From positions 72,570-136,569 of IMG/VR virus record IMGVR_UViG_3300014204_000122: 64,000 nucleotides of DNA; one strand, written 5' to 3'. Below the pieces are notes generated by a model. That model worked only from the letters and a program-made list of their open reading frames with translations. It was not told the origin of the DNA and did not search any database. A program made the translations under genes and the position numbers. The stretch is from a virus. Lineage: Duplodnaviria; Caudoviricetes. Shown here one piece after another: positions 1 through 64,000 of the stretch (its first letter is position 1; every line of letters starts with the position of its first letter).

Positions 1-1157
1 ACTGTATTTATTATTTCAGCAAATTTAGCTGTTTCAAATTGATCTTTATATGTAGCAACTATTTCAAAATTATTTAAATTTATAACTACAAAAGTTGAAA
101 AGTCAGATCCGTCTCCTGTTGCAACGTCAGATACAAGAATATATTTACAACCTTCTTCATATTTCTTCCATTGCTTATAATTCTTCCATGGTCCACTTGT
201 TATTTCATTTAATTGTTTATATTCTTTTGCTAATATTTCTAAATCTCTAACTATTTCTGGATTTAAAACTTCTCCACCAGAACCGGCAAAACTACAATCT
301 AACTCACATCTAGTTTTTTTAGCTCCAAGAACTTTACTTTCTGCATCATACCAAGGGCTTCTTATTCTACCATCTCTAATAAAATTGTAATCTTCTCTAC
401 AAGTACATTTATATTTACGTCTATTTTTTATATTATTCATATCAGGCCATGTGTCACCCTTCATAAATTCTATATAACCACCTTCAGATTTAGCTTTATC
501 TTCTATCCATCTGTATTGACCTAAATTATAAATAGGGTGTTCTGTCCAATGTGCATTGATAATATTCCAGTTGTTTTCTTCCGCATTTGTATATTGCTCA
601 AAGTACCACCCCTGGCTTCCTTTTGGTGTTGAAATTACTATACACTTTCCTTGTGATCTAGTTAAAGTTAAACCAGCGGCAGCCCATATATCCTCCATCC
701 ACGATATGGCAGCGCAGTTACTACTTACAACTTCACTTGTATAATAAATACTATTTTTTTCAACATCGAGTAAATCAAATAACTCTACTTCACCTACCTT
801 TTTTCTTTTAGAAATTACTCTATCACCCGTAATAACTTCATCATTTTTTTTAAGTAAATAAGTGTATTTAAATTCTCCGTTTTTCATTAAAAACTTATGA
901 TATGGAGAACATTTTAATAAATTTCCATTACTAAACTTAATATGATAACAATATGGTTTAACTATTTTTTTAACTGAAGAAAAATTACTCCAACCTGTAG
1001 GAGTTAATACTTCCCAATCAGATATTTTTTTAACCTCTTTAGAAGATTGCGCATCTACATTATCAATATCAATAGTATTAAAATCTAACAATTCGTCGTT
1101 AACTTCTATAGATATATTATTATCTTTTATATGTTGTTGTAATTCATCGTAGTTCAT
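1..1157 (-). CDS. terL: Terminase large subunit, C-terminal fragment, with N-terminal split-intein IntC (717-1157); runs off window start
   Basis: Translated by hand (absent from ORF track): ATG 1157, MNYDELQ...WEVLTPTGWSNF...CSPYHKF...FDLLDVEKNSIYYTSEVVSSN/CAAISWMEDIW...CIVISTPKG...DVATGDGSDFS (ATPase motif III and RNase H-type nuclease motifs of T4 gp17-like TerL). Confidence 0.93.
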   Translation of the reverse strand, partial: MNYDELQQHIKDNNISIEVNDELLDFNTIDIDNVDAQSSKEVKKISDWEVLTPTGWSNFSSVKKIVKPYCYHIKFSNGNLLKCSPYHKFLMKNGEFKYTYLLKKNDEVITGDRVISKRKKVGEVELFDLLDVEKNSIYYTSEVVSSNCAAISWMEDIWAAAGLTLTRSQGKCIVISTPKGSQGWYFEQYTNAEENNWNIINAHWTEHPIYNLGQYRWIEDKAKSEGGYIEFMKGDTWPDMNNIKNRRKYKCTCREDYNFIRDGRIRSPWYDAESKVLGAKKTRCELDCSFAGSGGEVLNPEIVRDLEILAKEYKQLNEITSGPWKNYKQWKKYEEGCKYILVSDVATGDGSDFSTFVVINLNNFEIVATYKDQFETAKFAEIINT

Positions 1158-1298
1158 ATACTATATTATAGTTTTTTCTAAATATAATTTTTATTTAAAT
1201 AAGATAGAATTTAAATTGTTTTCTACAGTATTTTTTTTGTTTTTTAGATGATATCACTAAGATACATTATTTATATTTAAACAAGAAAAAAAATAATT

Positions 1299-1919
1299 TT
1301 ATTTGTATTTTTCTAAATAAAAAAGATCTTTTAAGTCGATTGTTTTTGTTTGTTTTGTAATTTTATTTCTTACAACTACTTGATTATCAACTGATTCGTC
1401 GATACATAAGAGTGAAATTGTGTCTCCTCTACATGCGTCAGGTTTATTTGCTTCGGCTAGTATTGTACTATCATTTTTTAATCCAAATGATTCTTTCGCA
1501 TTATTATTTTCATCATAATCTGGGATAAGCCACGGTGCTTTTTTTCTTGCCCCGTCTAAAAAATCTCTAACTCCTTTTAAAAACTTTTTAGATGTCTTTT
1601 TTTCTTGAGCTAATGCGTTAACTACTTTTTTTGATTTTGTAGCCATAAACCACGCTACATAGGCTTGAGCTACTGTAGTTAATCCTGTTTGACGAGTTTT
1701 CATAGTCATATTATAATCATATTCTTCAAAATCTTTAATTGCAACATTTTGATAGGGATAAGGATCAAATAAAGTTTCAACTCCTGTATTTGGATCTGTA
1801 AGAGGAAAATAATTAGTTATAGTATACAAAGGGTCATTCATACACTTTATATATTCATTAGTTAAAACTGTTACTCTTTCTTTCTCTGGTAATGTGTTTA
1901 AATATTCTAAAGTTAACAT
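1299..1919 (-). CDS. terL: Terminase large subunit, N-terminal ATPase fragment ending in a 31-aa split-intein IntN (1302-1394)
   Basis: PYPYQ Q-motif, KTRQTGLTT Walker A, RGDTISLLCIDE Walker B, followed by SVDNQVVVRNKITKQTKTIDLKDLFYLEKYK*. Confidence 0.93.
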   Translation of the reverse strand: MLTLEYLNTLPEKERVTVLTNEYIKCMNDPLYTITNYFPLTDPNTGVETLFDPYPYQNVAIKDFEEYDYNMTMKTRQTGLTTVAQAYVAWFMATKSKKVVNALAQEKKTSKKFLKGVRDFLDGARKKAPWLIPDYDENNNAKESFGLKNDSTILAEANKPDACRGDTISLLCIDESVDNQVVVRNKITKQTKTIDLKDLFYLEKYK

Positions 1920-1926
1920 ATTTTAT

Positions 1927-3888
1927 TTAAATGTATTTGTAAATATCATCTTCAACAGAAATTCCCCATGTTTCATCAGTAATATCGTTTGATAATTCTA
2001 TATTATTATATTCTTCATAGAACCATAATGAATATATTTGATTTTTTTTATCTTGAAATATAAAACCATAATCATAAAATACCATATCGTTATATCCTTC
2101 TTTAATATAATCTAATTCTTCAATTATTTCATAATTTTCATTTGCTTTAATAAGATTATAATTTTTTTCTATAAATTTTATTTTCTCTGTACTATTTGTG
2201 TTAATTACTGTTGAAAAAGGGTAAAGATTTCTGATTGCAGAATTAGTATTAGTAGGACCATCATAATAAACGGTTTTAGAATCTTCATCAATTTTAACAT
2301 GATCTTCAATAAATTTATTTTTTATAATATAATTTGAATATTTATTTATAAGATATTCTTCAACTTTTTCAGATACAGTTGGAATGAGAATCCAAACTAT
2401 TTTTTTTTCTTCGTCAACTTTAATTATTTTTTCTAATCTTTCATCTAATTTAATAGGTTTAATATATTTTGAATATGCCATTTGGCTATTTTCCAAAATA
2501 GGTGTTTTATTAATATTTTTATTATAATAATCTTCTAAATTTTCTTCAGATTCAAAATATTTAATTTCACTTTTAATTGGATTAAAATTAACCATTTCTC
2601 TTCCTTTAATAATTATACCATCATATCCTAGTTTTAACATTTCAACTTCAATAGTAGTATCTTTACGAAAATCTCTTTTGTCTTTATATTTTTTTGCTAT
2701 ATTACCCCAAAACCAAATTTCCCAATCATTTAATGTATTAAAAGTTTTAGGGTTTTTAGGAATAGCACCTAATACAAAATGAATCTTACCAAAAGGTTTA
2801 GCCATTTGATGATTAGATAAACAAGCTGTATATAAACCATCTCCTAACATTGCTCCACCACCGTTAGGGACTCCTTTTTCTCTCATTCCTCTAACTGTAA
2901 CGTTTTTACGTTTCCATTTTAAATAATCAGAGTGAACATCTTCTAATAAATTTTCTTTTTTTAATAAAGATGTATGTTGTATAGTTTTTTCTCCATCTTT
3001 AGTAGGTTCAGAATAAACTATTTTTTCAGGATTAACTACATATGTTTGATCTTTAAACATATCAATATATTTTTGTCCCTTTCCAGATTTTAAATAAGCT
3101 ATTGTCGAATGTGGATTGTAATCAGGATAATCAGAATGATAAGGAAAAATATCTGTTAATTTTTTATTTATTGAATTTAAAATATTTTTTTTAGAATTAT
3201 GCTCTCTACATTCAAATTTTAAAACATCATATTCTTTATTCTCAAAACATGATATATTATATAATTCTAAAGCTGGTATTTTAAATTCCAAAATACAATC
3301 AATTATATCTTTATAACTTTCTATTTCTTTTGTTTTAAATCCATATAATAATGTTGTGTGTGGTTCAGTCTCTAAACCAAAAGTAGGTTTGTCATATATA
3401 TCTTCAGTATTTATTTTTTTTTGAATTTCTTTTAATTTATCAAAATTAAAAAACAACATAGCACATCCATATTCATATTTAGGCTTAGTTCTTTCTTCTA
3501 ATAATACTTTTTTATTAGTAAGTTTCTCTAACATTTCTACCATTGTTTTAACCTTTGATGGATTAAAACTTGATTTCACAGTGGTTGATACTAAATCTTT
3601 TCTAATATATCTTTGTATTTTATCATCTAGATAATTTTTATCTTGTTTAGAAATTTTCTTTTTAATTATTCTTTCTATAATGTCAATAAGAGTTCTAGAA
3701 TATGTTGAAGGTGAAATATTTCCTTTATTTACTCCAGTTCCTAATTTAATCATCTTGTTTTGATCTTTTTCATTTAAATTCCCAATAGTATTAGCTTCTG
3801 GTATAGTTCTTTTAACGGCAGCCATTGCTATATTTAATATAACAAATCCTTGGTTATCATCTGAGGGAATAGGATAATTAATATTCAT
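1927..3888 (-). CDS. Multidomain protein with Acb1/T4 57B-like 2H phosphoesterase, possible ART-like domain and internal tag copy
   Basis: YGCAML...EPHTTLLYG...YNPHSTIAY (two HxT/S motifs); RG...GDGLY...GYDGII..REMV segment; LEKLTNKKVLLEE before the 2H domain. Confidence 0.75.
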   Translation of the reverse strand: MNINYPIPSDDNQGFVILNIAMAAVKRTIPEANTIGNLNEKDQNKMIKLGTGVNKGNISPSTYSRTLIDIIERIIKKKISKQDKNYLDDKIQRYIRKDLVSTTVKSSFNPSKVKTMVEMLEKLTNKKVLLEERTKPKYEYGCAMLFFNFDKLKEIQKKINTEDIYDKPTFGLETEPHTTLLYGFKTKEIESYKDIIDCILEFKIPALELYNISCFENKEYDVLKFECREHNSKKNILNSINKKLTDIFPYHSDYPDYNPHSTIAYLKSGKGQKYIDMFKDQTYVVNPEKIVYSEPTKDGEKTIQHTSLLKKENLLEDVHSDYLKWKRKNVTVRGMREKGVPNGGGAMLGDGLYTACLSNHQMAKPFGKIHFVLGAIPKNPKTFNTLNDWEIWFWGNIAKKYKDKRDFRKDTTIEVEMLKLGYDGIIIKGREMVNFNPIKSEIKYFESEENLEDYYNKNINKTPILENSQMAYSKYIKPIKLDERLEKIIKVDEEKKIVWILIPTVSEKVEEYLINKYSNYIIKNKFIEDHVKIDEDSKTVYYDGPTNTNSAIRNLYPFSTVINTNSTEKIKFIEKNYNLIKANENYEIIEELDYIKEGYNDMVFYDYGFIFQDKKNQIYSLWFYEEYNNIELSNDITDETWGISVEDDIYKYI

Positions 3889-3892
3889 TGTT

Positions 3893-4330
3893 TTATTTAT
3901 CTTCTAATAATACTTTTTTGTTAGTAAATTTTTCTAGTTTTTCTATTAAAACTTCTAGATTTTTATTAAAATTTTCAACATAAATATATTTTTTTACATT
4001 ACTATGCTCTTCTATCTCTTTTTTCGTAAATATAAGCGCATTAGAAGCAATATTAAATGTTCCGCCTACTTCTCTAGGGCAATTTTCTAAACTCTTTAAA
4101 TCATTATTAAACACATTAAAATCGCCTGTGACAGAAATAAAATTAACAGGAATTTCTTTTAAACTGCAATTAGGAAGCTCTATACTGCCATTAACTCTAA
4201 CTTGATAATCAGAATAATAATCTTTTAATATATTTAATTGTTCTAACTCTATATTTCCTTTATATAATAGTTCATTGTGGATTTTATCACTAGTTATAGT
4301 AACATTTTGATCAAAAATTTCTTTTTTCAT
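3893..4330 (-). CDS. LRR-like (CPxxVxGxF) repeat protein with C-terminal degenerate tag
   Basis: LKSLENCPREVGGTF; ends LIEKLEKFTNKKVLLEDK; ATG 4330 preferred over the track start 4381; paralog of 63527-64000. Confidence 0.7.
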   Translation of the reverse strand: MKKEIFDQNVTITSDKIHNELLYKGNIELEQLNILKDYYSDYQVRVNGSIELPNCSLKEIPVNFISVTGDFNVFNNDLKSLENCPREVGGTFNIASNALIFTKKEIEEHSNVKKYIYVENFNKNLEVLIEKLEKFTNKKVLLEDK

Positions 4331-4461
4331 TTTAAATTTGTTTTTTAAAAGTAAAGGTGGCGCTTTTAAACAGACAACCACCTTTTTAACTCATTAAGCT
4401 CATAACCATAATTAAATATTAAAAAAAATAAAAAAATTATATATTTAAAAATAAAATTAAC

Positions 4462-5121
4462 ATGAAAGAGATACAATTAGCCAAAATACTTGTAGATTAT
4501 TACGAAAACAAAGGATATGAATGTTATAAAGAAGTGAGTTCATCAGGTAGTGGTGGATCTAAAAGAGCTGATTGTTATTTTATAAAAAAAGAAAATGGAG
4601 AAATAATTGATTCTTTTTCAGTTGAAACTAAAATGACACTGGGATTAAATGTTATAGAACAAGCTTATAAGTGGAAACCTCAAGCAAAACGTGTATATGT
4701 GGGAGTTCCTCGATTGAAAAGAAAACCTGTAAAAGCAAGAAAGTTTGCAATGTTTGTTTGCAATAAATTAGGCATAGGTATTATTGAAATAGCAAAAGGA
4801 GATATTAAAATTATACAAGAGGTAGAAGATAATTTAAAATATAAAATGCCACCATTATATGAAGAACAAAAAAAATCTAAAGCAGGAAATGCAAAATCTC
4901 AATTTTTTACAAAATATAAAAAAACTATAGCTAATATAGATAAATTTATGAAAGACAAAAAAGAATATAGTTTAAAAGATTTATTAAATCAAATAGAACA
5001 TCATTATTCAAATAATCTTTCAGCACATGGATGTATAATAAAGTATATTAAAAAGGGAATTATAAAAAATTATACTACTAAAAGAGGAAATAAGTGTATA
5101 ATGTTAGTTAAAATTAAATAA
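4462..5121 (+). CDS. Putative PD-(D/E)XK nuclease (DUF2161/MmcB-like)
   Basis: EV...RAD...VETK...QA motif spacing, GIGII. Confidence 0.6.
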   Translation: MKEIQLAKILVDYYENKGYECYKEVSSSGSGGSKRADCYFIKKENGEIIDSFSVETKMTLGLNVIEQAYKWKPQAKRVYVGVPRLKRKPVKARKFAMFVCNKLGIGIIEIAKGDIKIIQEVEDNLKYKMPPLYEEQKKSKAGNAKSQFFTKYKKTIANIDKFMKDKKEYSLKDLLNQIEHHYSNNLSAHGCIIKYIKKGIIKNYTTKRGNKCIMLVKIK

Positions 5122-5204
5122 GTTCCCACGACAGGATTCAAACCCGCATTTTCAACATTCAATTACGTATACTTGATCCGTATTCAAGCTCGGTTACGTA
5201 GGAA
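5122..5204 (-). ncRNA. Non-canonical tRNA-like element (8-bp acceptor, T arm, no D stem, hairpin with ACG loop)
   Basis: TTCCTACG/CGTGGGAA acceptor, GCGGG-TTTGAAT-CCTGT T arm, CTTGA-ATACGGA-TCAAG hairpin. Confidence 0.55.
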
Positions 5205-5217
5205 TAAAAATAAAAAG

Positions 5218-5313
5218 TCTAGTGTGAGGGATTCGAACCCTCGGATAATACTACCTGTGTACCACCGCACGCTTCCAAGACGTGCATCTTAAACCTAACT
5301 CGACCAACACTAG
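5218..5313 (-). tRNA. tRNA-Pro(TGG) with long variable arm
   Basis: C1-G72, A73; CACGT-CTTGGAA-GCGTG anticodon arm; long variable region. Confidence 0.8.
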
Positions 5314-5323
5314 TTATAATTAG

Positions 5324-5395
5324 TAGCCCTAGATTGATTCGAACAATCATCAAGTCATTCGTAGTGACCCATTCTATCCGTTGAACTATAGAGCC
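5324..5395 (-). tRNA. tRNA-Arg(ACG)
   Basis: Cloverleaf; GGTCA-CTACGAA-TGACT. Confidence 0.92.
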
Positions 5396-5404
5396 TCAAA
5401 TTTG

Positions 5405-5489
5405 CTGATTAGGTACGACTCGAACGTACAAGCTCTTTACGAGCACTTGCTTCAAAGACAAGTGTGTTTACCAATTCCACCACTAATCA
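5405..5489 (-). tRNA. tRNA-Gln(TTG) with long variable arm
   Basis: U1-A72, G73; CTTGT-CTTTGAA-GCAAG; GCTC-GTAAA-GAGC variable arm; Leu-like D arm. Confidence 0.85.
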
Positions 5490-5495
5490 ATATTG

Positions 5496-5568
5496 TATCC
5501 ATAGATGGGTTTGAACCACCGACCGCCAAGGTATAAGCTTGGAACTCTGACCACTGAGTTATATGGAT
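5496..5568 (-). tRNA. tRNA-Ile(TAT)
   Basis: CCAAG-CTTATAC-CTTGG. Confidence 0.9.
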
Positions 5569-5591
5569 ATATTTCAATTAACTTAATCTAG

Positions 5592-5666
5592 TCGAGGTGG
5601 TGAGATTTGAACTCACGAACCGACGTTTCCAGGACGCCGTTGTATAACCATCTGCATAACACCTCG
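5592..5666 (-). tRNA. tRNA-Pro(TGG), atypical (C33, weak D arm)
   Basis: C1-G72, A73; GGCGT-CCTGGAA-ACGTC. Confidence 0.75.
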
Positions 5667-5679
5667 TTATATTTTTTTG

Positions 5680-5750
5680 TTGTCTTACAAGGATTCGAAC
5701 CTTGAATACCTGGATCAAAACCAGATGTGTTACCATTACACTATAAGACA
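5680..5750 (-). tRNA. tRNA-Gln(TTG)
   Basis: TCTGG-TTTTGAT-CCAGG; U1-A72. Confidence 0.92.
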
Positions 5751-5822
5751 ATATATTTTAAAATCTAATTCTATGTTTCTCTGTCTATCGATCCTTTAAA
5801 TTAGTAACGGTCTCCTGTATCG

Positions 5823-5898
5823 TCTAGGTAGTGAAATTTGAATTCACGTGCTCTGCATCCCAAATGCAGCGAGATAAACCTGACTCCTCTATACCTAG
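5823..5898 (-). tRNA. tRNA-Pro(TGG)
   Basis: CTGCA-TTTGGGA-TGCAG; C1-G72. Confidence 0.9.
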
Positions 5899-5921
5899 TT
5901 ATATATTTTTAAATTTTAAGC

Positions 5922-5958
5922 AAAAAAAAATCTCAATCAAATTACTGATTGAGATTTT
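5922..5958 (-). terminator. Attenuator terminator upstream of tRNA operon 1
   Basis: AAAATCTCAATCA-GTAATT-TGATTGAGA followed by T9 on the minus strand. Confidence 0.88.
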
Positions 5959-5990
5959 CTATTAAAATATGAAATATTAACGTAAAACTT

Positions 5991-6080
5991 TTAAATTTTA
6001 ATATTCAATTTTAAACATGACTCAATCAGGCTGCTTCTGCGCGGCTGTTGAGGTATTTGTATGTTTAAAATTGCGTTCAT
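5991..6080 (-). CDS. Attenuator leader peptide 1, MNAILNIQIPQQPRRSSLIESCLKLNIKI (Ile-AUA/Gln/Pro/Arg-CGN sensor)
   Basis: Run ATA CAA ATA CCT CAA CAG CCG CGC; contains CTGATTGAG complementary to the terminator 5' arm CTCAATCAG. Confidence 0.85.
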   Translation of the reverse strand: MNAILNIQIPQQPRRSSLIESCLKLNIKI

Positions 6081-6094
6081 TTTGTTTATTTTAT

Positions 6095-6193
6095 TTTTAA
6101 ATATTACTTTTTTATTTATTTATTATTAATATAAGAAATTATTTTTGTTTTATTTCTATTTTGATACCCTAAAGATATATTTTTTTATAATAC
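6095..6193 (-). promoter_or_regulatory. Promoter cassette of tRNA operon 1 (99-bp near-identical repeat of 9555-9653)
   Basis: 3 mismatches to 9555-9653; contains TATCTTTAG, TTCTTATATTAATAAT and TATTTAAA boxes also upstream of operon 3. Confidence 0.75.
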
Positions 6194-6197
6194 AAAC

Positions 6198-6611
6198 CTA
6201 ATATTTTGAATTATTTTTTAACACTATACCATTTTTATAAACTTCATACTCATAAAAACGAGGTAATCCATATTTTAGAGCTTCTGCTAAATCTGTCCAT
6301 TCTTCTTCAGAAACCATATCATCTGGATAAGAAAAATTACCTTTTAAATGAGCAGGTATAGGTCTTAAATTAACTAAAACTAATTCACCTTCACCACCTT
6401 TAACATCTATTGCTAATTCTTCTGTGCTCCAATCTGATTTAGTATCGATAATTTCTTCAACTCTATCACGAATTTCTTTTTGTGTATAAATTTTAGGTGT
6501 TGGAGGATCAGGAAACATATCTTCTTTCAAAATTATTTTTTTTCCTGAAATTCTTTGTAATTTTTCAGTAAGCAATTGTATCTCTAATTGTTTTTCCTTT
6601 TCTGATTTCAT
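6198..6611 (-). CDS. Tagged hypothetical protein (MKSEKEKQLE leader)
   Basis: N-terminal 30-aa tag, unique C-terminus. Confidence 0.85.
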   Translation of the reverse strand: MKSEKEKQLEIQLLTEKLQRISGKKIILKEDMFPDPPTPKIYTQKEIRDRVEEIIDTKSDWSTEELAIDVKGGEGELVLVNLRPIPAHLKGNFSYPDDMVSEEEWTDLAEALKYGLPRFYEYEVYKNGIVLKNNSKY

Positions 6612-6612
6612 T

Positions 6613-6999
6613 CTATTTTTCTTCTATATCTTCAATTTCTACATCACTATTTTCAAAATCTATAGGTTCTACACTTATTTGTGGTTGAGTTTCTTCTCCC
6701 TCTAATGCTTTATCAACACTGATAATTTCACAAGAAACTATGTTAGTGAATACTTTTAATCTTTTATCAATTGCATTTTTAAGTTCTTCTTCTGAAGGTT
6801 CAAGATTATTTGTAATTATAATTTTACCTTCAATAAGAGTAGGTTCAAACCCTTCAAATAAAACAGATACTTTAAATAAATAAGTAATATTGTTCCAATA
6901 ACTATTCATTTCTGTAAAAACTACTTTCTTGCCAGATATTCTTTGAATTTTTTCTGTAAGTAATTGTATCTCTAATTGTTTTTCTTTTTCTGTTTTCAT
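6613..6999 (-). CDS. Tagged hypothetical protein
   Basis: N-terminal tag MKTEKEKQLE...VVFTE. Confidence 0.85.
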   Translation of the reverse strand: MKTEKEKQLEIQLLTEKIQRISGKKVVFTEMNSYWNNITYLFKVSVLFEGFEPTLIEGKIIITNNLEPSEEELKNAIDKRLKVFTNIVSCEIISVDKALEGEETQPQISVEPIDFENSDVEIEDIEEK

Positions 7000-7011
7000 T
7001 ATTGTTTATAG

Positions 7012-7269
7012 TTATACAGTTATTTTATTCCAAAAATCATTTAATTTTTTATCTGCACCCACTGCTAATTGAATTATGTCTTTAGATATAGGTCCTCCTA
7101 TGATTTTAGCTGATTCTATAATGGCTTTTAATTTTTCTGCTACTATTAAAATATCTTTTATATTATTAGTGGCTTCGTTTTCTTTTAAAACTACTTTCTT
7201 GCCAGATATTCTTTGGATCTTTTCAGTAAGTAATTGAATTTCTAATTGTTTTTCTTTTTCTGTTTTCAT
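7012..7269 (-). CDS. Tagged hypothetical protein
   Basis: N-terminal tag. Confidence 0.85.
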   Translation of the reverse strand: MKTEKEKQLEIQLLTEKIQRISGKKVVLKENEATNNIKDILIVAEKLKAIIESAKIIGGPISKDIIQLAVGADKKLNDFWNKITV

Positions 7270-7275
7270 TATTAA

Positions 7276-7692
7276 TTAAATACTGATTGTTTTTACTTCT
7301 TGAATATTTAGTTTTCCTGGAACTACTATAAAAGTAACATTTTCACAAGTCCATTTATCATAATCATCGAATGATTCATGTTTGCACTCTTCAATAAGCT
7401 CTAAAGCATCTTCTGATTCTTTTTTATCTATAAGAGTTAAAAAATTAAGTAAGGCAATTTTTCTATTGATTCCTTTTACATAACTTATTTCTGAAACGTC
7501 TGCATTTCCTGAATTAGATTGTGAATAAACAGTAAATATTTTTTCTTCTTCTTGAGGTTCTCCTGGTTCCATAAGTTCTTCGATAATATCTTTGTCTTCA
7601 CTTTCTGTAAAAACCACTTTCTTGCCAGATATTCTTTGAATTTTTTCTGTAAGTAATTGTATCTCTAATTGTTTTTCTTTTTCTGATTTCAT
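7276..7692 (-). CDS. Tagged hypothetical protein
   Basis: N-terminal tag. Confidence 0.85.
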   Translation of the reverse strand: MKSEKEKQLEIQLLTEKIQRISGKKVVFTESEDKDIIEELMEPGEPQEEEKIFTVYSQSNSGNADVSEISYVKGINRKIALLNFLTLIDKKESEDALELIEECKHESFDDYDKWTCENVTFIVVPGKLNIQEVKTISI

Positions 7693-7727
7693 TTTATTTA
7701 TATTTTAATTATTTACTTTAAATATAA

Positions 7728-8351
7728 TTAATTTGGTTTTCCTACTAAAATTTTATAATGTTTTTCACCTGCAATGTCTCTTAAATACCAGCCTTCTTTT
7801 ATATTAGATCCTTTAGGATTCTCTCCAACCCATGTTACTTTCTTTCCTAATACTTGTTCTACTTCTTGTTGATTGTTTATAATAGGTACATTATATCTTT
7901 CTAGAACTTTCATTATTCTATTATCAACTTCACAATAAAAACCTTGATTCTTTACTTTATTTGCAGCTCTTTCAAAATAAGATATAATAGAAGCTCTTGC
8001 TCCATCGTGTCCTACTCCTACTAATTTAATACCGTGTTTAGTATTTTTTCCAAAATATAATACATCTATATCAGGATCTTGATCTATATCTACTACTTCT
8101 ACATAAGAAAAATCATCATTTGATAAAATATCATTTGTTGACTTTATATTACTATGACCTCCAATTTGAGAATATGCTATATTAATAAGTTCAAGAAATT
8201 CATCTACTAGTTCTGGGTGAGATTTTATATTGATTTTCTCCCACTCATGTTTTTTTAATCCTAATTTTGATGATTCTTTTTCTATAAGAATGACTTTGCT
8301 TTTAGAAATTTTTTCTAATTTTTCAATTAATAATTGTAAAATAGGTTTCAT
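7728..8351 (-). CDS. Hypothetical protein with degenerate tag
   Basis: Starts MKPILQLLIEKLEKISKSKVILIE. Confidence 0.8.
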   Translation of the reverse strand: MKPILQLLIEKLEKISKSKVILIEKESSKLGLKKHEWEKINIKSHPELVDEFLELINIAYSQIGGHSNIKSTNDILSNDDFSYVEVVDIDQDPDIDVLYFGKNTKHGIKLVGVGHDGARASIISYFERAANKVKNQGFYCEVDNRIMKVLERYNVPIINNQQEVEQVLGKKVTWVGENPKGSNIKEGWYLRDIAGEKHYKILVGKPN

Positions 8352-8416
8352 TTATAGCATTTTATTATAAATATAGGAAAGTAAAATATAAAAATTAAAT
8401 TTTATAATATTTTTTG

Positions 8417-8499
8417 TACTCTAGGTCAGACTCGAACTGACACGCTTGAGGGCGACGACGCTTAAAATCGTTGTGTACTACCAATTTCACCACTAGAGC
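8417..8499 (-). tRNA. tRNA-Leu(TAA)
   Basis: ACGAT-TTTAAGC-GTCGT; class II body. Confidence 0.88.
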
Positions 8500-8504
8500 A
8501 TTTG

Positions 8505-8586
8505 TGATCTAAGAGAGATTTGAACTCTCACTATTTACATAATTAGCTTCTTAAACTAACGTGTCTACCAATTCCACCATTAGACC
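8505..8586 (-). tRNA. tRNA-Leu(AAG)
   Basis: TTAGT-TTAAGAA-GCTAA; Leu-type D arm, A73. Confidence 0.8.
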
Positions 8587-8594
8587 ATATTTTG

Positions 8595-8684
8595 CGGAAG
8601 ATGAGGGGGTCGAACCCTCGTAACGGTTTTTAAGCGTCCTAATTGTTTAGCAAACAATCCTCTTTACCATTTGAGTAACCTTCC
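8595..8684 (-). tRNA. tRNA-Ser(GCT)
   Basis: ATTGT-TTGCTAA-ACAAT; G73; long variable arm. Confidence 0.92.
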
Positions 8685-8696
8685 ATTTTATTTTTG

Positions 8697-8771
8697 TAGA
8701 TTAGAAGGGAGTCGAACCCTCACTGAATAGTTTCTAAAACTATTGCCTCTTAACCATTGGGCTACTAATCC
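8697..8771 (-). tRNA. tRNA-Leu(TAG), short variable loop
   Basis: ATAGT-TTTAGAA-ACTAT. Confidence 0.87.
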
Positions 8772-8785
8772 ATTTATATTTTTTG

Positions 8786-8876
8786 TACTCCAGGTCGGAC
8801 TCGAACCGACAGTGTTTTCTCAATGAGTGTCACCGTTTAAAAGTGATGCGTTTCAACCAAGTTTCGCCACTGGAGC
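8786..8876 (-). tRNA. tRNA-Leu(TAA)
   Basis: TCACT-TTTAAAC-GGTGA. Confidence 0.9.
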
Positions 8877-8895
8877 ATATTTATTTTTTTATTTG

Positions 8896-8968
8896 GGTGA
8901 AAACGGGGCTCGAACCCTGTCCTAGATATTCACAGTATCTCATGCTAACCAATAACACTATTTTCACC
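8896..8968 (-). tRNA. tRNA-His(GTG)
   Basis: AGATA-CTGTGAA-TATCT; G-1:C73. Confidence 0.92.
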
Positions 8969-8977
8969 ATATATTTG

Positions 8978-9070
8978 CGGAAGAAGTAGGATTCGAACCC
9001 ACACACCCCTAAAGGCCCTCGGTTTTCAAGACCGCCGCCGCTACCCTGCAAGCTTTCGGCTTATTCTTCC
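8978..9070 (-). tRNA. tRNA-Ser(TGA), enlarged D loop
   Basis: GCGGT-CTTGAAA-ACCGA; G73. Confidence 0.88.
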
Positions 9071-9084
9071 ATTTTTTTATTTAG

Positions 9085-9174
9085 GGTGAAAGACGAGTCA
9101 CGATCTCGCATTAAGTTGTTACACTATTCCAGAACCACAATCTGGTCGGCATCCAATTACCGGCTACTAACACC
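9085..9174 (-). tRNA. tRNA-His(GTG), atypical (long variable region, mismatched acceptor)
   Basis: CCAGA-TTGTGGT-TCTGG; G-1:C73; GTGTTAG/CTTTCAC acceptor. Confidence 0.7.
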
Positions 9175-9262
9175 ATATATTTTTAAAATAATATTATAAG
9201 CCGTACACTTTTCACAGTCGCTATGGGTTTCAACCATTTAGTACTTATAATATTATTTAAAG

Positions 9263-9346
9263 CGGAAGAAGAGAGATTCGAACTCTCGAAGCTTTTACAC
9301 CCAGTTGTTTTCAAAACAATGTCCTCATGCCTACCGGATTTCTTCC
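9263..9346 (-). tRNA. tRNA-Ser(TGA)
   Basis: ATTGT-TTTGAAA-ACAAC; G73. Confidence 0.87.
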
Positions 9347-9362
9347 AAATTTATTTTTTTTA

Positions 9363-9380
9363 CAATTATTTCAATGAACT
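9363..9380 (-). promoter_or_regulatory. boxA-like antitermination element
   Basis: AGTTCATTGAAATAATTG between terminator and first tRNA; parallels 50360-50376. Confidence 0.5.
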
Positions 9381-9390
9381 ATATACAAAC

Positions 9391-9430
9391 AAAAAAAACC
9401 CTTGATCAATTTATTTAGATCAAGGGTTTT
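9391..9430 (-). terminator. Attenuator terminator upstream of tRNA operon 2
   Basis: AAAACCCTTGATC-loop-GATCAAGGG followed by T8. Confidence 0.88.
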
Positions 9431-9457
9431 TAATATTAACTTTTAAAATTATAGAAA

Positions 9458-9550
9458 TTATCTTTTCGTTAAATCATACCTTGATCCACATCTGCTACTT
9501 GATAACAGGTGTAAATGCGATAACAACGATATGATAACTATTTTTTTCAT
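9458..9550 (-). CDS. Attenuator leader peptide 2, MKKIVIISLLSHLHLLSSSRCGSRYDLTKR (Ser/Leu/His sensor)
   Basis: 12 consecutive Ser/Leu/His codons; GGATCAAGG pairs with the terminator 5' arm CCTTGATC. Confidence 0.88.
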   Translation of the reverse strand: MKKIVIISLLSHLHLLSSSRCGSRYDLTKR

Positions 9551-9554
9551 TTTC

Positions 9555-9653
9555 TTTTAAATATTACTTTTTTATTTATTTATTATTAATATAAGAAATT
9601 ATTTTTGTTTTATTTCTATTTTAATGCTCTAAAGATATATTTTTTTATAATAC
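9555..9653 (-). promoter_or_regulatory. Promoter cassette of tRNA operon 2 (repeat of 6095-6193)
   Basis: 99-bp direct repeat, 3 mismatches. Confidence 0.75.
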
Positions 9654-9678
9654 TAACCAAATTATTTTAAATTATTTT

Positions 9679-10323
9679 TTATTTCATTACATATAGTTGG
9701 TATTTTCCTTTAGGAAATTCTTTAATTTCTTCAGGTGTATTAGCTGTTGCTAAAACCTTAGTTAATGTTCCAACATAGTAAGGATTATAAATTTTTGCTT
9801 TTCTATTATAAAGAGATGGAAGTTTAGTTGTACCATTTCCATCATCAAATAAATATAAATCTCTATTATCTTTTAAATATTCTTCTGTTTTTCCTGAACC
9901 TGATAAAATAATTGTTTTATCATTTCCCACAAGTTTAAGTAAAAAATATGCTGTCTTATTTTGCACAAACTCATTATTTAATGGATTTTGCGTATCAATT
10001 TTACTATCTGAATTTAAACAAGCTATTTTTATTCCTTTCTTTTCTTCTTCTAATATAATACTTTTATTAGATAATGTTGAAAATGCACTTTCATTTAGCA
10101 CTTCAAAAACCAATATACCGTTACCACCAAATTTTGAATTATTTCCTACTAATTGTCCCTCTTCATCAAATCCTAAATGAGACCAACCATCTTCTTCTAA
10201 TTCTTTTTTAAATTCAGGATCTAATTCAACCTCTTCTTTTAAAACTACCTTCTTACCAGATATTCTTTGAATTTTTTCAGTAAGCAATTGTATTTCTAGT
10301 TGTTTTTCTTTTTCTGATTTCAT
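9679..10323 (-). CDS. Tagged hypothetical protein
   Basis: N-terminal tag; internal IILEE. Confidence 0.85.
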   Translation of the reverse strand: MKSEKEKQLEIQLLTEKIQRISGKKVVLKEEVELDPEFKKELEEDGWSHLGFDEEGQLVGNNSKFGGNGILVFEVLNESAFSTLSNKSIILEEEKKGIKIACLNSDSKIDTQNPLNNEFVQNKTAYFLLKLVGNDKTIILSGSGKTEEYLKDNRDLYLFDDGNGTTKLPSLYNRKAKIYNPYYVGTLTKVLATANTPEEIKEFPKGKYQLYVMK

Positions 10324-10327
10324 TATT

Positions 10328-10897
10328 TTATATTTTATTTATTATTAAGTTTTCAGGAATATCAACTATATATTCTCCTGATGTTAAAGGGTCCAAAAAT
10401 AAAAGTCCTCTTGGAGTACTTAAAACTAATTCTTTTCTTTTAGTTTGCGATGGATTTGAAATAAACCCTAAAACTTTTCCTACTTCAAAACTATTATAAC
10501 CATTATATCCTATATATTGGTTTTGTTTAAGTAACCACAAACCTCCTGTTTTATCTAAATTTTTAATATGATCTTTAATACTATTATTAGATGTAAATTC
10601 TTCCTCAAAACTATCACCCATATCAGGATGTACAATTAAAGGATTTTTAACTAAAGGTAATTTAACTTTATAATCAGGATATATTTTTTTAAAATATTCT
10701 AATACTTCAATTTTAATAGGAGTATTTTTTAAATTAATTATTTTATTTTCTTCATTAATATTATCAATAAAATTTTTTATTCGTTCTTCTATTTTAACAG
10801 GTTTGGCATGTTTAGAGTAGTAAACATAATCATCTTCCAAAATAACCTTTTTATTAACAAGGTTTTCTAATTTTTCTATTAATATATTTATGTTCAT
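10328..10897 (-). CDS. Hypothetical protein with degenerate tag and YSKxxKPxKxxER module
   Basis: MNINILIEKLENLVNKKVILEDDYVYYSKHAKPVKIEERI. Confidence 0.8.
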   Translation of the reverse strand: MNINILIEKLENLVNKKVILEDDYVYYSKHAKPVKIEERIKNFIDNINEENKIINLKNTPIKIEVLEYFKKIYPDYKVKLPLVKNPLIVHPDMGDSFEEEFTSNNSIKDHIKNLDKTGGLWLLKQNQYIGYNGYNSFEVGKVLGFISNPSQTKRKELVLSTPRGLLFLDPLTSGEYIVDIPENLIINKI

Positions 10898-10899
10898 TA

Positions 10900-13818
10900 T
10901 TATAATTCGTTATAATTTTCTTCTGCTTTTTCTAATTTTGGAGATAATTTTTTAATTTTCTCTTTTATTTTTTCAATTTTACTATTTAAATCATTCATTT
11001 CTCCTCCTATTTCATTAGCAACATTTTCACCTTCACTTTCGCCACCCTTTTCTATTGCTTGAGGAATTAATTCTTCTTGATCTATATATAATTGTCTTAA
11101 TTCTCTTTTATAATCTTCTAATTCTCTTTCTAAGTCATCCATCTCATATCTAAGATTATCATATTTCTCCTCAACCCTATCTTTTCTGATTTGTTTATTT
11201 TTTTCTATTCTTTCACTTCTTTTATTTGCTATATCATAATCAGATACTGTTATGCTTCTATCAAATTTTCCATTTACAAAAGGAGACCAACCTCTTTCAG
11301 TTCTTATATGTTTAATATCGTTTATAAATTTTATTGTACCTATAGGAATTACTGGTTTTGTATTGTTTTCTTTTGAAAAAACAGATTTTCTAGATTCTAT
11401 TAAACTAGCACTAGAATTTGAATAAGAGAATTTTTTTTCTTCTTCTATTTGCTCATATTCTTCTCTTGTAATGATTTTTGTTTCAACTTTAACTATTTCT
11501 ATATATTCAGATAAATTTTCTTCCCATTTTTCTAACGCTGTTTTTTCTATTTCCTCTGCTTCTTTTTTAGTTAATATAACATCATTATAATCTCCAGCTA
11601 TAATATCACATTGACATCTACCTACACTATCTATCCATTCTGCAACAACAACAAATCCTTTTATATCTTCTATTTTGTTTAATTTATTTATTTCATAAGC
11701 AGGGACTTCTTTAAACCCAGTAAATTTAGGTTGTTTTAATTTTTTAAATTGAGTAGCTTCTAATAAATCATCTTTTTTTTCAACTACATAATATTGATAC
11801 GCATTATCTATCTCTTCAATAGAAGGCTTTGCTTTTTCAGAATATTGATCTCTAGTTATTCCTTTATCATCTAAAGCGTGTATTTTTTTCCAATCTTCAT
11901 CATTATATTCTTCACCCTCTTCAGTTATTACATCATCTTCTTGGTTTTCTTGATTTAAAAGATCTTTATATTTATTAATAGAAATAGGAAATGCTCTAAC
12001 GTTTGAAGTGTTATAATTTTCTGGATTATTACTTTTCCATGTTTTTAAAGCTTTATTACACAGTTCATCTGCTTCTTCGTATGATACACCTTGTTCTGTA
12101 GAGTGTATTATATCCCATTTTTCTTCACCATCTTCTGTCCATTTACATATAGCAACATATGAAGTTTTTATTATATCTTTTAGATTTCCATCAGAAATAA
12201 TAGATGATTCTTCAATAATACCTTTTATGTCTTCTATAATATATTCTGTATAAGATTTTAAATCTATAGGGTTTAACTTTTCAGGTTTTATATTTGTTAA
12301 ATAAGATATTATTTTTATTCCTTTTTCAGAATCTTTTATAAAAGAATCAAAATCAGATATTTTTTTATTATTATCTTTTAATTTTTTTATTATATTTTCT
12401 TTTTCTTTTATAAGAATTTGGTCAAATTCGCTCAAACTAATATATTCTCTTTCTTTTTTATCTAATTCTATTAATTCTTCTTTGGAATTTACTACTGTGT
12501 CAGATATAATACTATTTTTATATTGAACTTTTATTTCTGTGAATGGTTTACCAAATTCAAAATTGGTATTTTCAAAAGCTTCCTCAATTGTTTTTCCTTC
12601 TCCTATTTGCTCTGATTCTTGTTCTACAAAACTGCTTTCGTGATCTCTTACTACAATATTCCATCTATAATTAACCAAATATAAATCTTGATTTCTATTA
12701 TATTCAAAACTATAACAATCATCGTTCTCAATTGCTTCTTGATCTTCATCAGACATAATACGAGGTTTTCCTCCAATTAAATCATCATTATAAGTTAATA
12801 ATGTTTCTATTAATAATTCATCGTTAGAAACAATTTTATTTTTAAATAAATTAGAAGTAATAAAAGAGGGAAGATTATCATATTCTAAATTAATATATTT
12901 TTCACAATCATCAGGATCTTTAATTATAGTCAGTAACAAATTACAACGCTCATCAGAATTTAAAATTTCCCAATCTTTATTTGTAATTAAACTATTTTTA
13001 TTTTCTTCTACAACATAAAGATTATCAGTTTCTTCTGTTAAACTTTTTACCAAAGATTCTTTTACTTCTTTTTCTACATCTTTTTTAATATCTTCAAAAT
13101 TCTCAATAAATTCTTTAGTACAAGTGCCTCCCGTAATTGTAACCCTATCTGTTTGATTATAATGTAACTTATCAGCAGAGTATATATGATCTATAATTTC
13201 AGAAACATCTTTGCCCCATTTTTCTTCTATTAAATTAAAAATTCTAATTAACTCGTCACTTTCTAATTTATCGAACTTCTCCCATATTTCAACTAACCAA
13301 TTTTCTATAGGGTAAAGTTCATCAAGACTATATATCTTGTTAGAGTTTATTGATTCTTCAATAACATCATTTGATTTTAATAAAGCTTTATTTAATCCTT
13401 GCATAGTAATGTCTATATTATCATTTACTGTAAAATTATCACCTGCAATAACATTTGTTCCTTCTAAAACAACAACACCATAACCACTATCACCATCAGG
13501 TTCATTATCATTTACATTTTCTTTTAATAATTCCCAAGCTTTAAGAATACCATTTTCAGTAAACTCTTCTGTTTCTTCACTATAATCACTACCAACATCT
13601 CCAGTGAAATCATAAAAAAATACACATACCTCATTAATCATTTCTTCTAAACTATCGAAAGGTCTAATTGCTACACTTTCATCGTTCCAATAAATAAAAG
13701 AATAAGGACTAGCCTCTTCTTCTTCTAAATATTCAAAACCTTTTACTTGTTTTTCGTTTGTTGTTATATGAATTGTTTTATAATCATAATGATTTGGAAA
13801 ACCTGCGTATATTTTCAT
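10900..13818 (-). CDS. Large acidic multidomain hypothetical protein, C-terminal coiled coil
   Basis: 972-aa ORF, many (L/I)xE sites, internal repeat YVAICKW...WDII / FVVVAEW...CDII. Confidence 0.8.
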   Translation of the reverse strand: MKIYAGFPNHYDYKTIHITTNEKQVKGFEYLEEEEASPYSFIYWNDESVAIRPFDSLEEMINEVCVFFYDFTGDVGSDYSEETEEFTENGILKAWELLKENVNDNEPDGDSGYGVVVLEGTNVIAGDNFTVNDNIDITMQGLNKALLKSNDVIEESINSNKIYSLDELYPIENWLVEIWEKFDKLESDELIRIFNLIEEKWGKDVSEIIDHIYSADKLHYNQTDRVTITGGTCTKEFIENFEDIKKDVEKEVKESLVKSLTEETDNLYVVEENKNSLITNKDWEILNSDERCNLLLTIIKDPDDCEKYINLEYDNLPSFITSNLFKNKIVSNDELLIETLLTYNDDLIGGKPRIMSDEDQEAIENDDCYSFEYNRNQDLYLVNYRWNIVVRDHESSFVEQESEQIGEGKTIEEAFENTNFEFGKPFTEIKVQYKNSIISDTVVNSKEELIELDKKEREYISLSEFDQILIKEKENIIKKLKDNNKKISDFDSFIKDSEKGIKIISYLTNIKPEKLNPIDLKSYTEYIIEDIKGIIEESSIISDGNLKDIIKTSYVAICKWTEDGEEKWDIIHSTEQGVSYEEADELCNKALKTWKSNNPENYNTSNVRAFPISINKYKDLLNQENQEDDVITEEGEEYNDEDWKKIHALDDKGITRDQYSEKAKPSIEEIDNAYQYYVVEKKDDLLEATQFKKLKQPKFTGFKEVPAYEINKLNKIEDIKGFVVVAEWIDSVGRCQCDIIAGDYNDVILTKKEAEEIEKTALEKWEENLSEYIEIVKVETKIITREEYEQIEEEKKFSYSNSSASLIESRKSVFSKENNTKPVIPIGTIKFINDIKHIRTERGWSPFVNGKFDRSITVSDYDIANKRSERIEKNKQIRKDRVEEKYDNLRYEMDDLERELEDYKRELRQLYIDQEELIPQAIEKGGESEGENVANEIGGEMNDLNSKIEKIKEKIKKLSPKLEKAEENYNEL

Positions 13819-13820
13819 TT

Positions 13821-14513
13821 TTATATTTTTTTAAATTCTATCATAGCTTTATAAAGGTTTTCTAAATCAGAATCAGAAAAAGATAAAGTATCAATTTCAT
13901 GATTATGTAATATTTCAACCATTTTGTCAATTTTTTCATCACTTATACTTTCCCAAATAGAGGAATCATAATCTGATGTAGTTCCATCTTCAAACTTTAA
14001 TTTAATTGTGTTATCGTCAACTTTTTGTATAAATTTTCCTGTTTGACCCTGTTTATTAGCTGGATCAGTAGTTAAATTTCTAGGAACTGTTAGAGATTCT
14101 CCTATTTCGTGATAATCAAAAATGTTTTCTTTTAATACTGTTAAACCACTATTTAGTGATTCTTCAAATACCTCTCCCTCAGTAGCATCCTTTAAAAATT
14201 TAATAATTTTTTCTTCAGGTGATAATTTATCAGGTGTTTCACCCATAGCAATATCGTATTTGTCAATTAATTCAGCTTTTTCTTCATCGCTGTTATTTTC
14301 ATTTTCACAAAATTTAATTACTTTATTAAAAAAAATTCTATCATCTTGAAAATTTCCTTTAATTTCATAATTTTTTAAATCCTGAAAAGTGGAATTATTA
14401 TTTGATGATTCTTTTAATATGTCGATTGATAAAACCACTTTCTTACCAGATATTCTTTGGATTTTTTCTGTAAGTAATTGTATTTCTAATTGTTTTTCTT
14501 TTTCTGATTTCAT
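13821..14513 (-). CDS. Tagged hypothetical protein
   Basis: N-terminal tag; internal VLKE. Confidence 0.85.
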   Translation of the reverse strand: MKSEKEKQLEIQLLTEKIQRISGKKVVLSIDILKESSNNNSTFQDLKNYEIKGNFQDDRIFFNKVIKFCENENNSDEEKAELIDKYDIAMGETPDKLSPEEKIIKFLKDATEGEVFEESLNSGLTVLKENIFDYHEIGESLTVPRNLTTDPANKQGQTGKFIQKVDDNTIKLKFEDGTTSDYDSSIWESISDEKIDKMVEILHNHEIDTLSFSDSDLENLYKAMIEFKKI

Positions 14514-14566
14514 TATTAATTAATTTATTTTAAATATTAAATTTTACTTTAAATTATTAAAATAAA

Positions 14567-14887
14567 TTAATTTTCATCCTGATTATCTTCTATTTCATCA
14601 AAAACTTCTTCTTCCACTTCATCATAATCAAAATATTCTTCTTCCTCATCACCATCAACTTCTTCAATTTTTTTTACAACTCTATTTTTAGCAATATCGT
14701 CGCATTTTTTACCATTTTTTTTACACTCAAATTTTAAAACATCTAAATTATCTTTTATATATTCCAATAAATCTTTATCAGAAATTTTATTATTATATAT
14801 TCCTAATAAATATTCAGCAGGAATATTAATTAATTTTCGTCCCTTATAAGGTCCAAAATTAATTATTGAATCATCATCTAGTATCAT
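14567..14887 (-). CDS. DUF3820/exonuclease X C-terminal-like small protein with acidic tail
   Basis: INFGPYKGRKLINIPAEYL motif. Confidence 0.65.
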   Translation of the reverse strand: MILDDDSIINFGPYKGRKLINIPAEYLLGIYNNKISDKDLLEYIKDNLDVLKFECKKNGKKCDDIAKNRVVKKIEEVDGDEEEEYFDYDEVEEEVFDEIEDNQDEN

Positions 14888-15141
14888 TAAAATTATTTTT
14901 TTTGTTTATAAATATAACTTTAATTTAAAATAAGTAATTTTTTTAAATTTAAAACATTGTTATTGTATTTAACTTAAATCTATACAAAATGTATTATATG
15001 AAAATACAATCATTATATTATTTTATGAGCTCTAAACAATTATCTTTCTAAATATGTAACTACATGTCACTTTAAATAAATAAGCTCTTTAAACAAAAGA
15101 TTTCTTATATTAAACAATAAAATAAGGTTTGTATCGTAGTG

Positions 15142-15409
15142 GCGTACCTAACAAATAAAGCGTTAATTTTGTAAAACACCACTTGTTCATGTTCTTGTAA
15201 TAAATAAAAGTCTTGCTCTGTCTACAGGTGACAACAAGGACCTTAAAGCTGGTCATACCAAAATTTTTATTACACCGGTGGGAGAAACGGATGGAAAGGG
15301 TTGAGCATTTATAACCAACGCAAAAATATGGTTATAGAACTTTTTTAAAATTAGAGGATTTTGTTTACACAAAGGCCTTTAGCTTTAAGGGAGAAAACCT
15401 GAGGTATGT
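15142..15409. ncRNA. Candidate structured ncRNA or regulatory/origin element
   Basis: ORF-free, GC-enriched; CCTTAAAGCT(15241)/AGCTTTAAGG(15381), GCGTACCT/AGGTATGT and TATAACCA/TGGTTATA helices. Confidence 0.4.
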
Positions 15410-15452
15410 ATAAAAAATTATATTTAAAGATAAATAATAAAATACAAATAAA

Positions 15453-16313
15453 ATGAAATCAGAATTAGAAAAATAATTAGAAATACAATTACTTACTGAA
15501 AAAATACAAAGAATCTCTGGAAAGAAAATTGTTTTAGAAGAAAGTGAAAAGGATATTTTTGATTTATATCAAACATATCCAATAAAGGGAAATAGAAAAC
15601 TAGGTGTAGTAGAATCGATAAATGGAAAAGATATTGAAAAAAAACAAACAGATAAAATTTGTAGTGATTTAGAAAACTTAGGATATTATACTCATGTTGT
15701 TAAAAATAGATTTGGTTATTATGATATTATTTTTTATAAAGATTTTAACAGTGAAATTGATAAAGCCATTAAGCTTTATAAAAAATACACGAGCTTTTCT
15801 ATGATAGATAAAAAAGACACAATGGATGGATTAACTAAAGATGAACATATTTTTTTAGGAAGAATGTTTGGTATAAAAGAATCAGAAATAAATAAATTTG
15901 TATTTGATATTTTTAATGACGATAACGATGATGAAGAATGGAAAAAAGCTGTTGAAAATTATATAGATGAAAATGATGCTGTTTTAATAAAACCTTTTTT
16001 GGAAGATAAAAGAAAACTTTCGGCTAAATTTGAAATGCAAGGAACAACTATTATTGTAACTTTTAACAAAAAATTTATATTTCCGGAAAATTATAAAGCT
16101 GATTTTTTCTTTATGAGATTAATGGTAACACAATTTAATAAAGGTTTAAAAAAATCAAATAAATTAAAAATAATATCTCCTAATATTATAAGTTGTGAAA
16201 ATATTCCAGGAGAAATAGATTTGGATTTATTTAACGAACTTGTAAAAGAAATAGAGGAAGACCTTATTTGGGCTGCAAAACGATATTTAAAAAATACTTC
16301 AAAAAGATCTTAG
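15453..16313 (+). pseudogene. Tagged protein with TAA at codon 8 of the tag (CAA in other copies)
   Basis: MKSELEK*LEIQLLTEKIQRISGKKIVLEE, then open and in frame with track ORF 15801-16313. Confidence 0.75.
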
Positions 16314-16357
16314 GTAATATTAAAAAGCCTATATTTATATAGGCTTTTTAATATTAC
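16314..16357. terminator. Bidirectional terminator between convergent units
   Basis: GTAATATTAAAAAGCCTATAT/ATATAGGCTTTTTAATATTAC near-perfect inverted repeat. Confidence 0.8.
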
Positions 16358-16368
16358 GTTTATTTATT

Positions 16369-16615
16369 AATTAAAAGGTTTTAACAATTCTTCTTCTGAT
16401 TTTTAAAAACCTCCAACCATTTCATCAGAATCACCCCAAGAATCACTAATAATTTCATCTAAAACATCTTCAGATATTTTCCTTTCAAAAAACGCCTTAC
16501 AATATCTTGCTAATACAGTAAAGTATTTGATAGTTTTTGTTAAAGAAAATCCCACATAAGGATATCCTTTATCACCACTTTCTTCATTCCATTTATTCCA
16601 ATAAGCTATAGCTTT
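16369..16615 (-). pseudogene. Start-less coding remnant
   Basis: KAIAYWNKWNEESGDKGYPYVGF...DEMVGGF*KSEEELLKPFN*, preceded by an in-frame stop. Confidence 0.35.
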
Positions 16616-16628
16616 TTAATAAGATTTT

Positions 16629-19600
16629 CTAAAATTCTAAGTTAATTTTTATATTTAAATCAGCTAAATTGTCTTTTACAATAGGAGGGCTAATTTTAGC
16701 ATATACTAAAGGTAAACTATTAACATTTCCATCTCTATTAGTTATATGAAAAGCAATTTCAGATATTAATTTTTTGTTATGTAAACTATTTCCCTCATCA
16801 AAAGTAGGGTTAACAGATTTATTCCATTTATCCGCTTCTGCTTTAATATTAAATGTTAATCCATATTGAGTTACTTGTTCTTTGTGGGATAAGTTGCCTA
16901 TTAATATATGAGGAGTAGCCATAGTTGTAATTAATTCTGATTCTATTTCGTAAATATTAATAGAATTTAAATAACCAGCTAAATCTACTGTAACTTCCTC
17001 TCCTACAACATAAGGAATTGTATTAACAATTTTTAGATCTTTAACCCCAGTTATATTATAAGGATCCTCAATATCATAATCATATTTTCCTATTATAATA
17101 TTAGCTATCATACTACCCATATTAACACTTGTTATATTAAATTGAGGTAAATTAACTTTAAATAAACTTGTAGCATTATTATAAGACCCATCTTCATTTT
17201 TACTAGGAATAGAAAAATTAAAAGGAATTAATTCACCACACAATATAGATTCACAATGTTCGTTTTCTATATTATAAGTTATAAAATATTCATAACTAGG
17301 TTTGTTAGAATAAGTATAGCCAGGTCTACCAGAAAAACTTGGAGTTGTTAAAAGAATAGGTTCTGTAATCCAGTTAATGTTTCCGTAAACGCCACTAATA
17401 TATTTAGCTACATAAAAACTATCTTGATCTATAACTTTGTATACACATAATATATTATCAGGCGTAGAAGTAAAAATAGAACTGTTAGCGCCTGGTACAT
17501 CTTTAATATAAATAATATCACCATCTTTATAATTATGAGGTTGATTTAAACTAATAATTGTTGTACCGATTGTTGTGTCGTATCTTATTTCATTAATAAA
17601 ACTAACACCAGTAGGGGTTATATTTGAAAAAGTTTCACCTGCAGTTATAGGTAATAAAGTATAATTTCTATTAGAAGAATATCCCAACGCTAAAGTAATT
17701 TCAGTATCAAAAAGTAAAACAAGATTTAAATCATGTAATATGTATCCAATTTTTTTAACACTATTAAATAAAGTATATAAAGGTGAATAATTACCTAGAG
17801 AGTTATTATCGTTTTTTAATTCATTTATATTATTTACAAACCAAGCAGGTTCTACTCCATTGTTTTTTTGAATAATTAAATATGGAATTTCTAAAGATAT
17901 ATTTTCTGCTATGGTTATTCTATCTTTAATTTGTTCGTTTAAATTAAGTACTGTAAAAGGCGTTTTAAAACCTGTTATAACTGGTAATAAATCTTGAAGT
18001 TGACTTTTTATTCCAAAATATTCTGATCCTTTATAATTTATATAATTTTTTTTACTTGAGGTATTATCCCCCAACATTTGATCTCTGTGTATTTCACGTT
18101 GTTGCCATAAACTATTATACAAATCTTCAGTATTCCAATTTCTATTTAAAAGAATAAGTAAATATTTACCACTTCCAACAATATTAATGAAATTTTTATC
18201 AACATCTATATCAAAAGTATTTCCAATTTGTGTAACACTAGTTATTTGATAAATATATGTTTCTTGATTAAAAAAATAAGGAATATTATTAATTCCATCA
18301 GTTCCAGAAGAAGCTCCTAATATTTCGTTTGGTAAATATTGAACTATTAAATAAGAACCATCAGTAGGAACAGTATGAACGTCTTCAATAATTATTTCTT
18401 TTATTATTTTATCAGATTCTATTGTTAAAGTATCATATAAACCAATAGGGGTAGTGTAAACTTCATTCCAAAAATATTTAGTAAACTCAAAACTATACGA
18501 ATTACTTACATATGTATCAAACATAGGAGCATTTATTAATGCAGATTCTAAAAAAATATTAATTGAATTTTCTGTATAAGATAAAACTTTATATTTTCCT
18601 GTCGGAATTACAACAAAACCTCCTATTTCTATATCTATAGGAATAGTTATATATTCAAAAGAGTTATTGTTAAAAACTTCTCCTGTATATAATATTTTAA
18701 CCTCATAATTTTCCCCTGTAGTCTCATCAATTAATTCAGTAATTTTATTAAAAAAAATAGATTTATAAAATATACCTTTTTCTTTTAAAGGAGAAGATAA
18801 TATATTTTCATAATTAGAACAATTAACAGTTTCTCCATAATAATTATTAGTTAAGTTTTGTTCTAATATATTATTTCCTTCAAAATAAACTCCAAAGGGA
18901 TATAAATTATGATAATTGATAGTACAATTTCCTAATAATTGGCTTTTGTGTAATTTTAAAAATTTTAAATCTGTATTTTGAGCTAAAATATTACCATTTA
19001 CTAAAATTGTTATTATATCAGAAGATCCTAATACTATTTGACCTTGAAGATATATTTCTGCCATGTCTTTAAAATAACAAGTATCTGCTGGATATTCAGC
19101 AATTAGTTCTACTTTCCAATTACCTTGAGGTAAATTAATAATTTGATCAGTAGTATAATTATATATATATTCTTTATATATAGTATTAGTAATAATGTTT
19201 TTTATAATATATTTTACATTATAAAACCTTGTTAAAAGATTTTTACAATCACTTAAAGAAAGTTCATAAGTATGGCTTCCTTGCACAAATTCATCAATAT
19301 TTGTTATCCCCGTGTTACTAATATTATCTAAACTTAAGGTTAGAGTTGAAGTTTCGTTATCTATAATTGAAAGAGATGAACGTTCTAACGTTTTTATTTT
19401 AAAAGTAGGTAATTTAAAAGATGTTTTATAAACACTACCAACTTCTCCATAATAAGTTGAGAAGCTATTATTTATTATAACATATATATGTTTTATATTA
19501 GGACCTGATTTAATTGAAGAGGCCCCTATTAAGGGAACACCTATTACAAAAGTATCAGATGAAGAAAAATTAACAGCCCTCCAAGATGAAGAATTTGAAA

Positions 19601-20453
19601 TAACTTCTACAAATTTTCCGGCAGTATTTGAGTTAAATACGTTATAAGGAGTATTTATAATATATTTAAACCAAGAATCAATTGAAACAACACCTTTAGT
19701 GTTATTAATAAAAATTTCAATACCTTTTGTTGAACTATTATATCTTCCTGAAGTGTTTGTTTGATAAGTAAGCCATGATTGATTTAAATTACTTCCAGGG
19801 TTACTTGTATCGAATCCAGTAGCTAGTAATTTACCTTCTACTTTTTGAAAAATATTAACAATTTTACTAGTTTTAGCAATAGCTAAAGATGGATGAGTAA
19901 TATTACCACACTCTACACTTATTTGTGAATCTATATGAGGGTTTCCATTAACATGTAAAAATAAATAAAAGTCTATTTTATATTCTCTAGAGTTGTTTCC
20001 TAATCCAGTTGAATCAAAAGTCATGTTATAATTATCTTTAATTCCAATAACAGGTATAGAACTAGATACGGGCACTCCATTGTTATCTTCAAAATCACTT
20101 ACTTTGGTATAAAAATCTCCTATTTCATAAGCATTAGTTACATTAGTAATAGGCCTATACATATATCCATTAACACTACCAACGGCTGTTGAAGGATAGG
20201 AAATAACTACAAGTGTTTGCCAGTGATTAATATGAGTAATACCATTTTCATCTATACTAGTACCCCCAGGAGCATCAGTACTATAAGTTATAGTAGTTTT
20301 ATCATCTATTTCATCTTGAACTTCAACTACGAAGTTTTTTAAATTTATATTTTCTATAATTTTTGAAGAAGTTTGTATATCTTCTATATAGTCATTTTCT
20401 AATTTTAAACCATCAGAGGTTAAACAATAGAAATAATTTTTAGTAATACTCAT
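16629..20453 (-). CDS. Large baseplate/tail structural protein
   Basis: 1274 aa, N/T/S/I-rich; C-terminal LVYAKISPPIVK...INLEF typical of myovirus baseplate proteins; lies in structural operon. Confidence 0.65.
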   Translation of the reverse strand: MSITKNYFYCLTSDGLKLENDYIEDIQTSSKIIENINLKNFVVEVQDEIDDKTTITYSTDAPGGTSIDENGITHINHWQTLVVISYPSTAVGSVNGYMYRPITNVTNAYEIGDFYTKVSDFEDNNGVPVSSSIPVIGIKDNYNMTFDSTGLGNNSREYKIDFYLFLHVNGNPHIDSQISVECGNITHPSLAIAKTSKIVNIFQKVEGKLLATGFDTSNPGSNLNQSWLTYQTNTSGRYNSSTKGIEIFINNTKGVVSIDSWFKYIINTPYNVFNSNTAGKFVEVISNSSSWRAVNFSSSDTFVIGVPLIGASSIKSGPNIKHIYVIINNSFSTYYGEVGSVYKTSFKLPTFKIKTLERSSLSIIDNETSTLTLSLDNISNTGITNIDEFVQGSHTYELSLSDCKNLLTRFYNVKYIIKNIITNTIYKEYIYNYTTDQIINLPQGNWKVELIAEYPADTCYFKDMAEIYLQGQIVLGSSDIITILVNGNILAQNTDLKFLKLHKSQLLGNCTINYHNLYPFGVYFEGNNILEQNLTNNYYGETVNCSNYENILSSPLKEKGIFYKSIFFNKITELIDETTGENYEVKILYTGEVFNNNSFEYITIPIDIEIGGFVVIPTGKYKVLSYTENSINIFLESALINAPMFDTYVSNSYSFEFTKYFWNEVYTTPIGLYDTLTIESDKIIKEIIIEDVHTVPTDGSYLIVQYLPNEILGASSGTDGINNIPYFFNQETYIYQITSVTQIGNTFDIDVDKNFINIVGSGKYLLILLNRNWNTEDLYNSLWQQREIHRDQMLGDNTSSKKNYINYKGSEYFGIKSQLQDLLPVITGFKTPFTVLNLNEQIKDRITIAENISLEIPYLIIQKNNGVEPAWFVNNINELKNDNNSLGNYSPLYTLFNSVKKIGYILHDLNLVLLFDTEITLALGYSSNRNYTLLPITAGETFSNITPTGVSFINEIRYDTTIGTTIISLNQPHNYKDGDIIYIKDVPGANSSIFTSTPDNILCVYKVIDQDSFYVAKYISGVYGNINWITEPILLTTPSFSGRPGYTYSNKPSYEYFITYNIENEHCESILCGELIPFNFSIPSKNEDGSYNNATSLFKVNLPQFNITSVNMGSMIANIIIGKYDYDIEDPYNITGVKDLKIVNTIPYVVGEEVTVDLAGYLNSINIYEIESELITTMATPHILIGNLSHKEQVTQYGLTFNIKAEADKWNKSVNPTFDEGNSLHNKKLISEIAFHITNRDGNVNSLPLVYAKISPPIVKDNLADLNIKINLEF

Positions 20454-20455
20454 TT

Positions 20456-21172
20456 TTAATATTTATAAACTAATTGTTTTTTTATTGCAGATTCATTACC
20501 TATAATACTTAATATATTTTCTCGTCCTAAAGTATTCCAAGTTTTAGGTTTAAGAAAAGAAAATGAATTATTATCTAAATCATATATTATTTCCCACCCT
20601 GTAGGAATATCTGATTCTATGGGATTTGTAAGAAAACCATTATTATCAAAAATTAAAGGCACGTTATTATTTAAAATAGTATAAGGTTCTTTTAATTGTA
20701 ATAAATTACCATTACTATCTGTATAATTATCTATAAGAGTTTTAGGCAATATAACATATCCATCAGTGTTAGGTTCTGTATATAGTAAGGTAAAAAAATT
20801 ATTTGCATTTATTAAAGTAGGTTTACTTCTTTTTGTAAAAAAAGTAATTGAATCGGGAGGATAATTATAGTTAGAACTTAATTCTACAACATTATTAGGT
20901 GTTTTAAAAATTTTAACAACATTAGCATGTATTTCTCCACTTACGTTATTTATATCTCCAGTATATATTAATTTATGCTTAATTCCATAAGATTTAAACG
21001 GAGAATTAAAAGATCTTATATTTTCATAAGAAGCAGACATTTCATAATCGATATCACTATCCCCTAAAGAAATATTAGATATTTTAATACCACTAGTACT
21101 ACCTCTTTGAGAAAATAAACGTCTAAGTTCATCTTGTACTTTTATATCTAATGTAATATTATTCATTTTCAA
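20456..21172 (-). CDS. Putative baseplate/virion protein
   Basis: ISLGDSDIDY motif; operon context. Confidence 0.55.
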   Translation of the reverse strand: MKMNNITLDIKVQDELRRLFSQRGSTSGIKISNISLGDSDIDYEMSASYENIRSFNSPFKSYGIKHKLIYTGDINNVSGEIHANVVKIFKTPNNVVELSSNYNYPPDSITFFTKRSKPTLINANNFFTLLYTEPNTDGYVILPKTLIDNYTDSNGNLLQLKEPYTILNNNVPLIFDNNGFLTNPIESDIPTGWEIIYDLDNNSFSFLKPKTWNTLGRENILSIIGNESAIKKQLVYKY

Positions 21173-21992
21173 TTATTATTTTTAAAACTTCATTATAAGA
21201 AATCTTCTTTTTATCTATTATACTTTGAATACACGTTCCAGATTCATTTAAAAAAGGAAGAGCGTTAATTTCTAAAATTTTATATTCTCCGTTTTTTATC
21301 ATAAAATCGATTGTACAACAAGATTTTATATTTAGTTTTTTATATATATCTTCAAAATCTTTTTCTATAAAATTAAAAACAAGATCTTTATTATCATATA
21401 TATATTTTACTTCTTCATTGTTATTTTTATTCCAAGTAGAACCTTGTTTTTTAATTAAAACAGGAGAACAAACTTTACCTTTTAATACAGTTATTGTATA
21501 TTCTGTCCAATTATCATCAACAGATAAATATTCTTCATATAAATAATTATCATCATATTTTTTTTCGTTATTTATTATTTTAACAGCAGCAGAATTTTCT
21601 CCTATTTTAGGTTTTTTAATACAAGGAAATTTTATATTAGCTTCCAAGTATGTTTTAGGAATATTTATTTTATTTTTTTTAGCCCATGTTTTAAATTTGG
21701 TTTTATCACCACAGATTTCTATAATCTCTTTAGAAGAAAACAAATAAGGCTTTTGATATTTATCTAAATATTCCTGAATTAACCCAGACTCACTCCAACC
21801 AAATTGTATACAGGGTAAAATTATATCAAATTCTATTTTTTTTACAATATGTTCTAAATCTTTTATACCTCTAATATCGGTTAAGTAAACATCGTGTTTA
21901 TCTTCTTTTAAGGTATTATAAAGCTCTCTTGATACTATTTGAGTTAAGCCACTGCCTTCACCAATTGTTTTGTTTAAAATTAATATTTTCAT
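21159..21992 (-). CDS. ATP-grasp ligase (D-Ala-D-Ala ligase-like)
   Basis: ESGLIQEYLD..PY, DKTKFK, FPCIKKP...S, YEEYL...EYTITVL, IDF, LEINALP. Confidence 0.8.
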   Translation of the reverse strand: MKILILNKTIGEGSGLTQIVSRELYNTLKEDKHDVYLTDIRGIKDLEHIVKKIEFDIILPCIQFGWSESGLIQEYLDKYQKPYLFSSKEIIEICGDKTKFKTWAKKNKINIPKTYLEANIKFPCIKKPKIGENSAAVKIINNEKKYDDNYLYEEYLSVDDNWTEYTITVLKGKVCSPVLIKKQGSTWNKNNNEEVKYIYDNKDLVFNFIEKDFEDIYKKLNIKSCCTIDFMIKNGEYKILEINALPFLNESGTCIQSIIDKKKISYNEVLKIIIENE

Positions 21993-21993
21993 T

Positions 21994-23790
21994 TTATATT
22001 GTTATATAATATCCTTTACTTATTAATACTATGTTTTCTTTTATATCAGAAGGAATATTGAATTCCAATTCAATTTGTTCTCCCTGTCTTAAAGAGGTAT
22101 ATTTATCTTTAAACTCATAATTAATAGGTTTAATAGTTATATCTCCAATTTTTATATAAATATAATCTATATAAGATATTTCATTTTTTTCTTCTTTAAT
22201 ATATATATTTAATTTATTATCTTTTATATAAAAAGAATCTATACTTGTTTCTGATATTTTATCATTAAGAATACCTTCTTGATTTTCTAAAATTTCTGAA
22301 TAAAATATTTGTTTATTGTTATAATTTAAATATAAGTAAGGACAAGCAATATCAATATAAGGACTAATTATACCACCAGATGTACTTCTTGAACTACTAA
22401 AAAGAGAATGATCACATTGTATGTCATTAAGAGTATATCTTGTTCTTAATTGCATTTGTGAAAAAGTACTGTTTTTATTTCTTGTTGAATAAATTTTTGG
22501 GTTTTCACTATATGATACATCAACTATTGAAGCTGACATTACCATCGATTGATCAGATTCAGGAGATTTAATAGATATAGTAGTTTGTGGTGATAAAACA
22601 TAACCTGTATCTGGAGAAATACCCCCAAGACCAGTTACTGTTATTAGTCTATGTAAAATTCCTTCAATTTCGATATCACTGTAGGTACTATAATAAACTG
22701 ATTTACCATTATAGGTAATATTATTTCCCAATTCAAGTGAAGGGATACTATTTATTGCTAATAGTTGATTAAAAGAATAAACAACTCCGAGAAAATTTGA
22801 TCCGTCATAACTCATTGTAAATAAAGGATTATATAATGTACTACCATTTTTCCCCTTCTCTACTGTTATATAAATTTCGTCTGTATTAGCATCAACAACA
22901 GTAGGAATATCTAATATTTTAAAAGTATAAGTATCACTATCATAACTTAAAGTATCTCCAATAGATAAAATTGGTTTTATTCCATAGCCTTCGGTACTTA
23001 ACACAGGTGTTAGTTTTATAGTATTATAATTTACAATAAAACCAGTAAAAGTATTATTAGTCACATCTGTTAAGTGCTGCAATTCTAAATATTTATTTAA
23101 TTGTATTGAACTAAAAGCAACAGGATTTGAGTTTCCGGCAACAGGACGTTGAACCAAAGATCCGGGAGTTGAACTGTATGTAGCTGTATTAGTTAAATTA
23201 TAAGCAAGTTCTCCAAGATAAATTTTTCTTGTTAAATCTTTTAAAGATAATATATCTCTTTTTCTTATAAAAGTTTCATCCATATCAACAATGTCACCTA
23301 ATTCATTAGTATTCCAATCATAAGGCTTAGCTGTTTCGCTTGTTCCTAATATATAAGAATATCTAGCAGTGCGAATAATATGACATTTTTTAAATATAGT
23401 ATCTTCATATTCAACAGGAGAGGCGTTAATATCAAAAGAATTTTCGTCACTATAACTAGTTTTAGGGATAATAATACAACCAAGATCTTCAAATTCAGGA
23501 TCACTAACTCCAAAATAATTTCCTTGATTTAATAATGCAGCAGCTTCTATAGAATAGAATTGTTTATTATAATAAACAATACCAGGGTTGCCTATAAGAG
23601 TGTCAGATCTTTGGTTTGCGTGTTGTGTTCTTAAAGGGAGAAAATCTGCATCTAATAATATTGCTTGATCGGCATTAATATTAAAAGAATTTAAGAATGT
23701 ATAAAAAGCCTTATCACTTCTTTCTTTTAAAGTTATAAAATCATCTTTCCTAACAGGGTGACCACTTTCGTGAAATATTAAATCTTTCAT
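21994..23790 (-). CDS. Putative tail/virion protein
   Basis: GHPVRKDDF N-terminus, ACPYLY C-terminal module; operon context. Confidence 0.55.
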   Translation of the reverse strand: MKDLIFHESGHPVRKDDFITLKERSDKAFYTFLNSFNINADQAILLDADFLPLRTQHANQRSDTLIGNPGIVYYNKQFYSIEAAALLNQGNYFGVSDPEFEDLGCIIIPKTSYSDENSFDINASPVEYEDTIFKKCHIIRTARYSYILGTSETAKPYDWNTNELGDIVDMDETFIRKRDILSLKDLTRKIYLGELAYNLTNTATYSSTPGSLVQRPVAGNSNPVAFSSIQLNKYLELQHLTDVTNNTFTGFIVNYNTIKLTPVLSTEGYGIKPILSIGDTLSYDSDTYTFKILDIPTVVDANTDEIYITVEKGKNGSTLYNPLFTMSYDGSNFLGVVYSFNQLLAINSIPSLELGNNITYNGKSVYYSTYSDIEIEGILHRLITVTGLGGISPDTGYVLSPQTTISIKSPESDQSMVMSASIVDVSYSENPKIYSTRNKNSTFSQMQLRTRYTLNDIQCDHSLFSSSRSTSGGIISPYIDIACPYLYLNYNNKQIFYSEILENQEGILNDKISETSIDSFYIKDNKLNIYIKEEKNEISYIDYIYIKIGDITIKPINYEFKDKYTSLRQGEQIELEFNIPSDIKENIVLISKGYYITI

Positions 23791-23805
23791 TTTATTTTTT
23801 TGTTT

Positions 23806-26800
23806 TTATTTTGCATATAATTGTTTATTTACTGTAATTTCGGCAGCTTCGTTTTTATCATAAATATAAATATCAAAACCATTTTCTCTAGTCCAATAAA
23901 TATAATTTGATGGAATAATTTCTTTTGGCTCACTATACCAAACTATTAAATCATTACTTCCATATGTTTCTTCGTGACAAGCAGATAAATCTTTTGGAGT
24001 ACTAATATATGAGTATATTGATTCTCCGTCTGTATTTGTAGTACTAAACGCGCCATTAGTTTCAAAACCTATTTGTAAATATAAAGTTGAAGGATTTCCA
24101 TATTGATTTACAAAATTTTGTAAATTAACAGAGTTTTCATTTCCTAAACTTAAATAAACATCCAAACCGTTGTGAATACAGGTAATATAATCAGAAAATT
24201 CAGAAGATATACTATTCATAAGATTTGTTACTAATGAATATAAATTATTATTATTTCCAGTATTATATCTAATTAAGTTTTCTATAACAACATTATCATT
24301 TTTATCTATAATGTTTACAACAAAGGTTTGGTTTGTTTTTGTAGCAAGAACCTTAAAACTTGAGTGAGATGGAGAGTTTAAATAATGTCCTTCGTTTTTA
24401 AAAAAAGCCTTCGGATATCTATACTTACTTATAAAAAAATTATATATTAAATTAAATCCAGTAATGTTAATTACAATAGGAATAAATTGTTTTATTATAT
24501 TTTCAAATTTTAAGCTTGTATTTTTAGAATATCTTAATAAATCTAGATAATTTAAAACTGTATCAGAAAAAGTATAATAATTATTTATAATAGATTCTAA
24601 ATTAATATATGTATAGTCTTCATGTATAGCGTTTGTCCAACCATTTTCTTTTATTATATTTTTAACAAAATTATTATTTAATATTGTTTCTACTGCGTTT
24701 AAAGAAGTTTCTATAAAAACAGGATTAGGGTAGTTTTTAAATAAAGAATTAAAATTTGATCTGTTTACGTTAGATAATTCAACTAGATTACTATTTAAAT
24801 TAAAAAAAGAATTAGTTTTGTAAGCAACAGAAGAAGCAACAGAAGTAGAAGGTAATGAACTTCTATAATTGGCAATTATTTTAATATAATCATTAACATA
24901 TTCATCGTTAATTTTCTCTTGATCAGAAAAATTAAACCACCATTTTTCTATTTCGTTTCCTAAAGTATTTGTTAAATTAGTATCTTCAATATCTGGTTGA
25001 TTAATATATAATTTTTCATAAACTGCTATTTTATGAACATACATATTAATATTCACAGGCATTCCTGTAAATAAATCCCACCATTGTAATTCATTATTAT
25101 ATTCTACACTAATAGGATCATTTCCTAAAAGTTCCAAAGAATTCAATGGTAAAACTCTTCTTTTTAATATATCAGCTTTAGGAAAACATGATGATCCAAG
25201 AAAATTCTCAGTAGCTATTTGTTCGGGTGTTTTGGGAACATCTTCAAAACATTCTCTCCAAGGAATAAAATCATAAAATTTATAATCTTTAAATATTTCT
25301 ATGCCTTCTAATCTATATGTTAGTTTTATACAGTGATATAAACCATCACAATTAAATATATTTTGACATATAGCAACTCTATCATAAATACCAGTCGATC
25401 CTGGAGCTTTAGATCTAAGTCTTAATCTTACAACTAAATCATTTTCTTCTAAAGAAGCAATAATATATTCACTAGCAGGACTAACTTTATAATTTGCATT
25501 AACTGGAGCAGGAACTTCGTCTGTAGGGTATTTGTTGGGTAAAAAAAGTGAAATGTTATTATTCCAACTATAAAATTCACTCATACCTCCATAAATTTCT
25601 CTATAAACTTTATTTTCATAAGCTAAAGAACCATTTAAATCACCATCATCAATGCAATTAAACGTAAAAGTATCAGAATCTAGTCTAGTGATTTGTTTTA
25701 GTCCTATTGTTTGTATAAGGTTTGAAATATATGTTACATTTATTTCATCACCAGTTACATATCCATGAAATTTTGAATATACTGTAATTTTAGAGTTTTC
25801 GCGAGTCCAAGAAACCTTTTCATCCAAATCTCTTAATAAGGGTATTTGATAAGTATAATAGTTTTTAATTTTATCTATACTTATACCCTCCGCATAATTA
25901 ACATCGTTTTCTATTATAAAAATAGAACCGTTATATGAATAATAACTTGATGTGTTTACAGCATGATATTTAAAAGAAACATTTCCTATTATTAATGTAT
26001 CAAAAGTTTCTTCTTCATACATTAAATTATCGCTAATATTAAAATATACATTATCTATAACTGATGTATAAGTAACATCATATTCACCATATTTGTTTAA
26101 CTCATCTAATTTATATAATCCACATAATTGAAACTTTGCTTTGTTTAAATTATCAGGAGAATCTTTATCTATAAAATAATCAATACTTACACCACTAAAT
26201 TTTTCTGGAAAAGATAAAGGTAAAGCATAATATTCAGGATTGTTTATTCCATTTCTTTCTATAGGTTGAAGATTTAAATAGCTATTTTGTTTAAAAAGCA
26301 CATATTGTTTTATGTTTTGTAAATATTTGGAAATATCATTAGCAATAGCCTCTGTAGGATCCATGTTTAATGATATTTCTCTTAAGTTATATATATTTTC
26401 ATTATCATAAACAGGTTTGTAATGATATGGTTTATTTTCAGGACTTGAAGGATTTGTTTTATTAACAAATTTAGATGTATCTATTGTATATGTAATATTG
26501 GGAACGTTAACTTTTTCATTATTTGATTGTTTATATCCAAATCCCTCAGCATTGTTCCAATAATATTCATATTCATATATATTAGTCAATCCATTAGGAG
26601 ATCCTAATAAGTTAATTAAAGATTCTATACAGGCAATAGTACCTTTTTTACTATATAAATATAATAAATTTACTAATAAATATTTTTGTCTTTTTTGAGA
26701 GAACTCTCTTAATTTAGAATTATCTAATAAAACTTGATTATCTGTATACATAGAACTTCTTGTATTGGTTTGATCAAGTATTAATGTATTTAAATAATCT

Positions 26801-28611
26801 TCTTGGTTTTCATCATATAATTTAATACCATAATGATCTGAGTATAATTTATAAAACTCAGGGGATAATTGATTAAATTCAGAATAATTTAAAGTATGAG
26901 TATATTGTAAAAAATCTATATATATTTTAATATAATCAAACATTTTACCAGCAAGTAATACATATCTAGTAAACATATTACTTTCAGATTCATTCATTTC
27001 ATTAATTAATTCATGAGGAATACAACGTCTAATTAATTGATTAGTTACATTTTGATCTAAATCAATAGCACCAATTAAATTATTAGAATCATCTTCTGTT
27101 TCTCTATAATATGAAAAATCTGTATTACTTTTATCCTTAACCATATTATCTGGATTTTGAATCCAGTGCTTAAAATCATCTCCTTCTATTATAATATTAT
27201 TAGTAATAGGTTCTCTAGGCCAAGGAGTAGGATTTAGAAAGTTTAACAAAGCTTTTTGTACACCATCTAATTGATTTTCATAATCTATAATATATTCCAA
27301 GTTAGGAGATAATAAAAATCCTTTATAAGTAAGAGATAGCTCATCAGGCGTTTTGTATGATATGTAGTTAGCTTGAGTTAATCTTCCATTTATTTGAACG
27401 TTTAAAATATCATCAGGTAAAACCATTTTAATTTCATAAACATTATCTTCTATGAATTGTTCTATATCATAATAAGTATCTTCAACCAAGTCGGGTGTAA
27501 AAAAAGTTATAATAGTTTCAGAGCCTATAACACTAATATCTTTTATTCTTAAAACAGCTATAGTTTCATAATATTCAACAATTTCTTCAATAGCTCCAAA
27601 ACCAGTATTAACAAAATAATTTCTTACAAAAGAAACTTTATCATTTTCTTTAATATGCTGTGGAAATCCTAAATTAGTATCTAACTTAATCTCTATAGGA
27701 TCCCCTAAGGAAGTTATTTCAGTAGTTTGTATATTATTGGAAGTATAAGATAATACAGCCGTTTTACCTCTTTGTAGTATTTCCAAATCTTCTAATTCTG
27801 AAGACATATTAATAAAATCAACAACTGTATAAATTCGATCAATAGAATAAAAAGGATATTGTTTATCTTTGATAATGGTTGCTTCTCCCAGTTTTGTATT
27901 TAAAGTATCATCTTCATAAAAAGTTATAATACCTCCAAGTTTATAAGTTTCAGGGGTTTGTATTTCAATAACATAGCCAAATTCAACATCTTCACTAGTA
28001 TATGGGGATACACTACCTATTATACCTGTTTTAAATATATTAAAATTAGATATAGGATATCTATTGTTTTCTTTATCTATTATATCATAATTTTGAGTCC
28101 AATTATAGTTTCCATTATTTGTAAAAGAAATTAATCCTTTAAAAATAGTATCTTCTTTTAAACTAAAATAAAAATATGTATTTAATCCCCTAATATAAGG
28201 CTCAATTAAATTTTCTTCCCCTTGTTCATTTAAAATTCGAGCAATAAAAGCTTTATAAGGATAAGATTCTGATAAATAACTTATTTGATAACTTAATTCA
28301 GTATAAGAAGAACCAAAAAAAACAGTATTTCTTATATCTTCATTATCAATTAAAAGTTGAGTATATTTTGATAAAAAAACAGTCATAGCGTTATCTGATA
28401 AACTAGAATCAGATGATGTAATTTGAGAATTAAGACTATTTTTAATTTGCTCAAGTGTAAGAATTATATTAGGTGATATTACATTGTTAGAATTAGTAAC
28501 AATTGTACTGTTTGGAATATTAGAAAAAACTCCATTGGGAGTTAAACTACTTCCAAAAAATTTACCACCTTTAATTGCATCATCTCCACTAGAGGTTAAT
28601 ATTGTTGGCAT
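23806..28611 (-). CDS. Large baseplate wedge-like protein
   Basis: GKMFDYIKIYID...LLYLYSKKGTIACIESLINLLG resembles wedge (gp7/P2 gpI-type) motif. Confidence 0.65.
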   Translation of the reverse strand: MPTILTSSGDDAIKGGKFFGSSLTPNGVFSNIPNSTIVTNSNNVISPNIILTLEQIKNSLNSQITSSDSSLSDNAMTVFLSKYTQLLIDNEDIRNTVFFGSSYTELSYQISYLSESYPYKAFIARILNEQGEENLIEPYIRGLNTYFYFSLKEDTIFKGLISFTNNGNYNWTQNYDIIDKENNRYPISNFNIFKTGIIGSVSPYTSEDVEFGYVIEIQTPETYKLGGIITFYEDDTLNTKLGEATIIKDKQYPFYSIDRIYTVVDFINMSSELEDLEILQRGKTAVLSYTSNNIQTTEITSLGDPIEIKLDTNLGFPQHIKENDKVSFVRNYFVNTGFGAIEEIVEYYETIAVLRIKDISVIGSETIITFFTPDLVEDTYYDIEQFIEDNVYEIKMVLPDDILNVQINGRLTQANYISYKTPDELSLTYKGFLLSPNLEYIIDYENQLDGVQKALLNFLNPTPWPREPITNNIIIEGDDFKHWIQNPDNMVKDKSNTDFSYYRETEDDSNNLIGAIDLDQNVTNQLIRRCIPHELINEMNESESNMFTRYVLLAGKMFDYIKIYIDFLQYTHTLNYSEFNQLSPEFYKLYSDHYGIKLYDENQEDYLNTLILDQTNTRSSMYTDNQVLLDNSKLREFSQKRQKYLLVNLLYLYSKKGTIACIESLINLLGSPNGLTNIYEYEYYWNNAEGFGYKQSNNEKVNVPNITYTIDTSKFVNKTNPSSPENKPYHYKPVYDNENIYNLREISLNMDPTEAIANDISKYLQNIKQYVLFKQNSYLNLQPIERNGINNPEYYALPLSFPEKFSGVSIDYFIDKDSPDNLNKAKFQLCGLYKLDELNKYGEYDVTYTSVIDNVYFNISDNLMYEEETFDTLIIGNVSFKYHAVNTSSYYSYNGSIFIIENDVNYAEGISIDKIKNYYTYQIPLLRDLDEKVSWTRENSKITVYSKFHGYVTGDEINVTYISNLIQTIGLKQITRLDSDTFTFNCIDDGDLNGSLAYENKVYREIYGGMSEFYSWNNNISLFLPNKYPTDEVPAPVNANYKVSPASEYIIASLEENDLVVRLRLRSKAPGSTGIYDRVAICQNIFNCDGLYHCIKLTYRLEGIEIFKDYKFYDFIPWRECFEDVPKTPEQIATENFLGSSCFPKADILKRRVLPLNSLELLGNDPISVEYNNELQWWDLFTGMPVNINMYVHKIAVYEKLYINQPDIEDTNLTNTLGNEIEKWWFNFSDQEKINDEYVNDYIKIIANYRSSLPSTSVASSVAYKTNSFFNLNSNLVELSNVNRSNFNSLFKNYPNPVFIETSLNAVETILNNNFVKNIIKENGWTNAIHEDYTYINLESIINNYYTFSDTVLNYLDLLRYSKNTSLKFENIIKQFIPIVINITGFNLIYNFFISKYRYPKAFFKNEGHYLNSPSHSSFKVLATKTNQTFVVNIIDKNDNVVIENLIRYNTGNNNNLYSLVTNLMNSISSEFSDYITCIHNGLDVYLSLGNENSVNLQNFVNQYGNPSTLYLQIGFETNGAFSTTNTDGESIYSYISTPKDLSACHEETYGSNDLIVWYSEPKEIIPSNYIYWTRENGFDIYIYDKNEAAEITVNKQLYAK

Positions 28612-28612
28612 T

Positions 28613-29710
28613 TTATTCTATATTTAAATTTTTTCTAACTTCTTTATTGTTTACTTGAGATATTTGATAAGAAGCTATTATTGTACCATCTATACTTCCA
28701 TCTTCAGAAACAGTAATACCATTATCATCATATATTTCAAAAACATTAGTTTGCAAATCTCTTGCAACATCATTTTTAATATATTGAGATAAACCAGTAA
28801 TAGAATTATTAATAGATTGAAAATTTAATATAATAGATATAGCATTGAAATATGATTCTTTTGGATAAATTTTTAATATATCACCAACAATTATATTTTG
28901 AAATGGAGAATCATATCCTATATAATTAGGAGAGAGTTCTAGGTTAACTAAAGCATTTGTATTAATATCATCGTTAGATATAAATTTAGTTGTTTTATAT
29001 TCACCAGATGAAGAATAAACCTCTACAACAGACCCTAATAAACGTCCTTTTTGTTGTAAATGATTAATGTTTTCAAATTCCCATATTGTGTTTAAAAATG
29101 GATTTTTATCTACACTATAATAGGTTCTCCTTTTTAAAGAAGTATTTGTAGAATTGACATAAGCTGTAGAAACAGATAAACTTCCACTTGTTGCTTCATA
29201 AGGGAGATGTTTTCCTAGACTAATAGTAGAAACAGTCGTAGTTATACACTTGGATTGAATACTTAAATAATATAATCCATAATTATATGTATTATCATTA
29301 TAATTTTTAAATCTATATTGAGGAATTTCTAATAATTGAATTTTATTTCCAAGAACTTTAATTTTTTCTTCATCGTTCAAAAATAAGTTTTCAGACTCAA
29401 TATTTTCATTACTAATAAAAAAATCTGCAAAAATAGGGTTAATAATATGAATAGTATCTATCGTTGATACACCTACATATTGTGTTGGGCTTTTAAATCC
29501 AGGGAAAAGGGGACTAAGATTGGTTCTATTAGCTGAAAGTAAAGAATAAGGAGTTTGACTAATTCCTTCATAATTAGTTTGACTATTTACAAAATCTTTT
29601 AATATCCATGATGCACTCTCTTCTGTGGGTATAAACATCATTTTAGGAGAGGTTGGTGAAATAGGTATATAATTTACTATACTATTATCTGAAAAATCAA
29701 ATTGTCTCAT
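28613..29710 (-). CDS. Putative virion structural protein
   Basis: Coupled ORF in structural operon. Confidence 0.55.
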   Translation of the reverse strand: MRQFDFSDNSIVNYIPISPTSPKMMFIPTEESASWILKDFVNSQTNYEGISQTPYSLLSANRTNLSPLFPGFKSPTQYVGVSTIDTIHIINPIFADFFISNENIESENLFLNDEEKIKVLGNKIQLLEIPQYRFKNYNDNTYNYGLYYLSIQSKCITTTVSTISLGKHLPYEATSGSLSVSTAYVNSTNTSLKRRTYYSVDKNPFLNTIWEFENINHLQQKGRLLGSVVEVYSSSGEYKTTKFISNDDINTNALVNLELSPNYIGYDSPFQNIIVGDILKIYPKESYFNAISIILNFQSINNSITGLSQYIKNDVARDLQTNVFEIYDDNGITVSEDGSIDGTIIASYQISQVNNKEVRKNLNIE

Positions 29711-29714
29711 GTTT

Positions 29715-31229
29715 TTAACGTTTTAAATAAATATCTCTATCATTGTAAGGAGAAGCACTTACATTATCAAATCTAGTAACACCATCATAAATTAATTTAA
29801 ATTTATAAGTATCTGGGCTTGTTTGTAGTCTTTCTCCGTTTTTAAACCTAATGTAAACTTCATATTCTATTTCTTCATAAAAATAAGATGTATCTACATA
29901 AAAAAATATCTCTTCACCATAAACACTAACTTTTGACCAAGGACATATTTCAAAATCACTAGTAGTAAGTATTTTATATTCAAAATTTGAAGATACAATA
30001 TTTTTTCTTTTATCTTTTGCTATAATATTAAATTTAACAATATCATTTTTAAATATTATATTTTTATTATAATAAGTAGTAGGATAGAAATATAATGTTG
30101 AATAAGAATTTTCTATAAAATTATAACCAGGTTTAGTAATCATCATAGATTTAGCTATTGTATTAGAATTTATAGACCACGTTTCTTGAAACTCTCCAGA
30201 TGTTAAAGGTAAATAAGTATAACTATGAATTCCATTTCCTAAATAAGTAACAATAGGAATTTTAATTTTATCTATATCATCTATAGGTAATTGTAAGTCA
30301 GTAACAACAACAGATAAATTTTCAATTTCTGTTAAGTTCCAATTTATAAGATATAAAGTAGATTCCGTATCTTGTTTTAACATATATCGAGAATCAACAA
30401 TATTATCTTCTATAAAAAATTCTAAATAAGGTTTAAATATAGTTTTAGTATGTCTAGATTTTACAAATTTAGTATATAAAACATCATCACTATCAAAAAT
30501 ATCAAAATTTAAAGCAAAATTACACTCTACTTCATTTTCTATGGAATTTTTTACAGGATCTAAACCGTTTTCTATAATTTTATTATAAGTAAAGGTTAAA
30601 TCATCTGCCCTAGATTGTAGTTGTAAACTAGTTAAAGGTGTTTTAAATTCATCAGGTATAGGATCAGAAGTAAAGAAATAAACGGTTCCATTCCATTGAT
30701 AACAATTTCCATTTATTAAATTATAGTAATAAGAATTTAAAATAGGAATGATAGGAGTAGTAAATGTATCCTCTAAATAAAATAAATTATCTGCTGGGTT
30801 GAAATAACCATTAATATAATTAACCCAATAATCATTATTAGTTCTCTTTTCCCAATTACTAACACTTTCAAGAGCATTAGGTGGCGAAAAATTAAAACCA
30901 TCACCTTCAACAAATTCAGAGTTAAAATAATATAAATTAATAGGTTTTATATTACTTATACTGTTTTTATTTATGGGAGTTCTACCTATATCTCTAAGAA
31001 CACCACCATCATATAGTTTTAAATTATATGTATAAGTTTTACCTTCTAGTTTGGTTTTTAGTTCGTTTAAATTAAATCCTAATAATATTCTTGATTTGCC
31101 TGCACCATCATTTAATTCAAACACAGGATTTTTTCCTGTATTAATTAAACCTTTTTGAATAGTTGAAGATCCAGTAGTAGGTTTAAAAATAGTATTATTT
31201 TTATCAGGGTATATTCTTATATAAGACAT
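29715..31229 (-). CDS. Putative virion structural protein
   Basis: RIYPDKNNTI...SRILLGF...SRHTKTIFKPYLE pattern seen in large-phage tail proteins. Confidence 0.55.
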   Translation of the reverse strand: MSYIRIYPDKNNTIFKPTTGSSTIQKGLINTGKNPVFELNDGAGKSRILLGFNLNELKTKLEGKTYTYNLKLYDGGVLRDIGRTPINKNSISNIKPINLYYFNSEFVEGDGFNFSPPNALESVSNWEKRTNNDYWVNYINGYFNPADNLFYLEDTFTTPIIPILNSYYYNLINGNCYQWNGTVYFFTSDPIPDEFKTPLTSLQLQSRADDLTFTYNKIIENGLDPVKNSIENEVECNFALNFDIFDSDDVLYTKFVKSRHTKTIFKPYLEFFIEDNIVDSRYMLKQDTESTLYLINWNLTEIENLSVVVTDLQLPIDDIDKIKIPIVTYLGNGIHSYTYLPLTSGEFQETWSINSNTIAKSMMITKPGYNFIENSYSTLYFYPTTYYNKNIIFKNDIVKFNIIAKDKRKNIVSSNFEYKILTTSDFEICPWSKVSVYGEEIFFYVDTSYFYEEIEYEVYIRFKNGERLQTSPDTYKFKLIYDGVTRFDNVSASPYNDRDIYLKR

Positions 31230-31319
31230 TGTAATAAATATTTTTAATTAAATACAAGTTTAACAAACATTTTCGTATTTAAAACAAAAACAAATTAAAC
31301 ATTTTGAAAATAATATAAA

Positions 31320-34300
31320 ATGGCCAGCTCTATTAAAGTAAATAAAACACAAATTCAAGCTGTAGAAAATATCTTAATAGCTAATACTGTTTTTAGAAAG
31401 GCTCATTTTTTAGCTCAATGTCATGCAGAAACATCAGGTTTTTATTATAAAGAAGAAAATTTAGCATATGGAACAAGAGCTTTAAGAGATTTGTTTGGAA
31501 AATATTTTAAAACGTTAACAGATGCTCAAATAACTAAAAATTATGCTTATAAACCTCAAAAAATTGCTAATAGAATATATGCTAACAGAATGGGTAATGG
31601 AAGTGAAGCTTCAGGAGATGGGTGGAAATACAGAGGAAGAGGATATATTCAACTTACAGGTAAAAGTAATTATATAGCCTTTCAAAATTCTGGATTGTTA
31701 GACTCGGGAGATAATGTTATTGTCAATCCTGATTTGGTAGCAAGTAAATATCCTCTTAGAAGTGCATCTTTCTTTTTTAGTAAAAATGATATATGGACAT
31801 ATTGCGATCATGGTGCGGCAGACCCTGTAGTTGTTTCAGTATCAGCAGCTGTAAATACAGGAAATCCTAATTCTAATCCAGATAAAATTATTCATTTAGA
31901 TACAAGAAGAGAATGTTTTAAGGCATATTATGAATATTATACAGGAACTACTCCTCCAGGGTATGATCAATCAAATGAAGGACTAATACCAACAAGTGAA
32001 ACAGGAAAAAAAAGTGAAGAACAACCATCTTGGGAAAAGACTTTTGAGCAAATAGGGGTAAATATAGCTAATATTGAAGCAGATCAGGTAGACGTAACTT
32101 GGGGTAAAAGAACAAATTCTAGTGAAGATAGTGATTGGATTAGTCTTAAACAGTTTATTTTATATCTAGCATCTAAATATACACCACAAAGTCTTTTACC
32201 TTTTGTAGAACTTATACCAGAGGTTTCAATGAATAACGGATACTATGATAAAGACGGAACAGTTCCTGATAATGTAAAAAATAGTACAGGAAGCAAATCA
32301 TCTAAATTTAAAGATAAAATAATTGAAAAAGCTAAAGAGTTAGATAAAGAATTACCTAAAGGATCTTTTTATACAGATTCAAATAAAGCTAAATTAGGAC
32401 AAGAAACTTTTAATAAAGGTAGTGGTGTAGCAGATTTAACAACATTAGATCCTTGGAGAGAAACTCAAGATTGGATGGGGGTACCTAACGAAGGAGGAAA
32501 ACAAATTATAGAACTTAGAAAGGTTGGAGTAAGAGCTTTTGGACAATTAGTTTTATCACCAGGTGCTTTAGATAAATCAGCTTCAAAACCAGGACCAATA
32601 GGATTTCAAGAGTTTGAAATAAAATCAGGAGCTCAATGTGATAATGGATTAGCTTTAATATCTATGAAGTTAGTAGATATACAAGGAAATAAATTTACAG
32701 ACTTAACTTCTCCTTGGTCTTTTATTTATGATACAAGACCCGGCGCTGTTGGTGGAGATTTTTGGTTTAGATATGGTTGGCAATTAAGATTACCTTTTTA
32801 TGATAAAAAAGATAAAACTTCTTGGGGTTTTTGGAATCACCCAGGTTGGGATATTTTTGGAAATGAAGTTAAGTGGTATATAATTAATCAAATATTACCA
32901 TGGAAACCTTATATTACTTTAACTCAAAACCTTAGTGCATCAGATTCTAATACTAAAGATAAAAATGGCAATATATTAGGAGATATAACTAGAGATGTTC
33001 AATTTAACTCCATGTTTGATGATGGAATTCAATATGATGAAGAAAGCGGTTCTGTTACTATATCTAGATCTAATTTAACTGAAGCTAATTATGTAAAGTT
33101 AGCTATTTTAAATCCTGAAATAACAATGAATCAAAATGGGTCTTTAATTGCAGACTTATCTTTCAGAACAACAGGATCAATTTGTCATCAAATGCCTTTA
33201 GCTTTTGCACATAATTTAAGAAGAGTTATATCTGAAACAACAAAAATTATATTAGGTGATCTTTTAGTGGCTTACTTAAGCGATTTAGAGAGTTTTCAAA
33301 ACCTTTTAGATTCAGATGAAGTTAGAAAAAAAAGAGATTATTTAAATTCAAAAAGATCTTCTTTAAATTTAACAAAATCTAGAAATTTTGATGGTTTCGT
33401 TCACATAGTAGGTCTTGGAAAAGGAGCAGGTGCTGGAGGTTCAGTACACCCTGACTCTATATGGCTGGAGGTAAGCAAAAAGAAAGTAAGGTTGTTAGAG
33501 GATAAAGTACCTGATAATGAGATGACTATTATAAGATGGTTTAGAGAAGTTTTAGAAGATAATGGTTGTGCCTTGCAATCGGCTGCAACAGGATCGGGTG
33601 CAGGGATTAATTCAGCATGGATAATTGCTGTAACAGATGACTTTGAAGAAGAAAGATACAAACCCAGCAAATGGAGACAATCAGAATCAACAAATGGAGA
33701 CAGTAGTATAGATGGAACGAAAGCAGCAGCTACTACTTTAGCTTTAATGCAATCGGAAAAAGACGTATTTTCTTATAGATTTCAAGGGGCTTTAAATACA
33801 CAAATTTCTGTAGAAAAATCAGATGCCCCAAACGCAATGAAAGTTGATGTTAATTTTGCTGTTGGTGATTTTTTAACATATGATGGAGAAAGTGTTAAAA
33901 CAGAAAAAGTTCCTGTAACAACAACAGATAGACAAAGAAATTTAAAAATATTATTTGCACAAATGCAAAATGTAAAAGTAACAGCTTTGTGTCATCCTTG
34001 GATAGGTCCAGGAAAAAATATTTTTATAAAAGGATTAGGGTTTTTTGATGGGGAATATATGGTTTTATCTTGTTCACATAAGTTAGATAATAGTAATTCA
34101 TTTACTTCTGAATTAGAAGCAGCAAGAATATTAAAAGATGATAACACAGCAGATATACATAAAGAAAATGTAGATAATAAACAAGAAGAAGGAGGTAATA
34201 CCAATAAGTCTAAACAAACTGAATATCAAAAAGAATCATCAACTAAAGAAAAACCTAAAGAAAATAATCCTGTTTACACTAAAGAACAAAAAGACGCTGT

Positions 34301-34412
34301 TATGAAAAAAAAATTAAAAAATCAAGAACTTACAGCAGAAGAAAAAAAAACTTGGGATTCTTTAAGTCCGTCAGATAAAAAAGGAGCTTTTAAGGAAATG
34401 AAAAAAAAGTAA
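31320..34412 (+). CDS. GH19 lysozyme/chitinase fused to a putative baseplate hub protein
   Basis: AHFLAQCHAET, ANRIYANRMGNG, DGWKYRGRGYIQLTGKSNY; C-terminal HPWIGPG...FDGEYMVLSCSHKL hub-like end. Confidence 0.8.
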   Translation: MASSIKVNKTQIQAVENILIANTVFRKAHFLAQCHAETSGFYYKEENLAYGTRALRDLFGKYFKTLTDAQITKNYAYKPQKIANRIYANRMGNGSEASGDGWKYRGRGYIQLTGKSNYIAFQNSGLLDSGDNVIVNPDLVASKYPLRSASFFFSKNDIWTYCDHGAADPVVVSVSAAVNTGNPNSNPDKIIHLDTRRECFKAYYEYYTGTTPPGYDQSNEGLIPTSETGKKSEEQPSWEKTFEQIGVNIANIEADQVDVTWGKRTNSSEDSDWISLKQFILYLASKYTPQSLLPFVELIPEVSMNNGYYDKDGTVPDNVKNSTGSKSSKFKDKIIEKAKELDKELPKGSFYTDSNKAKLGQETFNKGSGVADLTTLDPWRETQDWMGVPNEGGKQIIELRKVGVRAFGQLVLSPGALDKSASKPGPIGFQEFEIKSGAQCDNGLALISMKLVDIQGNKFTDLTSPWSFIYDTRPGAVGGDFWFRYGWQLRLPFYDKKDKTSWGFWNHPGWDIFGNEVKWYIINQILPWKPYITLTQNLSASDSNTKDKNGNILGDITRDVQFNSMFDDGIQYDEESGSVTISRSNLTEANYVKLAILNPEITMNQNGSLIADLSFRTTGSICHQMPLAFAHNLRRVISETTKIILGDLLVAYLSDLESFQNLLDSDEVRKKRDYLNSKRSSLNLTKSRNFDGFVHIVGLGKGAGAGGSVHPDSIWLEVSKKKVRLLEDKVPDNEMTIIRWFREVLEDNGCALQSAATGSGAGINSAWIIAVTDDFEEERYKPSKWRQSESTNGDSSIDGTKAAATTLALMQSEKDVFSYRFQGALNTQISVEKSDAPNAMKVDVNFAVGDFLTYDGESVKTEKVPVTTTDRQRNLKILFAQMQNVKVTALCHPWIGPGKNIFIKGLGFFDGEYMVLSCSHKLDNSNSFTSELEAARILKDDNTADIHKENVDNKQEEGGNTNKSKQTEYQKESSTKEKPKENNPVYTKEQKDAVMKKKLKNQELTAEEKKTWDSLSPSDKKGAFKEMKKK

Positions 34413-34413
34413 A

Positions 34414-35274
34414 TTATTCTGAATAAAAAGGAAGTAGTTTCTTTTTTAATAATTTTGAATTTTTAACATAAAAATAATTTAAATCATTTTGTACCTCTGT
34501 TAAAATTAAAGATTGAACAGATGAGCAAGTTGATAACAATTGTTTTATTTTAGATTCTATTAAAGATTCATTTACATCAGCATCTAAAATTAATAAAACG
34601 TTAGTATCTGTTAAAAAATCCAGTATTTTATCATTAATCTCTGTACCTAATAAAATTAAAGAATTAGGAACAATTAATCCATCAAGTATACCTTCTGTAA
34701 TTATAATAATAGAATTTTTATTAATAAAATTTTCATAAAAACAAACAAATTTAGAACTTAAATGTTTTTTATATTTCTTTGTATAAAAATTTTGTGAAAC
34801 AAAAGCAACAAGTTCTCCATTTTTGTTATAAGAAGGATATATTATATTATTTTTAAAATTCCCATCATAACAATATAATATACCTCTTTCTTTTATTATT
34901 TCAAAAGTTAACCCTCTAGATTTTAAATAATCGTAAATTTCAGGATAATTATATACAGTTCCACAATTTGGTGGTAAAATTAAAGTTTTTTCTTCAACTT
35001 GTGATTTGTAATTGTCTTTTTTATCTTTTTTAAATAACTTAGCAAAATCAGCATAACCATATTTTTCTATTATAAAAGACAAGCCACCTTTTAAACCGCA
35101 GGCCCAGCAATGGCAGGCGTTTTTATTTAAAGAAATTTCAAGATTATATTTATCAATAGGATTTCCTAATTCCTTTTCACATCTAGGACAATTAAATTTT
35201 AATTGACTTCCATCTGTTTTATATTCACCCAAAGGTTGAAGTGCTCTTAATAATTGCTCGTAAGTTCCAGACAT
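34414..35274 (-). CDS. DNA primase (Zn finger + TOPRIM)
   Basis: CPRC...CHCWAC, YLKSRG, IITEGILDG, LDAD; ATG 35274 preferred over track start 35322. Confidence 0.85.
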   Translation of the reverse strand: MSGTYEQLLRALQPLGEYKTDGSQLKFNCPRCEKELGNPIDKYNLEISLNKNACHCWACGLKGGLSFIIEKYGYADFAKLFKKDKKDNYKSQVEEKTLILPPNCGTVYNYPEIYDYLKSRGLTFEIIKERGILYCYDGNFKNNIIYPSYNKNGELVAFVSQNFYTKKYKKHLSSKFVCFYENFINKNSIIIITEGILDGLIVPNSLILLGTEINDKILDFLTDTNVLLILDADVNESLIESKIKQLLSTCSSVQSLILTEVQNDLNYFYVKNSKLLKKKLLPFYSE

Positions 35275-35359
35275 TTTAAAAAAAATAATTTTTAATAATA
35301 AAATAAGAAAAAATTTAAACAATAATTATATTTAAGTAAAATAAACAAGGTTTAACAAA

Positions 35360-36178
35360 ATGGAAAAAGAATTACAATTACTTATTGAAAAATTACAAAA
35401 ACTTTCAAACAAAAAAGCTTTTTTGGTAAAAACCAATATATTTAAAGAATCTTTAAATAGTGCAAAACAAAAATATTTAATAAATAATTTAATTGAAGAA
35501 GATATATTTAAAAAATTATTAGAATCTGATAAAACATCATCTAAAAAATATATTGAATGGATGTGCAAAATATATTTAAAAGATCAGCCTGAGTTACATG
35601 AATTAAAAAATGCAATAGAGGAATTTAATGCTCTTGTTTTAGATAAGAGAATAAAAGGAGAAGAGTCAAATATAGAAAAATATAAAAGTTTTAAAGAGTT
35701 TAGTGAATATATTGATAGAAAAAATAATGAAGAAATAGTTGTTTCTAAAACACAACAAGAGAATGATTATAAAATATTAATAAATAATTCTGAACTTTTT
35801 GTGGTAGCTCCACATAATCATGCTGCTAGTAGAAAAGTAGGTTTAAAATGGTTCGCAGTAAGACCTAACACTAAAACAGGAACAAATGATTGTCCGTGGT
35901 GTACAACATATGGTGCTGAGTCTCATTGGAAGGGTTATTGGGAAAGTGGCCTTGATTCTTTTTATTATGTTAAAGTTAAAGGAAAACTTAAAGAGAAAAT
36001 AATATCAACACCTGGATTAGGTCCAAAATGTGAATATGTTGCTTTACAAATACATATTACAGGAGGTATTAGAGTTTGGAATACGGATGATAGTCAAATT
36101 TCAAAAGGTGGAGAATATATGAGAATATTAGAAGAATATCTAGAAGAAAATAATTTAATAGAGAGTTTTTGGGAGTAA
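35360..36178 (+). CDS. Hypothetical protein with degenerate tag and WCTT domain
   Basis: MEKELQLLIEKLQKLSNKKAFL...FKE; HAASRKVG...PWCTT. Confidence 0.8.
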   Translation: MEKELQLLIEKLQKLSNKKAFLVKTNIFKESLNSAKQKYLINNLIEEDIFKKLLESDKTSSKKYIEWMCKIYLKDQPELHELKNAIEEFNALVLDKRIKGEESNIEKYKSFKEFSEYIDRKNNEEIVVSKTQQENDYKILINNSELFVVAPHNHAASRKVGLKWFAVRPNTKTGTNDCPWCTTYGAESHWKGYWESGLDSFYYVKVKGKLKEKIISTPGLGPKCEYVALQIHITGGIRVWNTDDSQISKGGEYMRILEEYLEENNLIESFWE

Positions 36179-36199
36179 ATTAATTAAATATTTATAGAA

Positions 36200-36442
36200 G
36201 TGTATACAGCAATATTATTAGAAGATACAAAAAAATTTAAAAAAGGTGATTTAATAAAAAATATTAAGAGATCACCTGAAGGTATAATTAAAGAAGACGA
36301 TTTAATACCTTATGATAAAGTATTAATATTAAATGAAGCTTTATCAACACAAGATATTGCACAAGTAAAAAAAATAGTAAAAGATATTTTAAAATTAGTT
36401 TTTTGGAGATTGTATACAAGAAATTCATTTGTTTTACAATAA
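36200..36442 (+). CDS. Small head-module hypothetical protein
   Basis: GTG start; repeated LLE/IKE/LNE. Confidence 0.6.
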   Translation: MYTAILLEDTKKFKKGDLIKNIKRSPEGIIKEDDLIPYDKVLILNEALSTQDIAQVKKIVKDILKLVFWRLYTRNSFVLQ

Positions 36443-36489
36443 TTTTAAAAAACAGTTATATTTAAATAAAATAATAATTATATATTTCA

Positions 36490-37704
36490 ATGAATTCAAA
36501 AAACTTATCGCAAAAAATTGATAGTATTTTAATGAAAGAAGAACTTACAGATAAAAAAACAGTTAGTAATTCTGGAAGAGTTTATGTTCACGAAACTGTG
36601 GATGTAATCTTAAAAAATAGAAACTTTAATCAATCTTTACAAGATGATTTAGATCTTACAGAAGAAAATTTTAATAAAATTAACGATAGTATTTTAAAAG
36701 AATATGTTGAATATTGTGGGTTTAATTATTCTAATCGCAATCAAGCAATTCAAATTTTATTTGAAAATAATAAAGTTAATCAAGATGTTATTTTTTCTTT
36801 AGAAGATAAACAACGAGAAGAACAACAAGAGTATGAGTTAAAAGAAGTTTTTGAAAATTACAATAAAGTAATAGAAGAAGATTTTCAAACTAAATTTGGT
36901 GAAGATGTTGATTTTAGAAATATAGAAGAAAAACAAATTTTTGAAATAGGTAGTTTAATATATGAACAACTAGATAATTTTGGAAAAGAAGATTGGAAAG
37001 AATATATTTCTATATTAAAAGAAAATAATGTAGATTGTTTTTATGATACTGAAACTGATAAATATATAGTTAAAAAATTATTAAAAGAAGATATACAAGA
37101 AAGATATCTCATAGAAGAAGCTGATAAAAAAATAATTGAAAATATTATAAAACCAACAAGTTTTACTTTATTAGAAGTTAGAGGCTTACCTAAATCAACA
37201 TATAAAGATTATGTTATTGAAACCATTGTTGAAAAAGATGGCCAACAAACATTAATAGAATATCATGATACGCAATTAAGAAAACCTTGGAAAATAGCAA
37301 ATAACGAATTTCAATTTTTACAAGAAGCGTTACAATCAATAATCCCTCCAACTAAAGATTTTTATAAAGAAAAAAGTTCTGAAGTAAAAAAACCTACTAT
37401 TTTAACTAAAATAATTAAAGAAAATTATAATAAAACAGATAATCTTCCATTGGCTGAAAGTCAAAGAAGAGAAATGGAATCTAAAAAATTAATTTCTAAG
37501 TTAGATAAATTACATAACTCTGATAATATTATTGAATTATTAGAAGAAGGAGTTAAAGTAAAAACAAATAAAGGTAACGGAATAGTACGCCATATAGATT
37601 GGATATATGGAACAGTTAATATTAACACTAAAGAAGATAATAATGGAATTAGTAGCTTTGTTTCTAATGTTAGTTTTGATGACATTTCGGAAGTAGGAGA
37701 ATAA
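36490..37704 (+). CDS. Head-module hypothetical protein, (L/I)xE-rich
   Basis: 404-aa ORF directly before portal. Confidence 0.7.
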   Translation: MNSKNLSQKIDSILMKEELTDKKTVSNSGRVYVHETVDVILKNRNFNQSLQDDLDLTEENFNKINDSILKEYVEYCGFNYSNRNQAIQILFENNKVNQDVIFSLEDKQREEQQEYELKEVFENYNKVIEEDFQTKFGEDVDFRNIEEKQIFEIGSLIYEQLDNFGKEDWKEYISILKENNVDCFYDTETDKYIVKKLLKEDIQERYLIEEADKKIIENIIKPTSFTLLEVRGLPKSTYKDYVIETIVEKDGQQTLIEYHDTQLRKPWKIANNEFQFLQEALQSIIPPTKDFYKEKSSEVKKPTILTKIIKENYNKTDNLPLAESQRREMESKKLISKLDKLHNSDNIIELLEEGVKVKTNKGNGIVRHIDWIYGTVNINTKEDNNGISSFVSNVSFDDISEVGE

Positions 37705-37815
37705 TATATTTAAACGTTATTAAAACTATAGATTATGTCTATAGTTTTTTATTTACAAGGTGTTTAAATTTTTTCTTATTTTATATTAAATGGGACAGTT
37801 CAAAAATAATACACA

Positions 37816-39543
37816 ATGAGTAATTTTAGAGACGAGCTAACAGATTTTTATAAAAGACTGTCAGGAAAAGAAAGAATAAAAATAGCCAATTCAAATGTTA
37901 ACATACTTAATTCTGCCCCAACTGAGCAAGAAAGAGTTATGAAACAAAAAATCTGGCAATTAAATCAATATGTTAGATTAAAAAGTAGCAATAGGAGATA
38001 TTTACAATTTTTTGATGAATATCGCCAAATGGATGTTACTTTCCCTATTATAAAGGCAGCTCTAGATATATATGCAGAAGAAACAGTAAGTAAGGACGTA
38101 AGTGGAGATCTTATTAAAATAGTAACAGAAAATGAAAAAGTAAAACAATTGCTTGAAGAATGTTATTTTTCTAATTTAGATTTAAATAAAAGAGCTTTTA
38201 TAATAGCTAGAGAGTTTTGTAAATTTGGAAATGTTTATGCCTATCTTATAACTAGACAAGATGATGGTGTTGTAGATTTAGTCTTTTTACCAGCAGATGC
38301 TTTAGTAAGACAACAAATGTTAGGATTAACTGCATATGAAGATCAAATGGATTTTGAAAAAATAAATGAATATCAATTTGTATGGCATGGTAGTGGTGGT
38401 GGTGGAACTGTTTTTGAACCATGGGAAATTGTACATTGGAAAAATTCAGAAGATTTAGAATCAGAACCATATGGAGTATCAATTTTAAGACCTATTGTAG
38501 AAACGTGGAGAAGAGTTGTTTTAATGAGAGAAGCTTTAATTGTATATAGAATTTCAAGGGCACCTCAGCGTTACTTATTTAAAATTGCAACAGATGGCTT
38601 AACTGGAGAAGAAGCTTATAGGTTTGCACAAGATGTTAAAAAAGAAGTCAAAAAGAAGCCTTTAGTAGATCCAAGAACAGGGGAAATAGATTTTAAGCAT
38701 AACCCCATGTCTGTTATGGATGATTTTTTTATACCAGTAGCTCAAAATAATTCTTCGGATATACAAGTTTTAGATGGAGCCAGTAATTTGGATGCTATAG
38801 AAGATTATAAAATTATCAAAGACGATTTGTTTGCAGGATTAAAAATACCAAAAGCATATTTAACTTTTGAAGAAACGTTAAGTAATAAAGCAGCTTTAGG
38901 GGAAGAAGACGCAAGGTTTAGTAAAACAATACAACGTATACAAACAGAGTTTATACAAGGTTTAGTTCATATAGGTATAGTTCATTTATTTCTTAATGGA
39001 TGTTCTACTGAAGAAATACAGTCTTTTAGTTTAGAAATGGCCCAATCTTCTACAATAGCGGAACAGAGAAAATGGGAAATAATGACAGCTAAACTAGATG
39101 TTGCTGTTAAATTATGGGATGAACAAAAAGCAGGATTGAATTTTATGACTTATGCGGATGTTTTAAAAACAGTATTTAAATTTACAGATGAAGAGATACA
39201 AGAAACTATAAAAAAACAATTTATAGAAAAGAAAATAGCATGGAGATTAGAACAGATAAAAACAAATGGTTTTTATGAAATGCCAGAACTTGATAATTTA
39301 ACCGATAAGTTAAAAGGATTAACTCCTGGATCTAGCATGTCAGATAAAGACTTAAATATATTTAAATCTTTGAATTTTGAAAGTTTTGAAAGTATAAAAC
39401 CTATTATTGACCAGCACATAGATGAAGAAATAGCAACTATGTTTAAAACTCCTTCTATAAAGCCAACAAAAAAAGATATAAATAGAGTAAAGGGTTTACT
39501 TACAGATAATATAGAAAAAACAAAAAAGGATATAAAAGTTTAA
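37816..39543 (+). CDS. Portal protein (T4 gp20-like)
   Basis: ALDIYAEE, LMREALIVYRISRAPQRYLF, DDFFIP, LFAGLKIP, EDARFSKTI. Confidence 0.95.
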   Translation: MSNFRDELTDFYKRLSGKERIKIANSNVNILNSAPTEQERVMKQKIWQLNQYVRLKSSNRRYLQFFDEYRQMDVTFPIIKAALDIYAEETVSKDVSGDLIKIVTENEKVKQLLEECYFSNLDLNKRAFIIAREFCKFGNVYAYLITRQDDGVVDLVFLPADALVRQQMLGLTAYEDQMDFEKINEYQFVWHGSGGGGTVFEPWEIVHWKNSEDLESEPYGVSILRPIVETWRRVVLMREALIVYRISRAPQRYLFKIATDGLTGEEAYRFAQDVKKEVKKKPLVDPRTGEIDFKHNPMSVMDDFFIPVAQNNSSDIQVLDGASNLDAIEDYKIIKDDLFAGLKIPKAYLTFEETLSNKAALGEEDARFSKTIQRIQTEFIQGLVHIGIVHLFLNGCSTEEIQSFSLEMAQSSTIAEQRKWEIMTAKLDVAVKLWDEQKAGLNFMTYADVLKTVFKFTDEEIQETIKKQFIEKKIAWRLEQIKTNGFYEMPELDNLTDKLKGLTPGSSMSDKDLNIFKSLNFESFESIKPIIDQHIDEEIATMFKTPSIKPTKKDINRVKGLLTDNIEKTKKDIKV

Positions 39544-39564
39544 GTAATTATCATCAAAAAGTAA

Positions 39565-39598
39565 AAAAGATCATATAAATTTATATGATCTTTTTTTT
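39565..39598 (+). terminator. Intrinsic terminator after portal
   Basis: AAAAAGATCATATAA/TTATATGATC + T-run. Confidence 0.75.
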
Positions 39599-39636
39599 TA
39601 TTTAATATTTAAAAAAAACTTTAATTTATAAAAAGA

Positions 39637-40545
39637 ATGAAACTTACAAAAATAGAATTTCAGTGTTTAACTGAACAAGAAAATAAAAATCTTAGCAAAC
39701 ATACTTTTTCTATGTTGGAAAAATATGCTAGTAAATTATCACCTAAAGATAATTTTTATACAAATAAATGTATAAAGGTTTTAAAAGAGGAAGTTAAAAA
39801 AAATATTGATATTTCAAATACAATTTTTAAGGTTTACGAATTAAAAGAAAATATATTAAACCTTTTAAAAGAAGATAGTAATGGAGAAAAAAGAGCCGTT
39901 ATTAGAGATAAAGAAAATATTAAAAACATTGTAGTAACTACAATGGGTGAAGGAAAAAGAGACCTTGAAACAATTTATGTGGATTTTAGTATTATTGTTA
40001 AGCCTTTTGGAGATTCAAAAGCAGCAGTTGGAAGAGAGATAGAAAGAATTATAGTTAATAATGATCGTTTAGGAACAAAAATCATAGCACAATTATTACC
40101 TCAAATTGATGGATTTGCAGGAACGGGAACATATCAAGGATATATAAGATCAACACCAGTAGCACCAGGAGATTCAATTAAAGCTAGAAATGATATATCT
40201 ATTGATACTACTTATGCTAAAGATCCTAAAAGTTTTAAAGAATATGTTGAAGGAATATCTCAATTGTTTGATCTTTTAGATGAAAAAGTTGTAAGTTGGT
40301 TAGATGTTGAAAATTACGATGATGAAAATGTAGCTGCAGGCTCTGATGAAACAGAAGAAGAAAAAAGAGATAAAGAATTTAAAAATTCTGAAAGAGAATT
40401 TGATAATCCTGATGATGAACAAATTGAAAAAGGTATTTTGAGTAAATTACGCAAGGAAGGTTTGAAAAGAGAAAAAAATTTAGAGATTGAATTACTTACA
40501 GAAAAAATTCAAAAGCTTTCAGGTAAAACAGTTATTTTTGAATAA
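39637..40545 (+). CDS. Putative prohead core protein with C-terminal tag copy
   Basis: Lies between portal and protease; ends REKNLEIELLTEKIQKLSGKTVIFE. Confidence 0.65.
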   Translation: MKLTKIEFQCLTEQENKNLSKHTFSMLEKYASKLSPKDNFYTNKCIKVLKEEVKKNIDISNTIFKVYELKENILNLLKEDSNGEKRAVIRDKENIKNIVVTTMGEGKRDLETIYVDFSIIVKPFGDSKAAVGREIERIIVNNDRLGTKIIAQLLPQIDGFAGTGTYQGYIRSTPVAPGDSIKARNDISIDTTYAKDPKSFKEYVEGISQLFDLLDEKVVSWLDVENYDDENVAAGSDETEEEKRDKEFKNSEREFDNPDDEQIEKGILSKLRKEGLKREKNLEIELLTEKIQKLSGKTVIFE

Positions 40546-40565
40546 AAATAATTAACAAATAAAAT

Positions 40566-40602
40566 AAAAAAAGATCTTAAATAAATTAGGATCTTTTTTT
40601 TT
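40566..40602 (+). terminator. Intrinsic terminator
   Basis: AAAGATCTTAA/TTAGGATC + T-run. Confidence 0.7.
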
Positions 40603-40687
40603 GCTATCTTAATTAGTAAAAATAGTTAAAAAAATATTTTTTTAAGCATTAAGGTTATATTTATAAAAAACTATAGTTATATATTTA

Positions 40688-41458
40688 ATGAATTACGGTA
40701 AGAAAATAAAAATTACAAAAGAACGTGCGTTGTTAGATGAGTCTAAAATAAACGGCCGTATAATAAATTCAGCAACTAATGGCTTTTTATTAGAAGCAGA
40801 AGGTGGAATGTCATATATGGAAAAGTGCAAACTTAATCCAGATTTACCAATATTTTTAACAGGAATTATACAAACTGGTGATAAGCCTAATAGAAATGGT
40901 AGAATATATCCATGGGACTATTTAAAACGTGAGGCTATTAGATATATGGAAAATGAGGTTAAAAACGGATTGTCTTTTGGGGAGTTAGATCACCCTTCAG
41001 ACTCTGCAACTCCTTCTCTAAGTAACGCTGCACTAGCTATTGAAGATCTTTCCTTTAAAGGTAAAGATGTGATTGCAAAAATCAGAGTGTTAAATGCTTA
41101 TATGCCTGATAACGCTCCAGGTAGAAAAGTAAGAGGTTTTTTATTAAATGGTAAAAATGTAGGAATATCCTCAAGAGCTTTAGGTTCTTTAGAACAATAT
41201 TCAAATACAGAATATGACGTAGTAGCTGAAGATATGGAAATGGTATGTTGGGATTTTGTTTCTAATGCTTCTAATTATGGATCTGAAAAAATGCAATTAT
41301 CAGAAGAAAACGGATCTAAACCTCAATTACATAAAAAATCTAAATTATTATTTGAATCTGAACTTCCTAAAATTCAAACATTAACAGAAGCAGAGAAAGT
41401 TTATTTAGAAATATTAGGAATTGAAAATTTTATAAAAACTAAAAACATTTTAGGATAA
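40688..41458 (+). CDS. Prohead core protease (T4 gp21-like)
   Basis: NRNGRIYP, GELDHP, GISSRALGS, WDFVSN. Confidence 0.95.
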   Translation: MNYGKKIKITKERALLDESKINGRIINSATNGFLLEAEGGMSYMEKCKLNPDLPIFLTGIIQTGDKPNRNGRIYPWDYLKREAIRYMENEVKNGLSFGELDHPSDSATPSLSNAALAIEDLSFKGKDVIAKIRVLNAYMPDNAPGRKVRGFLLNGKNVGISSRALGSLEQYSNTEYDVVAEDMEMVCWDFVSNASNYGSEKMQLSEENGSKPQLHKKSKLLFESELPKIQTLTEAEKVYLEILGIENFIKTKNILG

Positions 41459-41459
41459 G

Positions 41460-42137
41460 ATGAAAACAGAAAAAAAAATATTTAAAGAAGAGATAGCAAT
41501 TAATTATTATCTTTTATCAAAAAAAGATATGAATGATTTTAAAGCTGATGAATTTAATAATGATAATTATTTATTAATAAAAGATATATCACAGTTAGAT
41601 AAAAGAGATATATTGGACTTATATAAAGATAAAGGTTATATTAAAGTTATTCAAATAGGAAAAGATTCTTTTAATGAGTTATCTACATCTTTAAAATTTC
41701 AAAAAACACCTGGTTTAAGTTTAGTAGAAGAAATTAAAGAATATAAAAATAAAAAAATATTTAAAGAAATTGAAGCAAAAGATCCAGGATATCATAAATA
41801 TGATAATGAATCTATTGTAGAAGATATTAAAAAATATTGTGAAAAAAATAAAAATACTGAATTAAAAAATATACAAATTGAAGGCGAATTACTTACTGTA
41901 GATATAGAGTTAGAATATGATTCTGAAGAAGAAAATTTATTTTTCAGAAGAGAAAAAGTAAAGCAACTAGTGTATGACACAAAAACAGAGTTAGAAAAAG
42001 CTTTAAGAAAAAAAGCACATGATTTTTTACCTTTATCAGTACAAGGTATTGATATTCAACCTAAAAAAGCAAGATTTGAATTAGTTAGTATGTTATCTTT
42101 TAAAACTCGAGCAAATATAGAAATGTATGTAGGTTAA
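41460..42137 (+). CDS. Head-module hypothetical protein
   Basis: KKIFKE occurs twice; between protease and scaffold. Confidence 0.7.
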   Translation: MKTEKKIFKEEIAINYYLLSKKDMNDFKADEFNNDNYLLIKDISQLDKRDILDLYKDKGYIKVIQIGKDSFNELSTSLKFQKTPGLSLVEEIKEYKNKKIFKEIEAKDPGYHKYDNESIVEDIKKYCEKNKNTELKNIQIEGELLTVDIELEYDSEEENLFFRREKVKQLVYDTKTELEKALRKKAHDFLPLSVQGIDIQPKKARFELVSMLSFKTRANIEMYVG

Positions 42138-42217
42138 TCAAAATAAATTGATTAAAATATTTAATTTTTTTGAGTTAGTTATATTTAAATAAAAAATAAA
42201 CAATAAATTTTTGTAAA

Positions 42218-43690
42218 ATGGACAAAACTAAAATAAAAAAACTATTAACAGAAGATTTTTCTCTTAATTCCCCAATTGAAGTTATAGATGGTGTTGAGGA
42301 TGGAAACATTGAAAATCCAGTAACAGTTAATTTAAAACCAGGGGATATTATTACTGTTATAGATAATGAAGGCTCTAAAAAAGGAGTAGTACAAGTAGCT
42401 GAAAATTCAGGAGATTTAAATGTTGCTATTGAAGATGAAGAAGAATCTTTAGATCAAGATGATTTGGATATTATAGATATTATAGATTCGGAAGATGAAG
42501 AAGAATCTTTAGATCAAGACGATTTAAATATTATAGATTCAGAAGATGAAGATGAAGAACAGGAAGAATCTTTAGAAAGTGAGGATTTACAAAATAAAAT
42601 TGAAGAAATTAAAACTAGTATAGATAACCTACAAGAGGAAATAGAAAATATTGAATTGCAAATATCTGATAACGAAGAAATAGAAAATATAGAAGATAGT
42701 GAAATTGAACTAGATTTAGAGGATGAAGAAGAATCTTTAGATCAAGACGATTTAGATATTATAGATATTATAGATTCAGATGATGAAGAGGATAATTTAA
42801 ACGCAGCAATAGATGAAGTTGAAAGCGAGACAGAAGAAATAAATGAAAGTGATATTTCTGACGATGATGATCTTATTGATATTTCTGATATAAATAATAA
42901 TGATGAAATAGAATTAACAGAAGATATTAATATTAGTTATGATGACGATAAAGAAACTATAGAAGATATAGAAACTTTAGATCAAAATAGCTTAGATACT
43001 AATGATTTAGAAATAGAAGATTTAGAACCAGAAGATGAAGAAGTTGGTTTATCACCAGAGGAATTAGATGCAGCTGGCCTAGGAGATTTAAACCCAACGT
43101 TATCTGACACATCAGAAGAAATTACAGATACTAATATGTTAAATACAGAATTGGAAGATGAAGTTTCTGACGAAACTCTTTCTGATGTAGATGAAGGTGA
43201 AGCTATAAAAAAACAAGAAGATGTGGATGAGTTAGTGGTATCTTTACTTGATGACGAAGAATTAGAATATATTTCTGATTCACCTAATGATGAAATAGAT
43301 CTAAAATTAGAGTCAGTTTCTAAAAAAGAAAAAATGTTACAAGAATCTGTTAAAAAATTAGAACTTGAAAACTATAAACTTTTAAAGGTTAATGGAATTT
43401 TAAATTTATTACCTGATTTGTCTTTAGAAACAAAACAAACATTGGCAGAAAGTTTTGATAAATGTTCAACAACAACACAAGTTAAAAATTTATATAGTAA
43501 AGTTGTTTCAACTGTAAAGGAACATAAAAAACCAAAACTTAATACATTAATTATAGAAAGTAATAAAGGCTATAATACAATAGGTATTCCAATGAAAGAT
43601 AATTTTGATGATAATATTTTAACAGAAGATCAAAAAAGAAAAAATTATTTAATGGGAATAAACGAAAACGAAGAAGATTATTTCGGATAA
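42218..43690 (+). CDS. Prohead scaffold protein (gp22-like), highly acidic, with internal EDEEESLDQDDL repeats
   Basis: Position before MCP; acidic low-complexity region; LELENYKLLKVN...ESFDK C-terminal motif. Confidence 0.75.
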   Translation: MDKTKIKKLLTEDFSLNSPIEVIDGVEDGNIENPVTVNLKPGDIITVIDNEGSKKGVVQVAENSGDLNVAIEDEEESLDQDDLDIIDIIDSEDEEESLDQDDLNIIDSEDEDEEQEESLESEDLQNKIEEIKTSIDNLQEEIENIELQISDNEEIENIEDSEIELDLEDEEESLDQDDLDIIDIIDSDDEEDNLNAAIDEVESETEEINESDISDDDDLIDISDINNNDEIELTEDINISYDDDKETIEDIETLDQNSLDTNDLEIEDLEPEDEEVGLSPEELDAAGLGDLNPTLSDTSEEITDTNMLNTELEDEVSDETLSDVDEGEAIKKQEDVDELVVSLLDDEELEYISDSPNDEIDLKLESVSKKEKMLQESVKKLELENYKLLKVNGILNLLPDLSLETKQTLAESFDKCSTTTQVKNLYSKVVSTVKEHKKPKLNTLIIESNKGYNTIGIPMKDNFDDNILTEDQKRKNYLMGINENEEDYFG

Positions 43691-43715
43691 TTTTAATAAA
43701 ATAAGAAAATAAATA

Positions 43716-43746
43716 AAAAAACCCAAGAAATTTCTTGGGTTTTTTT
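43716..43746 (+). terminator. Intrinsic terminator
   Basis: AAAACCCAAGAAATTTCTTGGG + T-run. Confidence 0.75.
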
Positions 43747-43805
43747 ATTTCTGTAATATTTAAAATAAAATACATTAATTTAAAAACAATTTAAAAATTG
43801 ATAAA

Positions 43806-45482
43806 ATGAGACAATTACAAGAAAACACTGAAAAATATAATTTAGGCCGTATTCTTGACCGTTCAGAAACTACACGTATTACAGAAGTAGTTTCAGCATG
43901 GAAAAAATCGGGTTATTTATATGGTCTTAAAGGTAGAGACCTAGGTAAAATGGCTATTTTAGCTGAAAATCAAAAAAAACAAATTTTACAAGAAAATAAC
44001 ACTACTGCAGATATGGCAGTATTTGACACAATCGCAATTCCTATGATTCGTCGTCAAAATGCATTAATGGTAACTCCTAATTTAATTAGTGTTCAACCAT
44101 TATCATATCCAAACGGTATTGTTTTCTATTTAGACTATGAAGTGTCTAACGAAAAAGTATCTGTTGGTACAGCAAAAACATGGGAAGGTAAATCAGGATA
44201 TGATCGTTTTTACGATAATGCTGGTTATGATACTTCTAAAGGACGTATTATTGCACGTGGTTATCCTACATATGCTGGCCCTATTGCTCCTATTGATGCT
44301 GCTTTAGCTGCAGAATTTCAAGTTGCAGGTGTTGACTTAGGTGCCGGTGCTGATCTTAATCTTGCAATTGTAGAACTTGATGGTGCTGCAGTTGGTGGAT
44401 TTGCAATGAATAACTTAGCTTCTTTAAGAGTATTTGCTCATAATGGTATTAAAGAATTAGTAGAAGGTGTAGATTATTTTATTCAAAAAACAATACAAGA
44501 TTGGGGAACTGATTTATTATCTAAAAATCGTGTTGCAGGTGTAACAGCTTCAGGTAACGCAGGTGGACAAAATCAACCGCCAGCAAATACAGGTGGTGGA
44601 ATACAAGGTCCAGGTGCAGGTGATAATATTGTTGAAGTAAAAATTATTCCTACAGTAGCTGGTTTAGGTGCAAACGTAACAGTTCGTTTTGGATTTAACG
44701 ATTATGCTAACTTAGAATTAGAACCACAAAACAGTACAGAATTACGTATGAAAATTACTTCTGCTCCTGTTCAAACTCATATTCATAAGTTAAAAACAGC
44801 TTGGACTATTGAATTAGCTCAAGACTTAATGGCTTACCACGCAATTGATGCTGAAGCTGAATTAACTCAGTTAATGTCAGAAGAAGTAGCTCAAGAAAAA
44901 GACCGTATGATCATTAAAGAATTAGTATATGGTGCAGCTCACTTTGAAGTGTGGAATGCAGATTTTGCTACTGCTGTTGATCCTAATCCTGCTAATACAG
45001 TATTCCGTGGTACAGAAGGAACATACAATCAAACATTAGTTTATGCCGTTAACAGAATCAATGGTAAAATCCAAAAATCAACTCGTAGAGGTGGTGCTAA
45101 CTGGATTCTTATCTCTGCTGAAGGTGCAGCTAAATTAGAAAACTTAGATACTTATAAACCAATTGAAGGTGATGCAGAAGGAACAAAATTTGCTGCAGGT
45201 GTTGAAAAAATGGGTAAATTATCTAAAAAATGGGATGTGTTTGTTGATCCAATGTTACCAGCTGAAGTTTGTTTAGTAGGTCGTAAAGGTACTTCTTTCT
45301 TTGATACAGGATTCGTTTATTGTCCATATATTGAATATATACTATCTCCAGTTGTTATTGATCCAGAGACTTTCAACCCTCGTAGACAATTAGCTTCTAG
45401 ATTCGGAACAAAAATGTTAAATAATAAATTCTATGGTATTGTTCATATGAAAGGAATTGAAAAATTCGAGATATTTGACTAA
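43806..45482 (+). CDS. Major capsid protein (T4 gp23-like)
   Basis: MAILAENQ, VQPL, KLKTAWTIELAQDLMAYHAIDAEAEL, GFVYCPY, DPETFNPR. Confidence 0.97.
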   Translation: MRQLQENTEKYNLGRILDRSETTRITEVVSAWKKSGYLYGLKGRDLGKMAILAENQKKQILQENNTTADMAVFDTIAIPMIRRQNALMVTPNLISVQPLSYPNGIVFYLDYEVSNEKVSVGTAKTWEGKSGYDRFYDNAGYDTSKGRIIARGYPTYAGPIAPIDAALAAEFQVAGVDLGAGADLNLAIVELDGAAVGGFAMNNLASLRVFAHNGIKELVEGVDYFIQKTIQDWGTDLLSKNRVAGVTASGNAGGQNQPPANTGGGIQGPGAGDNIVEVKIIPTVAGLGANVTVRFGFNDYANLELEPQNSTELRMKITSAPVQTHIHKLKTAWTIELAQDLMAYHAIDAEAELTQLMSEEVAQEKDRMIIKELVYGAAHFEVWNADFATAVDPNPANTVFRGTEGTYNQTLVYAVNRINGKIQKSTRRGGANWILISAEGAAKLENLDTYKPIEGDAEGTKFAAGVEKMGKLSKKWDVFVDPMLPAEVCLVGRKGTSFFDTGFVYCPYIEYILSPVVIDPETFNPRRQLASRFGTKMLNNKFYGIVHMKGIEKFEIFD

Positions 45483-45500
45483 TAATCAAATAATTATATA

Positions 45501-45536
45501 AAATAAAAGCCTTGTTTTTTACAAGGCTTTTATTTT
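45501..45536 (+). terminator. Intrinsic terminator after MCP
   Basis: AAATAAAAGCCTTGT/ACAAGGCTTTTATTT. Confidence 0.75.
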
Positions 45537-45600
45537 GTTTTAAAAATAATATCGAAGAATAAAGTATATTAAAAAATAATTCTTATTTTAAAAAATAAAA

Positions 45601-46944
45601 ATGAGGGAAGAAATCCAAAATATTTTAGATAAAGATAAACTATATAATTTAACGAGAAAAAATTATTTAGAAAAAAACTATAAAACAATTTATGATAATT
45701 TATATATGTTTAAAAATATATATTATTTTAATATAGAATTACCCTTTGCCCAATTAGTTTATCTTTATTCTTACGATTTAAAAGAATTACCTGTTTGCTT
45801 AAAGTGTAATAGTAATAAGCTTACTTTTGTATCTTTTTCGCAAGGATATAAAAAATATTGCTCTAAAAAATGCTCAAACAATCACCAAGAAAGAATAGAT
45901 AAGCGTAACCAAACTATTTTAAAAAAATATGGCGTTAAAAACATATCTCAATCTGAAATAATAAAAGAGAAAAAGAGAAAAAATTCTATAGAAAAACATG
46001 GAGTAGATAGTCCGTTAAAATTAAAAGAAATAAGGGATAAATGTGAAGCAACTTGTGTTCTAAAATATGGAGATTATAATGTTTCTAAAGTAAAAGAATT
46101 ATATAATAAGCAACGAATTAAATATCAAAAAACATTAAAAGATAAATATGGAGTAGATCACATTTCTAAAGTAAAGAGTGTACAAGAAAGTAAAGAAAAA
46201 ACATATTTAAAAAATTGGGGTGTTAAAAATCCCTTTTTATCCAAAATTATACAAGATAAAAAAAATAATACAATTCAAGAAAGATATGGAGTTAATAATG
46301 TTGGAAAATTATTAGCAACTATAGATAAAAGAGAAAAAACATATTTAGAAAAGTATGGGGTTAAAAACCCTATGTTGTTATACAAACCGGTTAAAACTTC
46401 TAAAATAGAAACAAAAATTTGCAAATTAATAAATGGAGAAAAATTTAGATTTCAAGGACGTGAATATGACATTAAGGTAGGAAAAGATATATTTGAGATA
46501 GATGGAGATTATTTTCATCCAAAAGAAAAGAAAAACTTAGGTATAATGCAAATGGGTGGATTGATAAATGATTATAGAAAATATAATGCTATTGTAGGTT
46601 CTGAATATAATATTTATAAAATATATACTTCTAATCTACCAAAAAATTTAGAAGGGTTAACAATTGATTTGCTTAAACAACTAAGTTATGAACCCAATTA
46701 TCAAATAAACTATGAAGATGTTTTGATATCCAGTGATTACTTAAAAAAATACGTTAAAGAAAAAGGAGAAAATAAGTTATTTAAATATGTGTTTAAACAA
46801 TTAGTTGATATTTGTATAGAAATAGGAAAATTAAATTTGACAAAAGAAGAAATAGAAGAAAGAGTAAGATATATTTTGTTGAACAAGTTAGATTTTAGTT
46901 TCAACAATATTTTAAATAATTCTTATTTTAAAATAAATAAATAA
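45601..46944 (+). CDS. Putative free-standing homing endonuclease (KYGVxN repeats + PD-(D/E)XK)
   Basis: YCSKKC Zn motif, tandem KYGVxN repeats, EYDI...FEIDGDYFH. Confidence 0.7.
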   Translation: MREEIQNILDKDKLYNLTRKNYLEKNYKTIYDNLYMFKNIYYFNIELPFAQLVYLYSYDLKELPVCLKCNSNKLTFVSFSQGYKKYCSKKCSNNHQERIDKRNQTILKKYGVKNISQSEIIKEKKRKNSIEKHGVDSPLKLKEIRDKCEATCVLKYGDYNVSKVKELYNKQRIKYQKTLKDKYGVDHISKVKSVQESKEKTYLKNWGVKNPFLSKIIQDKKNNTIQERYGVNNVGKLLATIDKREKTYLEKYGVKNPMLLYKPVKTSKIETKICKLINGEKFRFQGREYDIKVGKDIFEIDGDYFHPKEKKNLGIMQMGGLINDYRKYNAIVGSEYNIYKIYTSNLPKNLEGLTIDLLKQLSYEPNYQINYEDVLISSDYLKKYVKEKGENKLFKYVFKQLVDICIEIGKLNLTKEEIEERVRYILLNKLDFSFNNILNNSYFKINK

Positions 46945-46948
46945 TAAA

Positions 46949-47377
46949 ATGAAAGAAGAAATAAAAGAAATTATAGATACATATAGTATTTTTAAATTAA
47001 TTAAGCCACAATTTTTAGAGAAAGAATATAATAGTATTTTCTTAAAAATAAGCGTATTTAAAGAAAGATATTATAAAAATGATATATTACCATATTCTCA
47101 GATAGTTTATTTGTATAATCACAATATAATAAGTATACCGAAGTGTTATTGTGGTAATCAATGTACTTTTAAATCTTTTTCAGAGGGATATAGAGGCTAT
47201 TGTTCTAATAAATGCTCAGCCAATTCAAAAAATAAACAAGAAAAAATAGAAAAAACTTGCACAGAGAGGTATGGTGTAAAAAATGTAGCACAAAAACAAG
47301 AAGTAAAAGATAAAAAAAGAGAAACTTTTTTAGCAAATGAAAAAAATATGATAAAAAATAAAAAAACTTTTATATAG
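46949..47377 (+). CDS. Truncated paralog of the preceding endonuclease (no nuclease domain)
   Basis: Aligns by eye to its N-terminus (LPYSQIVYLY...YCSNKC...ERYGVKN). Confidence 0.65.
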   Translation: MKEEIKEIIDTYSIFKLIKPQFLEKEYNSIFLKISVFKERYYKNDILPYSQIVYLYNHNIISIPKCYCGNQCTFKSFSEGYRGYCSNKCSANSKNKQEKIEKTCTERYGVKNVAQKQEVKDKKRETFLANEKNMIKNKKTFI

Positions 47378-47473
47378 AAGTGTAGCAAATATGTTTTAAA
47401 GTGTTTTTAATCTTTAAAAAATAAAATATTTAGTAAAAAATTAATATTTATATAAAATGTTAATATAGACTAA

Positions 47474-48235
47474 ATGGAAAAAAATAAAACAGAACAATAT
47501 AGACAATTATATCCCAAAGGAACACAAATAGAATTAATTTCTATGGATGATGATTTTACCAATTTAAAACAAGGAGATAAGGGGATAATTCAATTGGTGG
47601 ATGATATAGGTAATGTTCACGTAAATTGGGAAAATGGTTCAAAATTAGCTTTAGTTCCAGAAGTGGATTCGTTTAAAATAATATCAAACAAATCAGAGAT
47701 TGAAACAGTTAAGTTTAATGAATTAAAAGATAAATTTAAAGAAGAGTATTCATATCTTGATATTCCAGAAGATAATATAATTCAAAAATTTGCAAATAAA
47801 GCTTTAAATATAGATGTTAAAGTTGATTTACTTGCAGGATATGTATTGTCAGGGAAAGAAAATTCAGCTGAAATTGAAGAAAGTTATACTAAAGAAAAAG
47901 ATGATAAACCTGGCTACCCAAGAGGAGATGAGCCTACCAAAATTATTGAAGAGGATGAAAATATTGAAGAAAAAGAAGAAAATCTTAATATTATCTCTTT
48001 AGGAGAAATAACTTCTGAAATTTTTGAAAACAACAAAGAATATATAAAAGAACAAATTATTGATAATTTTATTACCCAGTTTAAAGCATCTGGTGTATCT
48101 CCAGGATTAGCAGAAGATCAAGCAAAAGATCTTTGGAGAGAAAATTATGGTGAATTTACATATGAAGGTTTAAAAGAAGCTATAGATGATGCTTTTTTAA
48201 TAGATAGTAGTTTTACAGTTGAGATTATTAAATAA
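47474..48235 (+). CDS. DUF4314-domain protein
   Basis: YPKGTQIELISMDD...GDKG...VDDIGNVHVNWENGSKLAL. Confidence 0.75.
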   Translation: MEKNKTEQYRQLYPKGTQIELISMDDDFTNLKQGDKGIIQLVDDIGNVHVNWENGSKLALVPEVDSFKIISNKSEIETVKFNELKDKFKEEYSYLDIPEDNIIQKFANKALNIDVKVDLLAGYVLSGKENSAEIEESYTKEKDDKPGYPRGDEPTKIIEEDENIEEKEENLNIISLGEITSEIFENNKEYIKEQIIDNFITQFKASGVSPGLAEDQAKDLWRENYGEFTYEGLKEAIDDAFLIDSSFTVEIIK

Positions 48236-48245
48236 TAATTAAAAA

Positions 48246-48515
48246 ATGGCAAGTAGATATACAAGAAGAACATTTATACAACCTACAAGAAAGATATCAA
48301 TAGCTAATACAGATGTTTATCATACTTTTAATCAGTTTGATAATGTTGATGCTTTAGCTGATAAATGGTATCACGATGTAACATTAGGTTGGGTTATTAT
48401 GTGCGCCAATCCACAATATAAATTTGAGTTTCAAATAAACCCAGGTGATAAAATTAGAATAGCTTTTCCTATTAATAGAATATGGAATGAATGGGGTTAT
48501 AATAATGAAGTTTAA
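48246..48515 (+). CDS. LysM-like baseplate protein (gp53/tail X-like)
   Basis: DNVDALADKWYHDVTLGWVIMCANP...PGDKIRI. Confidence 0.75.
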   Translation: MASRYTRRTFIQPTRKISIANTDVYHTFNQFDNVDALADKWYHDVTLGWVIMCANPQYKFEFQINPGDKIRIAFPINRIWNEWGYNNEV

Positions 48516-48527
48516 CAAATATAAAAA

Positions 48528-49994
48528 ATGAAATCAGAAAAAGAAAAACAATTGGAAATACAACTACTTACTGAAAAAATTCAAAATATATCTGGAAAAA
48601 AGGTTATTTTCAAAGAAGAGTTTAATATAGAAGAGGAAGACGATTATTATTTAATAACCTCTTTAGAAGATGAAATAGAAACTGAAGCTTTTATAGATAA
48701 TTCAAAATATATTCAAAATAAATTTCCAAATGAAAAAGTTTTAAAAATTGATTGTGTTTATAATAATGATTTTTTTAAAAAATTTATAGGGTTTTTAAAA
48801 AAGAATAATATTAAATATAATATTAGAAAGGCAAGATTAGATAATTTTTGTAGAATCAATATAAATGTAAAAGATTTAAAATCAACAAACATTTTAAAAG
48901 AAAACGAAGAGAAAACATATAAAATATCAAAAACATATAACGATAAAACTAAAGTTATTGAAGATACTTTAGAAGGATTAATCAAATATTTTAGTTATAC
49001 TTTAGAATCAGGAAAAAGTCATAATAGTTCAATAGATAAAAGACCTAAAACAATTAATAGTCTTATAAGTAATTTAAGAAAAGCTTTTGATGAATTAGAA
49101 GGAGGTTTTTCTAGAACAAGTATTAGGTTAATTAAAGAAAATGTTGAAGTATTAAAAGAAACTATGTCTGCTATCCCTCCTGTTAAAAGTAAAACATCTG
49201 ATTTAGAGAATTTAAGAGCTGCAATTATAGCAGAATATGATGCTATTAATTTATATGATCAAATGGCTAATAATACAAAAAATAGTAAAATTAAAGAAGT
49301 TTTGTTAGATATAGCTAAAGAAGAAAAAACTCATGTAGGTGAATTAGAAGCACTTTTAAAAGACTTTGACAAACAACATGCAGAAGAAGTCGTTTCAGGA
49401 GAAAAAGAGGTTAAAAAAGCTTTAAAAGAAGAAAAAACAACAGTTTTAAAAGAAGCTATTAATCCTAGCAGTTGGAATATGACTAATGTGGCAAATAAAG
49501 TAGAAAGTTATGCAAATGAAAAAAATATACCTTTTGCTAAATTTAAAATTGAAAGAAAACCTTATGGGTATGGAGCTACTAGAACTACAGCTAAATTAAA
49601 AATAGGTTCAAATATAATTCTTATGAAAGTAGATAAAGTACCTGGAATGGGCAATAACGCAAATGACCTTGAGGTATATATGATAGATCCACAAGATGAA
49701 TCTAAAGGTATAAAAATCAGCAACTGGTGTTATTTATCAGATATTCCAAAATTTTTAGATAAATGGTTTGAATCATCTCAAGTTAGTTCTGATATTAAAA
49801 CAATGTCTAAAGAAGAGGTTGAAAAATTAAAATCAGATTTAAAAAAGGCAAGAATTGAAAATAATGAAGAAATAAGTGATGATCAAGCTTTTGATATAGC
49901 AGAAAATATTATAAATGAAAATCCGGGTTTAAAGGAATATTTAACTAGTATAGGAATTAAAGATATACAAGGCTATATAGCTAATTGGATATAA
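48528..49994 (+). CDS. Tagged multidomain protein containing a ferritin-like domain
   Basis: N-terminal tag; LRAAIIAEYDAINLYDQ...DIAKEEKTHVGEL; domains separated by (L/I)KE. Confidence 0.8.
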   Translation: MKSEKEKQLEIQLLTEKIQNISGKKVIFKEEFNIEEEDDYYLITSLEDEIETEAFIDNSKYIQNKFPNEKVLKIDCVYNNDFFKKFIGFLKKNNIKYNIRKARLDNFCRININVKDLKSTNILKENEEKTYKISKTYNDKTKVIEDTLEGLIKYFSYTLESGKSHNSSIDKRPKTINSLISNLRKAFDELEGGFSRTSIRLIKENVEVLKETMSAIPPVKSKTSDLENLRAAIIAEYDAINLYDQMANNTKNSKIKEVLLDIAKEEKTHVGELEALLKDFDKQHAEEVVSGEKEVKKALKEEKTTVLKEAINPSSWNMTNVANKVESYANEKNIPFAKFKIERKPYGYGATRTTAKLKIGSNIILMKVDKVPGMGNNANDLEVYMIDPQDESKGIKISNWCYLSDIPKFLDKWFESSQVSSDIKTMSKEEVEKLKSDLKKARIENNEEISDDQAFDIAENIINENPGLKEYLTSIGIKDIQGYIANWI

Positions 49995-50060
49995 AAAAAT
50001 AAACATTGATAATCAATGAATTATAAATTATTTTAAATTATTTTAAGAAAAAGGTTGTTT

Positions 50061-50175
50061 TGTATTAGAAAAAACCATTATCTTTAGCATAACAAATTAA
50101 GAGAAATAATACACTTTTGTAAAAATTTTTCTTATATTAATAATGAAAAATAAAAAATAGTTATATTTAAAAGAA
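50061..50175 (+). promoter_or_regulatory. Promoter cassette of tRNA operon 3
   Basis: GTATTA-A-run-TATCTTTAG (50079), TTCTTATATTAATAAT and TATTTAAAAGAAA in the same order as at operons 1 and 2. Confidence 0.65.
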
Positions 50176-50191
50176 ACAATAAATAAAAAAA

Positions 50192-50278
50192 ATGAAAAAG
50201 TGGTATACATATAGAACAATTATGACAGCCTTTAATAAAGGGGTAGAGGATTGTGGTGTACTCGATATTCGGATTTAA
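50192..50278 (+). CDS. Attenuator leader peptide 3, MKKWYTYRTIMTAFNKGVEDCGVLDIRI (15-amino-acid sensor)
   Basis: Codons 2-21 contain K,W,Y,T,R(AGA),I(ATT),M,A,F,N,G,V,E,D,C; ATTCGGATTTAAA at the stop pairs with TTTAAACCCGAAT of the terminator. Confidence 0.88.
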   Translation: MKKWYTYRTIMTAFNKGVEDCGVLDIRI

Positions 50279-50303
50279 ACATTAATAAAGTAATTAAATA
50301 TTT

Positions 50304-50337
50304 AAACCCGAATCAGTAAAAAGTTTCGGGTTTTTTT
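50304..50337 (+). terminator. Attenuator terminator upstream of tRNA operon 3
   Basis: AAACCCGAA-loop-TTCGGG followed by T7. Confidence 0.85.
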
Positions 50338-50359
50338 ATCCGGAAAAAAAAATAAAAAA

Positions 50360-50376
50360 AGTTCTTTGACATATTG
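50360..50376 (+). promoter_or_regulatory. boxA-like antitermination element
   Basis: AGTTCTTTGACATATTG resembles rrn leader boxA. Confidence 0.6.
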
Positions 50377-50388
50377 GTATAAAAAAAT

Positions 50389-50477
50389 GGTTCTGTGGTG
50401 AAAGTATCACAAGGCAGTCGATTCACAACAGTGAGGTATCTTCAGTCGTGTTACAGGTTCATATCCTGTCAGAACCA
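50389..50477 (+). ncRNA. Non-canonical tRNA-like element (acceptor, D and T arms; no standard anticodon arm)
   Basis: GGTTCTG/CAGAACC-A, GTGA-AAGTA-TCAC, ACAGG-TTCATAT-CCTGT. Confidence 0.55.
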
Positions 50478-50486
50478 CATAATATT

Positions 50487-50567
50487 GGATCAGTTGAGCA
50501 ATTGGTTGGCTCGCCTGACTGTAGATCAGGTCTGAAAGGCGTGGGGGTTCGAATCCCTCCTGATCCA
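50487..50567 (+). tRNA. tRNA-Tyr(GTA)
   Basis: CCTGA-CTGTAGA-TCAGG. Confidence 0.92.
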
Positions 50568-50841
50568 CATGATATTTTTCACTAGGTTTTGTTAATCTGA
50601 CAAAATAATAAACCTTTAAACATATTAAATAAAAAGTCAGAATAGTTTAATATGGGTTTTAAGACGGTTTAAGCGCCGATAAATTATTCATTCAGTGGAA
50701 AGTAAAGTTTAGTTGTGTAGCATTGTAATTATTTATAATGAATTAAATTTTATGGACTCCGAGATGATCATATATATAGAAAGGTATATAATTTTACAAG
50801 TAGAAGGCTTGTTATTAAAACTTATTTTTTTTAAGAAATAT

Positions 50842-50917
50842 TCCTCTGTAGCTATTAATTGGTTAGAGCGATAAATTGTTAATTTGGGGGTTGTTGGTTC
50901 GAGTCCAACTGGAGGAG
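50842..50917 (+). tRNA. tRNA-Asn(GTT), weak anticodon stem
   Basis: ATAAA-TTGTTAA-TTTGG; TCCTCTG/TGGAGGA-G. Confidence 0.8.
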
Positions 50918-50928
50918 CAAAATAAAAT

Positions 50929-51001
50929 GGATGAGTGGCGTAATTGGTAGCGCAATTGACTGTTAATCAATAGGTTATGGGATCGTACCCCATCTCATCC
51001 G
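50929..51001 (+). tRNA. tRNA-Asn(GTT)
   Basis: ATTGA-CTGTTAA-TCAAT. Confidence 0.9.
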
Positions 51002-51013
51002 CAAACAAAAAAT

Positions 51014-51088
51014 GCCTTGATAGCGCAGGTGGTCAGTTCGCGCTGGACTGAAAATCCAGAGATAGTGGTTCAACTCCACTTCAGGGCA
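51014..51088 (+). tRNA. tRNA-Phe(GAA)
   Basis: CTGGA-CTGAAAA-TCCAG. Confidence 0.9.
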
Positions 51089-51101
51089 CATAAAATAAAA
51101 C

Positions 51102-51186
51102 GCACGAATAGCACGTAACTGGAAGCGTCCTTCTCTTCTAAAGAAGTGACTTTATGTTCTTGAAGGTTCGAATCCTTCTTCGTGTA
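51102..51186 (+). tRNA. tRNA-Arg(TCT) with long variable arm
   Basis: CTTCT-CTTCTAA-AGAAG. Confidence 0.82.
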
Positions 51187-51213
51187 CAATTAAAATAATA
51201 GTTATTATAAAAT

Positions 51214-51284
51214 AGATCTATGGTGTAGTGGTAACATTTTGAGCTCCAACCTCAACGTCCTGCGTTCGAATCGTAGTGGGTCTG
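51214..51284 (+). tRNA. tRNA-Trp(CCA)
   Basis: TTGAG-CTCCAAC-CTCAA. Confidence 0.88.
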
Positions 51285-51302
51285 CAAAAAAATAAAACAT
51301 AT

Positions 51303-51387
51303 GTCACGTTCGACTAGCGGTCCAGGTCGCCAGGTTTTCATCCTGGTTAGAGAAATCTTAACATCGGTTCAAATCCGATACGTGATA
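51303..51387 (+). tRNA. tRNA-Glu(TTC) with long variable arm
   Basis: CCAGG-TTTTCAT-CCTGG; TTAGAGAAATCTTAAC variable region. Confidence 0.85.
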
Positions 51388-51411
51388 CTGTAGATAAAAT
51401 AAATAAAATAA

Positions 51412-51483
51412 CACCCGTTCGACAAGTGGTTAAGTCGTCAGGTTTTCAACCTGGAGTCACGAGTTCAAATCTCGTACGGGTGA
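51412..51483 (+). tRNA. tRNA-Glu(TTC)
   Basis: TCAGG-TTTTCAA-CCTGG. Confidence 0.9.
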
Positions 51484-51489
51484 CTAAAT

Positions 51490-51561
51490 AGTTCGGTGGT
51501 ACAATGGTGGTATAACTCGTTGTCTGCGAGATGGTTAGGGGTTCAAGTCCCCTCCGAACTG
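51490..51561 (+). tRNA. tRNA-Asp(GTC)
   Basis: CTCG-TTGTCTG-CGAG; G73. Confidence 0.82.
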
Positions 51562-51686
51562 CAATAAATTAAATAAATAAATAAAAATTAAATTATAAGT
51601 AAAATGAAAAAACAAATTAAGCAAGTCAAACTTTAGAACAACACCTCTATCAAGGATACGTGTTGTAAAAATTAAAAAATTACAAT

Positions 51687-51759
51687 GCGTTCGTAGCTCA
51701 ATTGGTGGAGCACTCGACTTTTGATCGAGGGGCTGTGAGTTCAATTCTCACCGGACGTA
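51687..51759 (+). tRNA. tRNA-Lys(TTT)
   Basis: CTCGA-CTTTTGA-TCGAG. Confidence 0.9.
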
Positions 51760-51766
51760 CAAGTAT

Positions 51767-51858
51767 GCGTTTGTTCGCTTAGCCCGGTCGAAAGCACCAC
51801 TCTTTTAAAGTGGATAGTTATTATAACTACATCGTAGGTTCAAATCCTACCAGACGTA
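51767..51858 (+). tRNA. tRNA-Lys(TTT) with long variable arm
   Basis: CCACT-CTTTTAA-AGTGG; TAGTTA-TTA-TAACTA arm. Confidence 0.85.
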
Positions 51859-51869
51859 CTTAATTATAT

Positions 51870-51945
51870 AGAGGTATAGCTCAGCCCGGTTTAGAGCAAC
51901 TCTTTTACACAGAGAAGGTCGTTGGTTCGAATCCAGCTATCTCTA
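51870..51945 (+). tRNA. tRNA-Val(TAC)
   Basis: CTCT-TTTACAC-AGAG. Confidence 0.9.
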
Positions 51946-51958
51946 CAAAAAAATAAAT

Positions 51959-52030
51959 GGTCTATTGGTGTTAATGGTAACATGCTACACTGTCTATGTA
52001 GTGCTTTCGGTTCGAATCCGTGATAGACCG
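51959..52030 (+). tRNA. tRNA-Asp(GTC)
   Basis: CTACA-CTGTCTA-TGTAG. Confidence 0.87.
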
Positions 52031-52040
52031 CACAATATAT

Positions 52041-52115
52041 TGGAATATAGCTCAGCCCGGTCAGAGCGCGAAACTGATACTTTCGATGTCGGGGGTTCAA
52101 ATCCCTCTATTCCAA
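52041..52115 (+). tRNA. tRNA-Ile(GAT)
   Basis: CGAAA-CTGATAC-TTTCG. Confidence 0.92.
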
Positions 52116-52193
52116 CATTTTAAAGTAATAATTAATTAAAAAAAATAAAAAAATGAAAACAATAATTGGAGGTGACAGCTTGGTCGCGATTTA

Positions 52194-52670
52194 ATGAAAG
52201 AACAAAGAATTCAACTTAAAAAGAAACAAATTGATAGTAAAAATCATAGAAAGTTACAAAAATATTCTACTAATTTTAATGAAATATTTTCTTTTTTTTT
52301 AAAAAGCTATAGAAAAGGAATTTTAACCTTTTGTGGATCAAACGTTGAAGTAGATTTTGATTATAATGAAGGAAACAGTAAGTTTTGTTTTAGAAAGTAT
52401 GATAATGGTGAATATAAGTTCCAATCTATTAAATCTAAACATCCAAATATTTTAAAATCAGTAATTATAGGAAAGAAAAGTTGGGGATTATTTTTACAAC
52501 AATGGTCAGATGGTATAGTTGATTGGAGTTTTACAGAAGAAGAAATTTTACAAGAGTTTAAAGATAATAATATAACAATTCCTGAACCTTTGTTAAAAGA
52601 TTTTCGTAATGTTATTTTAAAAAAGAAAATTAAAAGAAATGATGAATATTTAAAAAACTGGAGGTTATAA
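52194..52670 (+). CDS. Hypothetical protein embedded in tRNA operon 3
   Basis: 158-aa ORF; TAATG-coupled to a 13-aa mini-ORF at 52153. Confidence 0.7.
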   Translation: MKEQRIQLKKKQIDSKNHRKLQKYSTNFNEIFSFFLKSYRKGILTFCGSNVEVDFDYNEGNSKFCFRKYDNGEYKFQSIKSKHPNILKSVIIGKKSWGLFLQQWSDGIVDWSFTEEEILQEFKDNNITIPEPLLKDFRNVILKKKIKRNDEYLKNWRL

Positions 52671-52868
52671 ATGAAATTAAAAACATTAGAAGAAAAGGAA
52701 GATTATTTAAAACAATTAGCAAAAGAAAGAAATTATAAAAATCTTAATTTAACATTAAATCCAAATAAAAATATTACAAAAGAAATGATCATAGATGATT
52801 TAATATTTTTATTTGAATTAAAAAGAGATAAGAAAATGAAATTAATTTTTACAACTAAAGGTAAATAA
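52671..52868 (+). CDS. Small hypothetical protein
   Basis: Abuts previous ORF. Confidence 0.55.
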   Translation: MKLKTLEEKEDYLKQLAKERNYKNLNLTLNPNKNITKEMIIDDLIFLFELKRDKKMKLIFTTKGK

Positions 52869-52945
52869 TTTTTAAAGAAGTATTTGTGAACATTAACACA
52901 ATGGTAGTAAAAATGTTGATTTTCGGTAATAAGAACCGTTTTTTA

Positions 52946-53019
52946 GGAGAATTAACTCAGCTGACTAGAGTACCTACCTTGCACGTAGGAGGTCATCGGT
53001 TTGAATCCGATATTCTCCA
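52946..53019 (+). tRNA. tRNA-Ala(TGC) (A3-U70 rather than G3-U70)
   Basis: CCTAC-CTTGCAC-GTAGG; GGAGAAT/ATTCTCC-A. Confidence 0.85.
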
Positions 53020-53027
53020 CAAATAAT

Positions 53028-53099
53028 GCAAGAGTAGCTCAGGGATAGAGCGATTGATTACCAATCAATAGGTCGGGATTTTGAAACTCCTCTCTTGCT
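53028..53099 (+). tRNA. tRNA-Gly(ACC)
   Basis: ATTGA-TTACCAA-TCAAT; G1-C72, C2-G71, U73; imperfect T stem. Confidence 0.75.
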
Positions 53100-53209
53100 C
53101 AAATTTTCTCTCCCAAAACAAGATAAATAGGTAGGAGGTAGGTGTGTTAAATCTTTTAACATAAATTTTAAAGTTTTTCTTTTAATTTATCTTGTTTTTT
53201 ATTATTTTT

Positions 53210-53282
53210 GCAAAATGTAGCTTAATTGGCTAAAGCACTTGTCTTCCAAACAGGGGATGCGGATCGTACCCGACATTTTGCT
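53210..53282 (+). tRNA. tRNA-Gly(TCC), apparent 8-bp acceptor and short T stem
   Basis: CTTGT-CTTCCAA-ACAGG; GCAAAATG/CATTTTGC-T. Confidence 0.8.
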
Positions 53283-53317
53283 CATTTAGTTGTAGGATCT
53301 ATAAAACCTTCATATTT

Positions 53318-53390
53318 GCCGAAATAACACAATTGGTAGTGTAGTTGATTTGTAATCAACAGGTTAGGAGTTCAAATCTCCTTTTCGGCT
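53318..53390 (+). tRNA. tRNA-Thr(TGT)
   Basis: GTTGA-TTTGTAA-TCAAC. Confidence 0.9.
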
Positions 53391-53401
53391 CAAAATTATA
53401 T

Positions 53402-53484
53402 TGCGGTGTGCCTGAAGTTGGTATCAGTGAGGTCTCATAAACCTCTGTCGTTTGACCTCGCGGGTTCGAGTCCCGCTGCCGCAA
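53402..53484 (+). tRNA. tRNA-Met(CAT) with extended variable region
   Basis: GAGGT-CTCATAA-ACCTC. Confidence 0.8.
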
Positions 53485-53494
53485 CAAAAAATAT

Positions 53495-53568
53495 GCACAT
53501 ATGCTCGAGTGGTTTATGGGGCTGGTCTGCAAAACCAGTATTCGATGGTTCAAATCCATCTATGTGCT
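53495..53568 (+). tRNA. tRNA-Cys(GCA)
   Basis: CTGGT-CTGCAAA-ACCAG; U73. Confidence 0.9.
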
Positions 53569-53698
53569 CAAAAATATACCAATATGCTTATTTTTTCTTA
53601 TTTTATTTAAAAGATGTTTAAAATTTTTGAAGGTAATAAATAAATTCTTATTTTTAAACTATAAATATAAATGATAGAAAAGAATAAATCAAAAAAAT

Positions 53699-54658
53699 AT
53701 GAGTACAAAAAAAACTACCGACTTTGTTATACCTAATGAATTAGAATCTATTACTCAAGAAATGTTAATAGAATATTGTTTAACACAACCATTTCCAGGA
53801 AGTGCAAAATGGGAATCTCAAAACCCAATATGGGATGCATTTTTGCCTGGAAGTATGTCACCTAGAGATGCTTGGTTTGATAGAGATAAAATAACTAAAG
53901 CAGTTAAGAATATGTATTGGATAATAGGGAAAGGCGAAAAAGAAGGTAAATATTATGATTTTAATCAAAAACATAGAGATTCTTTAAAAACTTGTATTGT
54001 AGAGAATAATAAAATTACACATGCTGATATTGGTATATTGTATAAAGTTTTAACTCGATTTACGGTAGCAAAAATTGCTCCTAAAGTTACTGCCTTACGT
54101 TATTATAACATGTACAATATTATAAAAGAATCTAACATAGATATTTCTTCTGGAGTGTATATGCCAATGGCAGGTTTTGGAGGAATTAAAGAGGCAGCTG
54201 AAGTTTGGTATAAAGAAAATAAAATACAAAAACAAAAAGATAATTGGGATTATTTAATTGAAACTTATGATATAAACGCTAGTTTTTGCAATTATTATGG
54301 TTGGGAAAAGCGTGATATGCTAGCTCAGGTTATAGAAACCGATAAAACTTGTTTAGTTTGTCCTCCTTTTGGAAAAAAATATGAACATTGGAAAGGAACT
54401 CCTGATGATATGGCAGATATAACATTTATAGAATGGTATGATTTAATAAAAAAACATGTAAAAGCAAAAAACTATATAATTGTTGGTCCTGAGATTGATT
54501 TTACAAATAGTGGTTCAAACAAAGGGGTAGACTCTGAAGGAAATAGACGCTGTAGTTTATTCTCTAAAACTGTTGGGATAATGTTGTGGACGGATGAAAT
54601 GATAGCTTTTTTTAAAAATAATAAAGAAGCTAGAGTTAAAGCAGGAATTAAAGAATAA
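53699..54658 (+). CDS. Putative DNA methyltransferase-like protein
   Basis: VYMPMAGFGG (SAM motif I-like), YDIN, VCPPF (motif IV-like). Confidence 0.5.
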   Translation: MSTKKTTDFVIPNELESITQEMLIEYCLTQPFPGSAKWESQNPIWDAFLPGSMSPRDAWFDRDKITKAVKNMYWIIGKGEKEGKYYDFNQKHRDSLKTCIVENNKITHADIGILYKVLTRFTVAKIAPKVTALRYYNMYNIIKESNIDISSGVYMPMAGFGGIKEAAEVWYKENKIQKQKDNWDYLIETYDINASFCNYYGWEKRDMLAQVIETDKTCLVCPPFGKKYEHWKGTPDDMADITFIEWYDLIKKHVKAKNYIIVGPEIDFTNSGSNKGVDSEGNRRCSLFSKTVGIMLWTDEMIAFFKNNKEARVKAGIKE

Positions 54659-54707
54659 TACACATAAAAATGTATTACAATATGAAAAAATTTTATAATT
54701 GTTTATA

Positions 54708-54770
54708 GATTTTTATAAGATTTTTATAAGATTTTTATAAGATTTTTATAAGATTTTTATAAGATTTTTA
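54708..54770. repeat. Tandem 11-bp repeat (GATTTTTATAA)x5 plus a partial unit
   Basis: Perfect units without spacers between convergent genes. Confidence 0.9.
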
Positions 54771-54813
54771 GATCATATATTACCAATATGTAAATTTTTT
54801 TTCTTTATTCATT

Positions 54814-55128
54814 TTAATATTTTATATTTAAAAATTTTGCCACAGTATCAAATTGTTTATAACTCATCCAATCAATCCACAAAATCCAATTATATTTCTC
54901 GCTAGGTTTTGTTAAAGGTATAATTTTTTTGCCATTACTTAAAAAATCAATATTGTTTTCTAATTCTTCTTTAGTAATACCATTCATGAAAATTCGATCT
55001 TCTTGAAAATCAAAATCTATTTTTTGCTGATTTATATTTTCCCTCAAAATTACTTTCTTACCAGAAATTCTTTCTATTTTTTCGGTAAGTAATTGTATCT
55101 CTAATTGTTTTTCTTTTTCTGTTTTCAT
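54814..55128 (-). CDS. Tagged hypothetical protein
   Basis: N-terminal tag. Confidence 0.85.
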   Translation of the reverse strand: MKTEKEKQLEIQLLTEKIERISGKKVILRENINQQKIDFDFQEDRIFMNGITKEELENNIDFLSNGKKIIPLTKPSEKYNWILWIDWMSYKQFDTVAKFLNIKY

Positions 55129-55143
55129 TATTTTTTAAATTTT

Positions 55144-55983
55144 TTATTTAACATTAGAAGATCCGACACGTATAAATTTTCCAACATTATTAGCATCTTT
55201 TGTTTTTAGAACTATAGTTGTTTTTTCATCACTTTCTAGTTTTGTAATTGTATATTTAGAGGGATATCCGTTATTAGATTTTTCTATAACTTGATATTTT
55301 TCTTTAGTATCTTTATTTGTAAAAAGATGAACAGCTTTATAACTCCAAGATCCCACATTACGTGTTGTATGACTATCTTCTTGTGTTAAAACAAATCCAG
55401 CTTTTTTAAATTCATATTTTAAATTCTCCCACTTGTCTTCACCAGCAATTCCAGTAAACATTTCTTCTTCTTTTAAAATTACTTTTTGATTAGAAATTTT
55501 TTGAAGTTTTTCTATAAGCAGTTTTAATTTTTTAATTGTATTTTCATCAAATACATATCCTAATTCTAGTTCTTTATAACCATATGCCTGTTGTGATATA
55601 TCTTGAAGAGTAGAGAGTAAATTTTTAAGAGAAAAATCCTCTATATCATCTAATTTATAAGACCAATTTTTATCTTTACGCAATAAAGAAAATGTATTTT
55701 TAGTAACATTATATTCTATAATAAATTTTTCAGAACCAAATATTAATTTAATTATATCGTTTTGTTTATTAATAGATGTAATTTTTAACTTACTTGATAA
55801 TCCCGGAACTTCATACTCATCGTTATTTTTTAAATCATTTAACCAAGATTCTAATTCATCTTGAGCTTCTAATAAACGAGGACTACTTAAAACTTTTGTA
55901 GGCAACCATTCTTTTAATAAAATTTTATTAGACAATAATTGTAATTTTTCTTTAAGTAATTTTAATTCTTGTTTTTTGTTCAT
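55144..55983 (-). CDS. Hypothetical protein with two degenerate tag copies
   Basis: MNKKQELKLLKEKLQLLSNKILLKE...KLLIEKLQKISNQKVILKEE; ATG 55983 preferred. Confidence 0.8.
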   Translation of the reverse strand: MNKKQELKLLKEKLQLLSNKILLKEWLPTKVLSSPRLLEAQDELESWLNDLKNNDEYEVPGLSSKLKITSINKQNDIIKLIFGSEKFIIEYNVTKNTFSLLRKDKNWSYKLDDIEDFSLKNLLSTLQDISQQAYGYKELELGYVFDENTIKKLKLLIEKLQKISNQKVILKEEEMFTGIAGEDKWENLKYEFKKAGFVLTQEDSHTTRNVGSWSYKAVHLFTNKDTKEKYQVIEKSNNGYPSKYTITKLESDEKTTIVLKTKDANNVGKFIRVGSSNVK

Positions 55984-55999
55984 TCTTAAAATAGATATT

Positions 56000-56242
56000 T
56001 TACTTATAAGGATTAATTTCTTTTTCATCTACAAATAAATGTCTTTCACCTTGATATTTAAACAATAGTTTTTTAATATCATTAACAATAGAGTTTTTTA
56101 TAAAACCCTCACCATCTATATGTATATTAACTATTCCGAAAAATTCTTCACGTTCTTTTAAAACTACTTTCTTTCCAGATATTTTTTGAATTTTCTCTGT
56201 AAGCAATTGTATTTCTAATTGTTTTTCTTTTTCTGATTTCAT
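56000..56242 (-). CDS. Tagged hypothetical protein
   Basis: N-terminal tag. Confidence 0.8.
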   Translation of the reverse strand: MKSEKEKQLEIQLLTEKIQKISGKKVVLKEREEFFGIVNIHIDGEGFIKNSIVNDIKKLLFKYQGERHLFVDEKEINPYK

Positions 56243-56279
56243 TTATTATACTATTTATACAATTAAATATAAAAAAGAA

Positions 56280-56501
56280 TTATTTTTCTTTTATTTTATT
56301 AGAATTTTCTTCAAAAGGACTTTTAGTTGTTATAGTTCCATCAGCTAACTCATAGTATATTTTATTATCTATGGAATAAACCAAAGGTATACCCTTTTTT
56401 TTATTTTCTTCTTGTATATTTTTAATAGCTTTATTTCCTATTGCTTCTATTTCAAATCCTTTTAAATAAAGATTTAAATCAGAAAATATTTTAACTTCCA
56501 T
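56280..56501 (-). CDS. Small hypothetical protein
   Basis: NKKKGIPLVYSIDNKIYYELADG; plausible coding. Confidence 0.6.
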   Translation of the reverse strand: MEVKIFSDLNLYLKGFEIEAIGNKAIKNIQEENKKKGIPLVYSIDNKIYYELADGTITTKSPFEENSNKIKEK

Positions 56502-56774
56502 TTATTTTGTTTTAATTAAAAAATACTTTTTAGCATTTCTTTTTTTTAAATATAAATTTAAAATAATTAAATTTATTGATTAAAAATAGGAATAATTTTA
56601 ATACTATCCTATTTTATTAGAAAAGTTTTAGTTAAATAAAAATACATGATGTTTTTTTGATTTTTAAATGAAATTTTTCTAAAAAACAATTGTTTTTTAG
56701 AAAATACCATATTTAAAGATAAATAGATAGTATATCTTAGATTTATACAAGTTTAAAAAATAAAAAATATATAA

Positions 56775-59700
56775 ATGGCAAAAAAAATAACAAGTATTTC
56801 AAGTGGAATTTACTTCCGTGAAACAGATTTAACCTTTATTCAAAACACTGCTGGTACTTTTGCAGGTGCTTCTTTAGGACTGATGGAAAAAGGTCCTGCT
56901 TTTGAAACTATGACTTCTACAAGTATGTCAGAACGTACAGTTAGAATGGGTGGAATAAATCCTTTGTTTCGTTCTTCTTATTTTGCAAGTGAATTTTTAA
57001 ATCAAGCAAGTAATTATAAAGAAGTTCGCATGTTAGGATTGGAAGGGTATAACGAAAACCCGGATTACATAGGTGAAAATAATGAAACTAATATAGGCGG
57101 AAATGGTAAAATGTTTACCATAGCTTATAAAACAACAGGCTCAGAACCAGATCCAGCTAGTACACCAACAAAAATTACTTCAATAATAGTTGCAACAGGT
57201 GTTATTCAAATAGTTGTTGCTGGTGATTTAACAACAACATTTCCAGAAGATAAAACAATTATTATATCTGATATAACATCAGTAGCAGGGGTTAATGGAA
57301 AACACAAAATTCTTTCTAGCGCTTATAATGGAACAACTCATACAACAATAGAACTTACTACAGATGGTAGTGCTATAACAGATGGTACTTATTTAGGCGG
57401 AATTATTTTAGGCGAAGATCCTTTTGTAGCTACAACAGAAACAATAGCATGTATATTAAAACCTCGTAGAACAGGTTATGTTCCTGCAACTGTTAGTTAT
57501 GTAATAGTTTCAACTACACCTGGAAATTCAACAGCCACAGATGATGAATTTACTGTTACAATATATTTTGAAGGTGATCAAACTCTTTATGCTCCAGTAA
57601 GTGTAATTTGTTCATTACGTCCAGGATCAAGTCAATATATTACAACAGTATTTGGAACAAGTCCAAGAGACAATACTTTAATAGGAAGTAATCCTTCTCC
57701 ACTTTGGGTTGAAACTGTATTTCCATCAGTAACAGCTAAATTAACAGCTAAAGGAGAAGAAAAATATTATTACCCAGGTACAGAAACAGAAGGAGTAAGT
57801 GGTAAATTAGCTTTAGTAGAAGGTAATATTACTGTAGATATGAATTTTGAATATCCTTCAGCAGGAATTAAAACAATAGTTTATACAACGCCAGCAACAA
57901 CAATTACAATTACAAGTGATTATGCTCTTGGTTTAATATCAGGAAGTTTAATATCTATAGATGGTTTAACAACAGGAGAGCCTGCTTTAAATGGTAGTTG
58001 GAAAGTTGCAACAGCCTCAGAAGTTGATCCTTTATTTACATATACTATAACAGCAATAGATGGTACAGTTCCTACGCTCACAGGATCATATACTTATAGA
58101 GCGGGTGTATATTTAAGCAAAACTTGGACACCAACATGGGAATCTCAAATTATTAATTTAGGAGGAAAAGATTCTTTAGCTTTAGAATATCAAACACCTA
58201 CAACTCCTTGGTTTGTAGATAAATTTGATAGAAATGGTAACGCTAAACGTTTATTTAGAGCTTGGTCAATTTCAGATGGTCTTTCAGCAAATACTGAAAT
58301 TAAATTAGAAATTGCTAATATAGATCCTTCAGGAAACGGAAGTTTTGGTTCTTTTGATTTATATGTAAGAGATTTTGCAGATACAGAAGATAAATCAAGA
58401 ACAGTATACGAAAGTTTCACTAATTTAACTATGAATCCTAAATCTACTAATTATATTTTAAGAAGAATAGGAGATGGAGAAAATTTCCCATTACAATCTA
58501 AATTTATATTTATAGAATTAAACGAAAACGAAACATTGCCTAAAACAGCTTTACCTTACGGTATAGAAGGATATACAAATGTTACAGGTTTTAATTTACC
58601 AGATGTAACATGGACATCTCAATATGATTTAACTAAATCTATTACTAAACAAACTTTTGGTTTAGCAAATAATAGTTCTAACATGTTTAAAAAAGCAGAT
58701 GGTTCTTATTTAATATATAAAAATGTTACAGGTGCTATTACAAGAGGACCAGGTTTTCATTTAAATCCAGCTTATGTAGATCCAACACCTGGAAGTGATG
58801 CGCAACAAATCCTTAATGGTTTTGTCATTGCTTCTGCAAATTCATATAATACGTCCGATACAAATTCAACTAAATTAGTAGGTCTTAACCTAGTAAGAAG
58901 AATGAAATATGTAGTAGATTTTGAAGGAGGTTTTGATGGTTGGAATGTATATAGTGAAAGAACTTGGGATGATACAACATCTAAAGATTATGAAGCTTTA
59001 TCTAGAGCAATTGATGTTTTAGCAGACGCTGAAGATATTACTACTGACTTTTCGGTTTTAGTAACTCCTGATATTAACTTCCAATCTTATCCAGCTGCAA
59101 CTTCTGCTATTCTTGAAATGGTTGAAACCAGAGGAGATGCTTTATATTTATTTGATTTTAATTATAGATATACAGAAAATCAAAAACCAGAAATTATTCC
59201 TGCAGATGCAGCTCAAGCTTTATTAGATAATACAAATATGTTATCTTCATATGCTGCAACATATTATCCAGATGTACAATTAAGTGACGATACAAATAAC
59301 CTTAATATTTGGTGTCCTCCTTCAATTGTTGCATTTGCAACAATTGCAAGAACAGCAATGGTAGAAAACGTATGGCAACCACCAGCAGGTTCTTTAAGAA
59401 CAGTAACTGATTCTATTGTTAGAATGCGTAAACGTATGAAACATGATGATAGAGAAATATTGAAAAAAGTTAATATTAATCCTATTACTTTATTTCCAGG
59501 ATCAGGTTTTGAAATTACTGAATCCAGAACAACACAAGAAGCATTTTCAGCATTATCTTTTATTCATAATAGATTATTATTAGGATACGCTAAAAAAGCG
59601 TTAAATCAAGTTTTACGTCCTTTATTACATCAATTAAAATCTGATAATTTAAAATCTGAATTTAAAAATACAGTAACACCTATATTCGAAAGAATTAAAA

Positions 59701-59858
59701 AATTAAATGGGTTAGAAGAGTTTTCTGTATCAGTTGATGGAAGTGACGAGGATCGTACTACATTGAACGGGGTTATTACGATTGTTCCTTTATATCCAGT
59801 AGAGCGTATAATTGTCGATTTTGTTTTAAAAGACGGAAGTTTAGAATATAACCAATAG
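56775..59858 (+). CDS. Tail sheath protein (T4 gp18-like)
   Basis: SGIYFRETDLT, GPAF, SSYAATYYP, IWCPPS, WQPPAG, NINPI, IHNRLL. Confidence 0.93.
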   Translation: MAKKITSISSGIYFRETDLTFIQNTAGTFAGASLGLMEKGPAFETMTSTSMSERTVRMGGINPLFRSSYFASEFLNQASNYKEVRMLGLEGYNENPDYIGENNETNIGGNGKMFTIAYKTTGSEPDPASTPTKITSIIVATGVIQIVVAGDLTTTFPEDKTIIISDITSVAGVNGKHKILSSAYNGTTHTTIELTTDGSAITDGTYLGGIILGEDPFVATTETIACILKPRRTGYVPATVSYVIVSTTPGNSTATDDEFTVTIYFEGDQTLYAPVSVICSLRPGSSQYITTVFGTSPRDNTLIGSNPSPLWVETVFPSVTAKLTAKGEEKYYYPGTETEGVSGKLALVEGNITVDMNFEYPSAGIKTIVYTTPATTITITSDYALGLISGSLISIDGLTTGEPALNGSWKVATASEVDPLFTYTITAIDGTVPTLTGSYTYRAGVYLSKTWTPTWESQIINLGGKDSLALEYQTPTTPWFVDKFDRNGNAKRLFRAWSISDGLSANTEIKLEIANIDPSGNGSFGSFDLYVRDFADTEDKSRTVYESFTNLTMNPKSTNYILRRIGDGENFPLQSKFIFIELNENETLPKTALPYGIEGYTNVTGFNLPDVTWTSQYDLTKSITKQTFGLANNSSNMFKKADGSYLIYKNVTGAITRGPGFHLNPAYVDPTPGSDAQQILNGFVIASANSYNTSDTNSTKLVGLNLVRRMKYVVDFEGGFDGWNVYSERTWDDTTSKDYEALSRAIDVLADAEDITTDFSVLVTPDINFQSYPAATSAILEMVETRGDALYLFDFNYRYTENQKPEIIPADAAQALLDNTNMLSSYAATYYPDVQLSDDTNNLNIWCPPSIVAFATIARTAMVENVWQPPAGSLRTVTDSIVRMRKRMKHDDREILKKVNINPITLFPGSGFEITESRTTQEAFSALSFIHNRLLLGYAKKALNQVLRPLLHQLKSDNLKSEFKNTVTPIFERIKKLNGLEEFSVSVDGSDEDRTTLNGVITIVPLYPVERIIVDFVLKDGSLEYNQ

Positions 59859-59875
59859 AATTATTAATAAGCTAT

Positions 59876-59910
59876 AAAAAAGTGTTTTAAGAAATTAAAA
59901 CACTTTTTTT
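59876..59910 (+). terminator. Intrinsic terminator after sheath
   Basis: AAAAGTGTTTTAA/TTAAAACAC + T-run. Confidence 0.75.
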
Positions 59911-59959
59911 GTTTTAAAAACGTAGCAACAAAAAAATTAAGATATTTAAAGAAAGTAGT

Positions 59960-60493
59960 ATGATAAAAAATATAAAAGAAATATTCTTAGAAAAAGCTAA
60001 TTTAAAACACAATAATAAATATAGTTATGGAGATTTTGATAATTTAAAAACAAGAGAATCTAAAATAGATATTTATTGTCCTATTCACAAAGAATGGTTT
60101 AAACAAAAAGTGAAACTACATTTAAAGGGTTGTGGTTGTCCTAAGTGTGGAATAGATCGAATAAAAAAAAAGCTTTCTTTATCAGATCAAGTATTCTTAG
60201 AAAAAGCTAATTTAAAACACAATAATAAATATAGTTATAGAAATTTAGATGGTTTAAACAATAATAAAGTTAAAATAGATATTTATTGTCCTATTCACAA
60301 AGAATGGTTTAAACAAAAAGTAAGTGATCACTTAAGAGGTTGTGGTGAAAAACAATTTAAACTTACCCAACAAAACGACCTTATCAAAACTAACTATTGT
60401 AAAGAAAATAATATTTTATTAATTAGAATAAGTTATTTAGATATTAAAAAAATTGATAATATTTTAAATAAAGTCTTTAACCTAATAAATTAA
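59960..60493 (+). pseudogene. Internally deleted homing-endonuclease-like gene
   Basis: Two FLEKANLKHNNKYSY...CPIH...HLxGCG repeats joined directly to the DLIKTNYCKENNILLIRISY C-terminus; catalytic D...ExDG region missing. Confidence 0.6.
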
Positions 60494-60564
60494 TTAAAAA
60501 AACTAGAAAAACAATAAAAAAACTAATATTTAAAAATAAACTACTTTAATTAAAAATATATAAG

Positions 60565-60804
60565 ATGAATACAGAAAAAAAACTCTTAAAAGAGGCAGAT
60601 AGTAGAGTGTTAGATGCTGTTAAAGTATTAGCTAATGCAAAATCTAATTTAGATGAAGCACAAACTATTTTAATCATGAATTTAAGTTATCATTTTCAAC
60701 AAATATATGGTGAAGATTTAACTCAAATTAATGGAGAAATAACACAAGCAATTAATAGTCTTAATGAATTGGCTAAGAAAATCAGAACTCAATTAAAACA
60801 ATAA
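60565..60804 (+). CDS. Small helical protein with short KKLLKE N-terminus
   Basis: TAATG-coupled to tagged genes. Confidence 0.75.
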   Translation: MNTEKKLLKEADSRVLDAVKVLANAKSNLDEAQTILIMNLSYHFQQIYGEDLTQINGEITQAINSLNELAKKIRTQLKQ

Positions 60805-61085
60805 TGAAATCAGAAAAAGAAAAACAATTAGAAATACAATTGCTTACCGAAAAAATTCAAAGAATTTCGGGAAAAAGGGTAATTTTTGAAGAAGGTTTTA
60901 TATCTCCTAAAGAAATTAATATTTCTAAAACAGAAAAACTTCTAAAAGAATTAACTGTAATAACTTATGATTTATTTGATACGGTAGGAGATAAACCTTT
61001 TGTTGGTTATTTATTTAAAGCTTTAGAAGAAGGGCAAAAAGTAGTTGAGGATTTAAAAGAAATTCAAAAAAGTATAGGACAATAA
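60804..61085 (+). CDS. Tagged hypothetical protein
   Basis: N-terminal tag. Confidence 0.85.
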   Translation: MKSEKEKQLEIQLLTEKIQRISGKRVIFEEGFISPKEINISKTEKLLKELTVITYDLFDTVGDKPFVGYLFKALEEGQKVVEDLKEIQKSIGQ

Positions 61086-61702
61086 TGAAATCAGAAAAAG
61101 AAAAACAATTAGAAATACAATTGCTTACAGAGAAAATTCAAAGAATCTCTGGAAAGAAAGTAGTTTTGAAAGAAGGTACTTGGGCTATTCCTGCATCAGA
61201 AGAAGATTTTGAAAAAGCAGAAGAATTATTAAGAGAATTAATATCTTTAAGAAAAAGATTTTATAGTGTATTAGGTGATGATATTTTATTTGATGGTTTT
61301 GGTGCTGCTGAAAGTAGAGCTAAAGAATTAATAGAAATAGCAAAAGGAAATGTTAACAAAACATCAGAAAAAAGTAATACTTACCAAGAAATAAAACAAC
61401 AAGTAAAAGAAATGAAAAGTTGCATTTCTGATTTAAATGATTTTTACAATAGAAAGATAACAGGGGATATTCTTTATAAAAGAATAGTAGAAAAAACGCC
61501 AAGTTTACAAATAGAAAATAAAGAAGCTTATTTAGATTTTCTTGAACAAATAAATAAACCAAAAAGATTTGGAGAATGGACTTTACCTAAAGAATCAAGT
61601 GGCTCTTTTTATACAGCTTTTTTAGATAGTGATTTTTTTTATGAAAACGAAGATTTAACTGAAAAAGAAGTTGAAGAATTAATAGAATATTTAAAAAATT
61701 AA
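61085..61702 (+). CDS. Tagged hypothetical protein
   Basis: N-terminal tag followed by GTWAIP...GDDILFD domain. Confidence 0.85.
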   Translation: MKSEKEKQLEIQLLTEKIQRISGKKVVLKEGTWAIPASEEDFEKAEELLRELISLRKRFYSVLGDDILFDGFGAAESRAKELIEIAKGNVNKTSEKSNTYQEIKQQVKEMKSCISDLNDFYNRKITGDILYKRIVEKTPSLQIENKEAYLDFLEQINKPKRFGEWTLPKESSGSFYTAFLDSDFFYENEDLTEKEVEELIEYLKN

Positions 61703-61733
61703 AATTAACGAGAAATATAAATATATTGAAATA

Positions 61734-62267
61734 ATGAAAAAAAATAAAATTAAAAAAATGGAATCAGATTTGCTTATGGCAGGTCAAATGTTTTCAAATA
61801 TACCAAATGAATTTGAACCATTAAGAAAGGATTTATGGTCTCTTGAATTTCCTGGTTATATGGGAATTGATGAAAGATTTGCCGTTGAAGCTGAAAGACC
61901 TAAAGTAACAAATAATGTTGTTGATGTTAAGTTTAAAAACTGGAACTTTAGATATAAAGGTAAATCTCAAACAGAATCTATGTCTGTTAAATTTAGAGAT
62001 GCTATCGGATCTTCAGTTTATGCTAAGTTAGAAGCTTGGCAAAGAGAACATACGGATCCAGCAACAGGTAAGGGTGGTTATGCAGCTACTTATAAAAAAG
62101 AGCTTACTCTTAACCTAGAAGATCCAACAGGAGCTGTTATGCAAAAATTTGTTCTTCATGGTTGCTTCATGTCAGAACTATCAGGAGGATCATTATCTCA
62201 GACTGATGATGAAATTTGTGATGTATCCTTCACTTTAGTGTACGACCTATATACTATGGAATATTAA
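61734..62267 (+). CDS. Tail tube protein (T4 gp19-like)
   Basis: FEPLRK, RPKV, TGKGGYAATYKKEL...LEDPTG...LHGCF, LVYD; start may be 61758. Confidence 0.9.
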   Translation: MKKNKIKKMESDLLMAGQMFSNIPNEFEPLRKDLWSLEFPGYMGIDERFAVEAERPKVTNNVVDVKFKNWNFRYKGKSQTESMSVKFRDAIGSSVYAKLEAWQREHTDPATGKGGYAATYKKELTLNLEDPTGAVMQKFVLHGCFMSELSGGSLSQTDDEICDVSFTLVYDLYTMEY

Positions 62268-62303
62268 TAATCAAGTAGTTATAAAACTAATTAATTAAAA
62301 ATT

Positions 62304-62336
62304 AAGTGCCTTTTTTAATAAGAAAAAGGCACTTTT
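62304..62336 (+). terminator. Intrinsic terminator after tube
   Basis: AAGTGCCTTTTT/AAAAAGGCACTTTT. Confidence 0.7.
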
Positions 62337-62360
62337 GTTTTAAATTAAAAATTTAATAGT

Positions 62361-63404
62361 ATGTATTCTCTTTTGCAGTTTTCAAAATTAACCAATATTC
62401 CCACACCTGTGTTAAAAAACTTAGAAAAGGAAAAGAAATTAATCCCCATAATTTCTAAACCAAACAAAAGAAGAAAATATTCTGAAGAACAATTATCTTT
62501 TGTAAAAAATAATAATATTTTAGATTATATCTGTCCTTTATGTAACAAAACATATGATTCTCAAAGAGCATTAGATACACATTATGGAAGAAGTCACAAA
62601 GAATATTACGAAAAGATAAAGAAAGATAAAATTATAGAAAAACAAAAAGATTTTAGTTTTAGTTGTCCATATTGTTATCAAAAATTTAAAGATAGAGTTT
62701 CTTTGTTTAAACATACGAATTTTACTCATAAAATAAAATCTATTCAAACAATTTTGTTAATAGATTATAATAATATTGTTCCTTTGTGTAAATGTGGTTG
62801 TGGAAAGGAAACTAGTTATGATTCTACTTTGTTAAAGTTTAGTGAATATTTAAAAGGACATATTGCAAGAGTAAATAATAATTATAATACTGATAAATCT
62901 AAAAAAAATTCTAAAAAAACTAGACAAATAAATACTACCTTGGGAAAGTATAAAGGTATTCCAAAATCTGAAGAACATAAAAGAAAAATCAGGGAAACAC
63001 ATCAGCGTTTAAAATTATCACCAGAAGAGTTAAAAAGAAGAACATTGTATTTAAAATCTCAGCAGATGACAAATTCAGGCTTAGAAGTTAAATTTGCAAA
63101 AATTTTAGATGAATTAAATATTTTATATGAAAGACAATTTTTTATAACTAAAAAAATGTATGATTTTAAAATAGAAAATACAAATATTCTTATAGAAGTA
63201 GATGGTGATTATTGGCATTGTAATCCTGTTAAATATCCAAATGGACCAAAATATAGAATGCAAAAAGAAAATATAATCAGAGACCAACTTAAAAACCAAC
63301 TAGCAAAAGATAATGGATATAATTTGTTACGTTTTTGGGAAACTGATGTTTTACATAATCAAAAAAATATAATAGAAACCTTAAGAAAAGAAATTCTTAT
63401 TTAA
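62361..63404 (+). CDS. Putative homing endonuclease (HTH, C2H2 fingers, NUMOD3-like, DUF559/Vsr-like nuclease)
   Basis: CPLC..H...H, CKCGCG, SEEHKRKI, YDF...IEVDGDYWH...LLRFWE. Confidence 0.8.
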   Translation: MYSLLQFSKLTNIPTPVLKNLEKEKKLIPIISKPNKRRKYSEEQLSFVKNNNILDYICPLCNKTYDSQRALDTHYGRSHKEYYEKIKKDKIIEKQKDFSFSCPYCYQKFKDRVSLFKHTNFTHKIKSIQTILLIDYNNIVPLCKCGCGKETSYDSTLLKFSEYLKGHIARVNNNYNTDKSKKNSKKTRQINTTLGKYKGIPKSEEHKRKIRETHQRLKLSPEELKRRTLYLKSQQMTNSGLEVKFAKILDELNILYERQFFITKKMYDFKIENTNILIEVDGDYWHCNPVKYPNGPKYRMQKENIIRDQLKNQLAKDNGYNLLRFWETDVLHNQKNIIETLRKEILI

Positions 63405-63526
63405 ATGCGATTTAATAACGATAAATTTATTTTAATAGATTTGATCAGATATAATACAAAACCTCTTTAAATCAAAGAAAATCAAGTTAAAAGTTAGTGT
63501 TTTCATTGTTTTATACTAATTTAAAA

Positions 63527-64000
63527 TTAAACAACGATATCTTCTCTTGCTTTACAATATTTTCTTACTTCTCCTTTTGTAAATTTTTTAAGATTATTAG
63601 AACAGCAAAACGATCCGCTTACTTCTTTAGGGCAGTGTTCTAGAGATGTTAATTGATTATAAGATACAGTAAAATAATTACCTACATAATTTGGACAGCC
63701 TTTTAATGATGTTAATTGGTTATTATTACAAAGAAAATTACCTTTTACATAATCAAACTGAACAGGTATCTCGTTCAGATTACAATTAGATAAACTAACA
63801 CTACCATGGACATTAATAATAAAATCTTTATAAAACTTTTCAAACATTAATAAATCTTTCAACCCTTCTATGTCTTTTAAATAAATTAGTTTATTGTTTT
63901 CAATGAAAATATTTTTATCAAAATCTTTTTTGAGTTTAACAAGTCTCTCATCAATTTTGATAGGTTTAAAGTACTTAGATTGATATTCACCATCTTCTAA
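63527..64000 (-). CDS. LRR-like repeat protein (partial; extends past window end)
   Basis: LTSLKGCPNYVGNYF repeats; frame stays open upstream of the track start: LEDGEYQSKYFKPIKIDERL... Confidence 0.8.
   Translation of the reverse strand, partial: LEDGEYQSKYFKPIKIDERLVKLKKDFDKNIFIENNKLIYLKDIEGLKDLLMFEKFYKDFIINVHGSVSLSNCNLNEIPVQFDYVKGNFLCNNNQLTSLKGCPNYVGNYFTVSYNQLTSLEHCPKEVSGSFCCSNNLKKFTKGEVRKYCKAREDIVV

Follow-up and report, generated by a model that had tools for sequence, protein, structure and literature searches.

A candidate leader-peptide attenuator whose codons list the tRNA kinds of a downstream phage array

One of three tRNA arrays in a phage genome is preceded by a short open reading frame (ORF) that encodes, within 20 codons, exactly the kinds of amino acid served by the tRNAs of that array, and this ORF is followed by a predicted intrinsic terminator. 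The region is probably a ribosome-mediated (leader-peptide) transcription attenuator that gates the phage tRNA operon, because the leaders covary with the tRNA content of their arrays across phages and do so in a frame-specific manner. The first-pass annotation of this DNA had already read the region as an attenuator, and that reading is now supported comparatively by three matched leaders within the genome, by covariation in a distant relative, by an association across 22 units and by the frame specificity of the match.

Phage tRNA genes are usually viewed as constitutive add-ons, which either correct for codon usage or replace tRNAs destroyed by defence systems. To our knowledge, the regulation of such genes is largely unknown. 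If the attenuator reading is true, the oldest known RNA-based control mechanism is extended to tRNA genes, and phages gauge the speed of decoding and adjust their tRNA supply by feedback. The breadth of a leader with 15 kinds of amino acid suggests that what is sensed is the overall capacity for decoding, not a single amino acid. The same layout recurs in many uncultured phages of Bacteroidota, and its apparent presence in the cultured phage phiCbK, for which a partial check was made, makes direct testing possible. It also offers a rule for annotation, as the tRNAs that share one transcription unit can be predicted from the mini-ORF ahead of their array.

The genome and tRNA array C

The window, which is the whole stretch of DNA analysed here (64,000 nucleotides), forms the final 64 kb of an IMG/VR record of 136.6 kb, whose GC content is 26%. 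Every tRNA gene of the record lies inside the window, in three arrays (A, B and C) that between them cover all 20 amino acids. By its major capsid protein, a distant relative of T4 gp23, the phage is nearest among cultured phages to Flavobacterium phage immuto, at 37% identity; a DNA search found no close cultured relative. A search of sequencing runs found the sequence in two DNA runs, of which the near-complete one is a landfill metagenome from which the record may derive, and in no RNA run.

The first-pass annotation described an operon of 20 tRNAs downstream of leader C, and array C indeed contains 20-21 genes (Table 1). ARAGORN with default settings reports 18 genes, and either Rfam or relaxed ARAGORN adds three. 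The uncertainty in the count comes with a low-scoring tRNA-like element, in which the acceptor stem and T arm are clear and the anticodon arm is unconvincing, and which relaxed ARAGORN calls Glu(UUC). The tRNA-Gly of unusual anticodon ACC is also present in the relative G001 (L012:1185-1258).

Table 1. Coordinates of the features discussed, as positions in the window
Feature	Coordinates	Strand	Remarks
Promoter-like element	50054-50087	+	TTTG-like box, then TAnnTTTG-like box at 50079-50086 (last base A, not G)
AT-rich 12-nt motif	50160-50171	+	20 nt upstream of the leader C ATG; found by alignment
Leader ORF C	50192-50278	+	28 codons; ATG at 50192, stop codon TAA at 50276-50278
Antiterminator strand C (region 2)	50267-50279	+	13 nt; overlaps the stop codon
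Predicted intrinsic terminator C	50304-50337	+	5' arm 50304-50312, 3' arm 50325-50333, T tract 50331-50337; RNAfold
boxA-like element	50361-50379	+	19 nt; between terminator C and the first tRNA
tRNA array C	50389-53569	+	20-21 genes, 15 amino acids (ARAGORN, Rfam): Tyr, Asn x2, Phe, Arg(UCU), Trp, Glu x2, Asp x2, Lys x2, Val, Ile(GAU), Ala, Gly(ACC), Gly(UCC), Thr, Met, Cys and one tRNA-like element
tRNA-like element	50389-50478		Array C; 90 nt; Rfam 34.6 bits; directly 3' of the boxA-like motif
tRNA-Asn	50842-50918		Array C; added by Rfam/relaxed ARAGORN
tRNA-Gly(ACC)	53028-53099		Array C; Rfam 53.9 bits, missed by ARAGORN; anticodon read from the fold
Long tRNA-Lys	51767-51859
Long tRNA-Glu	51303-51388
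Long tRNA-Gln	5404-5489
Long tRNA-Pro	5217-5313
Long tRNA-His	9084-9173
Long tRNA-Arg(UCU)	51102-51187
Long tRNA-Met	53402-53485
Unit A	5922-6080	-
Leader ORF A	6080-5991	-
Terminator A	5958-5922	-
tRNA array A	5898-5217	-	Pro x3, Gln x2, Ile(UAU), Arg(ACG)
Unit B	9391-9550	-
Leader ORF B	9550-9458	-
Terminator B	9430-9391	-
tRNA array B	9346-8416	-	Ser x3, His x2, Leu x4

The leader ORF and its codon match

Codons 2-21 of leader C (50195-50254) form the putative regulatory block. Lys and Thr are each encoded three times in this block, Tyr twice and twelve other amino acids once, and together these 15 amino acids are exactly the kinds served by array C. The earlier observation that 20 codons cover just the amino acids of the array, most of them only once, is therefore borne out, and the match is unique in the genome: when 77,947 stop-free segments of 21 residues were scanned in six frames across the whole 136.6 kb, all 15 kinds and no other were found in only three overlapping segments, each of them on leader C. 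Under strict wobble rules 19 of the 20 block codons are readable by anticodons of array C, the sole unread codon being GCC, which is set against Ala-UGC. Codon 22, just outside the block, is GGT and fits the tRNA-Gly(ACC) of the array.

Arrays A and B are each preceded by a leader of the same design, and units A, B and C are alike in having an upstream block of ~130 nt, an ORF of 28-30 codons and a terminator. Leader A contains an 8-codon run of Ile(ATA), Gln, Pro and Arg(CGC) that is the longest Pro/Arg/Gln/Ile run of the genome. Similarly, leader B contains 12 consecutive Ser, Leu and His codons, the longest Leu/Ser/His run of the genome. The match extends to the choice of synonymous codon, as ATA and CGC in leader A correspond to Ile-UAU and Arg-ACG of array A, and ATT and AGA in leader C correspond to Ile-GAU and Arg-UCU of array C.

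Conservation of the match in other phages

A distant relative, G001, with 55% identity in a neighbouring protein, partitions its tRNAs differently from the window, with one array for Gly/Pro/Ala/Gln/Thr, one for Leu/Met/Asn/Asp/Glu/Tyr(/Cys) and one for Trp/His/Phe/Ile/Lys/Arg/Ser/Val. Each of its three leaders is enriched in the set of its own array, and every leader ORF contains a copy of the 3' arm of its terminator. Further units were retrieved from IMG/VR with the 19-nt boxA-like sequence (50361-50379) as a probe. This 19-mer lies just 5' of the first tRNA of an array in 28 distinct contexts, and in 23 of them an ORF of 23-45 codons and a terminator are found upstream.

Match statistics were calculated for 22 units from IMG/VR phages, deduplicated at 50% leader identity. 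Over these units, which partly retain shared ancestry and so are not fully independent phylogenetically, and whose array limits were set by rule with some loci incomplete, the leaders cover 98% of the tRNA kinds of their own array against 78% for mismatched arrays (0/100,000 permutations). Coverage of the own kinds is full (100%) in 18 of the 22 leaders, and the mean enrichment z is 1.89 for own and -0.10 for mismatched arrays (22 units; 0/100,000 permutations). Anticodon-level coverage, calculated for the 19 units with such data, is 91% for own and 69% for mismatched arrays (0/100,000). The match is also specific to one reading frame, coverage being 91% in the ORF frame and 58% and 55% in the two others (Wilcoxon p about 1e-4). 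As the frame was picked solely for its openness, independently of the codon match, this specificity argues for the reading of leader codons by ribosomes.

The ORF is open from ATG to stop in all 27 distinct units, and in 17 of the 27 its 3' part shows significant complementarity (p <= 0.05) to the 5' arm of the terminator. The complementary segment is invariably located over the stop codon or within the final ~50 nt of the reading frame. Leaders measure ~23-45 codons irrespective of the size of the array, and arrays of 3-4 kinds have leaders with runs of codons. With its 15 kinds leader C is among the broadest; the broadest other units, on other contigs, serve arrays of up to 17 kinds, 16 of which are present in the leader.

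The cultured Caulobacter phage phiCbK (JX100813, 47300-52700) has two candidate units in which an ORF and a terminator precede a block of tRNAs. In one, a short ORF rich in Phe, Val, Ile and Gln leads into an annotated rho-independent terminator (51465-51502) and then tRNAs for Phe, Val, Ile, Ile, Val, Gln and Gln. In the other, gp083, a hypothetical protein rich in Ser, Leu, Pro and Lys, is followed by a terminator (49745-49769) and by tRNAs for Pro, Lys, Leu and Ser. Flavobacterium phage immuto has only 3-4 tRNAs and no clear leader. The array examined in crAss001 has a plain TAnnTTTG promoter and neither leader nor terminator, and the boxA-like 19-mer is absent from this phage within 3 mismatches, bar one unrelated site. 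In the crAss-like phage cr116_1 an ORF of 34 aa within the array was considered as a leader and rejected, being unmatched to the tRNAs and without a terminator.

Terminator and antiterminator

Terminator C consists of a 9-bp stem with a 12-nt loop and a tract of 7 T residues (-11.2 kcal/mol, RNAfold), and termination at this hairpin is a prediction. The loop is unusually large, and the hairpin is not flagged by a simple consensus scan, in which loops are limited to 3-8 nt. Terminators of similar form are also found 3' of the leaders in relatives.

The antiterminator strand is complementary, with one mismatch, to 50301-50313, a segment that includes the 5' arm of the terminator. When the leader C codons are masked, which mimics a stalled ribosome, this pairing is the minimum-energy fold. 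The ribosome-free fold of units B and C is also the antiterminator, and in these units there is no protector hairpin like that of the trp leader. Unit A has the complete set of 1:2, 2:3 and 3:4 alternative pairings (protector, antiterminator and terminator). The antiterminator is significant in unit A (z = -4.0, p = 0.005) and in unit B (z = -3.0, p = 0.015). The first-pass annotation placed an antiterminator over the stop codon of leader C, and the geometry is as it described; the pairing, however, is weak for unit C alone, where at -9.8 kcal/mol it is no better than in dinucleotide shuffles (p = 0.18). For this reason the proposed RNA switch in unit C rests mainly on analogy with its sibling units.

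The upstream block and the boxA-like element

The promoter-like element of unit C sits within the ~130-nt block that aligns between units A, B and C, and TAnnTTTG boxes occur at the corresponding place upstream of the leaders of relatives. The element is a putative promoter of the Bacteroidota type. Since the boxes upstream of the leaders are of the TTTG / TAnnTTTG type, they point to a host within the Bacteroidota; a scan for the sigma-70 consensus was unhelpful, as that type of promoter does not fit this phylum. No TAnnTTTG box is found between the terminator and the first tRNA in any unit of the window. Such a box does lie between the leader terminator and the boxA-like motif in some relatives (L025, L069, L057, L110, L024 and L034), whose arrays may own a second, unattenuated promoter that bypasses the switch.

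The AT-rich 12-nt motif is found 15-40 nt upstream of all three leaders and also of several structural genes including the capsid gene (copies at 36446-36480, at 42179-42241 and upstream of 43806). The motif may function as a late-type phage promoter or as an element of the 5'UTR. In the former case, each tRNA unit would have two promoters in tandem ahead of the attenuator.

The exact boxA-like 19-mer occurs in >110 IMG/VR contigs, often ~25-30 nt 5' of the first tRNA of an array, and in 119 genome stretches, nearly all of them from Bacteroidota. One copy, on a Flavobacteriales chromosome, separates tRNA-Ala from 23S rRNA, and the remaining genomic copies are outside an rrn context. The element would presumably make the polymerase resistant to termination across the long untranslated array. 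At L016, L018, L020 and ~40 further IMG/VR loci the 19-mer stands 3' of a distinct, conserved, GC-rich element of ~70 nt, and no tRNAs were found immediately downstream of the 19-mer at these loci.

Proposed mechanism

From the sequence we infer translation of the leader, termination at the hairpin, a switch between the two RNA folds and a physiological trigger for it. Transcription would start in the conserved upstream block and the 28-codon leader would be translated as it emerges, with the ribosome racing the polymerase as it does in the leaders of trp, his and ilv. A ribosome that decodes codons 2-21 quickly would reach the end of the ORF, where it either covers the antiterminator strand or sits between that strand and its partner. 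With the strand covered, the terminator would form and the transcript would stop before the tRNAs. If decoding is slow, either through a lag on any codon of the block or through a slight lag on all of them, the strand would be left free. It could then pair with the 5' arm of the terminator once this has been made, and the polymerase would pass the boxA-like element into the array.

Production of the array tRNAs is thus probably restricted to times of slow decoding. As these same tRNAs read the test codons, the arrangement would amount to negative feedback on tRNA supply during infection, in a loop that limits itself. A more general proposal, which is tentative and in our judgement may well prove wrong, is that large phages of several bacterial phyla place their arrays under a homeostatic sensor of decoding, each array being gated by a mini-ORF that lists its own anticodons. 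The phage would in this way replenish precisely the tRNAs in short supply in the infected cell, including any destroyed by anticodon nucleases of the host, and a leader of 15 kinds would serve as a general meter of translational capacity.

What the leader senses and alternative explanations

Control by one regulatory codon is hyperbolic and insensitive, and many codons give hypersensitivity (Elf and Ehrenberg, PMC1183508). In a toy race model that uses the rates of those authors (PMC1183508), a species represented by a single codon needs at least a 10-fold slow-down for about 50% readthrough, and about 60% is reached once all 20 codons are slowed 1.5-fold. As readthrough in the model is higher for a mild slow-down of all codons, the model suggests that leader C is best suited to a collective shortfall, for example where host tRNAs are inadequate for a phage of 26% GC. 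It also suggests that loss of one species would trigger leader C only if nearly total. The first-pass annotation had taken the use of one codon per species as a design suited to detecting cleavage by nucleases, and this did not find support. With leaders of roughly constant length, one codon per kind is what results when 15 kinds have to fit into about 20 codons, and the model favours a collective slow-down. It is accordingly unlikely, in our estimate, that the attenuator senses the cleavage or near-total loss of single tRNA species by host anticodon nucleases, with its codons acting as 15 tripwires. Such a role would agree with the coverage of all 20 amino acids by the phage tRNAs, with the presence of a matched leader before every array, and with substantial readthrough at a single-codon species only in the regime of near-total loss. 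The far greater sensitivity of the model to mild collective slow-down and the dependence of codon number on array size both speak against it. The search of the 136-kb fragment for tRNA-repair genes found no CCA-adding enzyme and no T4 Rnl1-type ligase, the latter result being uninformative as the same search found none in control genomes either. The sequence, moreover, cannot separate cleavage from plain scarcity of host tRNAs for AT-rich codons.

Two further explanations dispense with attenuation by a translating ribosome. The ORF could be an ordinary small gene or due to chance, the hairpin the terminator of the upstream unit, and the tRNAs expressed from their own promoter without any regulatory link. 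The TAnnTTTG box between terminator and array in some relatives would fit this, as would the lack of significance of the unit C antiterminator on its own and the arrays of crAss001 and crAss-like phages with plain promoters or unrelated small ORFs. Nevertheless it is very improbable, as it leaves unexplained the codon match that is unique in the genome, the covariation of leader and array across phages, the frame specificity and the recurrent copy of the terminator arm within the ORF; in the window, moreover, there is no promoter box between the terminators and the tRNAs. The other possibility is direct, T-box-like sensing, in which codon-like triplets of the leader RNA itself pair with the anticodons of tRNAs and translation is not needed. 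Triplets complementary to the array anticodons are indeed concentrated in the leader, but they fall in one frame that is open from ATG to stop throughout the distinct units, and neither a T-box nor any other Rfam family matches here. For the T-box (RF00230) in particular there is no match at gathering score in the window, including the leader region 50192-50339, and none at E <= 0.1 in 50340-53700. We know of no precedent for an RNA with 15 specifiers, which also counts against direct sensing, and to this explanation we give almost no credence.

Comparison with known systems

The attenuator proposed here has its closest counterparts in the multivalent leaders of enterobacteria, such as those of ilvGMEDA (Ile/Val/Leu) and thr (Thr/Ile), and in trpL, hisL, leuL and pheL. 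It shares with them a short leader ORF that carries the putative signal codons, a predicted intrinsic terminator before the regulated genes and a proposed mutually exclusive antiterminator, such that a ribosome at the end of the ORF would favour termination; unit A also shares the full 1:2, 2:3, 3:4 scheme. In contrast to the enterobacterial systems, the regulated genes would be tRNAs rather than biosynthetic enzymes, and leader C would sample 15 amino acids (16 anticodons) where those leaders sample 1-3. The putative antiterminator strand, which in enterobacteria is downstream of the ORF, lies here within the ORF and over its stop codon. Finally, the present system belongs to a Bacteroidota phage and has a boxA-like element 3' of the terminator.

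In E. coli the pheM leader attenuates pheST, which encodes Phe-tRNA synthetase, according to the supply of charged tRNA. This is similarly a case of leader-peptide attenuation of a component of the decoding apparatus, although pheM concerns one amino acid, a synthetase protein and a cellular gene, whereas here there are 15 kinds, tRNA products and a phage. As in T-box riboswitches (RF00230), the state of tRNA would control readthrough of a terminator before translation-related genes. However, a T-box works without translation and uses its specifier codon and T-box sequence to bind one uncharged tRNA directly, while the match described here is frame-specific and within an ORF. The layout in phiCbK (mini-ORF, terminator, tRNAs) is alike, and the present genome instead splits all 20 amino acids over three units. 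No account of tRNA genes or phage tRNA arrays being controlled by leader-peptide attenuation turned up in a full-text literature search, which covered leader peptides, attenuation and the tRNA arrays or operons of phages. The case would be one of an old mechanism in a new use, in which leader-peptide attenuation is applied to tRNA genes in a broad design of 15 kinds.

Further features of the arrays

An ORF of 158 aa (52194-52670) without a PHROG match is embedded in array C, and a homing-endonuclease-like ORF of 447 aa (45601-46944) is next after the capsid gene. Between tRNA-Gly(ACC) and tRNA-Gly(UCC), at 53118-53200, an 11-nt inverted repeat around ~57 nt is followed by a T tract, as judged by eye; possible roles are internal termination and RNA processing. 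Unusual length (84-97 nt) is seen in seven tRNAs whose types are normally short (Lys, Glu, Gln, Pro, His, Arg-UCU and Met). Alignment of the Lys, Glu, Gln and Pro examples places the extra length in the variable region, where a hairpin is possible. For Lys, Glu, Gln, Pro and His, a copy of normal length with the same anticodon is also present in the same array.
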